From assembly GCA_951406725.2 (NCBI GenBank), contig OX597822.1, positions 33,852,001 to 33,916,000 on the forward strand: DNA of 64,000 bases, written 5' to 3'. Shown in pieces: positions 1 to 64,000 of this stretch; position 1 is the first letter of the stretch, and each line of letters starts with the position of its first letter. The notes under the pieces are model-generated. The model made no database searches. It was not told the origin of the DNA and was given only the letters and a program-made list of their open reading frames with translations. The stretch is from Octopus vulgaris (lineage: Eukaryota). Position numbers and translations under genes: made by a program.

Positions 1-39
1 AGCGAAGATAAGCATTTAAATTTGAACATCAAAGTATTA

Positions 40-411
40 TTTACTCTTTTACTCTTTACTCTTTTACTTGTTTCAGTCATTTGACTGTGGCCATGCTGGA
101 GCACCGCCTTTACTCGAGCAAATCGACCCCAGGACTTATTCTTTGTAAGCCTAGTACTTATTCTATCGGTCTCTTTTGCCGAACCGCTAAGTTACGTGGA
201 CGTAAACACACCAGCATCGGTTGTCCACACACACATATATATATACATATATATATATACAAATACATATATACGACGGGTTTCTTTCAGTTTCCGTTTA
301 CCAAATCCACTCACAAGGCTTTGGTCGGTTCGAGGCTATAGTAGAAGACACTTGCCCAAAGTGCCACGCAGTGGGACTGAACCCGGAACCATGTGGTTGG
401 TAAGCAAGCTA
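40..411 (-). mobile_element. SINE family A
   Basis: Reverse complement of 30540-30935. Confidence 0.9.
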
Positions 412-1710
412 CAATGTTGAGAAAAACTTTATATTTGCTAGAAAGTGCAGCCGAAGCAAGATAACCAGCAATATGGAATACAGCAATTGGGATGGAGTAG
501 ACTGGACACTGATTGCGGCTGGGAGGATAGGAATTAATGCATGTGTGTATGAATGAGATAAGGGTATTTAAAAAGCTAAAGAAAAAAATAGCAAATTAAA
601 TATACAGATGAAATAAACGAAAGAAATCCGGTCTGCTACTTAGAGATTAATGACCAGTAGAGTTCATAGGAATCACTGAGAGCCACACTGGCCGGAAAAC
701 AATAAATGATGAATAATAAAGATAAGAGATAATTTAAAGAAACGAATCAACGCCGTAAAAAGACAACAAAGTGTTTTAATTATCGTATGAAATTTTTTTT
801 TCTATTTTTATTTTATTTTATTTTATTTCCTTTGACACACTTCCTCTGCTACTTGGTAAAATTCATCTTCAGTTTCTTCTTATTTCTATTTTGTTTTGTT
901 TGTTTTTATCACTCAAATAACTTTTGTTATGATTTTTTTTACTTTTTGAAGACTATGAATACGTGAAAGGTTGCTTTGACTTCGTAATTTTTATGGTTGT
1001 TGGTGTCATTATTGTAATATTGGTTTTTATATTGGTTACAAGGGCCTAAGGGCTTAACTCAAAGCAAAAAGGGACAATACAACACAAGGGGCAAGTAGGG
1101 CTTAGCACAAAACTTCGTGTACAAAATTGAAGGTGCTTCTTTGGAGTGTGATCTACAAGGGAGATTACTTTAGATTACTTTTTAGTTTACTTTTCAATTT
1201 CTAAAACCTTTCAGATGTTGGCTAAAGATTTTTACAATGTGATCAACGACGAGACGAAGGCAGTTGCAGTTTTACAAGAAACCAGAAATAAATTCGAATC
1301 ATTTCTTAAGAAAAAGTAACGCGCCACTTGGTCGTGTGATCTGCAATTTAAAGGGAGATTACTTTAGGTTACGTTTTAGTTTACTTTGAGTTAATGCTAC
1401 TTTCCGTGTGATCTACGTGAGCAAATTTACTTTGGTGGGTGATATACGCTTGTTTTAATTAATATGTGGTCTTCTTATTATTAAAAGAGTAAGAATTTTG
1501 AAAAAAATACATTTACAATGCCAGAATGTTCAGAATATTTTTTAAAGTAGACTAAAGTATTCTCCCTTATAAATCACATACCAAAGGAGCACCAAATTGA
1601 AACAATAAAAGTTAACAACAAAAAAAACCTCCACAGTAAAATTCCCCAAGTGAAATTCCACCTACAGACAACCCAGGAACCTCAAGATTGGTATTTAGGC
1701 AGTGTGTTAC

Positions 1711-1916
1711 TGTTGTAATCCTTTATGTCGGATTATTATAAATCTCACTCCAGTATAGCAGTATAGTTAGTAAGACAAGTAAGAGCACAACAGTCTATGA
1801 CCGTCTACTACATACTCTCTGTTTATACTGACCGACATCATCTTATTTATAACGACTACTACATACCACCCGTAACGTAAAGGGGGTGTACCATTATTAC
1901 TGTTACCCTCACAACA
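1711..1916 (-). repeat. 3' LTR (206 bp) of the Gypsy remnant
   Basis: Bounded by TGTTGT...ACAACA inverted ends, immediately after the PPT. Confidence 0.75.
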
Positions 1917-3020
1917 TCTCCCCCTTTAAGTTATTCTTTTTTTCTTAGGGGGTGTCAATTCATTTCTTTTAATAGCAATACTTTTTTGTATCACCCCACT
2001 TCAGTTTTGGGGTCTTTTTTTTCTAAGTTACACATTTAATATGTTTTCCGTTTGGCATTCACTTCCAGGAACTCCGTACATTTTCTTTTACTTACACTTG
2101 TGCACCTAGGTTCAATCACCTGTAGTGGCGTTGGTACTTGAAAAGTATCATATAACCATTCCATTGGTTCTTCCAATCTCTTGGGTTCACTCTCAACGAA
2201 TCTTTTTTCAGTTGGTTTATGTGTCTCTTGTATACACCTGTTCTACATTTTACCAAGTATAACATTTTTCCTATGCGTTTTGTAATCACGCCATCTTCCC
2301 AACTCTGTTTTCCGTTCTTACATGCCCTTTTCACCGATTTCACCAATTACAAAAATCTTGCTGTATTTTCCAAAGCAATTTTTCTTTTCTTGCCCGGTAG
2401 CAATTTGTCGAAGACTGATTTTATTTCCTTCGCGAACATACCTGTTGGTGTATTTGGATTTGGTATCACACAGAATACTCTTAAGAATTGTTGTAGAATT
2501 ACCTCATCCGTGGCTTCCTTATTCAAATTTCTTAGGGCTTTCTTGAACGTATCGTCAAAGCATTCTAACTATCCGTTAGATCTGGGATGGTATGGCGGCG
2601 TAGTTACAACGAACATTTTACAAAACATTTTAACCTCAAAAGACACAAATTGCATTCCATTGTCAGACACTATCGCGTCTGGGATGCCAAATCTCGCAAA
2701 CAGCTCATGTAAAAATTTGTCGAAGTTGAGGAGGCTAGTTTTTTACACTTGCAAATTTCTCGCCATTTAGAAAAAACTAAGTAGTATGAACCTTTTAAAG
2801 GACCAGTGAAATCGATGTGTAGTCTCGACTACGGAACATCTACTTTTGTCCAAGGTTCACTTTCTAGTGTCGGTAATTTTACTGTTAGAGAACATCCCCT
2901 AGAGCCTTTCAATAAAGTTTCGATTTCTCTATCCACTTTTGGCCAGTACACGTAGCTACACATTGAAGCTTTCATCCTCGAAATACCAAGATGTCCAACA
3001 TTATATTCCCTCAATATTTT
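1711..3020 (-). mobile_element. Ty3/Gypsy LTR retrotransposon remnant (degenerate integrase, PPT and 3' LTR)
   Basis: The minus strand encodes GHLGISRMK..YVYWP (integrase zinc-binding region), HIDFTGP, IVSDNG, PPYHPRSNG and KRHINQLK, with stops and frameshifts. The polypurine tract AAAGGGGGAGA abuts the LTR. Confidence 0.9.
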
Positions 3021-3049
3021 CTTTTATAGTATTTTAGGTATCACTGCTC

Positions 3050-3196
3050 TCTGATCTGAGTTCAAATTCCGCTGAGGTTGACTTTGTCTTTCATCCTTTC
3101 GGTGTCCATAAATTAAGTACCAGTGAAACACTGGGGTCGATGTAATCGACTTATCCTTTCCCCCAAAATGGCTGCCCTTGTAGCAAAATTTAAAAC

Positions 3197-3280
<84 letters not shown>

Positions 3281-3462
3281 GGTGGTGAGCTGGCTGAATC
3301 GTTAGCATGCCGGGCAAAATGCTTAGCGACATTCCGACCTTCTTTACGTTCTGAGTTCAAATTCCACTGGGGTCAACTTTGCCTTTTATTCTTTCGGGGT
3401 CGATGAAATAAGTATACCAGTTCAACAATTTCAGACCTCGTACCTATAGTAGAAAGGATTAT
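3050..3462 (+). mobile_element. Two SINE family B copies separated by (ATT)n
   Basis: The family B core occurs twice. It truncates the Gypsy remnant. Confidence 0.8.
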
Positions 3463-4348
3463 TTTTAACGAGTTGAGTGGCCATATAGAGGTTTTCATTT
3501 GATTTCGTGTTAATACTTTCGTTTGGTATGGTAATAAATTTTTCTATCACATTCAACGTGTCACTGAAATTGAGCTGAAATATCGTAAACGATCTTTTAG
3601 TCTATGGTCTATCTATTATTAGTCCCCAGTTGAAACGCTATACCCCAAGCATTTATCTTCTGCTCTATGCAGTCACAGGAGTAGATTTATAACGATTTCT
3701 CTTTTGTGTTTGACATTAATGACACAAGTTAGTTATAGAGATTACGTGAAAGATAAGCAAGCATGTTCACTATATTGGCAGCCATTCATATTCTATTAAC
3801 ACTCTCCGGGAATAATTTATTGCATGTCAGTATAACGCCGAATTAGACGATTCGTTAGAACGTAAGAATGTATATTATGAGGGGTTTGTAGGTATGGTCC
3901 ACTACGTTCTGCGTTCAAGTCCAACGAAGATCGAAGATCAACTTCGTCTTTCTTCTTTGTGTTTCTAAAATAATGGCTCAGGCGAGTACTGAGGTCAAAT
4001 TACAAGCCTTGTTCCTACGGCGATTATTTACAGCATGTAGGGCATGTGAGAAGGAAGGTGTTCAACTGGTTAATTATTCAAGAACCCCGGATATCCAAGA
4101 AGGGGTTCGTAAATTTCTGACGAGCTTGAAAGTGAGGAGACCCCATCACTCTCGCCCTCTTCCAGATGGGCACATTAGTATACTAATCTGTTTTGATTTA
4201 ATTAAATTCAATGTCTTTGTGTAGCTGAGGAATGCTCTGCATTTTAAATTGATGTAATGATTGCATTGTTCAATTAAATGGAGTTGCATGAAACGATCGT
4301 ATTGCATTACCTCTGGATATCCTTGTTGCTTATTTCTGATATATATAC

Positions 4349-4384
<36 letters not shown>

Positions 4385-5922
4385 ATAAAATCTTTTGTAT
4401 CTCTGTTCCCAATGCATTTTCAAACGGCTCAACCAAATGAATCAAACCAAATGTTACATGGTAATACTATCACACCACAGGAGTGTCAACATGTACCTTC
4501 TAGAATACTATAAAGTATATTAAACGTTTCTATAAGTCAATACCGCATTGTACTGCGTTAACAGTCATTGTTTGTTTTACTTCTAACGTCTCGTGTACGA
4601 AACGTCGCAGCATAAATCAGTGCCTGGCTATAATTTCTATAGAATATCTATTGAGATAACCATAACAAGTTGTAGCGGCACAAGCAGCCAGCCATATTGG
4701 ATGAGATCTCGCGGCAGCCATTGCCATCTCCGAGACTGGAGCGAGACCTCACCTCCATCCATTTGCTATGCGCGAGATCACAACGAGGCTCGTGATGGAA
4801 ACGATATAGACGGAAAATCGATTCAGACCTGTTACCTCTTTTGGCGGCATCACCACAGCAGCATTGGCTGAGGCTTTCTGCTTGTCTATCTTCAAAGGCA
4901 ATGCGCCCACGCTATCGGAGCTTAAGATGGTAGCTGAGAGTAGCACACTTCACCTTTCCTGTAAATAAACCAGTTGTAAATAGCAGTTCCACTTGAGGTC
5001 TTTTCTCTTTGCCTGCCGAAAGTCTGAATTACATAAAGAACAAGAAGAATGATGGAAGGAGATGATATTCCTCCGATATAATAAACCTTGCCTTCCATTA
5101 TTAAAAATTTTTTAAAAGAGGAAAAGAAAAAAAATGAAAGAAAATTAGTGTAAATATTTTGCAGCCCAGCTCTCTTTATTAATAGCAAGATAGAATTGAA
5201 TTTTCTTTCCACATAACTTCTGCTTCTTGGCTATGAAGTTAAAAAGAAAAATAATACTTGATTTTATTAAGGATGGAAATTTGTCCATTCCCCCTTTCAG
5301 TCATCATAATTCCCCCTCCAAGGTAAACAACTTTTATGAGGGACATTGTGTTCTGTATGCCCTGAATGCAACACCAGTAGCAGTAGGGGCAACAACAAAA
5401 GCAACAGCAGCAGCCGTTCAAGAATTTGGACCTGGAGATCTCCATTACCAGCGACTTCGAGGGCCACCTCCCAGTAGTGTCGGGCGTCAACGAAGAGCCC
5501 TCGACTACAGTAAGACAACCAAAGTTTTTTTCCAAGGTCTGGGATCTCCCGCTCCTAAACCTCAGACCATCACCTAATCACTCTTACCTGTCTTGTTGCT
5601 TAACAACAACAACAGCAGCAGCAGCAGTGAGACCGTCACAAACGTTAGAACATTACACCAACGAAATACACAAATGAGATAATATACGTATATTTAAACA
5701 TTGGCACAAGGCCACGGATTTTGTCTGAAGGCTAAAGGCCATTCAAACGACCCCATCACTTGGTTATTATTCCTCATTTTTCGGAACCGGAAGCATGAAA
5801 TGGAAACTTGATATCGGTGAGATTTGAACACAAAACGTAATGGACTGTAATTAAGTTACAATGTTCGACTGTATTTCACAGTCGACGGTATCATACACAC
5901 ATACATATACACACACACACAC

Positions 5923-5981
<59 letters not shown>

Positions 5982-6023
5982 TATGTGTATATATATATAC
6001 ACACATATATTTACATGTACATA

Positions 6024-6109
<86 letters not shown>

Positions 6110-6134
6110 AATACATATATACACACATGTACAG

Positions 6135-6170
<36 letters not shown>

Positions 6171-7017
6171 GAAATTGATAGATAGATTGATAGGTAATTT
6201 TTTTTTACTCGTTTTCTATATCCTTCATTCATAATTTCTAGCTAAGAGCAGATGTTCGTGTTGACAGCATATCACATACACGCACGCGCGCACGCATATT
6301 GTAACCAATAGATCAGACATCCACATACTAAAATCACCAGCGCGGCAATATTTCCGTAGCTGAAATCATTATGCTATAAATAGGTACCGCAATGGAGGTA
6401 GGAAACGAATTATGGCTATAAACAGTGATAACGCTGCACAATCGATGAGTTTTACCGGGTTTGTCTCGTAGATTGCGTTTCTCGTCTGTAATCATTTTAT
6501 TTCATTCGGTTAGTAAAACGCGTGGAGTTCATAATGATATAAGCCACAACACGTTGGTCCATAAAAATAAAAATAATTAAATACTGATAAATGATATCTT
6601 TTGTTGGCTGCAAGGGCCGATCATCATCATTATTGTTCGACCGTGGTCGAGACTAAATTCCATAGTCTTTTCAAATGGCTAATAATGTGTGCGCGCGCCA
6701 CTACTACACACATTGGAAAGCATTGTACAACCAAGTACTAAAGAAGATCTTTCCTCCTCCATGAAACAAAGCTGTTCCCGCTGGACGTCAACCCAGTATT
6801 TCTAAGCTACGGACCGAGTGATTTATTGTAAGGTTATCTCCCTAGATAGATTGCCTTCACTACGGCTAAGGAGCACTTTCTACCCCAAGGGCTGAAGATC
6901 TCGGGCGTGTGCATTATCGAAATATATATATGAGTGCATACATACATACATACATACATACATACATACATACATGCATACATAATACATACATATACAT
7001 GTATTATATATATGCAT

Positions 7018-7086
<69 letters not shown>

Positions 7087-7259
7087 CGCATTTCGGAATG
7101 GTCATTTTGCCAGTTTAGCCAATAAATGACCATTCCGAAATACAACAATATCTGTTTCAACACACGGCTTCACATAAAAAATTCTTGCACAACAAATATA
7201 TATATATATATGCATATATACATACATATATGTATATACCTACATATATATGTATATAT

Positions 7260-7445
7260 ACATGCATTTATGGATACAGGACATCAAAAAAGCGTTGAAC
7301 ACAATGAGAAACGAATGTATAAATACAAAAACATACAAAACGAACTTTTTTTCGAACAATGAAAAAAACAGAGAAACGAGACATGCAACATAAAGAATAT
7401 TCCCCTTCATCAGTTGTCCCTGTTTCATCTACTCCGCGTTCGAAG
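7260..7445 (-). repeat. Unclassified (TA)n-associated repeat
   Basis: Reverse complement of 44510-44700. The near-identical spurious peptides in the ORF track confirm this. Confidence 0.8.
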
Positions 7446-7542
7446 GTAAGGACAAGACGCGACTTCGTTGACACAATCTTTCCCGCAAAGCAAATTAAAT
7501 AAAATTTGGGATTTTTTGCGGAGGGTGAAAGTGTTAACAAGG

Positions 7543-7991
7543 GTACACCAGGCACATGCATCACAACCATATGTGCACATGGTGATCTCATATCAAGATA
7601 AACAGCACACGACCTTGCAGGTGGGGCCCAGTTAGAACTTTCTTCAGGTCGAGTAGTCCATCCTTCTCAAAAGGTCGCTGAAAAAGGTTGTTTAAGGATG
7701 TTGAACGAAATGCCCATGTTACCAAAGGTGAATTATTCAGACTCCAAAGAATTCCTCTTAACACATAGCCATAATGCTCCCCCACTACTTCTGCTCATGA
7801 TCAGAGATCCACATACTGTCAGCCACTAAGAGACATACTCAATTAGTTAAGGTCAGCCGACGGACAAGCAAATCTGTGGTACTGAGCAGAATATTTGCTG
7901 CAGCCCATCTTTTATACCAAGACAAAACAGTGTACATCATAACACTTCTAATCAGTTAAGATCAGAAGCCACTGCCTGGTACTGCATCGGG

Positions 7992-7995
<4 letters not shown>
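7543..7995 (-). repeat. Unclassified interspersed repeat abutting (AAT)n
   Basis: Reverse complement of ~62960-63325. Confidence 0.8.
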
Positions 7996-8069
<74 letters not shown>

Positions 8070-8519
8070 TCCTTCTTTCTTCAGATTTTCTTCCATTTCT
8101 CGCCGGGTGTTATCCGAAAACCTAAGGCAGAGAAGCTCATTGTATGCATTCCCAGATTACACACTCAAATGCTTAGCGAAATGCTTAGCGATATTTTACC
8201 AGTCGCTACGTTCTGAGTTCAAATTCTACCAAGAATGACTTTGCCTATCGTCCTTTCAGCATCGATTAAATAACCACCAGTTACGCACATAGATCGATTT
8301 AATCGACTTAATCTCTTCCCCCAGTTTTGAGGCCTTGTGCTTCCAGTAGAAAGGATTATTATTATTATTATTAGGTAAAGTCGACCTCGGTGTCATTTGA
8401 ACGCAGAACATAGAGACTGACGAAGAAATGTCACTAAGCATTTTGTCTGTCTCTGTGTTTGATAAACGGTAACGAGTCTCCCAGCTTACTGTTTTATGAT
8501 GATGTTGATAATAATAATA

Positions 8520-8628
<109 letters not shown>

Positions 8629-8667
8629 TAATAATACGAGTAATAGTAATAATCTACTCTTCTAAAG

Positions 8668-8979
8668 TAGGGTTGGCCAACCTGAAGCCCGTGGGCCGCA
8701 TGCGGCCCGCTCGATATTTTCTTGAAATAGGTATATTTTAAACAAACATTAAAAAATATTTTATCAAAAATTAAAGATTGTAATGAAAAGTAAAAAAAGA
8801 AAGTTACTACTGTTTCTGCAATGATAATATTTCATGTTGAATCAACGATGATTAATTCATTATTGTAATAGTAGCATGAGAAAGCAAAACGCTTTCAATT
8901 CTGTCAGTATACAAGCAGCCCTCAAAAAACTCTCCGTGATTAAAGTAGCCCGCAATGTAAATGGATTTGGCCAGGCCTG
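8668..8979. mobile_element. hAT (Charlie-like) MITE
   Basis: 8 bp TSD TTCTAAAG (8660-8667 and 8980-8987), imperfect TIRs TAGGGTTGGCCAA / TTGGCCAGGCCTG, and subterminal GGGCCGCATGCGGCCC. Confidence 0.85.
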
Positions 8980-9298
8980 TTCTAAAGGCACAAGGCCTGA
9001 AGTTTTAGGGGAGGTGACCCTAGTGTTTCACTAGTATTTAATTTGTCGACCCTGAAAAGATGAAAGGCAAAATCGACCTCGCTGGGATTTGACCTGAGAA
9101 CGTAGCGACGGGCAAAATACCGCTAAGCATTTCGCCCAGCGTGCTAACGTTCCTTCCTGCTTGCCACCTTGATAATAATAATAATGGTTTCAAATTTTGC
9201 CACAAGGGCAACAGTTTTAGGGGAGGGGATGAATCGGTTACATCGACCCCAATGTTCAACTGGTATTTATTTTACCAACTCCGGAAAGTCGACCTCTA

Positions 9299-9704
9299 AG
9301 GCGGCGAGTTGGCAGAATCGCTAGCACGCCGGGCGAAATGCTTTGTGGTATTTCGTCCGCCGCTGCGTTCAAATTCCGCCGAGATCGACTTTGCTTTTCA
9401 TCCTTTCGGGGTCGATTAAATAAGTACCAGTTGCGCACTGGGGTCGATATAATCGACTTAATCCGTTTGTCTGTCCTCGTTTGTCCTCTGTGTGTTTAGC
9501 CCCTTGTGGGTAGTAAAGAAATAGGTATTTCGTCTGCCGTTATGTTCTGAGTTCAAATTCCGCCGGGGTCGACTTTGCCTTTTATCCTTTCGGGGTCGAT
9601 AAATTAAGTACCAGTTAACTGGGGTCGATATTATCGACTTAATACCCTTGTCTGTCCTTGTTTGTCCCCTCTATGTTTAGCCCCTTGTGGGCAATAAAGA
9701 AATA
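9299..9704 (+). mobile_element. SINE family B, tandem dimer with Tx1-like tails
   Basis: Head GGCGGCGAGTTGGCAGAATCG, B-box-like GTTCAAATTCC, core GACTTTGCCTTT(C/T)ATCCTTTCGGGGTCGAT and tail AGCCCCTTGTGGG..AAAGAAATA, twice. Confidence 0.9.
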
Positions 9705-10233
9705 ACAATTTAGGCTCAGAACGTAAAGACGGGCGAAATGCCACCAAGCATTTTGCCTGGCGCGGTAACGATTCTGCCAAACTCAACAGTTTTATGCATT
9801 GTACTAATAAAATAATGTATATTCAGTCATCTAGACTCACGTAGTGAAACATGATAAACTATATTACTGACGTTACATTGAATACGGTGCAATAGCAAAT
9901 CGTCTGCAGCTATCTGCTACGTTGTTTTCTTCGACGTAACTAGCATATTCAGAGATTGTCTATTCAAAATTATATAGACACTGTTGTTCTGAAGAAGATA
10001 ATTGTGATTTAAATATATCTGTCCTTTTACTGAGTGTGTCTTAGCAATGCTTTTGTATTGATGCAGTGCAGAATCAGAATGCATTATATATAATGCTTTA
10101 TATATACACACACACACACGCACACGCACATATTGTGTGTGTGTAATTTTTGGACTAAAGGTTTTATGACAACGATCGTCGCACGAAATAATGGTTAATA
10201 CCATATCCATCTTTCATCTCCTTAATCGATTAC

Positions 10234-10291
<58 letters not shown>

Positions 10292-10356
10292 GTTGTTATT
10301 ATTATTAATGTGTGTATATATATATATATGTACATATCTAACTATCTATCTGTATG

Positions 10357-10389
<33 letters not shown>

Positions 10390-10418
10390 ATGTATATATA
10401 TATTTATATATAAACATA

Positions 10419-10462
<44 letters not shown>

Positions 10463-10515
10463 TACAAACATTTACATATACGTACTTATGTACGCATCTA
10501 TATCTATCTATCTAT

Positions 10516-10585
<70 letters not shown>

Positions 10586-10664
10586 TGTACATATACATAG
10601 GCATATTTTAGTGTATATATGTGTCTTCCTATATTCTCATGTATTATGTATGATGTAAGCATGC

Positions 10665-10722
<58 letters not shown>

Positions 10723-10942
10723 ATTCATGCTTGCATATTTGAATTTACGCATGACTGCATGTTTGAATGGATGGATGGATGTGTGCCTGTACATGTATAT
10801 CTAAACATTGCAGACCTCTTATCGATCAAACACGTGCTTTTGTGAACCTGAAACTCTGAGTAAGAGCCATGTGAGTCATTAACTGCCAATCCACACATGT
10901 GCACGGCCGAGAGGCATAGAGAGATGGGTGGGGTGTGAAAGA

Positions 10943-10978
<36 letters not shown>

Positions 10979-11585
10979 CCATGTGTTCAAAAGCTTGCTT
11001 CCGGCTACATTAAAGCTTGCGTCACTCGTATTGTTTTTTCAGCTGCAAATGTCATCAGCACACAATATGTGCATATGTATGTATGTATGTATGCATGTAT
11101 GTATGCATGTATGTATGTATGTATGTATGTATGTATGTATGTATGTATGTATGTATGTATGTATGTATGTACGTACGTATGTATGTATGTATGTATATGT
11201 GTACGCGTGTCTGTGTATTTGTATGATGCATGCATGTACATACATGTTTGTACGTGTGTAAGTATGCATGTAGAGATGTATGTACGCCTATATGTGCGTA
11301 TGAATACATACGTACTTATATATGTATACGTATATATTATACACGCAAGAAAACACATAGGTGCAACACAAAGTGGAAAAATAGTACTCGAGTACCAAAA
11401 GCAGAGTCAAATACAGTGATATGCAGACCAATAGTCTGCGTTACCATAACTACCTGATGAACGGTTTCCCGAAACTCTGAGTAACAGTTCGTGAAACTTC
11501 TTTGGGCTTCAGAAAACATTGTAAACACACGCACGCGTGCACGCGTGCACACACTCACACACACACAAACTCACACACACACACA

Positions 11586-11632
<47 letters not shown>

Positions 11633-12094
11633 GCACGCACGCACACACGCACACGCGCGCAGATGCAAATTTCTTTTACTTACTTCCGTCATTAGAACGA
11701 CTCAAACGAAGCGTTTATTTTTCGCTTTTTAAGCCTGGTTTTTACTCTATCGGTCTTTTCTTTCGAACCACTAAGTTACAGGGACGTAAAACCGTCAACC
11801 TTGATTGTTAAGCTGGGGGAGCAGAACAAACGCAGACTCAAGCCATACATACACGTACACATGCGTATACACCTATATATACGATGGACTTCTTTCAGTT
11901 TCCGTCTCCCAAGTGCACGCACACAAGACACGCGTGCACATACTAAACACATAGATATATACACACACACAGATACAGATGTAAGCACATTCGCAGATAC
12001 GAATAATCCGTGCCAGAGAAAGACAAAACAAAATAGGACATGACGAGAGAGAAGAGGAGACATAAGGTACAGAAAGTCGTTGAAGAATCTAATA

Positions 12095-12605
12095 CCGTAA
12101 ATCCTCGAGTATAGTCCGCCCTTGAGTATAATACGCAGGGGATTTTTAGGAGGCTGTACCTCTGAAAAACCTAAACTTTGTATATAATACGCACCCCTTC
12201 TCTAACTTGAATCAAGGAGGTCCATATAACGTCCTTGGTTTGTAAAAATATATACGGTAACGTCCTTTATTATTATTGTATATATAACATAATGCAAACG
12301 TGTAGCTTTTTTGTGCATTTTGTTTTCAGGAAATAAAGAAATAACAGTAACAACGTTTAATAAATGTTGCTTACTGTAAGTTATGGATGATTCTTTTATG
12401 ACTTCATTGCTTTCAGGTTTAGCTTAAGGCATTTTAGCGCCCGGCATCAGAAAATGCGTCTGAATAAACATTGCCGGACAGCAAATAGAGACTCGGACAT
12501 TGCTTAGAAAATAATTTCCATTTTTAACCTCGTATATAGTACGCACTAGGGATCTTGACCATTAAATTTTGGGGAAAAGTGCGGATTATACTCGAGGATT
12601 TACGG
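12095..12605. mobile_element. Tc1/mariner-pogo type MITE
   Basis: 25 bp TIRs CCGTAAATCCTCGAGTATA(G/A)TCCGC with one mismatch, TA on both sides, and internal TATAATACGCA repeats. Confidence 0.88.
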
Positions 12606-12824
12606 TAATAAAAAGATAAAGTGAAGATCAAATAAATAATGCGTGTTTATTGGCCAAATTTACCATCCCCAAATATAACAATGTGTGTGTGCTAGAGTAC
12701 CAATAAAGTGGGTCTAATGACGTAATGTTATGGGCACATATTCCAACAACTCCATCGTAGCAACTCTACAATTATGTTTTGATGAAACTGTCCATATTCT
12801 AAAGTGATATGACGTGTTTTGCCT

Positions 12825-12876
<52 letters not shown>

Positions 12877-12899
12877 TGTGTGTCTGTGTGTGTCTGTGT

Positions 12900-12946
<47 letters not shown>

Positions 12947-13256
12947 TGTGTGTACACGACGGGCTTTCGTACAGCTTCCTTCTACGAAATTCGCTCAGAA
13001 TGCATTGGTCGGAATGGGGCCGGACCCGGAGCCATATTAGAAGACACTTGCCCAAGGTGCTACACAGTGGGACTGAACCCGAAATCACTCGGTTGCAGAG
13101 TGAGCTTTAAATACATATTCTCGAAACCGACAGAAAACGCATTTAGTGTATGAGATTATGAGTCTATGACAAGAACAGCACACACTCATTCGTCCATATG
13201 TAAATAATTCATGTCAGCGACAACTGTTCTATTGTGTAAGTTTTTGTTTTAATATT

Positions 13257-13652
13257 ATTTACTAATCTCGGCACAAGGCCCGAAATTTTGAGGGAAGGAG
13301 TCAGTCGATTAGATTGACCCCAGGACGCAACTGGTACTTAATTTATCGACTCCAAAAGGATAAAAGGCAAAGTCGACCTCGGCGGAATTTGTACTCAGAA
13401 CGTAGCCGCGGACAAAATATCTATTTCTTTACTACCCACAAGGGGCTAAACACAGAGAGGACAAACAAGGACAGACAAACGGATTAAGTCGATTACAGCG
13501 ACCCCAGTGCATAACTGGTACTTAATTTATCGACCTCGAAAGGATGAAAGGCAAACTCAACCTCGGCGGAATTTGAACTCAGAACGTAGCGGCAGACGAA
13601 ATATGGCTACGCATTTCGCCCGGCGTGCTAACGTTTCTACCAGCTCGCCGCC
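13257..13652 (-). mobile_element. SINE family B dimer (two different tails)
   Basis: Two cores, with a probable TSD TTTTTGTTT(T/A)AATATT. Confidence 0.85.
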
Positions 13653-14255
13653 TTTTTGTTTAAATATTGTAAAATTTACTTTACACGTCAGCCTATTTAA
13701 ATTTTTAAAAATTATATAGATTAAAAATATTTAAAATTATGCAGCAGAGGTGACCAGCTAGTCGGCAGATCATTCTTGAAAGAAGTCAACGTATTCTTTT
13801 GTCTGAAATTCAGATTTTGTTCTGATTCACACATAAACATTAGCATATATGCAAAATATATTGATTTCTTTTCTCTTCGGAACTTGGTCAAGTTTAATAT
13901 GTTTATAGAAAGTAGAGTTATGTAGTTAATTTGAATAGAATTTTACCTATCACAGGCATACATACCTCAACTTATATTCATCGTTTCGAGTTACGCCTAT
14001 TATTTGGCTTTATGTCGTTTAGCTTTTCAAAGAAAGTATTGGAGAAATAAATCTCAACTTTATTTGACTTACCCGACTTTACGTCAGTCCCAGTGAACAC
14101 ATTTAAAAGCATTAAAGTAAAAATAAAAAGTGATGACATACTGAAGTTGAAAATCAAATAAAATACATGAGAACAGTTATGTACAAATCATTTATTAAAA
14201 ATAATGCAGCTGATAATTTTTAGAAAAAAATGTACATAGTTACGAAGCCAACAGA

Positions 14256-14706
14256 AAGATTTTGAGTCCAGCACTGCAGCTCCAGTAGACTTGAGTCACT
14301 TTTCACTGATTCAAGAAAGAATACACTGGATGGTTTCCCGATGGCTTCTCAGAGCCTATACAGAGATTTTGAGCCCAGCAATGCAGCTCCAGAAGACTTG
14401 AGTCACTTTTCACTGATTCAAGAAACAATACACTGTATGGTTTCCCGATGGCTTCTCAGAGCCTATCCAGAGATGTTGAGCCCAGCAATGCAGCTCCAGA
14501 AGACTTGAGTCACTTTTCACTGATTCAAGAAACAATACACTGTATGGTTTCCCGATGGCTTCTCAGAGCCTATCCAGAGATGTTGAGCCCAGCAATGCAG
14601 CTCCAGAAGACTTGAGTCACTTTTCACTGATTCAAGAAACAATACACTGTATGGTTTCCCGATGGCTTCTCAGAGCCTATCCAGAGATGTTGAGCCCAGC
14701 ACTGCG
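14256..14706. repeat. 107 bp minisatellite, ~4.2 copies
   Basis: TCCAG(T/A)AGAC recurs at 14281, 14388, 14495 and 14602. Inner copies are nearly identical. Confidence 0.95.
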
Positions 14707-14749
14707 AGTATAAGAGGAAAGATGGGGGTGTGGTTAATAATCCTTATCT

Positions 14750-15140
14750 TTTTATTATTTTACTTGTTTCAGTCATTCAACTGCGGCCATGCTGGGGCAC
14801 CGCATTGAAGGATTTCAGTCGAACAAATCGAACCTAATACTTATTTTCAAAGGCTGGTATTTATTCTATCGCTCTCGTTTGCCGAACCACTAAGTTACAG
14901 GGTCGTAAACAAACCATCATTGTCAAGCAATGATGGAGGACAAACACATACACAGAGGCACACATAGATATATATACACACATATACATAATTAATAGCG
15001 ACAGAAACAGTGTCAATACCAAAAAGTAATATTTATCTCGCACTCAACGTGGATGTTGAGTCAGAAGACACACCCGCCCAAGGTGCCACGCAATGGGATA
15101 GAACCCAGCACCATGTGGTTGAGAAACAAACTTCTTATGA
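14750..15140 (-). mobile_element. SINE family A, diverged
   Basis: Tail and head segments are both recognisable. Confidence 0.7.
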
Positions 15141-15318
15141 TCGCTTCACATCTGCATGGCTTCAGGTTCAACCCGACAGTACGAGTGTCTTGTATCTTAG
15201 CATCAGGACGACCAAACCCTTGTGAGTGGATGCTGCAACTAGAATTCTCTTTCCGCTACCATCATTACCTCGACTATTCTCATAGGCTCTGCACAAAGGT
15301 CGCAAAGGGCTGTACGTT

Positions 15319-15489
15319 CAGTGGCGTATCTAGAGTATGTGCCGCCCGGTGCAGCCTTTAAGTTTTACACCAGCCCCAGAGTATAAACCCACACACGCTT
15401 ATACTGCAGACCCAAAAGTGTCACACCTATAAAAACGTTCCTGGGGTGATCCGCCCTTTACTCCCATACCACCTAGGTATATGCTCTTG
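15319..15489. mobile_element. Degenerate MITE-like repeat
   Basis: The end CAGTGGCGTATCTAG..TGTGCCGCCC is similar to the reverse complement of ~32185-32298. Confidence 0.4.
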
Positions 15490-15518
15490 TGGGCGCTGCC
15501 CTTCTTTTACACCAGTCT

Positions 15519-15925
15519 ACACTCTTTTACTCTTTTCTCTTTTACTTGTTTCAGTCATTTGACTGCGGCCATGCTGGAGCACCGCCTTTTTTAATCGAGC
15601 AACTCGACCCCGGGACTTATTCTTTTTGTAAGCCTAGTACTTATTCTATCGGTCTCTTTTGCCGAACCGCTAAGTAACGGGGACATAAACACACCAGTAT
15701 CGGTTGTCAAGCAATGCTAGGGGGACAAACACACTCACACAAACACACACATGCATATATATATATATACATATATACGATGGGCTTCTTTCAGTTTCCG
15801 TCTACCAAATCCACTCACAAGGCTTTGGTCGGCCCGAGGCTATAGTAGAAGACACTTGCCCAAGGTGCCACGCAGTGGGACTGAACCCGGAACCATGTGG
15901 TTGGTAAACAAGCTACTTACCACAC
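15519..15925 (-). mobile_element. SINE family A
   Basis: Near-identical to the reverse complement of 30538-30935. Confidence 0.9.
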
Positions 15926-16384
15926 AAAATAAAACACCACCTGTTCGGAAAATATTGCATATCATCTTCGTTCCTGTTCCAACATTTTACCAAATCCACA
16001 TTATATTACAAATTTCGAAATTGGTTTTTGCTATTTTAAAATTGCTTTCTCGTCACAAAACACAGACAAGGAAACAAAACTGAAATAAAATGGAAACAGC
16101 AAAAAAAAAACAAACAAACAACAAAAACGATATCAATTTATTACTTGTGGACCTTAAATCTAAAAATACTAGTCATTGCAAAGAGTAAATAGCTTATGTT
16201 TAAATGTTGCAGAGTGTGATATATGGACGGAGTAGCTAATGGAACGGGGGCAAGGTTCATATATTGAATAACAGACAGGAAGGAAGTCTAAATCTGGCAA
16301 ATGCAACGAAACACAGAAAAAACTGAATAGCAATAATAGAATAACAGCAATAATAGTAGTAACAATAATGTAATAGTAATGCTT

Positions 16385-16760
16385 CATCATCCTCTTCTCC
16401 TCATTTTTCTCCTACCCCCTCATTTTTCTCCTACCCCCTCATTTTCCTCCTCCTTTCCTCCTCTTTTTTCTCCTCCCCTCATTTTCCTCCTTCCATCGTT
16501 TTTCTCCTCCCTTCATTTTCCTCCTTTTCTCCTTTTCTTTCTCCTCCCCTCATTTTCCTCTTCATCTCCTCCTTTTCCTCCTCCTCCCTTCATTTTCCTC
16601 CTCCTTTCCTCCTTTTCTTGCTCCTCTCCTCCTTTTCCTCCTCCCCTCATTTTCCTTCTCTCCTCATTTTTTCTCCTCCTCTCCTCCTTTTCCTCCTCCT
16701 GCCATCATCTTCTACCTCCTTTTCCTATCCCACTCTTACTTTTCCTCCTCCTCTCCTCAT
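16385..16760. repeat. Polypyrimidine (CCT/CTTT) low-complexity tract
   Basis: About 375 nt that are almost entirely C and T. Confidence 0.9.
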
Positions 16761-16839
16761 CATCATTGTGGTTATCATTATTATCAACATCATTCTCAAT
16801 ATCTATATAATAATGATAATAATAATAATAATAATGATG

Positions 16840-16899
<60 letters not shown>

Positions 16900-17209
16900 T
16901 TTTCTACTCTAGGCACAAGGGCCGAAATTTTAAGGGAGAGGACAGTCGATTAGATTGACCCCACAACGCAACTAGCACTCAATTTAACGTTATTGCTTTC
17001 AAATTTTAGTACGAGGCCAGCAATTTCGGGTAGGGACAGTAGATTACATCGAAACCCCACTCTTAACCCCATTGGGCAGCTAGTACTTATTTTGTCGACC
17101 CTGAAAGGATGAAAGGTAAAGCAGACCTCTCCGGCATTTGAACTCAGAACGTAAAGCCAGACGAAACGCCGGAAAGCATGCCAATGATTTGCTAGCTCGC
17201 CGCCTTAAA

Positions 17210-17619
17210 TACTCATTTACTCTTTTACTTGTTTCAGTCATTTGACCGCGGCCATGCTGGAGCACCGCCTTTGGTCGAGCAAATCGACCCCAGTACTTAT
17301 TCTTTGTAAGCCTAGTACATATTCTATCGGTCCTTTGCCGAACCACTAAGTTACGGGAACGTAAACACACCAGCATCGGTTGTCAAGCGATGTTGGGGTG
17401 AACAAACACAGACACAAAAACATATACACACACATACATATATATATACATATATACGACGGGCTTCTTTCAGTTTCCGTCTACCAAATCCACTCAGAAG
17501 GCTTTGGTCGGCCTCAGACCATAGTAGAAGACACTTGCCAAGGTGCCAAGCAGTGGGACTGAACCCGGAACCATGTGGTTGGTAAACAAGCTACTTACCA
17601 CACAGCCACCCTTGCGCCT
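17210..17619 (-). mobile_element. SINE family A
   Basis: Full-length match to the family. Confidence 0.9.
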
Positions 17620-19151
17620 AGATCAATGTAAATATTGATCTCCAAATTTTGGCACAAGACCAGCATGTTGAGTAGTGGGTGGATGGGTGCGTGCGTGCGT
17701 GCGTGTTGTTTATATTGACCCCGACAGGGAAGAAATACAAACTTATCTGTACGCGCGTCAGTGATTGGACAGGTTGTCTGTCATAATATAACCTAAATAT
17801 TTGCTGACATTATAAACTGCTAATGAAGATATTTCATAATTAGTAACGAAGACAGCCTTTATCTTAATGCAGATCTCTAGGTTAATATCAAATTAGATGA
17901 ACAGAATAATATCAAAGTGAATTAGAATGATGTTCAACCATATTTGTTTTGCTTAAAAGATTAAAAAAATCAGATTCTTTTTAACCGTATGGATTTGTCA
18001 AAGCTTCTAATAATCATAGAGATCTGTAGAATCAAAGAAGATAAATATCTTAATTGGAACACTCAAATACACACTGGAATCATGCTGCTAAAATGGTTTA
18101 TGATTGTTTGGTAAGTAAGCAGAATTGTTATAATAGTTATGTGTTGTATCCTCTGGATATATGAGAAATAATTCTGTTGATTGAGGTCGCTGTGCATCGA
18201 GAAAAATATACTGGAATTTGCGAAGTGTTTTGTTAAAATTATTGCAAAGAAAAAGAAGAAAAAAATCGATCGTATGTTTGGAGTAGACAGTTATAAAATT
18301 TATGTTACACGTCAAGAAAGCCAAACCTTTTTATGACCTTCACAATATTGAAAATATATTTTCAATAGAGCCTCAAGACTAATGGGTATAAAATCGAGCT
18401 CTAATCGGCTCCAGGCTATGGCCTACAGACCTTTCTTTACCTCAGATGCTGCTACAGTAGACAAGATAGATTTTGCTCCAAGGAATTGTTTGGGCTCATG
18501 CTACCTCCACTCAAGCCTACCCTTTCCACTAGGCTCTCATATTTTCATCATTCTTGCAGAATTCACTCCCGCCAACCACTACCACGCCGCGCACTGATCG
18601 CTACGCCTAGACCTTACTTACGAGAACTTGGGTTCTCTGAAATTTCCTCCTTCCTCATTTCTTTTCCGCAGGTATTGGCTAACAAATGTTCAATGACATC
18701 AATCGCAAAAGTCGAGAACGCCATGGACATTACCTGTTCCTTCCAGACCCAGCAGATAAAAGAATTCTTAGAGTTAATCAAGTATACTTTTTAACATATA
18801 AAAAGCGTTCAGACATCAAAGAATACGCCTCATAGCATTAAATCGTAGATTCTAGTTATCAACATATAAATACCATTTGCTATTACGATGCCTTACCGTC
18901 CATATCCTTCGCTCAATTCAATATCACTTTTAAATCCCTTATAATTGCCTCCAAAATACCTTAGTCTATTGATAAATATCTTAAAATATTTCTCCGAAAA
19001 TCAGTCTATAAATATTAATGGGTCTCAAAACTAGATTCAAAGACTAAATGTAAATAGACGAAGTATAATATTCATTCGAAGTAGGAGGTGGTATAAAACA
19101 TTATTTAGAGTGGATCTCTGCAGTAAACGTAAGTATATATATATATGAATA

Positions 19152-19729
<578 letters not shown>

Positions 19730-20007
19730 CAATAGAACAACAAGACTAATAGGTATAAATATGTTCGCCGCCAATGCGTTCGTAAACTAAATCAATTTAC
19801 AATGTACATTAGACGTAAACGATTGTTATGCTAATTCAACCCCACCGTAGATAATAATGCGATAATTCTCATCAACTATCAGTTACCCTGTATTTTATTA
19901 CTAACGCGAAATTGCATGTATAACTGCAGTTGTTACGCTTATAGCTACTGAATTGAATATTTGACATATTTTAACCCTTATTTCTGTTACCTAATTACTG
20001 ACGTACC

Positions 20008-20425
20008 TATTTCTTTACTGCCCACAAGGGACTAAACACAGAGAGGACAAACAAGGACAGACAAACGGATCAAGTCGATTATATCGACCCCAGTGCGTAA
20101 CTGGTACTTATTTAATCGAACCCGAAAGGATGAAAATCAAAGTTGACCTCGGCGGAATTTGAACTCAGAACGTAGCGGCAGACGAAATACCTATTTCTTT
20201 ACTCTGCACAATGGGCTAAACACAGAGAGGACAATCAAAGACAGACAAACGGATTAAGTCGATTAGATCGACCCCAGTGCGTAACTGGTACTTAATTTAT
20301 CGACCCCGAAAGGATGAAAGGCAAAGTCGACCTCGGCGGAATTTGAACTCAGAACGTAACGACAGACAAAATACCGCTAAGCATTTCGCCCGGCGAGCTA
20401 ACGTTTCTGCCAGCTCGCCACCTTA
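20008..20425 (-). mobile_element. SINE family B dimer
   Basis: Two cores, with a 15 bp TSD AATTAC(T/A)GACGTACC (19993-20007 and 20426-20440). Confidence 0.92.
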
Positions 20426-20651
20426 AATTACAGACGTACCGGCAGTGTGTAATATTCATGCTGAAATTTACTACGTGGTATATCTAAATATTTTGGCCGT
20501 CATTGATAGAACTGTTATCTCCCAGCCATAATGTAGTTGATAATTTTTGATTTTTAAAAATACTTTTATTTTTAGACGTGTTGTTATTTTCTTATTTCCT
20601 TTGACGTAAGCTGCTAAATTTAGCCTGAACACCCTGTGTGTATGTATGTGC

Positions 20652-20695
<44 letters not shown>

Positions 20696-20823
20696 CGGGA
20701 AGCTTTATGAAAATAGACAAAAGACGAAGGCAGGTTTACGGAAATAAACAAAAGACGAAGGCAGGTGGAATACAAACAAACAATTGTATTAGTATGGCGC
20801 TCAGGAAATATAAATAAAACAAG

Positions 20824-20860
20824 TCTTTAACGTTTCGAGCCTACGCTCTTCAACAGAAAA
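20824..20860 (-). ncRNA. Minimal hammerhead-like motif with variant core, in a repeat at 20695-20880
   Basis: The reverse strand reads TTTT-CTGTTGA-A-GAGCGTAGGCTC-GAAA-CGT-T-AAAG. Same family as 45215-45408; a third, truncated copy lies at ~37708-37808. Confidence 0.55.
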
Positions 20861-20910
20861 ATACACAGAGAAGAAACATATATATATATATATATATGTG
20901 TGTGTATATG

Positions 20911-20978
<68 letters not shown>

Positions 20979-21032
20979 TAAATACATACGCACACACACA
21001 TATATACAAATGCACATACATATATACATACA

Positions 21033-21195
21033 CACTGGTGCCAAGCTGTATCGGCCTTTGCCTTTCCTTTGGATAACATCAGTGATGTGGAGAGGAGAGG
21101 CTGGTATGCATGGCCCACGCATACCAGCCTCCCCTCTCTATGCCATTGATGTTATCCAAGGGAAAGGTAAAGGCCGATACAGCTTGGCACCAGTG
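21033..21195. repeat. Long foldback (~77 bp arms, 9 nt loop)
   Basis: CACTGGTGCCAAGCTGTATCGGCC...GGCTGGTATGC / GCATACCAGCC...GGCCGATACAGCTTGGCACCAGTG. Confidence 0.92.
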
Positions 21196-21212
21196 ACGTA
21201 GCAGCTCATTTA

Positions 21213-21505
21213 TTAACGTGTAAGTGGCTGAGCACTTCACAGACACGTGTACCTACCCATAACGTAGTTTTCGGAGAGATTCAGTGTGACACAGAGTGTG
21301 ACAAGGCTGGCCCTTTGAAATACAAGTACAACAGAAACAGGAAGAAAGAGTGAGAGAAAGTTGTGGTGAAAGAGCACAGCAGGGTTCACCCCCACCCCTG
21401 CCGGAGCCTCGTGGAGCTTTAGGTGTTTTCGCTCAATAAACACTCACAATGCCCGGTCTGGGAATCGAAACCGCGATCCTACGACCGCGAGTCCGCTGCC
21501 CTAAC
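21213..21505 (-). mobile_element. SINE family C, partial
   Basis: Reverse complement of ~47430-47718. Confidence 0.85.
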
Positions 21506-21933
21506 ATCCACGTATATATATATACATACACACATGTGTGTGAAGGCACATGGCCTAGTGGGGCACTCAAGATCGCTAGATCGTAGGTTTCGATTCCCAG
21601 ACCGGTAAGCGCGTTATGTTCTTGAACTAAACGCTTCATTTCGCGTTGCTCCAGTACCCTCTTCGATCAGGGAGTGGGAAATGTTGGCCTTCTCGACTAC
21701 CCAGCGAGGGCTAAAATGATGCAAAGCGCATTGTCACCAGCGATGTGTAATAACATCTGATAATCTGGTCGGCCACGTGATATATATATGTACGTATATA
21801 TACAGTGAATTCGAGGAAGTTAGATTCACATTAGGCATTATATAATCCCCAAAATTCCACTGGTTAATCTGTATCGTAGAATGAGAAAGTCACTGTGATA
21901 TGTTAGGGATTATTGTAGTAATACATAATATAA

Positions 21934-22230
21934 ATATTGAAGGAAAGAAAATAGAGAAAAAATGGATGCTTGAATAATTTATTTGTATGATATAAAGACG
22001 TTGAAATCGTTTTAAAACTAACAATACAAATAAATTATAAGTTGTAAACCTCAAACAGAAAGAAGAGATGTAGTTTTTTCGCATTTCCTATCTTTTATTT
22101 TCTCTTTTTTTTTTGAGCTTTACAATTTATAATTTATTTGTATTTTTATTTTTTTAAATTTCAAGATCTTTATATCATACAAATAAATTATTCATACATC
22201 CATCTTTCTCCATTTTCCTTCTTTCAATAT
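21934..22230. repeat. Diverged AT-rich inverted repeat (~130 bp arms, ~30 nt spacer)
   Basis: TGAATAATTTATTTGTATGATATAAAGA pairs with TCTTTATATCATACAAATAAATTATTCA, with further matches on both sides. Confidence 0.85.
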
Positions 22231-22253
22231 ATATATATATGCGCGCGCGCGTG

Positions 22254-22290
<37 letters not shown>

Positions 22291-22315
22291 ATGTGTGTGT
22301 ATGTATATATGTGCG

Positions 22316-22357
<42 letters not shown>

Positions 22358-22442
22358 TTAGAGACAAAACCACTATTTTGCAAAACAAACAAGGAAAGAC
22401 TTAATCAATACATAAAATTTTAATAAAAAGTCAAAAAAACCG

Positions 22443-22485
22443 CCACTACAATTGTTTCTTGTCCTGATCGACAATCTTCAGGTGG
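22443..22485 (-). ncRNA. Type I hammerhead ribozyme (inverted copy of 25286-25328)
   Basis: Exact reverse complement of the motif at 25286-25328. Confidence 0.85.
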
Positions 22486-25285
22486 ACTTCCAATCTAAAG
22501 TATCAATATTTTAAAATATAAAAATAATAATTTTAAAATAATTAAAGTATTAATGAAAAAATATAAATATATAATCTATATATAACCTATATATAATCCA
22601 TATATAATCAATATATAAACAATATATAAACTAAAATAAACCTATCAACAATTAAATATAAAATATAAAATATAAAATATAAAACAAAACAAAAAATAAA
22701 CTATATATACACCCATACACGTATAACTAATTATATATAACCATATCTAAATACATACACTAAATCACACACCTATATAATTTTAAATGACGTTTGCTTC
22801 CATAGCGCGTATTCTTTTTATACATAAGTTATGTTCCTATGGTAACGTAATTTTGGTTTGATTTTTTTAACGGCTTAGAATTTAATTTCACTTCATAATT
22901 TGAAACTGACTTGAAAGTATGTATATTATTTCTCCTTATGTCATATTGTTATTTTTGATATTCTGGTTAATTACGATGTATTTTATATATCGTTTTATGT
23001 GTAATAATGTTGTTTTTCTTTGGAGTGTTTATGTATGTGAGATTGTGTGTGAGTGTGTGCGTATTTTAGTTGTATAATTTATTTATCTGTATGAGTGTGG
23101 GTGTGTAAATATTGTTGTATATATCGAGTTTAGTGAGTATGTATATGCGTATATGTGAGGGAGTATATGTATATGTTGTGTGTGTGTGTTTTACGTATGT
23201 ATATTTGTGTGTGAATGTGTATATGGGTTTGTTATATAGGTTTGGGGATGTATGTGTTAATTTATCTGTGTGGGGAGGGAGTGGGTTTTTGGTGTATATT
23301 GAGGTTTATAAGTTAGTATAGGTATGTGTGAGTGAGGTGGGTATTTGTATAAGTCGTGGGTCTGTGGTTTACGTGTGTGTATTTGTGTGTGAATGTTTAG
23401 GTTAGGGGGATTGCTATATAGGTTTGTTATAGAGTTTAGCAAAGGGAGATTTTATCATTATATGTTTTTATGAGTTTTGGTTTATCATGGTGGTTTTATT
23501 AAAGAATTCGTGGTAATTTGTCTATTTACGATGTTTGTTGTTTTATTACATTGTTTCATTCATTATTTTTGAGTGGTGTTCGTTTTACCACGTGAATATT
23601 ATTTTTAATTCCATTTATTCCATTTCTCCATTCATAATTTTAAAAGATGTTCGTTTCCAGAGCGGGAATACTTTTTATACATATGTTAGGTTCCTTGGTA
23701 ACGTAATTTTGTTTGGTGTATATGTTGAGGCTTATATGTACTTGTGGGTGTGTGTGAGTGGGGTGGGTGTTTGTATTTGTTATGGGTGTGTGGTTTACGT
23801 GTGTGTATTTGTGTGTGAATGTATAGGTTAAAGGGATTGCTATATAAGTATGTTATAGGGTTTAGTAAAGGGAGGTTTTATCATTTATGTTTTTGTGAGT
23901 TTTAGTTTATCATGGTAGTTTTATTAAAGAATCCATTAATAATTTTTTTAAATAATGTTGGTTTACCGAGTGAATATAATTTTTAATTCCATTTATTCTA
24001 TTTCTCCATTCATAATTTTAAATGACGTTTGCTTCCATAGCGCGTATTCTTTTTATACATAAGTTATGTTCCTATGGTAACGTAATTTTGGTTTGATGTT
24101 TTTAACGGCTTAGAATTTAATTTCACTTCATAATTTGAAACTGACTTGAAAGTATGTATATTATTTCTCCTTATGTCATATTGTTATTTTTGATATTCTG
24201 GTTACTTACGATGTATTTTATATATCGTATTATGTGTAATAATGTTGTTTTTCTTTGGAGTGTTTATGTATGTGGGATTGTGTGTGAGTGTGTGCGTATT
24301 TTGGTTGTGTAGTTTGTTTGTCTGTATGAGTGTGGGTGTGTTAATATTGTTGTATATGTCGAGTTTGGTGAGTATATATATGTATATGGTGTGTGTTTTA
24401 CGTATGTATATTTGTGTGTGAATGTGTTTATGGGTTTGCTATATAGGTTTGGGGATGTATGTGTTTGTTTGTTTGTGTGAGGTTGAGTGGGTTTTTGGAG
24501 TATATGTTGAGGTTTATATGTATGTATAGGTATGTGTGAGTGAGGTGGGTATTTGTATATGTCGTGGGTGTGTGGTTTACGTGTGTGTATTTGTGTGTGA
24601 ATGTTTAGGTTAGGGGGATTGCTATATAGGTATGTTATAGAGTTTAGTAAAGGGAGATTTTATCATTATATGTTTTTATGAGTTTTAGTTTATCATGGTA
24701 GTTTTGTTAAGGAATTCGTAGTAATTTGTGTCTATTTGCGATGTCTGTTGTTTTATTGCATTATTTCATTCATAATTTTTAAGTAATGTTCGTTTTACCA
24801 AGTGAATATAATTTTTAATTCCATTTATTCCATTTCTCCATTCATAATTTTAAATGATGTCCGTTTCTAGAGCGGGAATGTGGGTTGTATGTGTGTGTGA
24901 GGGAGTATGAATAAGTATTGTGTTGAAGTATTTGGCTATTTTATTTATTTATCGTTGCCTAGACGTTTTTATGTGTATGTATAGGGATATATATATAGGT
25001 GTGTGATTTAGTGTATGTATTTAGATATGGTTATATATAATTAGTTATATGTGTATGGGTGTATATATAGTTTATTTTTTGTTTTGTTTTATATTTTATA
25101 TTTTATATTTTATATTTAATTGTTGATAGGTTTATTTTAGTTTATATATTGTTTATATATTGATTATATATGGATTATATATAGGTTATATATTGATTAT
25201 ATATTTATATTTTTTCATTAATACTTTAATTATTTTAAAATTATTATTTTTATATTTTAAAATATTGATATTTTAGATTGGAAGT

Positions 25286-25328
25286 CCACCTGAAGATTGT
25301 CGATCAGGACAAGAAACAATTGTAGTGG
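25286..25328 (+). ncRNA. Type I hammerhead ribozyme (minimal, palindromic stem III)
   Basis: CCAC-CTGAAGA-TTGTC(GATCAG)GACAA-GAAA-CAATTG-TA-GTGG. The core is complete, with 4 bp stem I, 5 bp stem II and a GUA cleavage triplet. Confidence 0.85.
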
Positions 25329-25496
25329 CGGTTTTTTTGACTTTTTATTAAAATTTTATGTATTGATTAAGTCTTTCCTTGTTTGTTTTGCAAAATAGTG
25401 GTTTTGTCTCTAATAATATTATATAATATTTTACTATAAAATTGGATTTAATCCTAAATCTGATTTTTTCCCTGTAAATTTGGATTTATTCCCTAA

Positions 25497-25548
<52 letters not shown>

Positions 25549-25699
25549 CAAAAACGTATATGCATGTATGTACGTATGTATGTATATATATATATATATA
25601 TATGCATATACATACATATATGTATATGTATACACACACATAAATAAACGTATACACACACAAACACATATATATATATACACATATTACGTAATCTGT

Positions 25700-26110
25700 C
25701 AGACTATCGGACGTTGTTATACATCGCTAGTCACAACGCACTTTGCAACGTTTTATCTTTTGAATGCTGCCACTCCGATGGCTCGGTGAGTAGGCCAACA
25801 TTCCCCCTCATAGGAAGGCTAGTCTGCTGCATATACACATATACACATATGTATGTATGTCTGTATGAAAACGCGGGGGCGTTGGTTGGTGTCAGGGTGC
25901 GCAGGAAAACCTCCGCGAGTGAGGAACCCCTAGTTGTTGTCTTAGTATTCTTCTAAAAGTGGAACATTTTGATGTAAAACCTGCAGTTTCACGTGATTAC
26001 CGATCATCTCGCTTTGGCCAGTTACTGGATACTAAACACTGTGACTAAGAGAATGGTACTCGTCTTTTACAAGCATTTATCACCATAATACGAAGACGTA
26101 CAGATGTCTC
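25700..26110 (+). pseudogene. Highly degenerate Gypsy-like RNase H fragment
   Basis: FHVITDHLAL at 25987-26016 matches the Gypsy RNase H F-x-V-x-TDH-x-AL motif. The surrounding frame is broken. Confidence 0.45.
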
Positions 26111-26137
26111 TTTAGGACAACTTCATTCACCATTCCA

Positions 26138-26367
26138 ATTTCTCTACTAACCACAAGGGGCTAAACACAAAGAGGACAAACAAGGACAGACAAATGGATT
26201 AAGTCGATTACATCGACTCCAGTGCGTAACTGGTACTTATTTAATCGACCCCGAAAGGATGAAAGGCAAAGTCGACCTCGGCGGAATTTGAACGCAGAAT
26301 GTAACGGTAGACGAAATACCGCTCAGCATTTCGCCTGGCGTGCTAACGGTTCAGCCAGCTCGCCGCC
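26138..26367 (-). mobile_element. SINE family B monomer
   Basis: 16 bp TSD TTCATTCACCATTCCA (26122-26137 and 26368-26383). Confidence 0.92.
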
Positions 26368-26703
26368 TTCATTCACCATTCCATCTACCGAAAGTCTTTT
26401 AACGATGGAAGAATGACAACATATGCAGACCTAACCAGTTGGAAGCGCACAGTAAGTTATATCCTTCTGTCACCTATGCTACAAACCACGCAGATCTGCA
26501 ACGGATTTGAAATACCGACCATAAACGGAAAGTAAGGAATGTAATTGACGTCGTGGAAGCATCAGGAAACAGCAATTATCTGTGAAATTGGAACAATCAT
26601 CGTGTATGCATGCGTGTACAAACAAATTTCAGTTCTCTAATGAACATCGGCGGAGCTACTGTTCATTAGAAGACTGCAAAATCTTCGAAATTCATTCTGC
26701 TCT

Positions 26704-26741
<38 letters not shown>

Positions 26742-26743
26742 TG

Positions 26744-26795
<52 letters not shown>

Positions 26796-26809
26796 CATAT
26801 ATATACACG

Positions 26810-26883
<74 letters not shown>

Positions 26884-26977
26884 ATGCGTGTGTGTGCGTG
26901 TGTGTGTATATACATATATATATATATATTATATATATATATATGTATATATATGTGTGTGTGTATGCATACATATA

Positions 26978-27209
26978 TATTTCTTTACTACCCAAAAGGG
27001 GCTAAACACAGAGGGGACAAACAAGGACAGACAAAGGGATTAAGTCGATTACATCGACCCCAGTGCGTAACTGGTACTTAATTTATCGACCCCGAAAGGA
27101 TGAAAGGCAAAGTCGACCTCGGCGGAATTTGAACTCGGAACGTAACGACAGACGAAATACGGCTACGCAGGTCGCCCGGCGTGCTAACGTTTCTGCCAGC
27201 TCGCCGCCG
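26978..27209 (-). mobile_element. SINE family B monomer
   Basis: Full family match with a probable TSD GTGTATGCATACATA. Confidence 0.9.
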
Positions 27210-27670
27210 TGTATGCATACATACATACATACATACATACATACATACATACATACATACATACATACATACATACATACATACATACGTATGAGCGTGT
27301 GTCCCCGTGTGTGTATGCATGTATATATGTATGCATGTATGTATGTATGTATGTACGTGTGTATGTGTAAATAATTAGATCTCACTATTGGCGTGGTTGT
27401 TCAGTTCTGTAATGAGCTTCAGGTCTTATGAAGTTCATTAAACAACTGGAACAACCATTCAAAATCTAATCCATAACAAAATAAGCATAAGTTTTTGGCC
27501 GTTGGCCTCATCAGTGTAGTCTCTGTTGTGCATATGTTTGGGTTTATGATAATAGAAAATTTTGTATTGCTATTATATAGACTGTTTTTGTATTAAACAC
27601 ACGCATACACACTCATGCACACTCATAAATAAGTGTAACATATATTGAAAAATATATATATGTATATGTG

Positions 27671-27796
<126 letters not shown>

Positions 27797-27864
27797 CATA
27801 CATACATACATACATACATACATACATACATACATACATACATACATACATACATACATACATA

Positions 27865-27917
<53 letters not shown>

Positions 27918-28085
27918 CATACATATATACATACATGCAAAATTTCTAGATCGAATCGAACGTGTCTCGAAATGTGGTGAAGATTTTCTATTTGGGATAT
28001 ATTTGGGGTACTTAGGTCTACTCAGGACTTAGTGCTTGCTTTTTCCATGGGTATGAGTAAGTATTCCATTTATGTCTTACGTATT

Positions 28086-28144
28086 AATCGCTGACGAGAG
28101 GAAAATTCTTATGAATTAACCCCGAAATTGGGACCAATACGGTT
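28086..28144 (+). ncRNA. Type I hammerhead ribozyme motif
   Basis: AATCG-CTGACGA-GAGG...AATTCTTATGAATT...CCCC-GAAA-TTGG(GA)CCAA-TA-CGGTT. All three stems can form. Confidence 0.7.
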
Positions 28145-29787
28145 ATAACGGAATTTTTTTAGAAATGTCTATCGGCATGTTTCGTCACGCATAAATTATA
28201 ATGGTTATTGACAATTTTGTCTTTTTTTCGGCATATTTGGCATTAGAATTTTTCTTTTGCCCTTATTTTATAAGTTATACATGCATATATATATATATAC
28301 ATATATGTATGTATATATACATGTATATGCGTGTATGTCTGTACATATACACACTTACACAGACGTACAGATGTGCATGCATACATGTATATCTTTATAT
28401 TTTGTTATTTCTAAATCTCTCAAAGAGAGATATTTAGTAGCGGTTCTTTAAAGCAATGACTATTTACCAACATAATGAATGCCCTGTTCGAAAATATAAG
28501 GATACAGATATTGTGTCGTATAGCTAGCTAGAAACGATGTTTCTGGGGATAATGAACAGTAACAACATCTTTTCCAAGATAGCCACATTATGTTGGCAAA
28601 TTACCTTTACTTTATATTTTGTGTTTATCAAATAATATATAAGGATATATGTATGTGTGTGTGTATGTATGTATGTATGTATGTATGTATGTATGTATGT
28701 ATGTATTATGTATGTATGTATGTATGCATGTGTGTAGGTATGCATGTATGTATTTGTATATATGTATATGTGTATACGTATATATGTATGTATGGCCCTG
28801 AATATCTGATGACGTGGATTTATCCTACACCAACGAAACCTGTAATAATGTAAGGTGAAACAAAATATTAATATATATGGGAACACACACACACACACAC
28901 ATACACGCACAAACACATACACACACATACACACATACACGCACAAACACATATACACACACACATATTGGTATAGAAGTATATATTCCTAAACTGTTGA
29001 TATTCACTCCAATGTTACTTGAAGTTTCACGCTTGTAAATTAAGCGTATGATTTGTCACACAGTACATAGCAAATATAGCTACACCTACAAGGCGTATGC
29101 AAAATATAATCGTTCAAGTCAGCTCACGTTTGTTAAATGAGTGCAAGCTAAATGTGATTTGATTATTGGTATGTAATAGCTGCATAATTAGTTCTGTAGT
29201 CGTGAATGGCAACTACTGTGCGAAGCTAGTTATATTCGATGCTAACGAATCTCATCGGTAGATCTGGAATTTTCCGGCGTCTGGGAAGTATTCTGAAGAA
29301 GTTTTGTTCGATGTCGAATGTTGGATAATATCTCTTACCTTCAGCTAAGCGTACTCAATGGCTGGTTTAATATTTAAACACCTGGTGTTTAGTAATCCGT
29401 TGAAATATGCAGTTGTGTTATAGACGATGCGATTGGATACTTGCATGATAATGTTAGTCTCTCGTTGTCTGAGAAAGACAGTTCTGCAATTTCGTGCTTA
29501 ACAACCTGCACAAATTGTTTGTTTACATTGATCAAATGCATGTGCTAACTCGCTCCATCAAATCGACGTTGTCTGAACGGGTGCATAGTGTGCCACGCGT
29601 CAGGTGTCGAAGTGATCGCAGAGTAACGTCGGATGAAGTATTTTGTTCAAGAAACAACGAAGCACTCGGTCCAGGAATTGAAACCTCGATTTTGGAATCG
29701 CAAATGCAAGGCCCTAACTAGGCCACTCGCCTACATACATACATACATACATACATACATACATACATACATACATACATACATACA

Positions 29788-30172
29788 TACTCTTTCACTT
29801 GTTTTGGTTATTTGACTGCGGCCATGCTGGAGCACCACCTTTAGTCAAATAAATCGACCCCAGAACTTATTCTTTGTAAGCCTAGTACTTATTCTATCGG
29901 TCTCTGATTGCCGAACCGCTCAGTTACAGGGACGTAAACCTACCAGCATCGGTTGTCAAGCGATGGTGGGGAAAAACAGACACAAGCAACACATACATGT
30001 ATGTATATATATACACGACGGGCTTCTTTCAGCTTCTGTCTACTAAATCCACTCGCAAAGCTTTGGTTGGCCCGAGGCTGTAGTAGAAGACACTTGTCCA
30101 AGGTGTCACGCAGTGGGACTGAACCCGGAATCATGTGGTTGGTAAGCAAGCTTCTTACCACACATCCACTCC
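29788..30172 (-). mobile_element. SINE family A
   Basis: Full-length match, head-to-head with 30523-30935. Confidence 0.88.
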
Positions 30173-30522
30173 TACATACATACATATAATGTATGTATGT
30201 ATGTATGTATGTATGTATGTATGTATGTATGTATGTATGTATGTACGTAGGTATGTACGTAAAATACTTCTTGCATACACAAGTGACATTTTGTCAAGAG
30301 TTGTCTTACTTGATCAATATTCATTTACCATATTCGTTAATTAATTATTGTATTTTTAAAACAAAGCTCACAGAACAACAGTCATAATGTTACAAAACGA
30401 TTTTATTTTCATAAAAATTGTTTAGATAATTTTCGTTAAATATTTTGGAAGAATTAAAGCAAAGGTCGAGAGGTCGAGAGGCAATAATGTGTAATATAAT
30501 ATATTCTGATTTGAAGCATATA

Positions 30523-30935
30523 GGCGCAGGAGTGGCTGTGTGGTAAGTAGCTTGTTTACCAACCACATGGTTCCGGGTTCAGTCCCACTGCGTGGCACCT
30601 TGGGCAAGTGTCTTCTACTATAGTCTCGGGCCGACCAAAGCCTTGTGAGTGGATTTGGTAGACGGAAACTGAAAGAAGCCCGTCGTATATATGTATATAT
30701 ATATATGCGTGTGTGTGTTTGTGCGTCTGTGTTTGTCCCCTTAGCATTGCTTGACAACCGATGCTGGTGTGTTTATGTCCCCGTTACTTAGCGGTTCGGC
30801 AAAAGAGACCGATATAATAAGTACTGGGCTTACAAAAGAATAAGTCCCGGGGTCGAGTTGCTCGATTAAAGGCGGTGCTCCAGCATGGCCGCAGTCAAAT
30901 GACTGAAACAGGTAAAAGAGTAAAAGAGTAAAGAG
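30523..30935 (+). mobile_element. tRNA-derived SINE family A (CORE-like), full length
   Basis: A box TGGCTGTGTGG, B box GGTTCAGTCC, CORE-like GGCACCTTGGGCAAGTG, an internal microsatellite and a (GTAAAAGA)n tail. Confidence 0.9.
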
Positions 30936-31147
30936 AGTATATACAAAAATACAGATGATTTTATAAATAAGCAAGAAATATGAAACGAGTGCAAAAAATA
31001 TACAAATTAATTTATATAAAAAAAAAAGCATTCGTTGTGTTTCCAAAGCAAATATAGAAGCGTCGAAGAATATGTAAAATGTATTCTAACCTATTATTTA
31101 AACCTGAATGATTGTCGAAGTACATCATTAATAAAGACTTTATGATC

Positions 31148-31611
31148 TTTTATCTTTTACTTGTTTCAATTATTGGGCTACAGCTATGCTGGGGCACGGC
31201 CTTGAAGGGTTTTAGTCGACCAAATCGACCCCATATGTCAAACAATAGGTGGGGGACATACACACACAGATATTACAAATATTGTATTTCTATCTATCTA
31301 TCCATCTATCTATCAGTCAGGGAGGAAATAAGCTCTCATGTGGTTATTTCCTCCCTGACTGAGGTTCCCGTGGTCTTTTCTGTAGGCTTTTCTTCCCACG
31401 GATGAACCCAATCTTGTTTTATCAATGTTTTTTTAAAAAAGTGTTTCTGTGATACACGATTCCTTTTTTTTTCTCCTCCTCTCGATCCCTTTTGATTGAA
31501 ATCTTACATTTATTTTCCTTTTTTTTCCACCCTCGAAAAGAAAAGCTCTACATTTGTATTTGTCCCCTCTGTATTCAGCCCTGCGTGGCTAATAAAAGAA
31601 AGTTATATATC

Positions 31612-31688
<77 letters not shown>

Positions 31689-31912
31689 GTCGGTCTACCT
31701 ATTTATCTATCTATCTGAGGTGTGTGTATGTATGTGTACGACGAGCTTCCACACAGAACCCATCTGCCAATTTCACTCACGTGACATTGGCTTTGGTCGG
31801 CTGGGGTTATTGTAGAAGGCCCATGTCCAAGATTTCCTGCAGAGAAACTGAACCCAAAATAATGTAGCTAGCAGCTGCAAAGCTAGTTTCTTAACGACAC
31901 AGCCATGTCTGC
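31148..31912 (-). mobile_element. Old SINE family A copy split by the Tx1-like tail insertion
   Basis: The tail part is at 31148-31265 and the head part at 31735-31912, with 31313-31602 inside the central microsatellite. Confidence 0.65.
31313..31602 (+). mobile_element. 5'-truncated 3' UTR/tail of a related Tx1-like LINE inside a (TATC)n tract
   Basis: GGTTCCCGTGGTCTTTTCTGTAGGCTTTTCTTCCCACGGATGAAC resembles LINE 58665-58704. The tail TGTCCCCTCTGTATTCAGCCCTGCGTGGCTAATAAAAGAA resembles the LINE tail. TATC repeats lie on both sides. Confidence 0.7.
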
Positions 31913-32677
31913 GCATTGTAAATTTACGTATTACTCGTTGCTTTCACATATGGTATGTTTAAAGTGTTTAATTTGATGGCAGAAAGCGGGTGGTTTATTT
32001 TGGTGCAATTAGAATTATAGAAAATTCATAGCAGAAATCTACTTCTTTGTTATTTTCATCCACAGTGCTTTTAACGCAGTGAACCCTAACTATTATTTAC
32101 AGACGATTTCACTTCAAGATACATTGTTAACGAAGATTTATTCAAAATGCTGCAATAGGCATTTCACAACTAGGAGTTAAGGCTATGGGGCGATCCGTCC
32201 CGGATCAGCATTTTTTGGTTAAGTATGGAAGTGGGGCAAGAGATATTGGCAAACTTAAGCGCTGCCTCTGGCGGCACACAATCTATTTATGCCTCTGATT
32301 AAAGAAGACCGGTGAGTATTAGTTCCTTTTGTTTCAAGATAAATTTAGTGATTTTTCTCTTTTTTTCTCTCTTATTTTTTTACTTCTTTGTGTGGTGTAC
32401 TTTTAGTTATCGGAACTGAACATGATTTTGAAAATTACTGCATTCTCGACATCCGTACTTTTACAAAGCGTTTAAATATATCCCACGTTAGACAAGGCTA
32501 AGTAACGTGCTGTTTACGCAAATTTAATCAAATAATACGCACACAGAGATACACACAGATACACAGACACACACACAAAGAACACCCATTCAGGCACACA
32601 AGCACACAAACAAACAAACAAACGCGCGCGCGCGCACATACAAATACATTCGCACACAAAATCTCTCCAGACAAATA

Positions 32678-32710
<33 letters not shown>

Positions 32711-32756
32711 ACATTCACACACAAAACTCCAGACAAATACACACACATATACATAA

Positions 32757-32791
<35 letters not shown>

Positions 32792-32823
32792 TACACACGC
32801 ACACACACTCACACTCACACATA

Positions 32824-32858
<35 letters not shown>

Positions 32859-32860
32859 CA

Positions 32861-32938
<78 letters not shown>

Positions 32939-33097
32939 TTATATATATATATATATTCTGAAAAGTTGTTATGGAGTTCAGTGTTGCGTATCGTCAATCA
33001 TTTTTTTTTCTTTTTTGCTACTAAACCGTTGAAGACTAATTTAAGTTTATATTTCCATTTCGGCTCCACATTGCCCCACCTCCTACCACGACCATCA

Positions 33098-33137
<40 letters not shown>

Positions 33138-34165
33138 GCCGTCGCCCTGTGTTGAGATAAAACCTGTTTGAATCGTATTTTTAGCTTAAATCTCATTTAT
33201 TGGGCAATTGTTGCTACCCTGTGTGTAACAACAATTAGTAACAACTCAAGAATTGATCGTTCGTTTTGATTTAGAGAAGTTCTTTTGTCCGCAGGAGAAG
33301 ACAATGCAGACGCTTTGAACCTGACCCTTCGTCTGAGAGAGTGTTCGAGGAAGGGAAAGGGAAGTATGTTCTATAACAAATTAGAGGTACTTAATCAGTG
33401 AGTTCTCTCCGTGCCACGAGGCACATAAGGTCGCAACACGATCTCTCCAACCAGATCTGTTTTTCGCCACTGTTCTGGTCTCAGTCCAGCTTCTCCACTC
33501 TTTTCCTCGTCTCCTTTCCCTGTCAACGGTTTTTCTCTATGTGGTTTTAGGTCACCCTGTCGCTCCTATGTTAAACAGTGGAGGCGCATGGCTTGGTACT
33601 TAGGGTATTTGATTCATGATCGTTTAGATTCTGGGATAGGGTTCTGCATAATGTTCTTGAGCAAAACACTTCATTTCTCTATGCTCCAGTCCACGTAGTT
33701 AGTAAAAATGAGTAATCTTGCGACGGGCCGGCGTCCTGTCCTAGGAGAAATACACATATAAATCAGAGAAAACGGGAAACTGATCCTATGGTCCTTACGG
33801 AGCAACGTGAACTAACCAATTATATTAAACAAGGCAATTTTATGTGAAACGCTGATTGGTCGGTGTCAGGTATTTGAATGACATAGGCAAATACAGATAT
33901 ATCATATACTATAACAACATAAATTCTTACCTTGTTAAATTTATTTCTGCCTCTAGAAGATGTCCTACTCACCAAATGACAATTAGACTCAGTTCTACTT
34001 GAAAATGGGAGATAATTTCAAAAATGAAGCACTCTCCGGAGTTGACATGCCATAAAAGAAAGGACATGGTTATTACCTGAGGATAAGATGATAGTGGAGA
34101 TAATATTTTGAAAATAAAGTATTTTTTTGTTCTACGGTATTTGATATATCTATATATGTCTATGT

Positions 34166-34460
34166 GGAGGCACATGGCCAAGTGGTTAGAGCAGTGGATT
34201 CGTGGTCAAGGGATCGCGAGTTCGAATCTCACACCGGGCGATGTGTGTGTTTATGAGCGAAACACCTAAGCTCCACGCGTCTCCGGCAGAAGGTTATGGC
34301 GAACTTCTGCTGACTCTTTCGTCACAAATTTCTCTCACTCTTTCCTCCTGCATCTTGCAGCTCACCTGCGATGAACCGACGTCCCATCCAAGTGGGGAAT
34401 ATATACGCCAAGGAAACCGGGAAACCGGCCCTATGAGCCATGCATGGCTCGAGAAGGAAC
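34166..34460 (+). mobile_element. tRNA-derived SINE family C2
   Basis: TGGCCAAGTGG A box and GTTCGAATC B box. Related copies lie at 40090-40355 and 52565-52846 on the minus strand. Confidence 0.85.
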
Positions 34461-35900
34461 AAAAAAGATGTAATGTCTATCTTGTTCAAATGCATGTCTC
34501 AGCTCAGTCTGAGTCATTTTTCTTGGTTTGCTTTTGTTTAATTTATACTAATTATAATGGTCATAAATAGGATATAGTATCAAAAGAGCTGCGATATAAT
34601 CAAAAGCAGGGTATTTATTAAGCAGCTAAGCAGTTCACTTCCCAGCCAAGCGTTTCCACGTTGTGTTCCATTGCGTAGCTCTTGGGCAGCAAGTATTTTC
34701 TACCATAATTTTGAGGATTATGTTTATGGTACGCTTACCCTTGGAATGCTCGGCTACTTACATGTTAATTTAGTAGGAGGTAATTCGGCTGATCGAACAA
34801 CTGTTTTCTACGTTGACAAACGACGAAAATCCACCACCACCACCTTCACTACTACGTCCTCAGTGTATGTATATATGTATTTATATATGTATGTACTCAT
34901 GCATATAAATAGATAGTTAGGGGTATATGTATATTTATGTGCGCGCGTGTTTTAGCGATGTACATTGGCGAAGAATGTAGACATTGGCGAAAACAGGTGT
35001 TTCTTGAACGAATTCCTTTGCGAGAACAAGTCTTTTGCTTTGAATTTTCCCATTCTCATATTCAGAAATGTAGTAAATTAATGATTATCCTGTTGGAAAC
35101 CTATAAACAGCAACGCTATTGCTCACCAAGTACAACACAATATAAAATAGATAAAATAAATAGATAACCAGTTTTTTGGCAAAAGCGAGCGGTTTCACGT
35201 AACAATCTTTAATTGGGCGATTATAAAGTCTTAGGACAAGAGAACTATTTTCTGGTTATTTTAAAATCTAGCTTGTAATACATATTAATTACAACAAAGT
35301 GGGGCGGGGTAACATAGAGTACATAGAATTACACAATGTGTGTATCTAGAGTTATGAATGAGAACAGAATGCCCTTTTGGACATTTTTCAGGTGCAAGTA
35401 GTTATTTCGGATTATTAATCATGCCTGCATTAATACGTTCTGTGTATGTATCGATGTTTTCTTTTTCCTTCTTAATGAAATTCTTCGTTATAATTGAGCT
35501 GTGGGAAAAAAAACCCACAAAAATTAATGTTTGTCGATATAGATGTCTGGTTAAGAAGCTCTCTTTGCAATCATGCCGTTTCGGGTTAGGTTCGGTCCAC
35601 CTTGACTTAAACAAGTGTCTTGCACGCTTACTCCAGACCGACCAATGCTTGTGTATGAATTTGATTCACGTAGAAGGAAAGGGGAGAGAGGTAGGGGCAG
35701 AGGGATTGAAGAATTGGGGAGGGACGAGAAAGAGAGAAAAAGAAAGGAAAAGGACAGAGTGAGGTAAAGGAGGAGAGAAAGTGATGAGAATGAAGAGAAG
35801 GCCAAGAAATATGAGAGGGGGGAGCGAGAAAAAAGAAGAGTAGAAAGAACGAAGAAAGTGTGAAGGGGGCTAAAAGAGAGGGTAAAAGAGTCGTACAGAC

Positions 35901-35966
<66 letters not shown>

Positions 35967-36499
35967 CTTACGTACGCGCACAAACACACACACAAATACA
36001 TGAAGGTTTCCACTCAGTTTCCGTCTGCCGAATTCACTCACTAAAAACCGGATGTCAAGCGAGGAGAGGACAAACAGACACAAAGACAGGCACACATAAA
36101 CATACATACATACATAAATACGTATGCGTGTGTGTGTGTGTGTATGTGTCTAACTGTGTACGTGTTTTCGTGTCTGGCGTACATTTAGTTAAAAGAAACA
36201 CCATACTAACACTAAGTGAGAGACATTTACACATCATCACAAAAATCGCAAACTGAAAATCAGAGAAGCAAAAGTTAACTTTAGCCATTATACAGTCTGC
36301 AATATCTCTCACCTCTGCTATTATAGCCAAATCAAAGTGTTCCTTGCCAAGAGAGTCTTTAGTAATCTTGCAGAATTCCCCTTCCTTTTTCTGTTCGACT
36401 AAGATATATTACTTTAAATAACACCTGCGTTCTTTTTCCTTCATACACAAATCTCTATATTTTCAGCTCATTTTGCTTTGAATTGTACACTGCATACAA

Positions 36500-36741
36500 A
36501 TTGAAAATTCCTTTCGAACTCGTCTTCGAGGGGGTTGTGACAATTTTTTGGCTTTAAGGGTGTCGCGAAAGGCCTGGCAGAAGGTCCAAATTTCCGAGTT
36601 CTTTTACTGGCCTTAGAAAAACTGAAGGTCCGTTGCAATAATGAGAGGGAAATATGTTTAATAAAATCATAATTAACTGATCCTCCTGTATTTTGTTTTA
36701 CCCAAAGCCAGAAACTTTTAAGCACTTCACTTCCCTCGTAT
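36500..36741 (+). mobile_element. Mariner 3' end/TIR fragment
   Basis: Decayed transposase C-terminus-like sequence, ending AAACTTTT...CCCTCGTA, a typical mariner terminus followed by TA. Confidence 0.5.
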
Positions 36742-36959
36742 ATCACTCCTCCTTAAATTCTGAACGGAAACCTCATTCACTCCCAACTTACACAAGACTT
36801 TCAGAAACAAAAAAGAATATTGGCTTATAGGTGTGTTTTAGATTTTCTTGTTTTAGTTATATTCACTGAGTTCGATATATCAAACTGCATCAAACTTCGC
36901 CAAAATTTTTGGTGATACCTTCTCAGAGGCCTACACAAGGTTTTCAAAAAAGTTTTCAT

Positions 36960-37312
36960 CGTTCTTGACACAATCAAGATCTTATGCAACTGGAACACGA
37001 ATGTCATTCTGGTCAGCTGAAAGCAGTTTTGGCACAAACTTGGCAGAAACGCGTCTCATACCCAAAGCTTCAGTGATAATGGGCTGAACTGAATCGTAAC
37101 TAATCTGCACACCCTCTGATAACTCACGGATGGTGACTCGATTATTTCCTCTCACTGCTGCACGTACATCTGCTGGTTGTTGTTCTCCCAGGACGTTCAT
37201 CAATATCGACATTTTTTCGGACATCTTGGAAACGTCTGAACCACTTGTACACTTGTGTGCGGCTCATACACTCCTTTCCATACGCTTTCTGCAACCTTGC
37301 GTAGGCCTCTAA
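36960..37312 (-). pseudogene. Mariner transposase N-terminal remnant
   Basis: NNRVTIRELSE..ISYDSVQPIITEALGMRRVSAKFVPKLLS (HTH plus WVPHEL-type linker), preceded by AYG..CMSRTQVYKWFRRF..DERPGR in a shifted frame. Confidence 0.88.
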
Positions 37313-37610
37313 GCAGGTATCGCCATGACAATCTATCTATGCATATACACACACACACACACACACACAAACACTTAAATATGTATGTATGCGTGTGTCT
37401 TGTTTCTCGAACGAGAGAAAAATGCTACGATTCATATCTTTTTAATGACTTGTCTTAGTGTTTGGGGCGTGGCCATGCTGGAGTCAAAGAAATCAACCCA
37501 AGTTCTAATTTTTAAGCTTAGTAATTATTCTATCGGTCATTTATTGCCGAGCTGCTAAGTCACGCGGACGTAAACAAACCAGTAATGGTTATCAAGTCAC
37601 ATACGCATAG

Positions 37611-37710
<100 letters not shown>

Positions 37711-40089
37711 AGAGTTTACGAAAAAAAACAAAGGACGAAGACAGGTGGTGTACAAAACAAACAGATGTATTAGTATAACGCTCAGGAATAGAAAAAGTCT
37801 TTTACGTTATGTACTAATACATATGATTTACACACACACACACACACACACATATATGCACCCTATTAAATGCATGGAGGCCATTGTAGAAATATGAAAT
37901 GTTCAGTTACCGGTGCAGATGTAGAAAGGTGATGATCTTCATAGACAGAAGTCATATATATATATAGCTAAAGCCATTCACAGAAACTATATATGTGCAA
38001 ATATGAAGAAAGATAAAAATCCCTTTTTGAAAGTCATAGAAACAAAACTGAGCGCCATTGTTAAGTTATACTTGCACGTGTTTATTCAAATGTATACGCA
38101 TTTAATCTCTCCAAATATTTGCAGGACTTTTTCAGAATGTTGTAAAGAACTATAAACAGTATTGTGACTTATTTGATTTCAACAACACACAGGTCGTTCA
38201 ATTGTGTTGATATACGAGATCCATCTATCATTATTCTTGACACAAGTACACCATTATATGTTGGTTGTTCAGTTATTCACGTGTGACATTTTCAAACTAG
38301 TTGCAGACTCCACATACGTAACACGTACAATAAGAATGACTTCTCTGTGTGTGTATATTTTTAAAGATTACCTGAGAGTTTATGTCTAACCAATAACAAA
38401 AGCATTTCTCTGCGTCGACGATAAATAACATTTACGTTTTCTGAAACGGTTTCCTGAAAGCTGCTTACAAGGTGAAAAGCGTAATAAACATGTACCCACA
38501 ATAAACTTTGAATACGCTAACTGGGGTCTTCGCCAAGCCAAAGGCTAAAGCAACAAAATTAAATCAAAACGGGGGACATGTTGGTGTTCTGCCAATGTCT
38601 GAACTCATTTGGATTCGTTTCTGAGTAAGAATTCTCACCTAAGAATTACCTATTCAGTTTTATAGATAGCGTTTCATCCCGATTTTTTTTTTATGTTATT
38701 GTTATCTTTAGACAAGATTGTTCTCTTTTAAGTAGATAATTGATTAACAAGATAATTCGAAGTTTCGATAAAATTCTTCTTTAGTGATTTAAAAAATCGT
38801 AATTAATAAAATATAATTACTCTAATTATACCATGCGGCAGATTACTTCGCATTATTAAGTTACGGTTCATTTCGATCCATGGTTCAAAGCTTTCCGAAT
38901 CCATATTTGCTTTTTGTCCTTCTGAGGTCAATAAAATAAAATACCAGTCATGTAGTGAGGTAAACATAATCGACTACACTCTTGCTTCAAATCTGATATC
39001 TTGTGCTTATCTTAGAAAAGTATGTACTGTATTCGCCTTTTCGCTTCACCGATGACCAGAGTACTGGTCCTCTGGCAAAGAACCTTGTGGTTGACCTTCT
39101 GCAAATGGTACCGCGTTAGAACTGTAGGAGAGTCTATACTCTGTAGGGGAGTCTATATTTAGAACGTAAATGTAGAAACATTGATAAATATGTATATAAA
39201 TCTTCTATTAGCGATGTATTTCGAATGCAAATCCAGCTATAGATAATAGTTTAAAATTTTGGCAGAGGACCAGCACTTTTTGAGGGGAGGGGAAGTCGGT
39301 TATATCGATTTGACTGGTACTTATTTTATCGATCCCCAAAGGATGAAAGGTGATGTCGACCTCGGCAGATTTTGAACTCAGAACGAAAGGACGGACGAAA
39401 TAACGCTAAGCATTTCACCGGGCGTGCTAACCGTTCTGCCAGCTCGACGTCTTAATGCAATTATAGATAATAACTCCCAATACATGGGGTTAAAAATTCC
39501 TTCGAACCAAAAGAAGAAAGAAAAAAGAAGAAAACCCCTGTATCAAGGAATACAGTAAATGCGTGGTTCGAGTCCTGCTGATGACTTTTCCTTCAAATCC
39601 TACCTCTCGATTTTCAAATAGAGTATGCCACTGTCATGTGAATAGATTTGGGAGGAATTTGGGAGGTAAAAATTGACAGAAGCCCGTAATATATATGCGT
39701 CGGCGCCTTCTTACCTCACAGCAATATAACTGCACACGTGCCATTGGTGATTTCTTTTCCACTTGTGGACTTTTTAACCCTATGTTTTGTGAGGTTTGAA
39801 GGTGACCAGTAGGCGGAATCGTTAGCACGCCAGACAAAATCTCGCTGAGGTTAATCTTGCATTTTCATCACTTCGGGGTCGGTAAAGTACCAAGTAAAGT
39901 ACCAGTCAAATACTAGGGTCAATGTAATCCACTGCCTTCCTTCCCTCAAAATTATTGGCCTTGAACCCTTCAACGGGTCGGCGTCATGTTCAGGGGAAGA
40001 GTTGTGATCCCGGTTACTTATTCGCCATGGAAACCAATTAACCGACCTCATAGTGCTGGATTCACATGCGAGAGACATCGGTAAAAGAT

Positions 40090-40355
40090 GGCCGGTTTCC
40101 TGGTTTCTTTGGCGTAACAGGTTCCCCACCTGGACGGGACGCCGGTCCGTCTCAGGTGAGCTGCAAGATGCAGGAGGAAAGAGTGAGCGACAGTTGTGGC
40201 GAAAGAGTCAGCAGAAGTTCGCCATTACCTTCTGCTGGAGCTACGGGGAGCTTAGGTGTTTCGCTCATAAACACACACATCACCCGGTCTGAGATTCGAA
40301 CCCGCGATCCCTCGACCGCGAATCCGCTGCTCAATCCACTAGGCCATGTGCCTTC
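40090..40355 (-). mobile_element. SINE family C2
   Basis: Reverse complement of 34166-34430. Confidence 0.85.
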
Positions 40356-40621
40356 TCACTTGGGATGTTTACGCACTCTAATACAAAAATGTTTCTAGTT
40401 TTAGTATTATGCAAAATATAGACATTCTGTTGGTTCAGGATATGTCTGCATGTCTGCAATCAGTGTTAAGAAGTTTGAAACACTTGCAGCTGATTGATAA
40501 TAATATAAAACAATACTATGAAATATATTATAAAATTAAGGAAAAACTAAAAAAAAATCTTAGCTTCAGATCGTATTTATTTTTAAAATACTCACAGAAT
40601 ACACCATTTTGTGGAATTTTT

Positions 40622-40757
40622 TAGGAGTGACTGTGTGGTAAGTAGCTTGCTTACCAACCACATAGTTCCGGGTTCAGTCCCACTGCGTGGCACCTTGGGC
40701 AAGTGTCTTCTACCTTGTGGGTGGCATTGGTAGATGGAAACTGAAAGAAGCTCGTCG

Positions 40758-40789
<32 letters not shown>

Positions 40790-41012
40790 ATTATGTTTGT
40801 GTGTCTGTGTTTGTCCCCCCGACATTGCTTGACAACCGATGCTGGTGTGTTTACGTCTCCGTAACTTAGCGGTTCGGCAAAAGAGACCGATAGAATAAGT
40901 ACTAGGCTTACAAGGAATAAGTCCCGGGGTCGATTTGCTCGACTAAAGGCGGTGCTCCAGCATGACTACAGTCAAATGACTGAAACAAGTAAAAGAGTTA
41001 AAGAGAGAGTAA
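40622..41012 (+). mobile_element. SINE family A
   Basis: Full-length match with a small internal deletion. Confidence 0.9.
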
Positions 41013-41304
41013 AGCGTATTCAAAGAAATAACATAAGAGGCAGTCTCCGTTACAATATGCATCGAATCAAAACTTGAACTATGTTAGTTACATGGAGTGA
41101 CTAGACAAAAATGACGTCTACCTCTCACAACTGAGCCATGACTGAACCACGACTGCTCCACACCATCTGAAACACCCTCAATGAGTCAGAAGAGTAGAGG
41201 AAGGGCGCAAAAAATATATGCTGCTAACTATAAATTACGAGCATTTAAAAAAAGATTGGCGTGACAACACACCCCATGTGATTAACGAAGGGTTGATATC
41301 TAAA

Positions 41305-41888
41305 CAGAAACGTTAGCACGCCGGGCGAAATGCGTAGCCGTATTTCGTCTGCCGTTACGTTCTGAGTTCAAAGTCCTCCGAGGTCGACTTTGCCTTTCAT
41401 CTTTTCGGGGTCGATAAATTAAGTACCAGTTACGCACTGGGTCCATAAAATCGACTAAATCCGTCTGTCTGTTCTTGTTTGTCTCCTCTGTGTTTACCCC
41501 TTTGTGGGCAGTAAAAAAATTGGTACTTCGTCTGCGGCTACGATCTCAGTTCAAATTCCGCCGAGGTCGACTTTGCCTTTCATCCTTTCGGGGTCGATAA
41601 ATTAAGTACCGGTTACGCACTGGGGTCGATATAATCGACTTAATCCGTCTGTCTGTCCTTGTTTATCCCCTCTATGTTTAGCCTTTGTGGGCAGTAAAGA
41701 AATAAGAATCGTTAGCTAGACAAAATGCCTAGCGACATTTCGTCCACCTATACGTTCTGAGCTCAAATTACCCCGAGGTCGACTTTTCCTTTCATACTTC
41801 CGGGTTCGATATAATAAGTACCAGTTGAACACTAGCGTCGATTCAATCGAACGAAACTACTATCCTTGTGCCAAAATTTGATACCAAT
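41305..41888 (+). mobile_element. SINE family B trimer-like array
   Basis: Three consecutive cores. Confidence 0.85.
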
Positions 41889-42286
41889 TGTGGCATAGAA
41901 GTTACTAGAGACGATTTGGGAACCATGTTCAGTAGACACCATTCTATTCATCTTTTATTTTAACTGCTTTTAGTCAACGGATCATGGCCATGTTGTAGCT
42001 CTGACGTCAATAGATATACTCAAACATACAAACGCTTGTACTTATTTCAGTTTGGTATGTATGTTATCGATCAAAATCGAATCGCTAATATCCTTTTAAA
42101 CGTTTTGAAATACAGAGATGCAACTTGTCGCTATGATGCATACGGACACACAAATTCGCATATGTGTATGTTTGTGTGTTTGTGTGTGTGTGTGTGTGCG
42201 TGTGTGTATGTATATGTGTGTGTGTATATATATGTATATATATTCAGGGTTAAATAAAAAGACGACAAATGGAAAATTTGACATAC

Positions 42287-42348
<62 letters not shown>

Positions 42349-42819
42349 TTGTGTGTGTGTGTGTGTGTGCGTGTGTGTGTGTGTGTGTGCGTGCGTGTGT
42401 GTGTGCGTGGAAGTATACAAAAATATACGTTATTTTCCATCTTACTTTTCGTTTTGTTTCATTTTGAAAAATCTAAATTTCTTTTATGGTTTATTATTGT
42501 TTATATTTTAAATTACATATATATATGGGGCGAGGGCACCAAAATCTTCTAAGTGTTTTGGGCCTCTTTGTGCTTTAACTCAGCCCTGAGGATTGCACCA
42601 GGTGTATTAAGTTGTGAGAATATTCAGAGCTTTTTTTTATCTTCACATTATGACTTAGAAGCATCAAATAACAACAAAATCATTCCAAAAGGTTCGATCA
42701 TAGGCCATCCATATCGAAGTCCCTTATTTATCACGTCGTTTATTTTAACGTCCAGAAATCCCTTACAAATATCTATCGCCCAGTTACTTTTCGGTCAGCC
42801 TTATCGGCTTTCTCCTTCA

Positions 42820-43250
42820 AGGGCCCGTGATAAAACAGTCTATATGCTTTCTTGCCTGCTGTATGGAAGTGAAACATGGACAGTCTATAAAGTTCAAGCA
42901 GACAAGTTACATGAATATAGGATGAGACAGCTTCGGCAGATTATGTTTGACAAGATCAGAAATGAAGAGATCCTACTGTGTGCTGGTCTGCCTCATATGG
43001 TGGAAATCGGCACTGGTAGAAATTTACGTTAATTGAGAGAGAAGATGGACAACAGCAGACACCCCAGACAATTCCTTTACTCCCGAATATGCAAGGGGAA
43101 AAGAAACCATGGGAGTCCTAGACTGAGATTCAAAAATACTGCAAAGAGGATCATGAAGTGGAAGGTGGAAAAGAATTGATCATGATAAATGGCAAACCCA
43201 AGCGAAGAACCGACTAGTATGGGGAAAGATTATCAATCCATGCTAAAGCC
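42820..43250 (+). pseudogene. RTE-clade LINE 3' fragment
   Basis: LSCLLYGSETWTVY...LRQI..DKIRNEEIL..AGLP...RNLR, followed by a decayed GKR..G.PRLRFK motif. Confidence 0.85.
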
Positions 43251-43288
43251 ATGAACAGTCACAGACGAGACGATTGACTACAAATAAT

Positions 43289-43658
43289 AACAAGAGCACT
43301 CAGAGAGCACAAACCTCCGCCAAGGCAACGCCAACGTCTTCTCAACGATTAGCCAGAGATGATTTTTTAAATGAGAATATCTAAAATAAACTCGACTGCT
43401 CTCACAAACGAGAATACTAAAAATGAACCCGACCGTTCTAAAAAAATTAAGTAAAATAAAACAGGTAAAAATAATCCAGAATCCTTGTCCGGTACCAGAT
43501 CAATACCAAAATCTAATCAGTTCGTGCCAATCACGCGGCCAAACATCCTTGAAAGTTTCATTCGAATCCATTCAGTGGTTCTTGAGATATCTTGTCCACG
43601 GACAAACAAGCAAACACGACTGAAAACAATACCTCCGCCTTCACTAAGGCGGGGGTAA
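43289..43658 (+). mobile_element. Helentron/HINE-like non-autonomous repeat
   Basis: ACCTCCGCC near the 5' end and a terminal hairpin ACCTCCGCCTT-CACT-AAGGCGGGGGT. A second copy lies at 51535-51870. Confidence 0.55.
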
Positions 43659-44277
43659 TAATATATGTACTTTCGACTCTGGTTACTGCTCCGGTTTTTC
43701 ACACAAAATCTATCCGCCACTGGCGAGTATGACTTAGTAGTATGTATCATAATTATGTAAATTGCGTTAGGTGCCAATGTAGTCTAAGTTGGCACAGACA
43801 CACTCTCAGATCCCAACATTTGTTCCGGTGGAGCATCCAGGATGTAACAGCTGCAGTAGGAAGACAGAGGCCTGAATTCGGTAGGTACATATTTCAGATA
43901 AGTAGACTGAAATGCCTTGCTGAAAGACACTACGTGATTCCTGGTCCAAGAATACAACCAAAGACCCTAAGATCATGGACAGGATAAACTAGTCGCCAAA
44001 CCGCTAGACATAGATGATTAAACATAAGGGAGCTTCATGACGTCAGAAGAGCTAGAAGAGTGTGACGTAGGATGGATCAAGACGAGGCTAACAGAACAGT
44101 TGTGTGTGTGTGTGTGTTCATGTTTCTGTATATATGTATGTATGTACGTATGTATGTATGTATGTATGTATGTATGTATGTATGCATGTATGTATGTATG
44201 TATGTATGTATGTATGTATGTATGTATGTATGTATGTATGTATGTATGTATGTTTGTATGTATGTATGTATGTATTT

Positions 44278-44484
44278 GGGTGTCTGTGTTTCTCCCCTCA
44301 ACATTGCTTGACAGTCGATATTGGCGTGTTTACGTCCTCGTAACTGAGCGGTTTGGCAAAAGTGACCGATAGAATAAGTACTACGCTTACAAAGAATAAG
44401 TGCTAGAGTCGAAGTGTTCGACTAAAGGCGGTGCTCCAGCATGGCTGCAGTCAAATGACTGACACAGGTAAAAGAAATAAAAGG
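44278..44484 (+). mobile_element. SINE family A, 3' half
   Basis: Matches 30725-30925. Confidence 0.8.
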
Positions 44485-44978
44485 AATATATATATATATA
44501 TATATATATCGAAACGCAGAGTAGATGAAACAGGGACAACTGAAGAAGGGGAATGTTCTTTATGTTGCATGTCTCGTTTCTCTGTTTTTTTCGTTGTTCG
44601 AAAAAAAGTTCGTTTCTATGTTTTTGTTTTTATGTTTTCGTTTCTCATTATGTTCAACGTTTATTTTTATGTCCTTTACCCATATATGCATGTGTATATA
44701 CATATATATGTAGGTATGTACATATATGTATTTATATATGCATATATTTATATATTATATATATCATATTGGTAAAAACGGTAAGATATCAAAAGAAAGA
44801 GACCTTGATATTATGTAAATAGAGGAATTTATCTGCAAATGTAATATGTGACAATTATTCGGTAGCCAAGGTAAAACTCTGAGTTTCGGATGGAGGTGGA
44901 AATCCACGCCACCATCCCTTCAGTTATCCGGCCATCATGGCTACCGAATAATTGTCACATATTACATTTACAGATTAT

Positions 44979-45092
<114 letters not shown>

Positions 45093-45272
45093 ATAAATAA
45101 AAACACAAAATGGGACAAGAACGCAAAACATTCAAATAGACGACACAAAAAACGGACGGGTCATTCGAAGCCTCTAATCTTCAGTCAAGAACCGGATCAT
45201 GTTGATTCGCTAGCTTCTGCACGCACTTGTTTTTTTCTCTCCTTGTTTCTCTCCGTGTTTCTTTTCTGTGTA

Positions 45273-45310
45273 TCTTTCTGTTGAAGAGCGTAGGCTCGAA
45301 ACGTAAAAGA
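45273..45310 (+). ncRNA. Minimal hammerhead-like motif with variant core (CUGUUGA), in a ~190 bp repeat (45215-45408)
   Basis: TCTTT-CTGTTGA-A-GAGC(GTAG)GCTC-GAAA-CGT-A-AAAGA. Confidence 0.55.
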
Positions 45311-45426
45311 CTTGTTTTATTCATATTCCTGAGCGCCATACTAATACAATTGTTTGTTTGTATTCCACCTGCCTTCGTCTTTTGTTTATTTTCATAAAGC
45401 TTCCCGTTATATATATATATATATAT

Positions 45427-45497
<71 letters not shown>

Positions 45498-45865
45498 CAC
45501 ATGAATGTATTCTCATATATATATGTATATAATAGATATATACAGACATATTTACATGCATATTCAAATATAGAAACATACGCATATACATATGAATACA
45601 CACACACTCGCTCACACACATACTCACACACTCACACACACACACTCACACTCACATACACACATGTAAGCTACATAACCATTCTACCGCCGCTCCGTCT
45701 TTCCTGTTATTCGCAAATATATAATAATTGTAGAATTCCATTTCCGTGCTTTATTTTTTGTATTTTATTTTTCCTAATTAATCAGTTTTTATATAATTAA
45801 CAACATTAAAGTGAAAAGATGAAATGAGGGGCAATAATGCATAGATAAATATTGATAAAAGAAAC

Positions 45866-46590
45866 ATGGTGGTGGTGGCGGCGGCGGCGGTGGTGGTGGT
45901 GGTGGTGGTGGTGGTGGTGGTGGTGGTGATAGTGGTGATGGTAGTGATGGTGGTGATGTTTGTGGTAGTGGTGGTGGTTGTGATGGTACTAATGGTGGTG
46001 GTAGTGATGATAGAAGTGGTGGTGGTGGTGGTGATGGTAGTGATGATTGAAGTGGTGGTGGTGGTAGTGATTGCGGCCGTGGTGGTGATGGTGATGGTGG
46101 TGGTGTGGTGGTGGTGGTGGTGGTGGTGGTGATAGTGGTGATGGTAGTGATGGTGGTGATGTTTGTGGTAGTGGTGGTGGTTGTGATGGTACTAATGGTG
46201 GTGGTAGTGATGATAGAAGTGGTGGTGGTGGTGGTGATGGTAGTGATGATTGAAGTGGTGGTGGTGGTAGTGATTGCGGCCGTGGTGGTGATGGTGATGG
46301 TGGTGGTGGTGGTGGTGGTGGTGGTGGTGGTGGTGGTGGTGGTGATAGTGGTGATGGTAGTGATGGTGGTGATGTTTGTGGTAGTGGTGGTGGTTGTGAT
46401 GGTACTAATGGTGGTGGTAGTGATGATGGAAGTGGTGGTGGTGGTGGTGATGGTAGTGATGATTGAAGTGGTGGTGGCGGCGGCGGTGATGATGGTGGCG
46501 GTGGTAGTGATTGCGGCCGTGGTGGTGATGGTGATGGTGGTGGTAGTGGTGGTGGTGGTGTTGGGGTTGGCGGTGGTGGCGACGGCGAGA
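45866..46590. repeat. Compound (GTG/GAT) microsatellite with a ~205-215 bp higher-order period (x3)
   Basis: The marker TACTAATGG occurs at 45987, 46190 and 46403, and TTGCGGCCGTGG occurs three times. Confidence 0.9.
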
Positions 46591-46953
46591 CTATTCGAAA
46601 GAATAACATATTTGAATTTTATTTGTTTTAATTGAATTTCTCTCATTTATTGATTTCTGTCTTCCAATGTCTTCCATTTAAAAATAGAGTCTGCCATGCA
46701 TGCGTGTATGTGTGTGTGTGAGAGAGGAGAATGTGTGTGTGTGTGTGTGTGTGTAAGCATGCGTGTATGTGTGTGTGTGTGTGTGTAAGCATGCGTGTAT
46801 GTGTGAGAGAGAGAGAGAGAGAGAGAGCATGAGTGCATGTATGTGTGTGCGCGCATGTGTGTGTGTCTGTGTGTGTGTTCGTACGTCTGTGTGTGTGTCT
46901 GTGTGTGTGTTCGTACGTCTGTGTGTGTGTATGTGTCTGACGCTGAGTGTGCC

Positions 46954-46994
<41 letters not shown>

Positions 46995-47407
46995 GCATGT
47001 GTGCATGTATGTGTGTGCGCGCATGTGTATGTGTTTGTGTGTGAGTTCGTACGTCTGTGAGTGTGTGTCTGACGCTGAGTGTGCCTGCGTGTGTGTGCGT
47101 GCGTGTGTTCCTGTGTGTATAAGTTTCCGTGTGTGTATTTGTGTGTGTGTGCATGTATTTGAGCGAAAGTGTGTATGTGTGTGTGTGTGTGCGCGCGCAC
47201 GTGTATGTGTGCGTGTGTACGTAAGTGTATGAGTGTGTGTGTATCTCTGTATGCATACATTTGTATGTATGCATGTATGTACATGAATATCTACAATATA
47301 AATGAGAGTGTATGTGGTTATGCATGTGTTTAACCCCGAGAGGCTCAGAAACGGTGCATCCTCGAGAAAAACGAATTTGGTTTTCGAAAGTTGCATCCTA
47401 GACAGAA

Positions 47408-47789
47408 TGGAGGCGCAATGGCCCAGTGGTTAGGGCAGCGGACTCGCGGTCATAGGATCGCGGTTTCGATTCCCAGACCGGGCGTTGTGAGTGTTTATTG
47501 AGCGAAAACACCTAAAGCTCCACGAGGCTCCGGCAGGGGATAGTGGTGATCCCTGCTGTACTCTTTCACCACAACTTTCTCTCACTCTTACTTCCTGTTT
47601 CTGTTGTACCTGTATTTCAAAGGGTCGGCCTTGTCACTCTCTGTATCACGCTGAATATCCCCGAGAACTACGTTAAGAGTACACGTGTCTGTGGAGTGCT
47701 CAGCCACTTACACGTTAATTTCACGAGCAGGCTGTTCCGTTGATTCGGATCAACCGGAACCCTCATCGTCGTAACCGACGGAGTGCTTC
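47408..47789 (+). mobile_element. tRNA-derived SINE family C, full length
   Basis: A box TGGCCCAGTGG, B box GTTTCGATTCC, and a 14 bp TSD CATCCTAGACAGAA (47394-47407 and 47790-47803). Confidence 0.92.
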
Positions 47790-48451
47790 CATCCTAGACA
47801 GAACGTTGCTACGAGAAATGACTGAACTTTTATTTCGACAAATTTCCCATCTCTAGCTATTACCATAAATCCTTCTCTTTTGCACCATCTCCTTTCTCTG
47901 TACATATTTACCACACTCTATTACTGTCTCTCCCCCTCTCTCCCTCTCCGTCTAAATATGTATTTTCTCCCAAGCATTGTTTTTATTTTGTTTAAAACTC
48001 GTCTCGAAATGTTTACTTTCATATTCTGATACAACTTATCACGCACAAATTGCTTAGCTTCCGAATTCTGTTTTCTAATCTGATTTTAATGATCAAATTT
48101 TAAACCTCTGTAACCCTTTAAAAAAAATGTTTTTCTTGAATAAATGTATCACAATATTCAACGTATAAATCTACATCAATATATCAGCTTTGAAAATTTT
48201 TCACTGAATTTAAAAATTTCAAAATCTGTGACAGTAAAAGATCTCTCTCTCCCTCTCTTTTTCCTTTTCTCCCTCTCTTTCTCTCTCTATTTGTCTATCT
48301 CTTTCATTTTTCGCTTTTCTCATTGTAAACTTAACCTTTCTCTCTCTCTCTCTCTCTCTCTCTATATCTGTCTCTATATATATATCTATCTATATATATA
48401 TATATATATATATATACCACATTCTCTCTGTAAATGTATATTGCTCATTCA

Positions 48452-48692
48452 CGCACAAGGCCTGGAATTCGAAGGGAGGGGGATAGTCGATCACATCGAC
48501 CCTAGAACTTGACTGGTACTTCATTTATCGATCTCGAAACGATGACAGGTAAAGTTGATTCTAGTAAAGACGGACGAAATGCTGCTAAGGGTTTTGCCCG
48601 GTGTGCTAACGATTCTGCCAGCTCGCCACCTTGGACACTACTACTACTACTACTACTACTAATACTAATACTAATAATAATAATTATAATAC

Positions 48693-48756
<64 letters not shown>

Positions 48757-48787
48757 TATTATTATTATTATTATAATTATAATAGTA

Positions 48788-48840
<53 letters not shown>

Positions 48841-49193
48841 CTTTTGCGGAGGAGGTAAGTCGATTAGGTCGACTCCCGTACGCAACTGGTACTTAATTTA
48901 TTGGCTCCGAAAGGATGAAAGGCAAAGTCGACCTCGACGGAATTTGAACTCAGAACTTAAAAACAGACGAAATACCTATTTCTTTACTACCCACAAGGAG
49001 CTAAACACAGAGAGGACAAACGGATTAAGTTGATTATATCGACTCCAGTGCGTAACTGGTACTTATTTAATCGACCCCGAAAGGATGAAAGGCAAAGTCG
49101 ACCTCGGCGGAATTTGAACTTAGAACGTAGCGGCAGACGAAATACCCCTAAGCATTTCACCAGGCACGCTAGCGATTCAGCCAGCTCGCCGCC

Positions 49194-49195
<2 letters not shown>
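48452..49195 (-). mobile_element. SINE family B cluster interleaved with (AAT)n
   Basis: Cores at 48452-48632 and a dimer at 48848-49195. Confidence 0.8.
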
Positions 49196-49269
<74 letters not shown>

Positions 49270-49283
49270 TGATGATGATGATG

Positions 49284-49363
<80 letters not shown>

Positions 49364-49379
49364 AATAATAATAATAATA

Positions 49380-49452
<73 letters not shown>

Positions 49453-49455
49453 CGA

Positions 49456-49512
<57 letters not shown>

Positions 49513-49740
49513 TGATGATGATGACGACGATGATGATGATGACGACGATGATGATGATGATGATGATGATAGTAATAAAAACAATGATTACAACAATGAC
49601 ATCTATAATGATGATGGTGGCGGTGGTGGTTGTGGTAGTGGTGGTAGTGGCTGTGGTGGTGATGTTGGCGATGATGTTGATGATGACAACAACAAAAACG
49701 ACGCCGACGACGACAGCAATAACAGCAACAACAACAACTT
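49196..49740. repeat. Compound trinucleotide tract (AAT/GAT/GAC/GGT)
   Basis: Directly visible. Confidence 0.9.
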
Positions 49741-50037
49741 ATAAATAATATGAAAATAAAAACATCTGTTCATGACTTGGTGTATGCAATCTGCGAATAA
49801 TGGAGACAGAAGATATTTCATTTCTGGCACGAACCGTTCAGATCTATTTGAACTGGACTGAGACGGAATTCTTCCCTGTTTGTTCTGGAAGCTTCCAATC
49901 AATATCCATTTAATCTGCATTACTTTTTCGGTATTTGTTAGCCAATGAAAAGGGAATCTAATCTAATTACGGTTTAGGGTTTGTAAACGCCAATTTAAAC
50001 AACCAAAACCGTGAAACGTGGGGCGGGAGTAAAAACA

Positions 50038-50077
<40 letters not shown>

Positions 50078-50471
50078 TTTCTGGAACTCGTAGTTTATGA
50101 TTTTCGTTGTTTAGTAATTTTTTTTTATCGTTGTTGAGTTTTTTTGTGCGAATGTGTTTTTATTTTTATTTATTATTTTTTTTACTTTATTTATTTTTTT
50201 TTGCTTCGTCTCAGTCATTGGACTGCGGCCATGCTATCCTGTGGGGTACGGCTTTGAAGGGTTTTAATCGAATAAATCGGCTTCCAGTACTTATGCTTTG
50301 TGATACTTTTCTTTTTAAAGTCTGCTGTTTATTCTATCGATCACTTTTGCTGAACCGCCAACGTTGCGTGGACATAAACAAACCGACATAGTTTGTCAAG
50401 CGGTAGGCGGTGACAAATGTAGACACTGATGCACACACACAAACATATGTCTGTATATCTGCATACACATA

Positions 50472-50547
<76 letters not shown>

Positions 50548-50660
50548 AAGTTTTATGTTTCTAGTTTGATAATAGAGTTTATTATAAGTAAAATTATTAT
50601 ATTATTTATATCTTAAAAATATTGTTTAAATATTTCTGATTATATTTTAGATATTTCAAT

Positions 50661-50729
50661 TACCTGAAGATTGACTGTAACCATAACTCGAATTATTACG
50701 AATTGTACAGCCATGAAACGATCGTAGTG
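50661..50729 (+). ncRNA. Type I hammerhead ribozyme motif in a (TA)n-flanked Penelope-like LTR fragment (~50545-50870)
   Basis: TAC-CTGAAGA-TTGACTGTA...TACAGCCAT-GAAA-CGATCG-TA-GTG. The downstream flank resembles 25357-25414. Confidence 0.7.
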
Positions 50730-50862
50730 TTTTACTCTTTATCTTTTATTAAACTTTTAATACTTTTGATATATTTAAAATAATATAAATTAATTAATTT
50801 TATGTATTGGCTTATGTTTTTCATTGTTTGATTTGCCTAATAGTGGTTTTATCTCTAATTTA

Positions 50863-50954
<92 letters not shown>

Positions 50955-51213
50955 ATGCGTAAATATATATATCCCGTCATCAACGGAAAAGAATAAGAGA
51001 CAATAATCACAGAGAGAAGACGAAAAGAAGAAGAAAAGATGAAAGAAAGTCAAAGTAACAACGTATGGAGTAAGGAAAAACAGAAAATTCAAAAAAGTTC
51101 AAATATATATTGGCGCGCTCACTCATACATACATACATACACGCACACATCCTCGTATGTTTAGTAATTCTTTCTTTGTCATGTATGTAACCTTATGGTG
51201 AATAACGGAAGCT

Positions 51214-51288
<75 letters not shown>

Positions 51289-51534
51289 ACAGCATTCTGA
51301 TAGTCTTATTAAGGTGCAAGCTGACAGAATTGTCAGTATTCCAGAAAAAAATGTTATGTGACATTAAGTGTTTTTACGTTCTGATTTCATATTCCGCCCT
51401 GGTCGACTTTGCCTTTCGTCCTTTCGAGGTTGATAAATTAAGTACCAATGAAACACAGAGGGCGGTATGATCGACTTGCCCCCACCCCCAAACTCGCTGG
51501 CCTTGTGCCAAAATTTGAAATCATTATTATCATT

Positions 51535-51870
51535 AAAAGGAGGTATTGTTTTCAGTCTTGTTTGTCCGTGTACAAGATATCTCAAGAACCGCTGGATGGA
51601 TTTCGATGAAACTTTCAGGTATGTTTGGTCTCATGACTGGCACGACGAACTGATTAGATTTTATGATCGCTCTGGTACTGGACAAGAATTCTGGATTATT
51701 TTTTCCTGTTCTTCTACCTAACTTTTGAGGGCGGTCGGGTTCATTTTTACTATTCTCGTTTGTGAGAGCAGTCGAGTTCATTTCAGATATTTTCATTTCA
51801 AAAATCATCTCTGGCTAATCCTTGAGAACACAATGGTGTTGCCTTGGCGAGAGTATGCGACCTCTGAGTC
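51535..51870 (-). mobile_element. Helentron/HINE-like repeat, second copy
   Basis: Reverse-complement similarity to 43289-43635 along its length. Confidence 0.55.
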
Positions 51871-51871
51871 C

Positions 51872-51903
<32 letters not shown>

Positions 51904-51928
51904 CCACCACCACCACCACCACCATCAC

Positions 51929-51994
<66 letters not shown>

Positions 51995-52012
51995 TACTAT
52001 TACTATTACTAT

Positions 52013-52083
<71 letters not shown>

Positions 52084-52091
52084 TCATCATC

Positions 52092-52164
<73 letters not shown>

Positions 52165-52564
52165 GTAGTAGTAGTAGTATTATTATTATTATTATTATAC
52201 CTCTTACATTAATTTTGCTGGGTATGATCGAAAGTGTCGGCTGTCCACGGTCAGCAGACTAATGTGACTCTTGTTTACTGATCATGCTTCAAGAACTCTC
52301 CTTGCAGAGAGCTCTTACAGTTCCAGGTGATGGTGCCTTTTGTAGGTATTCTACTTTACGTTAGTTCCAAACTTTTTAAGCCATGTTTGTAATTGGACAC
52401 CAATGCTTCCAGGCGCACCACCAATCACTATTGGTATCATGTCCACTTTCTTCTTTGCCCGCAGCCTGTATATTTCTCATTTCACTTCATCATACTTGTT
52501 TACTTTTTCGTCTTTCTCTTCAATCTTGCTGTCACCAGGTTGTTGTTTGTTCCTTCTCTAGCCA

Positions 52565-52846
52565 TGCTTGTCTCATAAGGGCTGGTTTCCCGGTTTCATT
52601 GGCGTAACAGGTTCCCCTACCTGGACGGGACGCCGGTCCGTCGCAGGTGAGCTGCTAGATGCAGGAGGAAACAGTAAGAGAAAGTTGTGGCGAAAGAGTC
52701 AGCAGAAGTTCACCATTACCTTCTGCTGGAGCTGCGTGGAGCTTAGGTGTTTCGCGCATAAACATACACATCACCCGGTATGAGATTCGAACCTGCGATC
52801 CCTCGAGTGCGAATCCGCAGCTCTAACCACTAGGCCATGTACCTCC
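52565..52846 (-). mobile_element. SINE family C2
   Basis: Similar to 40090-40355. Confidence 0.85.
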
Positions 52847-52905
52847 CCTGTTGTCACCAGGATATGCAAGGTCAATCATCATCATCATCATCATCATTAT
52901 TATTA

Positions 52906-53010
<105 letters not shown>

Positions 53011-53243
53011 CTTCCGACGCCGTTAGACGTACGTGAATCAGCTCCGTGAATTTGACACCAATTTCATTGGAAATCTATTAATAGGTTTGAATATTTTTTA
53101 ATATTTCTGTAGCCAAACCGACCGGCTTCTTTGCGGAGCTCGTCGGTTGGGCGAAATTTTGCCCCATTCGGGGTGAAATTGCGTTTGAAAATTTTGAACA
53201 TTTGACATTTTTCAACATTTTGAATATTACAACAAAAAAAAAC

Positions 53244-54266
53244 ATGGCTATGAAGCGAACAGTTGGCTGTTCCTTCCTTCAAGATACACTCCCTCCGCAA
53301 ACACGCACAACTCGTACAAAACACCCACTTCACGCCTTAAAAGGCAACAAAGATTCTCCTTCCGAACCGCAGAGCACGCGCTCGGTTCAAAAGGAAAATG
53401 CAAGTCATGACGTCGCGTTCGACGTAATTCTTGATTTTCCCCTCTGCCTTCACCCAATGCTTTGGTAAGGAAGGAGGAGGGAGAAAAAACAAATACAAAA
53501 ATCATCACAAACATTGACACGGAAATAAAAGAAAAAACTTCCAACAATTTTGCTTCTGCTGCGAAGCAAATTTCGGAGGAAGTTAAGATAACTCTAGAAG
53601 ATGTGAAAAGAGCGAAGGAATTGTTAAGGAAGGATGGCAATGGTATCTTCCTCAATACTCCACAAGAGGTGATTGAAAGCACCAACAAGCAAACAATAAT
53701 TTACAAAGTTTTCGACAGAAAACTAAAAAGAATAACAAATGCCACACCCCAACAGTTGGAGATAGCTCTAAAGCCCATTTGGGCCCAAAAGAGCTACGTA
53801 ACCAAGGGGAAGCGTTTTGGAACCGTGGAGGTTCGCTTCCCAACAGAGGAGCTTGCAAGGGCGAACGCCATTTCGCCCTTGCAAACTGAGAATTTGTTAC
53901 TAATTCCAACCCACCTCGGGCGAAGAGTTACAAAAATAAAAATCGACCTCGTCCCCCCTGAATTAAATATGTCATGGCTGGTGGCAGCTGTCCTCTATGA
54001 TATAGAGGACACTACCACCATTCTAGATGTCAGGAGAGTGAGGGCGAAAAACTGGTTGGGGATGGGAGTGCTGCTTCTTGCGCAAATTCAGCAAGAGAAT
54101 ATAAGTAAAGTCCCTGATTTCGTAAGTTTGCCGGACGGCACTAGGCTAAACGTTGCTGTGGAGGGGCGAAAGCCAAAATGCTTTCTCTGCAGCAGCGAAA
54201 GCCACTTAAAGAGGGACTGTCCCATTCACAAAAAGAGGATGGAGGCTTTCAGCAAGAGGCAGCAGC

Positions 54267-54300
<34 letters not shown>

Positions 54301-55120
54301 CAAGCAACAACAACAGAAACAACAAAAACAGCAAGAAACACCAAAGGCTGCCACACCACCAACACCATCACCAACACCAGCACCAAGACGAGCAACACCA
54401 CCTCCAACAACAACAACCACCACCAAACCAACACCGACAACCACCACCAAACCAACACCGACACCAGTACCTCGAAGGTCGACAGCAGCGACATCAACAG
54501 TAACAGGAGCAGCGGCACCACCGATACCGGTGGAACCAGAAACTTTTCGTCCTGCTACTGAAGCAGACCCCTCAACCATTCCTTTGCCGGATGAAGAGAT
54601 CTCGGATTGTGCGAGCTCCGATTCCAACAAAGGAGAATGGAATATAGTACCTCCAAAAAAGAAAAGGAGGAAAAAACAAAAAGATTTAAAGGGGAAGCAC
54701 GAACAAACAGTACTTCCCAACATCAACAACAACATCAACAACAACACACACTCACAACAACAAACAACAACAACAACACTTTCGACACCACTACTGCCAC
54801 TACCACAGACACAAACAAACACAGACACAATTATAGACACAATTACATCAATAAACACAAAGAACCAAAAACTAGTGGAGTACTTAAAAAACAAAACTAG
54901 TACAAATATAACCGATTTCATCATACCAACACAAAACACACCACCAGCACACATTCTCACAATAAAAATAAATGCAAAAACATATGATGAAATCAAACAA
55001 ATATTCCCTAACGATGTGGGATCGCTAGGGAAAAGTTTCTCGAAGAAACTTTATAAAAACATTGTGGAAGCACCCGTGCAAAAGCACAAGGGAGCCACCC
55101 CCCACCACCAACAACAGTAA
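53244..55120 (+). CDS. LINE ORF1p (gag-like, one CCHC zinc knuckle), with an apparent 1-nt frameshift near 53435
   Basis: The long frame 53435-55120 encodes CFLCSSESHLKRDC (CX2CX4HX4C, 54179-54220), polyQ, a P/T-rich region and basic PPKKKRRKK. The ATG at 53244 opens a different frame that overlaps the start of the long frame. Confidence 0.85.
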
Positions 55121-55163
55121 GTAGAGCCTTTTTTTTCTCCTTTTTTTCCCCCTACTTTGAGAC

Positions 55164-58100
55164 ATGGCAAATCTTAGAATCGGTTGCTTGAATGTGAGAG
55201 GCCTCGGGTCACCTTGGAAACAGGGTCACCTGTTAAACGACCTGAGGTTTCATGATGTGGATGTAGCAGCCATCAGTGAAACCAGGCTCTCCCACCCGCA
55301 GGAACTCGCAGCCCTTTTCGGCGGATACGAGATATTTCTATCTCCGTGTCGGCCGGGAGCGGGCGGTGGTGGTACTGCGGTTTTGTTTCGGAAGGGCCTG
55401 GACCTGAAAATAAGGACAGTCTTCTTGGATCCGGAAGGTAAGTTGGTGGTCCTCGACGTCGACGGTAGTGACGGCGGTGCTTTCAGACTGCTGGCTGCCT
55501 ACGCTCCGACAGGAGCAGGGCAGTCGGATTATTTCAAACGTCTGGAAGTTTTCCTGGGAACGTCACGCACTCTAGTACTAGTTGGGGTTTGGAACGCTGT
55601 CTTAGACGAACGTTTCGATCGGGTGGGCAGGGGAGCGTCTGTTAGGAGAGGGGGAGGGTGCAAGAGCCTCGCCAACCTACTCGGCCGCTTTCAGCTGTCC
55701 GACAGGTTTCGACTAGACAACCCGAATGTGCCAATGTGGACTTGGACAAACCGCATCGGGTCGTCTAGATCGTACTTAGATAGAGTGTTTTGTAGGCCAG
55801 CGGATAAGGACAGCGTAGGGTGTCCACATTTCCACCTAGTCGAATATACGGACCACAAATTAGTGATCTGTACGGTCGACTTAGATAGGCTACATAGACA
55901 GGGACCCGGCTACTGGAAGCTGAACGCGTCGTTAACGGCGTGCAAAGCTTACAGAGACCGGATTAGTTTACTAGTTAAGCGGGCGCTCACGGGGGCAATC
56001 ATCAACAACAACTGGTGGTTTGCCCTCAAGAGAGCAATTAAAGTAGAGTCGATTAGGTATAGTAAGACTCTAGCTATTGAACGTAGGAAGAGAGAGCGGG
56101 ATTTAGTTAAGAAACTAGACGAGGCTCTTGACACTGGCATCGCGACCGACGTGTTGGCGGCAAGGTTGGCCCTCGACCAACACTTCGACGCCAAACACGA
56201 AGGCTGCGTTGTCAGAGCTAAGGCACGTTCGCTAAGCGGGGAGGGGACTAGAGCCGCTCGATGGGCCCGCGTGGCGGAGGCGAAGCGAGGCAACAGAGCA
56301 ACCATTCGGTCTTTGGTGGACCAGAACGGGCGCGAGGTTACCCAACCGAAGCAGATGTGTACGGTGCTTCAGCGGCACTTTGCTCAACTGTTTGGGACGA
56401 GCGGTGGAACGGACACCAACGGTACAGACTTCGGTGTGTACCTGGACGGACTGCCGCAACTCTCGGACAGCGAGGCAGAGTGCTGCGAAGGACCGATATC
56501 TGCCTGGGAAGTACAGGAAGCGATGAAGAGTTGCACGAGAGGTAGATCGCCGGGTTTGGATGGTCTGCCCTACGAGCTTTACTTTTCGATGCCAGACTTG
56601 TTTGCGGACCTGTTGGCAAACGTCTACTGCAACTGGCAGCAAAACGGGAGAATTCCTGCTTTTGTCTGTCGAGGGGTGGTGGCTTTGCTAAAGAAGGACC
56701 CAAACAAGGGGGACGTTATAGGGAATTTCCGGCCCATCACTCTGCTCAATGCAGAGTTGAAGATTTTGGCCAAGGTGCTAGCCAAGAGATTGGCGCTTGT
56801 CGTGGACAAGCTGGTCGGCGGGACGCAGACATGCGCCGTGCCGACCAGGTCGATACACGACAACCTCCATCTCATGCGCTACATCATAGAGAGGGTGGGT
56901 AACGACGCTGGCGCGGGTGGGGCTTTGATCAACTTGGATCAGAGTAAAGCCTTCGATAGGGTCGACCATCAGTACCTGGCAGCTGTCCTCAAGGCAGCCG
57001 GCTTCGGTCCAGTCTTCCGCGGGTGGATCGCTGCCTTATACAGCAACATCTGCTCGGTGATACGGGTGAACGGTCACCTTTCGGAACCGTTCGACATCTC
57101 GCGTTCGGTCCGCCAAGGATGCCCTCTCTCCTCCCTCTTGTACATTTTGACTCTCGAGCCATTACTGCGCAAGTTGGAGGCTTTGAGGGGCATCCCGCGC
57201 GATCTAGGAGGCGGAAACAGCGTGTCTGCTTATGCCGACGACGTCACCGTGGTGGTGTCGAGCCACAGGCACATTGGCCTGATTGGCGAGACGCTAAACC
57301 AGTACGAAGCGGTGACAGGGGCAAAGATTAACGCGGAAAAGTCTGTGGGCTTGCAACTGGGCACCTGGAGAGGCAAGCCCATGCCGTCCAACAGCGTCGT
57401 AGGGCGCTGGACAGACGGACCCGTTAAACTGCTCGGGGTCTGGTTCGGTCCGGACCTCCAGGTGGATAAGAACTGGGAAGAGGTGACGAGCAGGGTGGCA
57501 CGTCTCACCCAGAAATGGGCCGAGAGGAAGCTGTCCCTGAAAGGTCGAGCGGAGGTGGCGAATGCGTACATCGCATCCGTCATCTATTACCGCTTGACCG
57601 TCGTCCCTTGTCCCGACCGCTGGTTGGCCAAGCTGGTACGTCTGCTCTTCGACTTTTTGTGGAAGGGTCAGGTGCCACTGGTCAGGCGATCCATCTGCTG
57701 TCAACGACCGCTGAACGGAGGCCTTGGAATGCCGTGGTTGCTGTTGCGCAGACATGCGCTCAGGCTGCGGCATCTCAAGCGCTTCCTAGACGGTGAACAG
57801 GTGTGGTCGTCTTTTGTCAGACGCGATTTTCCGCAGCTCGTCTCTTTGACGGAGCTGCAGACCTGGATCAAACGTAGACCGAGAAAGGGCGCTTGGCACC
57901 TCGAGTGCCGTCAAGCCCTCTCCGCCCTCCACCAGGCGGGCAATGCGGTCGGTTACAGCTCCACTCTAGCGTTCTATAGAGGGTTAGTGGAGGAAAAATG
58001 CGACGACGTTCTCGGGGAAACTCTAGGCGTTGAAGACGACGAACTGAGCGGTCTGTTCGGGAGGACTTTCGGGCCGGGGCCGATGGATAATTTCCAGAGG

Positions 58101-58598
58101 TCTCTCGCCTGGCAGTGCTACCGAGGGGCTCTGCCTGTTCGAGATAAACTCTACCGGCACGGAAGTGCCGTCAGCCGGGCCTGCCCGAGGTGTTGCCAGG
58201 ACGACGAAACCGTTCTGCACGCACTCGTCCAGTGCCCGAGTATTGCTGAAATATGGGTTTATGTCGAACAGCTACTGTCACGTGTAGGACGGATCCGACT
58301 ATCGGCCGAATCCATAGTGAAGATTGCCCCGCCGACCTCCTTTAACAAGGAGGGCGAGGCCGTTTTCTTGTGCCTTGTGGCTGTGGCGAAAGAGGTGGTG
58401 TGGTGGACTCGTTTGAAAGGGCTAAAGTCAGACACTTTCCTCTTTGGTCAAGGCCTCATCAACTTTTTCAAGTTTCACTTGAAAAGGAAGATGAGGTTAG
58501 AGAGGAAAGTGCTGTCCGATAGCAAGTTTTATGAAAGGTGGGTGAATTGTGCGAGACTGGCCTGTATAAATGGACCAGTTCTCAGGTTTCGCCTGTGA
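55164..58598 (+). CDS. LINE ORF2p: AP-endonuclease + reverse transcriptase + C-terminal zinc finger (1144 aa)
   Basis: APE motifs LNVRGL, AISET, AYAP, YLDRV, TDH. L1/Tx1 linker GPGYWKLN. RT motifs SPGLDGLP, RPITLLN, LDQSKAFDRV, VRQGCPLS, YADD, KLLGV. Post-RT GGLG. C-terminal CPRC-x8-H-x4-C. The frame is uninterrupted. Confidence 0.97.
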   Translation: MANLRIGCLNVRGLGSPWKQGHLLNDLRFHDVDVAAISETRLSHPQELAALFGGYEIFLSPCRPGAGGGGTAVLFRKGLDLKIRTVFLDPEGKLVVLDVDGSDGGAFRLLAAYAPTGAGQSDYFKRLEVFLGTSRTLVLVGVWNAVLDERFDRVGRGASVRRGGGCKSLANLLGRFQLSDRFRLDNPNVPMWTWTNRIGSSRSYLDRVFCRPADKDSVGCPHFHLVEYTDHKLVICTVDLDRLHRQGPGYWKLNASLTACKAYRDRISLLVKRALTGAIINNNWWFALKRAIKVESIRYSKTLAIERRKRERDLVKKLDEALDTGIATDVLAARLALDQHFDAKHEGCVVRAKARSLSGEGTRAARWARVAEAKRGNRATIRSLVDQNGREVTQPKQMCTVLQRHFAQLFGTSGGTDTNGTDFGVYLDGLPQLSDSEAECCEGPISAWEVQEAMKSCTRGRSPGLDGLPYELYFSMPDLFADLLANVYCNWQQNGRIPAFVCRGVVALLKKDPNKGDVIGNFRPITLLNAELKILAKVLAKRLALVVDKLVGGTQTCAVPTRSIHDNLHLMRYIIERVGNDAGAGGALINLDQSKAFDRVDHQYLAAVLKAAGFGPVFRGWIAALYSNICSVIRVNGHLSEPFDISRSVRQGCPLSSLLYILTLEPLLRKLEALRGIPRDLGGGNSVSAYADDVTVVVSSHRHIGLIGETLNQYEAVTGAKINAEKSVGLQLGTWRGKPMPSNSVVGRWTDGPVKLLGVWFGPDLQVDKNWEEVTSRVARLTQKWAERKLSLKGRAEVANAYIASVIYYRLTVVPCPDRWLAKLVRLLFDFLWKGQVPLVRRSICCQRPLNGGLGMPWLLLRRHALRLRHLKRFLDGEQVWSSFVRRDFPQLVSLTELQTWIKRRPRKGAWHLECRQALSALHQAGNAVGYSSTLAFYRGLVEEKCDDVLGETLGVEDDELSGLFGRTFGPGPMDNFQRSLAWQCYRGALPVRDKLYRHGSAVSRACPRCCQDDETVLHALVQCPSIAEIWVYVEQLLSRVGRIRLSAESIVKIAPPTSFNKEGEAVFLCLVAVAKEVVWWTRLKGLKSDTFLFGQGLINFFKFHLKRKMRLERKVLSDSKFYERWVNCARLACINGPVLRFRL

Positions 58599-58880
58599 TT
58601 TCAAAGAAAAAGGTAATGTAAAAGGAGAAGAAAGGGGACTCTCTACACCCCCTTTTTTTGACCAGGCTCCCGTTGGCTTTTGTAGGGTTTTTTCCACCGG
58701 GAACATTTCGAGACGTCTCCCCCTTTTGGGAGTTTTTCATTGTTTTAATAATCATTGTTTTAAAGTTTTTTTTACACGGATTTTTTAACAAACGGACAAA
58801 ACCCTTTGTAACCTTTCGTCCTGTCCTGTCCCTTTATGTAATCATGCCTGTCAGCCCTTGTGGCCAATAAAAAAGAATTG

Positions 58881-58966
<86 letters not shown>

Positions 58967-60021
58967 CATTATTATTATTATTATTATTATTAGCTTAATA
59001 TTTTCAACAGTTTTGTGTGTAGCGCTCTCTATTGGGAATGCCTAACTCCGTTTCTGTTCAATCATACATCGTATTTGTTTCGTTGTTTCCTATGTTATTT
59101 TAGTCTTTCCTCTCTTGTACAGCATAGGAACAATATGAGTGTTATATTTCGTCGACTGGTGTTCGTATTTTGTTTATCTTGTGTAATTGCTGTTGTACGT
59201 ATTTTGTGCCCTGACATTAGCTGTATGGGTTGTGTTTTATTAATGGGTGGTAACTGAATAAAATGTGAGCTATTGGTCTTATAGTATCGGGTATTGATTA
59301 TGTAAAAGTACATGTGTGTTATTTTTTCGAGTGGGAACTGTGTACAACAGAAATTCCCAACTTTGCTACAAGAGTGTATTTGATTAGGAGCGGCGACAGA
59401 GAAGGAAGGCATATTCCTAATAAAAATCGTTCCATATGTTAAAAACTAACTCGTAAAAATAACTAGGTGCCACGAAGCTCACGAAGAACTATATTATTCT
59501 GCATATATTAATTTAACCCTTCAGATATATGACTAAGAAGTGTATTTTCATTCCATTTGCATTGACGACATATATGCGTGTCTCTGAAATCAGTGCTCTT
59601 TTGTCAATCATAACAAAATCTAGGAATTGCCAGGATTCGTGTGTAGATCTGTGGATATCAGTGACTAAGAATATTCCATATTTTGATAAAATAATAAATG
59701 AGAGGTAGAAACCAAAATATCAATGAATTTTGTTCAATGTTTTCTCTTTTTAACTCTTCAATTTACATTTATTTTCATGCACTGAATCAATATCTTGTTT
59801 TGAGTTTAACTTGTTAACCCATGTTACAGCATGTAGTTTACTGTTAGAAAAACTAAATAGCTTGTAGAAAATTGATATTTCATTTTCATATGTAATACTA
59901 CTTAACTTGTCTTGTATCGAACCGGGAACATGGTGATTGCAAAACAAACTTCTTAACTGTTCAGCCACCCTTCAACCAGTACTAAGCGATACTGGAATAG
60001 TAACAGTATTATATAAATAGC

Positions 60022-60382
60022 GTGGAGGCGCAATGGCCCAGTGGTTAGGGCAGCGGACTCACGGTCGTAGGATCACGGTTTCGTTGTGAGTGTTTATCGA
60101 GCGAAAACACCTAAAGCTCCACGAAGCATTGGGTGGTGGTGAACCCTGCTGTATTCTTTCACCACAACTTTCTCTCACACTTTCTTCTTGTTTCTGTTGT
60201 ACCTGTATTTCAAAGGGCCAGCCTTGTCGCACTCTGTGTCACGCTGAATCTCCCCGAGAACTACGTTAAGGGTACACGTGTCTGTGGAGTGCTCAGCCAC
60301 TTACACGTTAATTTCACGAGCAGGCTGTTCCGTTGATCGGATCAACTGGAACCTTCGTCGTCGTAACCGACGGAGTGCCACG
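60022..60382 (+). mobile_element. SINE family C
   Basis: Collinear with 47408-47789, with an 11 bp TSD ATATAAATAGC. Confidence 0.9.
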
Positions 60383-61419
60383 ATATAAATAGCTAATTTG
60401 TATTAAACCACGATAACCTACTAAGTCAACGATCAACTTAGTATTAATCAGTTGAAAGATTATTTCGATTGTAGGTGCGTGGCTTAGTGGTTTTGCTTAT
60501 GGTTATAAGATCTTATGGTTCTTATGGTTATATGATCTTATGGCTATAAGATGGTTCTTATATATGGTTATAGTTCTTATATATATATATGGTTATAGTT
60601 CTTATGGTCCTTATGGTTATAAGATTTTATGGTTATAAGATCGTGGGCTCAGTTGCTAGATCTGGTGACGCGTTTTGTCCTTGAGCTAAGCACTACATGT
60701 TACGTTGCTCTAGTTTCAAGAGCTAGAATGTGTACCAATCGGGTGCTGGTACAATATCTCTCCCTCCGGCTGTCACACCTTGAATATTCTGTTCAGTCAG
60801 AAGTGAGGAGGACCGAAACATCTGCTCGGGACTACATTTATATCTAAAACAGGCACTGAAAGCATGTTACATATTACAAAACCATACTCGCTCGCGAGTG
60901 ACAGCTGGCTATAATCATTAAATTATTTCCTTCTTGATACAGCGCTGCTCTGTCATGGGTATGCTTTGCAGTACCGCATGCTAGCAAGACACTCATCTAT
61001 TCCGCAGTGGTGCGCTGTTTTACAGAGAATTATTACGCCACTTGTTTCTATTTCAATTTTTTTTCGCATTCATCAATTCGCAAACATTTAACCAATCACT
61101 TAATCAAGTGTTTGATTCATCGTTAGGTTAGTTAATCAATCGGGTTTGTCAAGGTCTTTCCGTCGTCATTCGCAACCTCATCAATGACATGACCTTTCTA
61201 CTCGATAATGGCCCTACCCCTCGAGATGCAACAAAATTTGTTTTAATACACTAGCTCACATCAAGAATCTTGCTAATTAAATACATAAACGAAATTGTTA
61301 TCCACCCCACGACATTAATTAGTAATTTCAAACTGTGGAAAATTAGCCTATGAGAACTAAGTCTTTGAATGGCAGTAACAATGCAACTCCAGTTGTAATA
61401 TATGGACACCTCTAGAGCG

Positions 61420-61628
61420 TTGGGCTAGCAGAATCATTGCTGCGCCGGGGAAAATGCTTAGCGGCATTTCTTCTGACATTACTGTTCTGACTTTAAGTTC
61501 CCACGTGGTTGAATTCGTCTTCCATCCTTTCGAGGTCGATAAAATACCAGTTGAGCACTGGGGTCGATGTAATCGACTGGCTCCCGCCCCAAAACTTGCT
61601 GGCCTTGTGCCAAAATTTGAAACCAATA
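61420..61628 (+). mobile_element. SINE family B with alternative tail
   Basis: Core plus the GGCCTTGTGCCAAAATTTGAAACC tail. Similar copies lie at 16899-17207, 39252-39453 and 51311-51530. Confidence 0.8.
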
Positions 61629-62848
61629 TTTGAAACTGCACGGTAGCTTGTCTGGTGTTCGTTCGGTTGACTACATTAATGACGAATCAGGGCAGCACTC
61701 ATGATTAATGAATATTTCTTTTTCTTTCTTTCTCTGTTTTAGTTGTTGGGTCTCGGGGAAGAAGTAATTCCTTGTACCTTCACAAGCTGTCCGAGATCAG
61801 TGAGACTGATGTCGTTAACGTTCTGTTTGAACTGTCACAAATCGGAAATAGACACAAAGAGAAAGACACGAGCAGGGATGAGATTCAAAGAGCCGATGCC
61901 CTGGGAAGGAAGGACTGGACTGGACATGAGTATGGTGGTAGTTGGTGTGGGACATAGGGGTTTCAACATAACAGAGGTAACGATAGAAGGAGAAATATGT
62001 CGGTTAAGAGTACCTGGGTTGAGACAGTACAGAACCAGCTACCTCTGAGGAACAGAGGCCATTATCGAATCCCGCAGTTAATAATCGCATAAACAAAACA
62101 CAGACGTTTAGTATGTGACATCAGTAATGTTTACGTTGCAAAAGCTGTTTTTTTTTTATTTCAAAAGTTATTTTGTTTCACTTGTGCGGCGCAGTTGCAC
62201 ATCAGAAGATAGCCTTTTACGATATCTGCAATACACGTCCCAGGCCAGCGATTCGAATTCGTTTCGAGGTGATTCGGGTACGCGATGCTGAAGAGCTGAA
62301 ACAACAGCGAAATATCGGTATCCATTGTTCTCGTTCACCTATGGGACGATTCATCTCGTCTGGTTTGAGGTATTCAGAGTTTTTTAACGATCGGCGTCTG
62401 AAAGGGACTTTCCTCTGGACGAATCCTGCAGCCAATAAGCGCATAAACGAAACACAGATTAAGTATGTGATATCGATAACAATGATCGTGGTTGTTGAAA
62501 AGGTAGAGAGATGACATAGCACGCCTATTGGCCAGCAACTAGAACGTCCTTGGTTGCTAAGAGCTGCGAATCAAATCTTCTCGTAATTAGATCTTAAAGA
62601 GGCCCGAGCTTCACCATTGGATTTCACTTAAAGAATACACAATATAGCGGTTCCCCAGCATGGCCACAGCCTTTGGGTTGGAATACTTAAAATAATAAAA
62701 GAATATAAAGCCAGTTGGTCTCTGAAAGGTTTCACAGTAACACTTTATGTCTTGTATTGGCAGCAGCGGTAATGGTCTTATTGGATATATGAAGCTAACA
62801 AACTGAAATTTACATTACAACAAACAGTTCGATTGATATACATGATAG

Positions 62849-62941
<93 letters not shown>

Positions 62942-62959
62942 AATAAATAAATAAATAAG

Positions 62960-63413
62960 CTTATCTTAACTGATTGGGAGTGTTATGTATATTGTTTTGT
63001 CTTGGTATAAAAGATGTCCCTTAGCATGTCCCTTAGTGGCTGACAATATGTGCATCTCTGATCACGGGCAGAAGTAGTGGGGGAGGATCATAGCCATGTG
63101 TTGAGAGGGATTCTTTGGGGTTTGAATATTTCACCTCTGAAAACATGGGTGTTTCGTTCAACATCCTTAAACAACCCTTATTCAGGGACCTTTTGAGCAG
63201 GATGGGTTACTCGACCTGAAGAACATTCTAACTGGGCCCCACCTGCAAGGTCATGTGCTGTTTATCTTGATATGAGATGACCATGTCGCGCACATATGGT
63301 TGTGATGCATGTGCCTAGTGTACCCTTATCAGACGGGTAGTCATGATGGGTATACTGGGCTTCGTATATTTTAACCTAGTGTCACTTTGATGGTATGCAC
63401 TGCTCTCTCACTC
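62960..63413 (+). repeat. Unclassified interspersed repeat flanked by (AAT)n on both sides
   Basis: Matches 7543-7960 in inverted orientation and is non-coding. Confidence 0.8.
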
Positions 63414-63490
<77 letters not shown>

Positions 63491-63506
63491 TAATAATAAT
63501 AATAAT

Positions 63507-64000
63507 GGACTCAAGAAGTGCAGAATAATCTACGTAACGGGAGGTAAGGTGCGGTCCCTAGCTGGGATATAATTACCGAAGAGAAACTAGATTACGTATA
63601 GTGAAACGGAAGGATACAAATGCCTCCGTGTACTAGAGTTCAATGAGATAGTGGGAAAGAAAATGAAAGAGTAACTGAGGATGTAGTATTTCCGAAGGCA
63701 GAGGTTGGTGTTGCGCTCAAAATTGACTGGATGGAATAAAATCCAAGCAGTTAATACGTGGACGATAGCATCATTTCGGTACGGAGCGGGAATTATAAAG
63801 TGGAAAAAGAGAGAAATGAAGAAAATGGATACCAAGAGCAGAAGAATGTTGACAGTACACGGAGCCTTCCACCCTAAGAGTGACACCGATAGGTTCTACT
63901 TGTCCAGAAGAAAAGGCGAGAGAGGTTTGATCAGTTACCAGGACTGTATCGAGCAGAGGAAAACAGCCTAGGGTGGTATATAAAAATGCCGTGGTGCCAC
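63507..64000 (+). pseudogene. R4/Dong-clade non-LTR retrotransposon fragment (RT C-terminal part), 5'-truncated, running off the window
   Basis: GLKKC...GYKCLRVLE...SKLTGWNKIQAVNTW..FRYGAGIIKW...HGAFHPKSDTDRFYLSRRKGERGL with in-frame stops. It begins directly after (AAT)n. Confidence 0.85.

What the first reader, a model, noticed from the sequence alone, without database searches (positions are those of the whole stretch)
31291..31690. Sister LINE tail in (TATC)n keeps the same multi-hairpin 3' UTR architecture despite sequence change
Seen: 31313-31362 is a perfect 19 bp hairpin with loop GCTCTCATGTGG. The full LINE has AAAGGGG/CCCCTTT around a loop starting ACTCTCT at the matching place (58631-58655). 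Both are followed by a second hairpin with a U-rich loop centred on TGTAGG (31363-31408 vs 58666-58704) and a terminal GCC-loop-GGC stem before AATAAA. Inference: a conserved RNA recognition module is shared by two related families that may target different microsatellites (ATT vs TATC).
Basis: partly seen in the sequence, partly recalled or inferred. Interest (0 to 1): 0.7.

Follow-up and report, generated by a model that had tools for sequence, protein, structure and literature searches.

The report
Snap-back hairpin on microsatellite-targeting LINE
This is a short leftover copy of a jumping gene whose family sits mostly inside (TATC)n repeats; its striking perfect hairpin was found in this one copy only and likely formed when the new DNA folded back on itself during insertion, while weaker hairpins further along are shared with sister families and likely help the copying enzyme recognise its RNA.

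Summary
The 19-bp hairpin (31313-31362) is real but not conserved. Its left arm was found in this copy only (1 genome match; 1 of 100 listed copies). It is an inverted duplicate of 31344-31362 at the 5' truncation junction, most likely a cDNA snap-back; a second copy has the same layout.

The rest (31332-31603) is the 3' UTR of an L1-group, Tx1-like LINE, 71% identical in ORF2 to the LINE at 53010-58880. It targets (TATC)n: 26 of 42 truncated copies have TATC on the 5' side (background 0.5%), 0 have ATT. The ATT group gives 9 of 24 ATT, 0 TATC.

Shared structure lies elsewhere: hairpin 2, a missed CCUWUU-loop hairpin with swapped stems, a loop-to-box pairing that is strong in the TATC group only, and a last ~45 nt also found in a SINE with at least 54,000 tail matches.

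Microsatellite-targeting Tx1 families and snap-back junctions are known kinds. This scan reported the GATA targeting, pseudoknot and SINE tail before on other DNA. Tx1 membership was not tested by tree.

The parts
31290..31312 (+). 5' (TATC)n target flank; the next two bases TC (31313-31314) fit both the repeat and the inverted arm (2-nt microhomology)
   Evidence: sequence
31313..31331 (-). Copy-private inverted duplicate of 31344-31362 (likely snap-back arm)
31332..31603 (+). 5'-truncated 3' UTR of the (TATC)n-targeting LINE family (family A); 31332-31343 is the 12-nt loop of the fold-back
   Evidence: nearest copies differ by 8 substitutions over ~260 nt
31363..31408 (+). Hairpin 2 (inner stem CCGTGG/CCACGG, U-rich loop); shared with sister families with compensatory changes
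31381..31394 (+). Loop word of hairpin 2, predicted to pair with 31538-31552 (14 bp, one bulge): candidate pseudoknot
31455..31467 (+). Decayed first copy of the CCUWUU-loop hairpin (aligns with 58717-58732)
31482..31499 (+). Second copy of the CCUWUU-loop hairpin (TCGATC/GATTGA)
   Evidence: (z -3.2)
31538..31552 (+). Distal box complementary to the hairpin-2 loop
31559..31603 (+). Terminal ~45 nt with AGCC-loop-GGCT and AATAAA; similar to the tail of an abundant SINE
31604..31716 (+). 3' (TATC)n array
52896..53009 (+). 5' (ATT)n flank of the full-length sister LINE
53435..55120 (+). ORF1 of family B (561 aa stop to stop; weak CCHC knuckle)
55161..58598 (+). ORF2 of family B (APE endonuclease, RT, zf-RVT); this copy reads GVWN where most other copies read GDWN
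58631..58655 (+). Family-B hairpin 1 (AAAGGGG/CCCCTTT); not the counterpart of 31313-31362
58668..58702 (+). Family-B hairpin 2; its loop word 58683-58691 is complementary to 58798-58805 (8 bp, not significant alone)
58717..58732 (+). Family-B CCUUUU-loop hairpin (CTCCC/GGGAG)
58854..58880 (+). Family-B terminal GCC-CTTGT-GGC and AATAAA
58881..58992 (+). 3' (ATT)n array

Best explanation
31332-31603 is a 5'-truncated copy of an L1-group (likely Tx1-clade) LINE family that sits mostly inside (TATC)n arrays, and the perfect hairpin at its 5' end, found in this copy only, likely arose when the new cDNA end folded back and copied 19 nt of itself before joining the TATC flank. Steps: (1, inferred) the endonuclease nicks the GATA strand and reverse transcription starts at the RNA 3' end; (2, shown) the copy stops 272 nt in; (3, inferred) the cDNA 3' end snaps back over a 12-nt loop and extends 19 nt; (4, consistent with sequence) it joins the target through a 2-nt TC microhomology. 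The family-level RNA structure is separate from this scar: hairpin 2 and a CCUWUU-loop hairpin (covariation seen), a predicted loop-to-box pseudoknot, and a terminal ~45-nt piece that is likely the minimal signal for ORF2 because a SINE carries only that piece. The ATT versus TATC difference is likely set by the endonuclease, with the YAP loop as the best candidate.
For: Left arm unique: 0 of 29 other copies; 1 match; 1 of 100 listed, of 129. Same layout in a second copy, L235: TATC, 75-bp inverted arm with 1 mismatch, 8-nt loop closed by a native TCG/CGA. Snap-back is a described 5' junction class for R2 (PMC11371274, passages). Parent family: ORF2 71% identical over 1123 aa; 10,617 tail matches, 0 in the control, 86 of 100 listed followed by TATC (by eye). 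Target: 26 of 42 truncated and 23 of 24 full-length junctions have TATC on the 5' side versus 191 of 35,478 background positions, 0 of 42 have ATT. ATT group: 9 of 24 truncated and 4 of 4 full-length have ATT, 0 of 24 TATC. L206 sits in (GATA)n on both sides and L021 has a 9-bp duplication at a non-repeat site, so the long repeat comes from the target. Covariation: RNAalifold on a blind MAFFT alignment of 13 UTRs picks hairpin 2 and the CCUWUU hairpin; 6 of 11 named pairs change on both sides, score reached by 0 of 500 shuffles. Loop-to-box pairing P=0.003 (no shuffle of 300 as good) in 5 of 6 TATC-group UTRs, and 0 of 17 foreign boxes pair as well. Endonuclease: beta-hairpin WTW[ST]NRIGSSRSYLDR is the same in both families; the YAP loop reads mostly YAPSLTG (TATC) versus YAPTGAG (ATT/CAT).
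Against: At this copy's fold the native sequence offers no terminal base pairs to prime from, so a non-templated base or mismatch extension must be assumed. 16 of 42 truncated TATC-group junctions and 15 of 24 ATT-group junctions lacked the repeat within 30 nt; several are mis-called ends, interruptions or a gap, but not all were resolved. A blind long-duplex test for the pseudoknot showed no discrimination (1 of 23 with P<0.05), and the focused test was not significant in any of 17 non-TATC UTRs. Most stem swaps separate one clade from another, so they are few independent events; the number of pairs with double changes was matched by 89 of 500 shuffles. Hairpin 1 and the terminal hairpin are not in the consensus fold. 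The CCUWUU motif was defined after seeing the data. The two endonucleases differ at many other places too.
Confidence: 0.8

Rival explanations
1. Hairpin 1 is a conserved RNA module shared by the two families.
For: Both elements show a hairpin just upstream of hairpin 2 with a CTCTC word; purine-arm/pyrimidine-arm hairpins recur at this place in the ATT group, and the parent family has a weak GAGAGC/GCTCTC stem.
Against: The left arm is absent from 29 of 29 other copies and unique in the genome; about 61 of 100 listed copies break the parent stem; three other TATC subfamilies have unrelated sequence here; not in the consensus fold.
Confidence: 0.03
2. The inverted arm came from twin priming: the upper target strand primed on the RNA through TC and copied 19 nt, with the first cDNA running past it.
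For: A 2-nt TC microhomology at the flank; no native priming pairs at the fold; L237 carries an inverted duplicate that begins upstream of the sense part, a twin-priming-like layout.
Against: Here and in L235 the inverted piece lies wholly inside the sense piece and starts 8-12 nt from its end, which is the default outcome of fold-back and needs extra strand displacement under twin priming (inference).
Confidence: 0.12
3. The arm is an assembly artefact or a later repair event at a break, unrelated to the insertion.
For: Perfect arms; self-annealing of broken ends gives inverted duplications near L1 sites (10.1101/2024.12.14.628481, passages).
Against: The arm sits exactly at the truncation junction in two independent copies; L235's arms differ by one substitution, as expected after ageing in the genome.
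Confidence: 0.07
4. Target choice is made mainly by pairing of the RNA's last few bases (UUAUC or AUU) with the nicked DNA, with a less selective endonuclease.
For: The beta-hairpin loop is identical in both families; the non-repeat insertion L021 still begins with TTATC; the SINE with a similar tail lands at other words, mostly GGTA/ATAT/AGAA.
Against: L206 lies in the reverse-oriented repeat with no TATC tail; the YAP loop tracks the target across two 79-80% identical TATC-group endonucleases; the endonuclease mainly sets the target in other non-LTR elements (PMC4494074, passage).
Confidence: 0.25

Closest known systems
Kibi (TC)n and Koshi (TTC)n of teleosts; crocodilian Tx1 families in (TTCC)n/(TTTC)n (PMC4494074, passages)
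   Same: L1-group LINE with APE endonuclease inserting into a microsatellite, repeat on both sides, close relatives with different repeat units
   Different: Targets here are (TATC)n and (ATT)n in an octopod; a structured, poly(A)-less 3' UTR is shared over many families; relationship to Kibi/Koshi not tested by tree
Snap-back 5' junctions of R2-protein insertions (PMC11371274, passages)
   Same: cDNA 3' end primes synthesis on the cDNA, leaving antisense element sequence joined to the upstream target
   Different: Here a natural, fixed insertion of an APE-type L1-group element; short 19-nt arm on a truncated copy
Stringent L1-clade SINE/LINE pairs: LINE1-1_ZM with maize/sorghum SINEs, L1-1_CR with SINEX-3_CR (PMC3472496, passages)
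   Same: SINE and L1-clade LINE share a 3' end; stem-loop with compensatory changes
   Different: Animal host; no poly(A); the SINE's partner family was not identified and the SINE does not share the TATC or ATT target
L1 twin-priming 5' inversions (recalled; term seen)
   Same: Inverted element sequence at the 5' junction
   Different: The inverted piece normally comes from upstream RNA; here it duplicates sequence inside the sense part

Membership tests
L1 group of non-LTR retrotransposons | ORF2 with N-terminal APE endonuclease, RT and C-terminal zinc-binding domain | tested here: met
   Pfam Exo_endo_phos, RVT_1, zf-RVT; family A has an intact 1130-aa frame, 71% identical
L1 group of non-LTR retrotransposons | ORF2 closer to L1 than to R2-type elements | tested here: met
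   PDB: human L1 ORF2p E 1e-49 over residues 5-862 versus R2 1e-23; only solved structures compared
Tx1 clade | RT groups with Xenopus Tx1L, Kibi, Koshi, Keno in a tree | not testable with these tools
   No named Tx1 reference came back; nearest named protein is an unannotated Argonauta hians protein, 72%
Tx1 clade | Target-sequence preference | tested here: met
Tx1 clade | ORF1 with RNA-binding domains and CCHC knuckle (recalled) | tested here: inconclusive
   Only a sub-threshold zf-CCHC (E 0.04-0.08); no BLASTP match beyond the knuckle to the ORF1-like part of a fish homologue
Snap-back 5' junction | Antisense element sequence between upstream target and the sense cDNA end, copied from just inside that end | tested here: met
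Snap-back 5' junction | Base pairs at the cDNA end that prime the fold-back | tested here: inconclusive
   3 bp present in L235, none native in this copy
Stringent (3'-tail-recognising) LINE | A SINE shares the LINE 3' end | tested here: met
   43-nt match at 74-79% to several window SINE units; local score just above all 500 shuffles; 54,266 tail matches; one SINE body ending in a family-A tail (L220)
Stringent (3'-tail-recognising) LINE | Conserved stem-loop with compensatory changes | tested here: inconclusive
   Met for hairpin 2 and the CCUWUU hairpin; for the terminal hairpin only indirect (stems GCC/GGC, CCC/GGG, GGC/GCC around CTTGT)
Stringent (3'-tail-recognising) LINE | 3' UTR needed for retrotransposition | not testable with these tools
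   needs a cell or in vitro assay

The most novel reading that the evidence does not exclude
An octopod radiation of L1-group LINEs keeps a folded, poly(A)-less RNA tail (hairpin 2 knotted to a distal box, a CCUWUU hairpin, and a terminal CUUGU-type stem-loop borrowed by several SINE tails) as a stringent loading signal, and switched microsatellite target from (ATT)n to (TATC)n by changing the four-residue YAP loop of the endonuclease while the beta-hairpin stayed identical. Two young, intact sister families would then give a natural pair for reprogramming an APE endonuclease.
Probability: 0.3. Interest if true: 0.65.

Novelty: new variant of a known kind. Interest (0 to 1): 0.38.

Why it matters
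The case is a warning: the strongest hairpin in a lone truncated LINE copy can be an insertion scar, and copy-to-copy comparison shows it at once. It also gives natural snap-back junctions in an APE-type element (2 of 42 truncated junctions), a class described for R2 protein in cells. The family-level result matters more. Two young sister LINEs, 71% identical in ORF2, with different microsatellite targets and an identical beta-hairpin make the determinant of target choice directly testable. A structured tail shared with a very abundant SINE would be an animal example of stringent RNA recognition in the L1 group, which the paper I read reports for plants and a green alga only.

Tried and rejected
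Hairpin 1 as a family module: rejected. The fragment as a self-amplifying short element: rejected, its 5' junction is unique. BLASTN of 31200-31720 against the window listed only microsatellite hits among the 60 rows printed, and a global alignment of the two UTRs scored 121 against a shuffle maximum of 121, so the pairwise match alone is marginal. Blind long-duplex pseudoknot test: no discrimination. Aligning hairpin 2 alone misregistered the two groups and was not used. A protein search of the genome with a 67-77% homologue returned family-B-type copies (1145-aa frames), not new families. Protein atlas: unavailable. ARAGORN found no tRNA gene in the window, so the SINE head was not typed. 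Public runs: no RNA holder listed; contigs of 4 runs give no cover over 31285-31329, where the tool skips repeats, so the arm could not be checked in independent data. Earlier-findings search by sequence returned nothing. Literature: 8 answered searches found no description of a (TATC)n- or (ATT)n-targeting octopus Tx1 family or of its 3' UTR fold; (Tx1, 3 UTR, stem-loop, pseudoknot, retrotransposon; 4 of 5 terms) gave 0 papers. Repbase, Dfam and the supplement of PMC13282606 were not seen and may hold these families.

Full report
Observation. 31313-31362 is a perfect 19-bp inverted repeat around a 12-nt loop and cannot be extended; it folds at z -8.3.

The perfect hairpin is private to this copy. 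A genome search with 31310-31603 had 2481 first-look candidates; the 39 other places listed all begin matching at query base 23 or 25, after the left arm. In all 29 other copies fetched, the upstream sequence is GAGAGC-ATTTT-like and continues into family sequence; 26 show ORF2 matches in the 1.5 kb upstream. The arm+loop junction has one match in 2.8 Gb at up to 2 mismatches. Of 129 matches to loop+right arm, 100 were listed and only this copy has the arm. So 31313-31331 is an inverted duplicate of 31344-31362, placed between the TATC flank and the truncated end; the two bases TC fit both flank and arm.

Mechanism of the scar. On the cDNA strand the order is tail, 272 nt of cDNA, then a copy of the sequence 12 nt inside its own end, then target. 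That is the layout of a snap-back junction as described for R2 protein (PMC11371274, passages). A second copy, L235, shows it more clearly: TATC, a 75-bp inverted arm with one mismatch, and an 8-nt loop closed by a native TCG/CGA. That makes 2 of 42 truncated junctions; a scan of 159 TATC-group and 113 ATT-group ends for perfect arms of 15 bp or more found these two as the only such arms at an element's 5' junction. This copy has no native closing pairs, so a non-templated base or a mismatch extension is assumed. Twin priming (L237 has that layout) and a later repair event or assembly artefact remain minor rivals.

The parent family. Long fetches gave full-length copies of about 6.2 kb with ORF1 (37-42% to the window LINE in its N-terminal part) and ORF2; L105 has an intact 1130-aa frame, 71% identical over 1123 aa. 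The window ORF2 has APE, RT and zf-RVT domains and is closest to human L1 among solved structures. The nearest named protein is from Argonauta hians, so the host is likely an octopod. Several TATC subfamilies with different UTRs nest in the same arrays; their shared tail has 10,617 matches against 0 in the control. A broader tail pattern with shorter loops has 3401 matches against 10, followed mostly by ATT, CAT, TTC or ACT, and many of 40 fetched examples lie downstream of a related ORF2.

Target or tail. Copies were found by their 3' ends, so the 5' flank is an independent test. From 159 ends, 78 junctions met the mapping rule and 66 remained after dropping 12 as duplicates (some were probably distinct copies). 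26 of 42 truncated and 23 of 24 full-length junctions have 8 nt or more of TATC within 30 nt; background is 191 of 35,478; 0 of 42 have ATT. The 16 misses include mis-called ends, an N gap, a SINE chimera, L235 (TATC beyond its arm) and L206, which lies in (GATA)n on both sides. L021 has a 9-bp duplication at a non-repeat site and L205 one of about 19 bp. For the ATT group, 113 ends gave 75 mapped, 31 with a junction inside the locus and 28 used: 9 of 24 truncated and 4 of 4 full-length have ATT, 0 of 24 have TATC. The long repeat is therefore target DNA. Pairing of a few terminal RNA bases may still help choose the site.

Endonuclease. Among 35 distinct endonuclease pieces, the beta-hairpin (WTW[ST]NRIGSSRSYLDR) is the same in both families, while the YAP loop reads mostly YAPSLTG in the TATC group, including two pieces only 79-80% identical to family A (YAPSLTG, YAPPLTG), and YAPTGAG in ATT/CAT families. 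The loop names and their role in DNA contact are recalled from L1 work. Other segments differ too, so this is a candidate only. The window's own copy reads GVWN for GDWN and is likely endonuclease-dead.

What is conserved in the RNA. A blind MAFFT alignment of 13 UTRs (13 of my 23 representatives, the three groups that align, leaving out one T-rich TATC subfamily) gave an RNAalifold consensus with the inner stem of hairpin 2 and a hairpin with a CCUWUU loop; 5 of 12 predicted pairs have double changes. Counting 11 named pairs: 88% of cells paired, 23 cells with double changes, covariation score reached by 0 of 500 shuffles, but the number of double-change pairs reached by 89 of 500. The CCUWUU stem reads GATC/GATC in the TATC group and TCCC/GGGA in family B; it was found in 12 of 23 UTRs against 1.4 expected, with the motif defined after the fact. 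Hairpin 1 and the terminal hairpin are not in the consensus.

Pseudoknot. Two earlier scan notes proposed that the hairpin-2 loop pairs with a distant box. A blind long-duplex test did not discriminate. With loops picked by eye, the TATC group shows 13-14 bp to a box 60 nt from the end, P=0.003 in 5 of 6, and none of 17 foreign boxes pairs as well. None of the 17 other UTRs is significant alone, although 21 of 23 best partners fall 55-94 nt from the end. By eye one pair swaps, C-G in the TATC group to G-C in family B. Support is good for family A and suggestive for the rest.

SINE. The last 43 nt match the end of a ~230-nt repeat with several units in the window. Its tail has 54,266 exact matches; 6 of 20 loci show 13-20-nt near-duplications that span the insert. 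It lacks the LINE's hairpin 2, box and CCUWUU hairpin by inspection, which points to the terminal piece as the minimal signal (inference). CTTGT is closed by 3 or more Watson-Crick pairs in 183 of 2556 occurrences against 1.0-2.3% for seven control words. Two of the three main stem types were my own selection patterns; the third, GGC/GCC (35), was not and marks other SINE tails.

Comparison with what is known. Tx1 families in (TC)n, (TTC)n, (TTCC)n and (TTTC)n are known (PMC4494074, passages). An Octopus vulgaris annotation lists 13 recently active L1-Tx1 families, and the word 'target' does not occur in its main text (PMC13282606, part 1 of 3 and passages; supplement not seen). Stringent L1-clade SINE/LINE pairs are reported for plants and a green alga (PMC3472496, passages). 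PMC4758252 (passages) cites the octopus SINE OR2 and a 1994 paper on three octopus tRNA-derived retroposons; I did not identify this SINE with them. This scan noted the GATA targeting, the pseudoknot and the SINE tail earlier on other DNA of this genome; these are AI notes that I used as leads and tested as stated.

Verdict. The sister-family and different-target ideas hold, and real covarying structure exists in other parts of the UTR. New variant of a known kind; interest 0.38.

Noticed in passing
window 9498-9521, 9679-9702 (+); 13424-13447, 20010-20033, 20194-20217, 26980-27003, 48979-49002 (-); also ~41478-41519 (+): Tails of an abundant ~230-nt SINE-like repeat that resemble the LINE's last 45 nt; tandem 182-nt units restart at an internal GGTATTTC word, as if copies insert into the SINE itself. 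54,266 genome matches.
   Followed up: partly
window-wide and loci: Other tails on the same SINE body end in GGC-CTTGT-GCC: the same loop as the LINE's GCC-CTTGT-GGC with the middle pair swapped. Partner LINE unknown.
   Followed up: partly
L220 (minus strand, ~6335-6372 from its 5' end): SINE body joined at the shared TTTGTCCCCTCT word to a family-A tail and TATC array: a chimera or a short family-A copy primed on homology.
   Followed up: no
window 55161-58598, ORF2 residues ~141-145: GVWN instead of GDWN in the endonuclease of this otherwise intact copy; most other family-B copies keep D (one reads GNWN).
   Followed up: partly
G000 C4:93.80-93.84 Mb, C47, C50, C1:202.33 Mb: Head-to-tail arrays of near-identical family-B copies at ~5.87-kb spacing, many with open 1145-aa frames: a very young family.
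   Followed up: no
L206: Family-A copy in the reverse-oriented microsatellite, (GATA)n on both sides.
   Followed up: partly
L237 (copy ending at 6316 on the minus strand): 5' inverted duplicate of ~110 nt that starts upstream of the sense part: twin-priming-like.
   Followed up: partly
L086; L002 (second copy): L086 has a 19-nt direct duplicate of element sequence at its 5' junction; the second L002 copy is followed by (TATG)n.
   Followed up: no
L141 and L168: The hairpin-2 loop of L168 (TGGATCTTT) is the exact complement of the distal box of L141 (AAAGATCCA), hinting at an unsampled family with that compensatory pair or at recombination.
   Followed up: no
L142, L144, L154, L162, L175, L242, L253: Very short tail-only copies (about 25-80 nt) of ATT-group families with ATT/TTC repeats on both sides.
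   Followed up: partly
L092 (minus strand, ~4600-4770): A ~170-nt palindromic MITE-like insert interrupts a family-A copy.
   Followed up: no
window ~30600-30940 (+) and ~31150-31235 (-): Pieces of another common SINE-like repeat with a GTAAAAGA-type tail lie just upstream of the finding (identity recalled as an octopus SINE, not tested).
   Followed up: no
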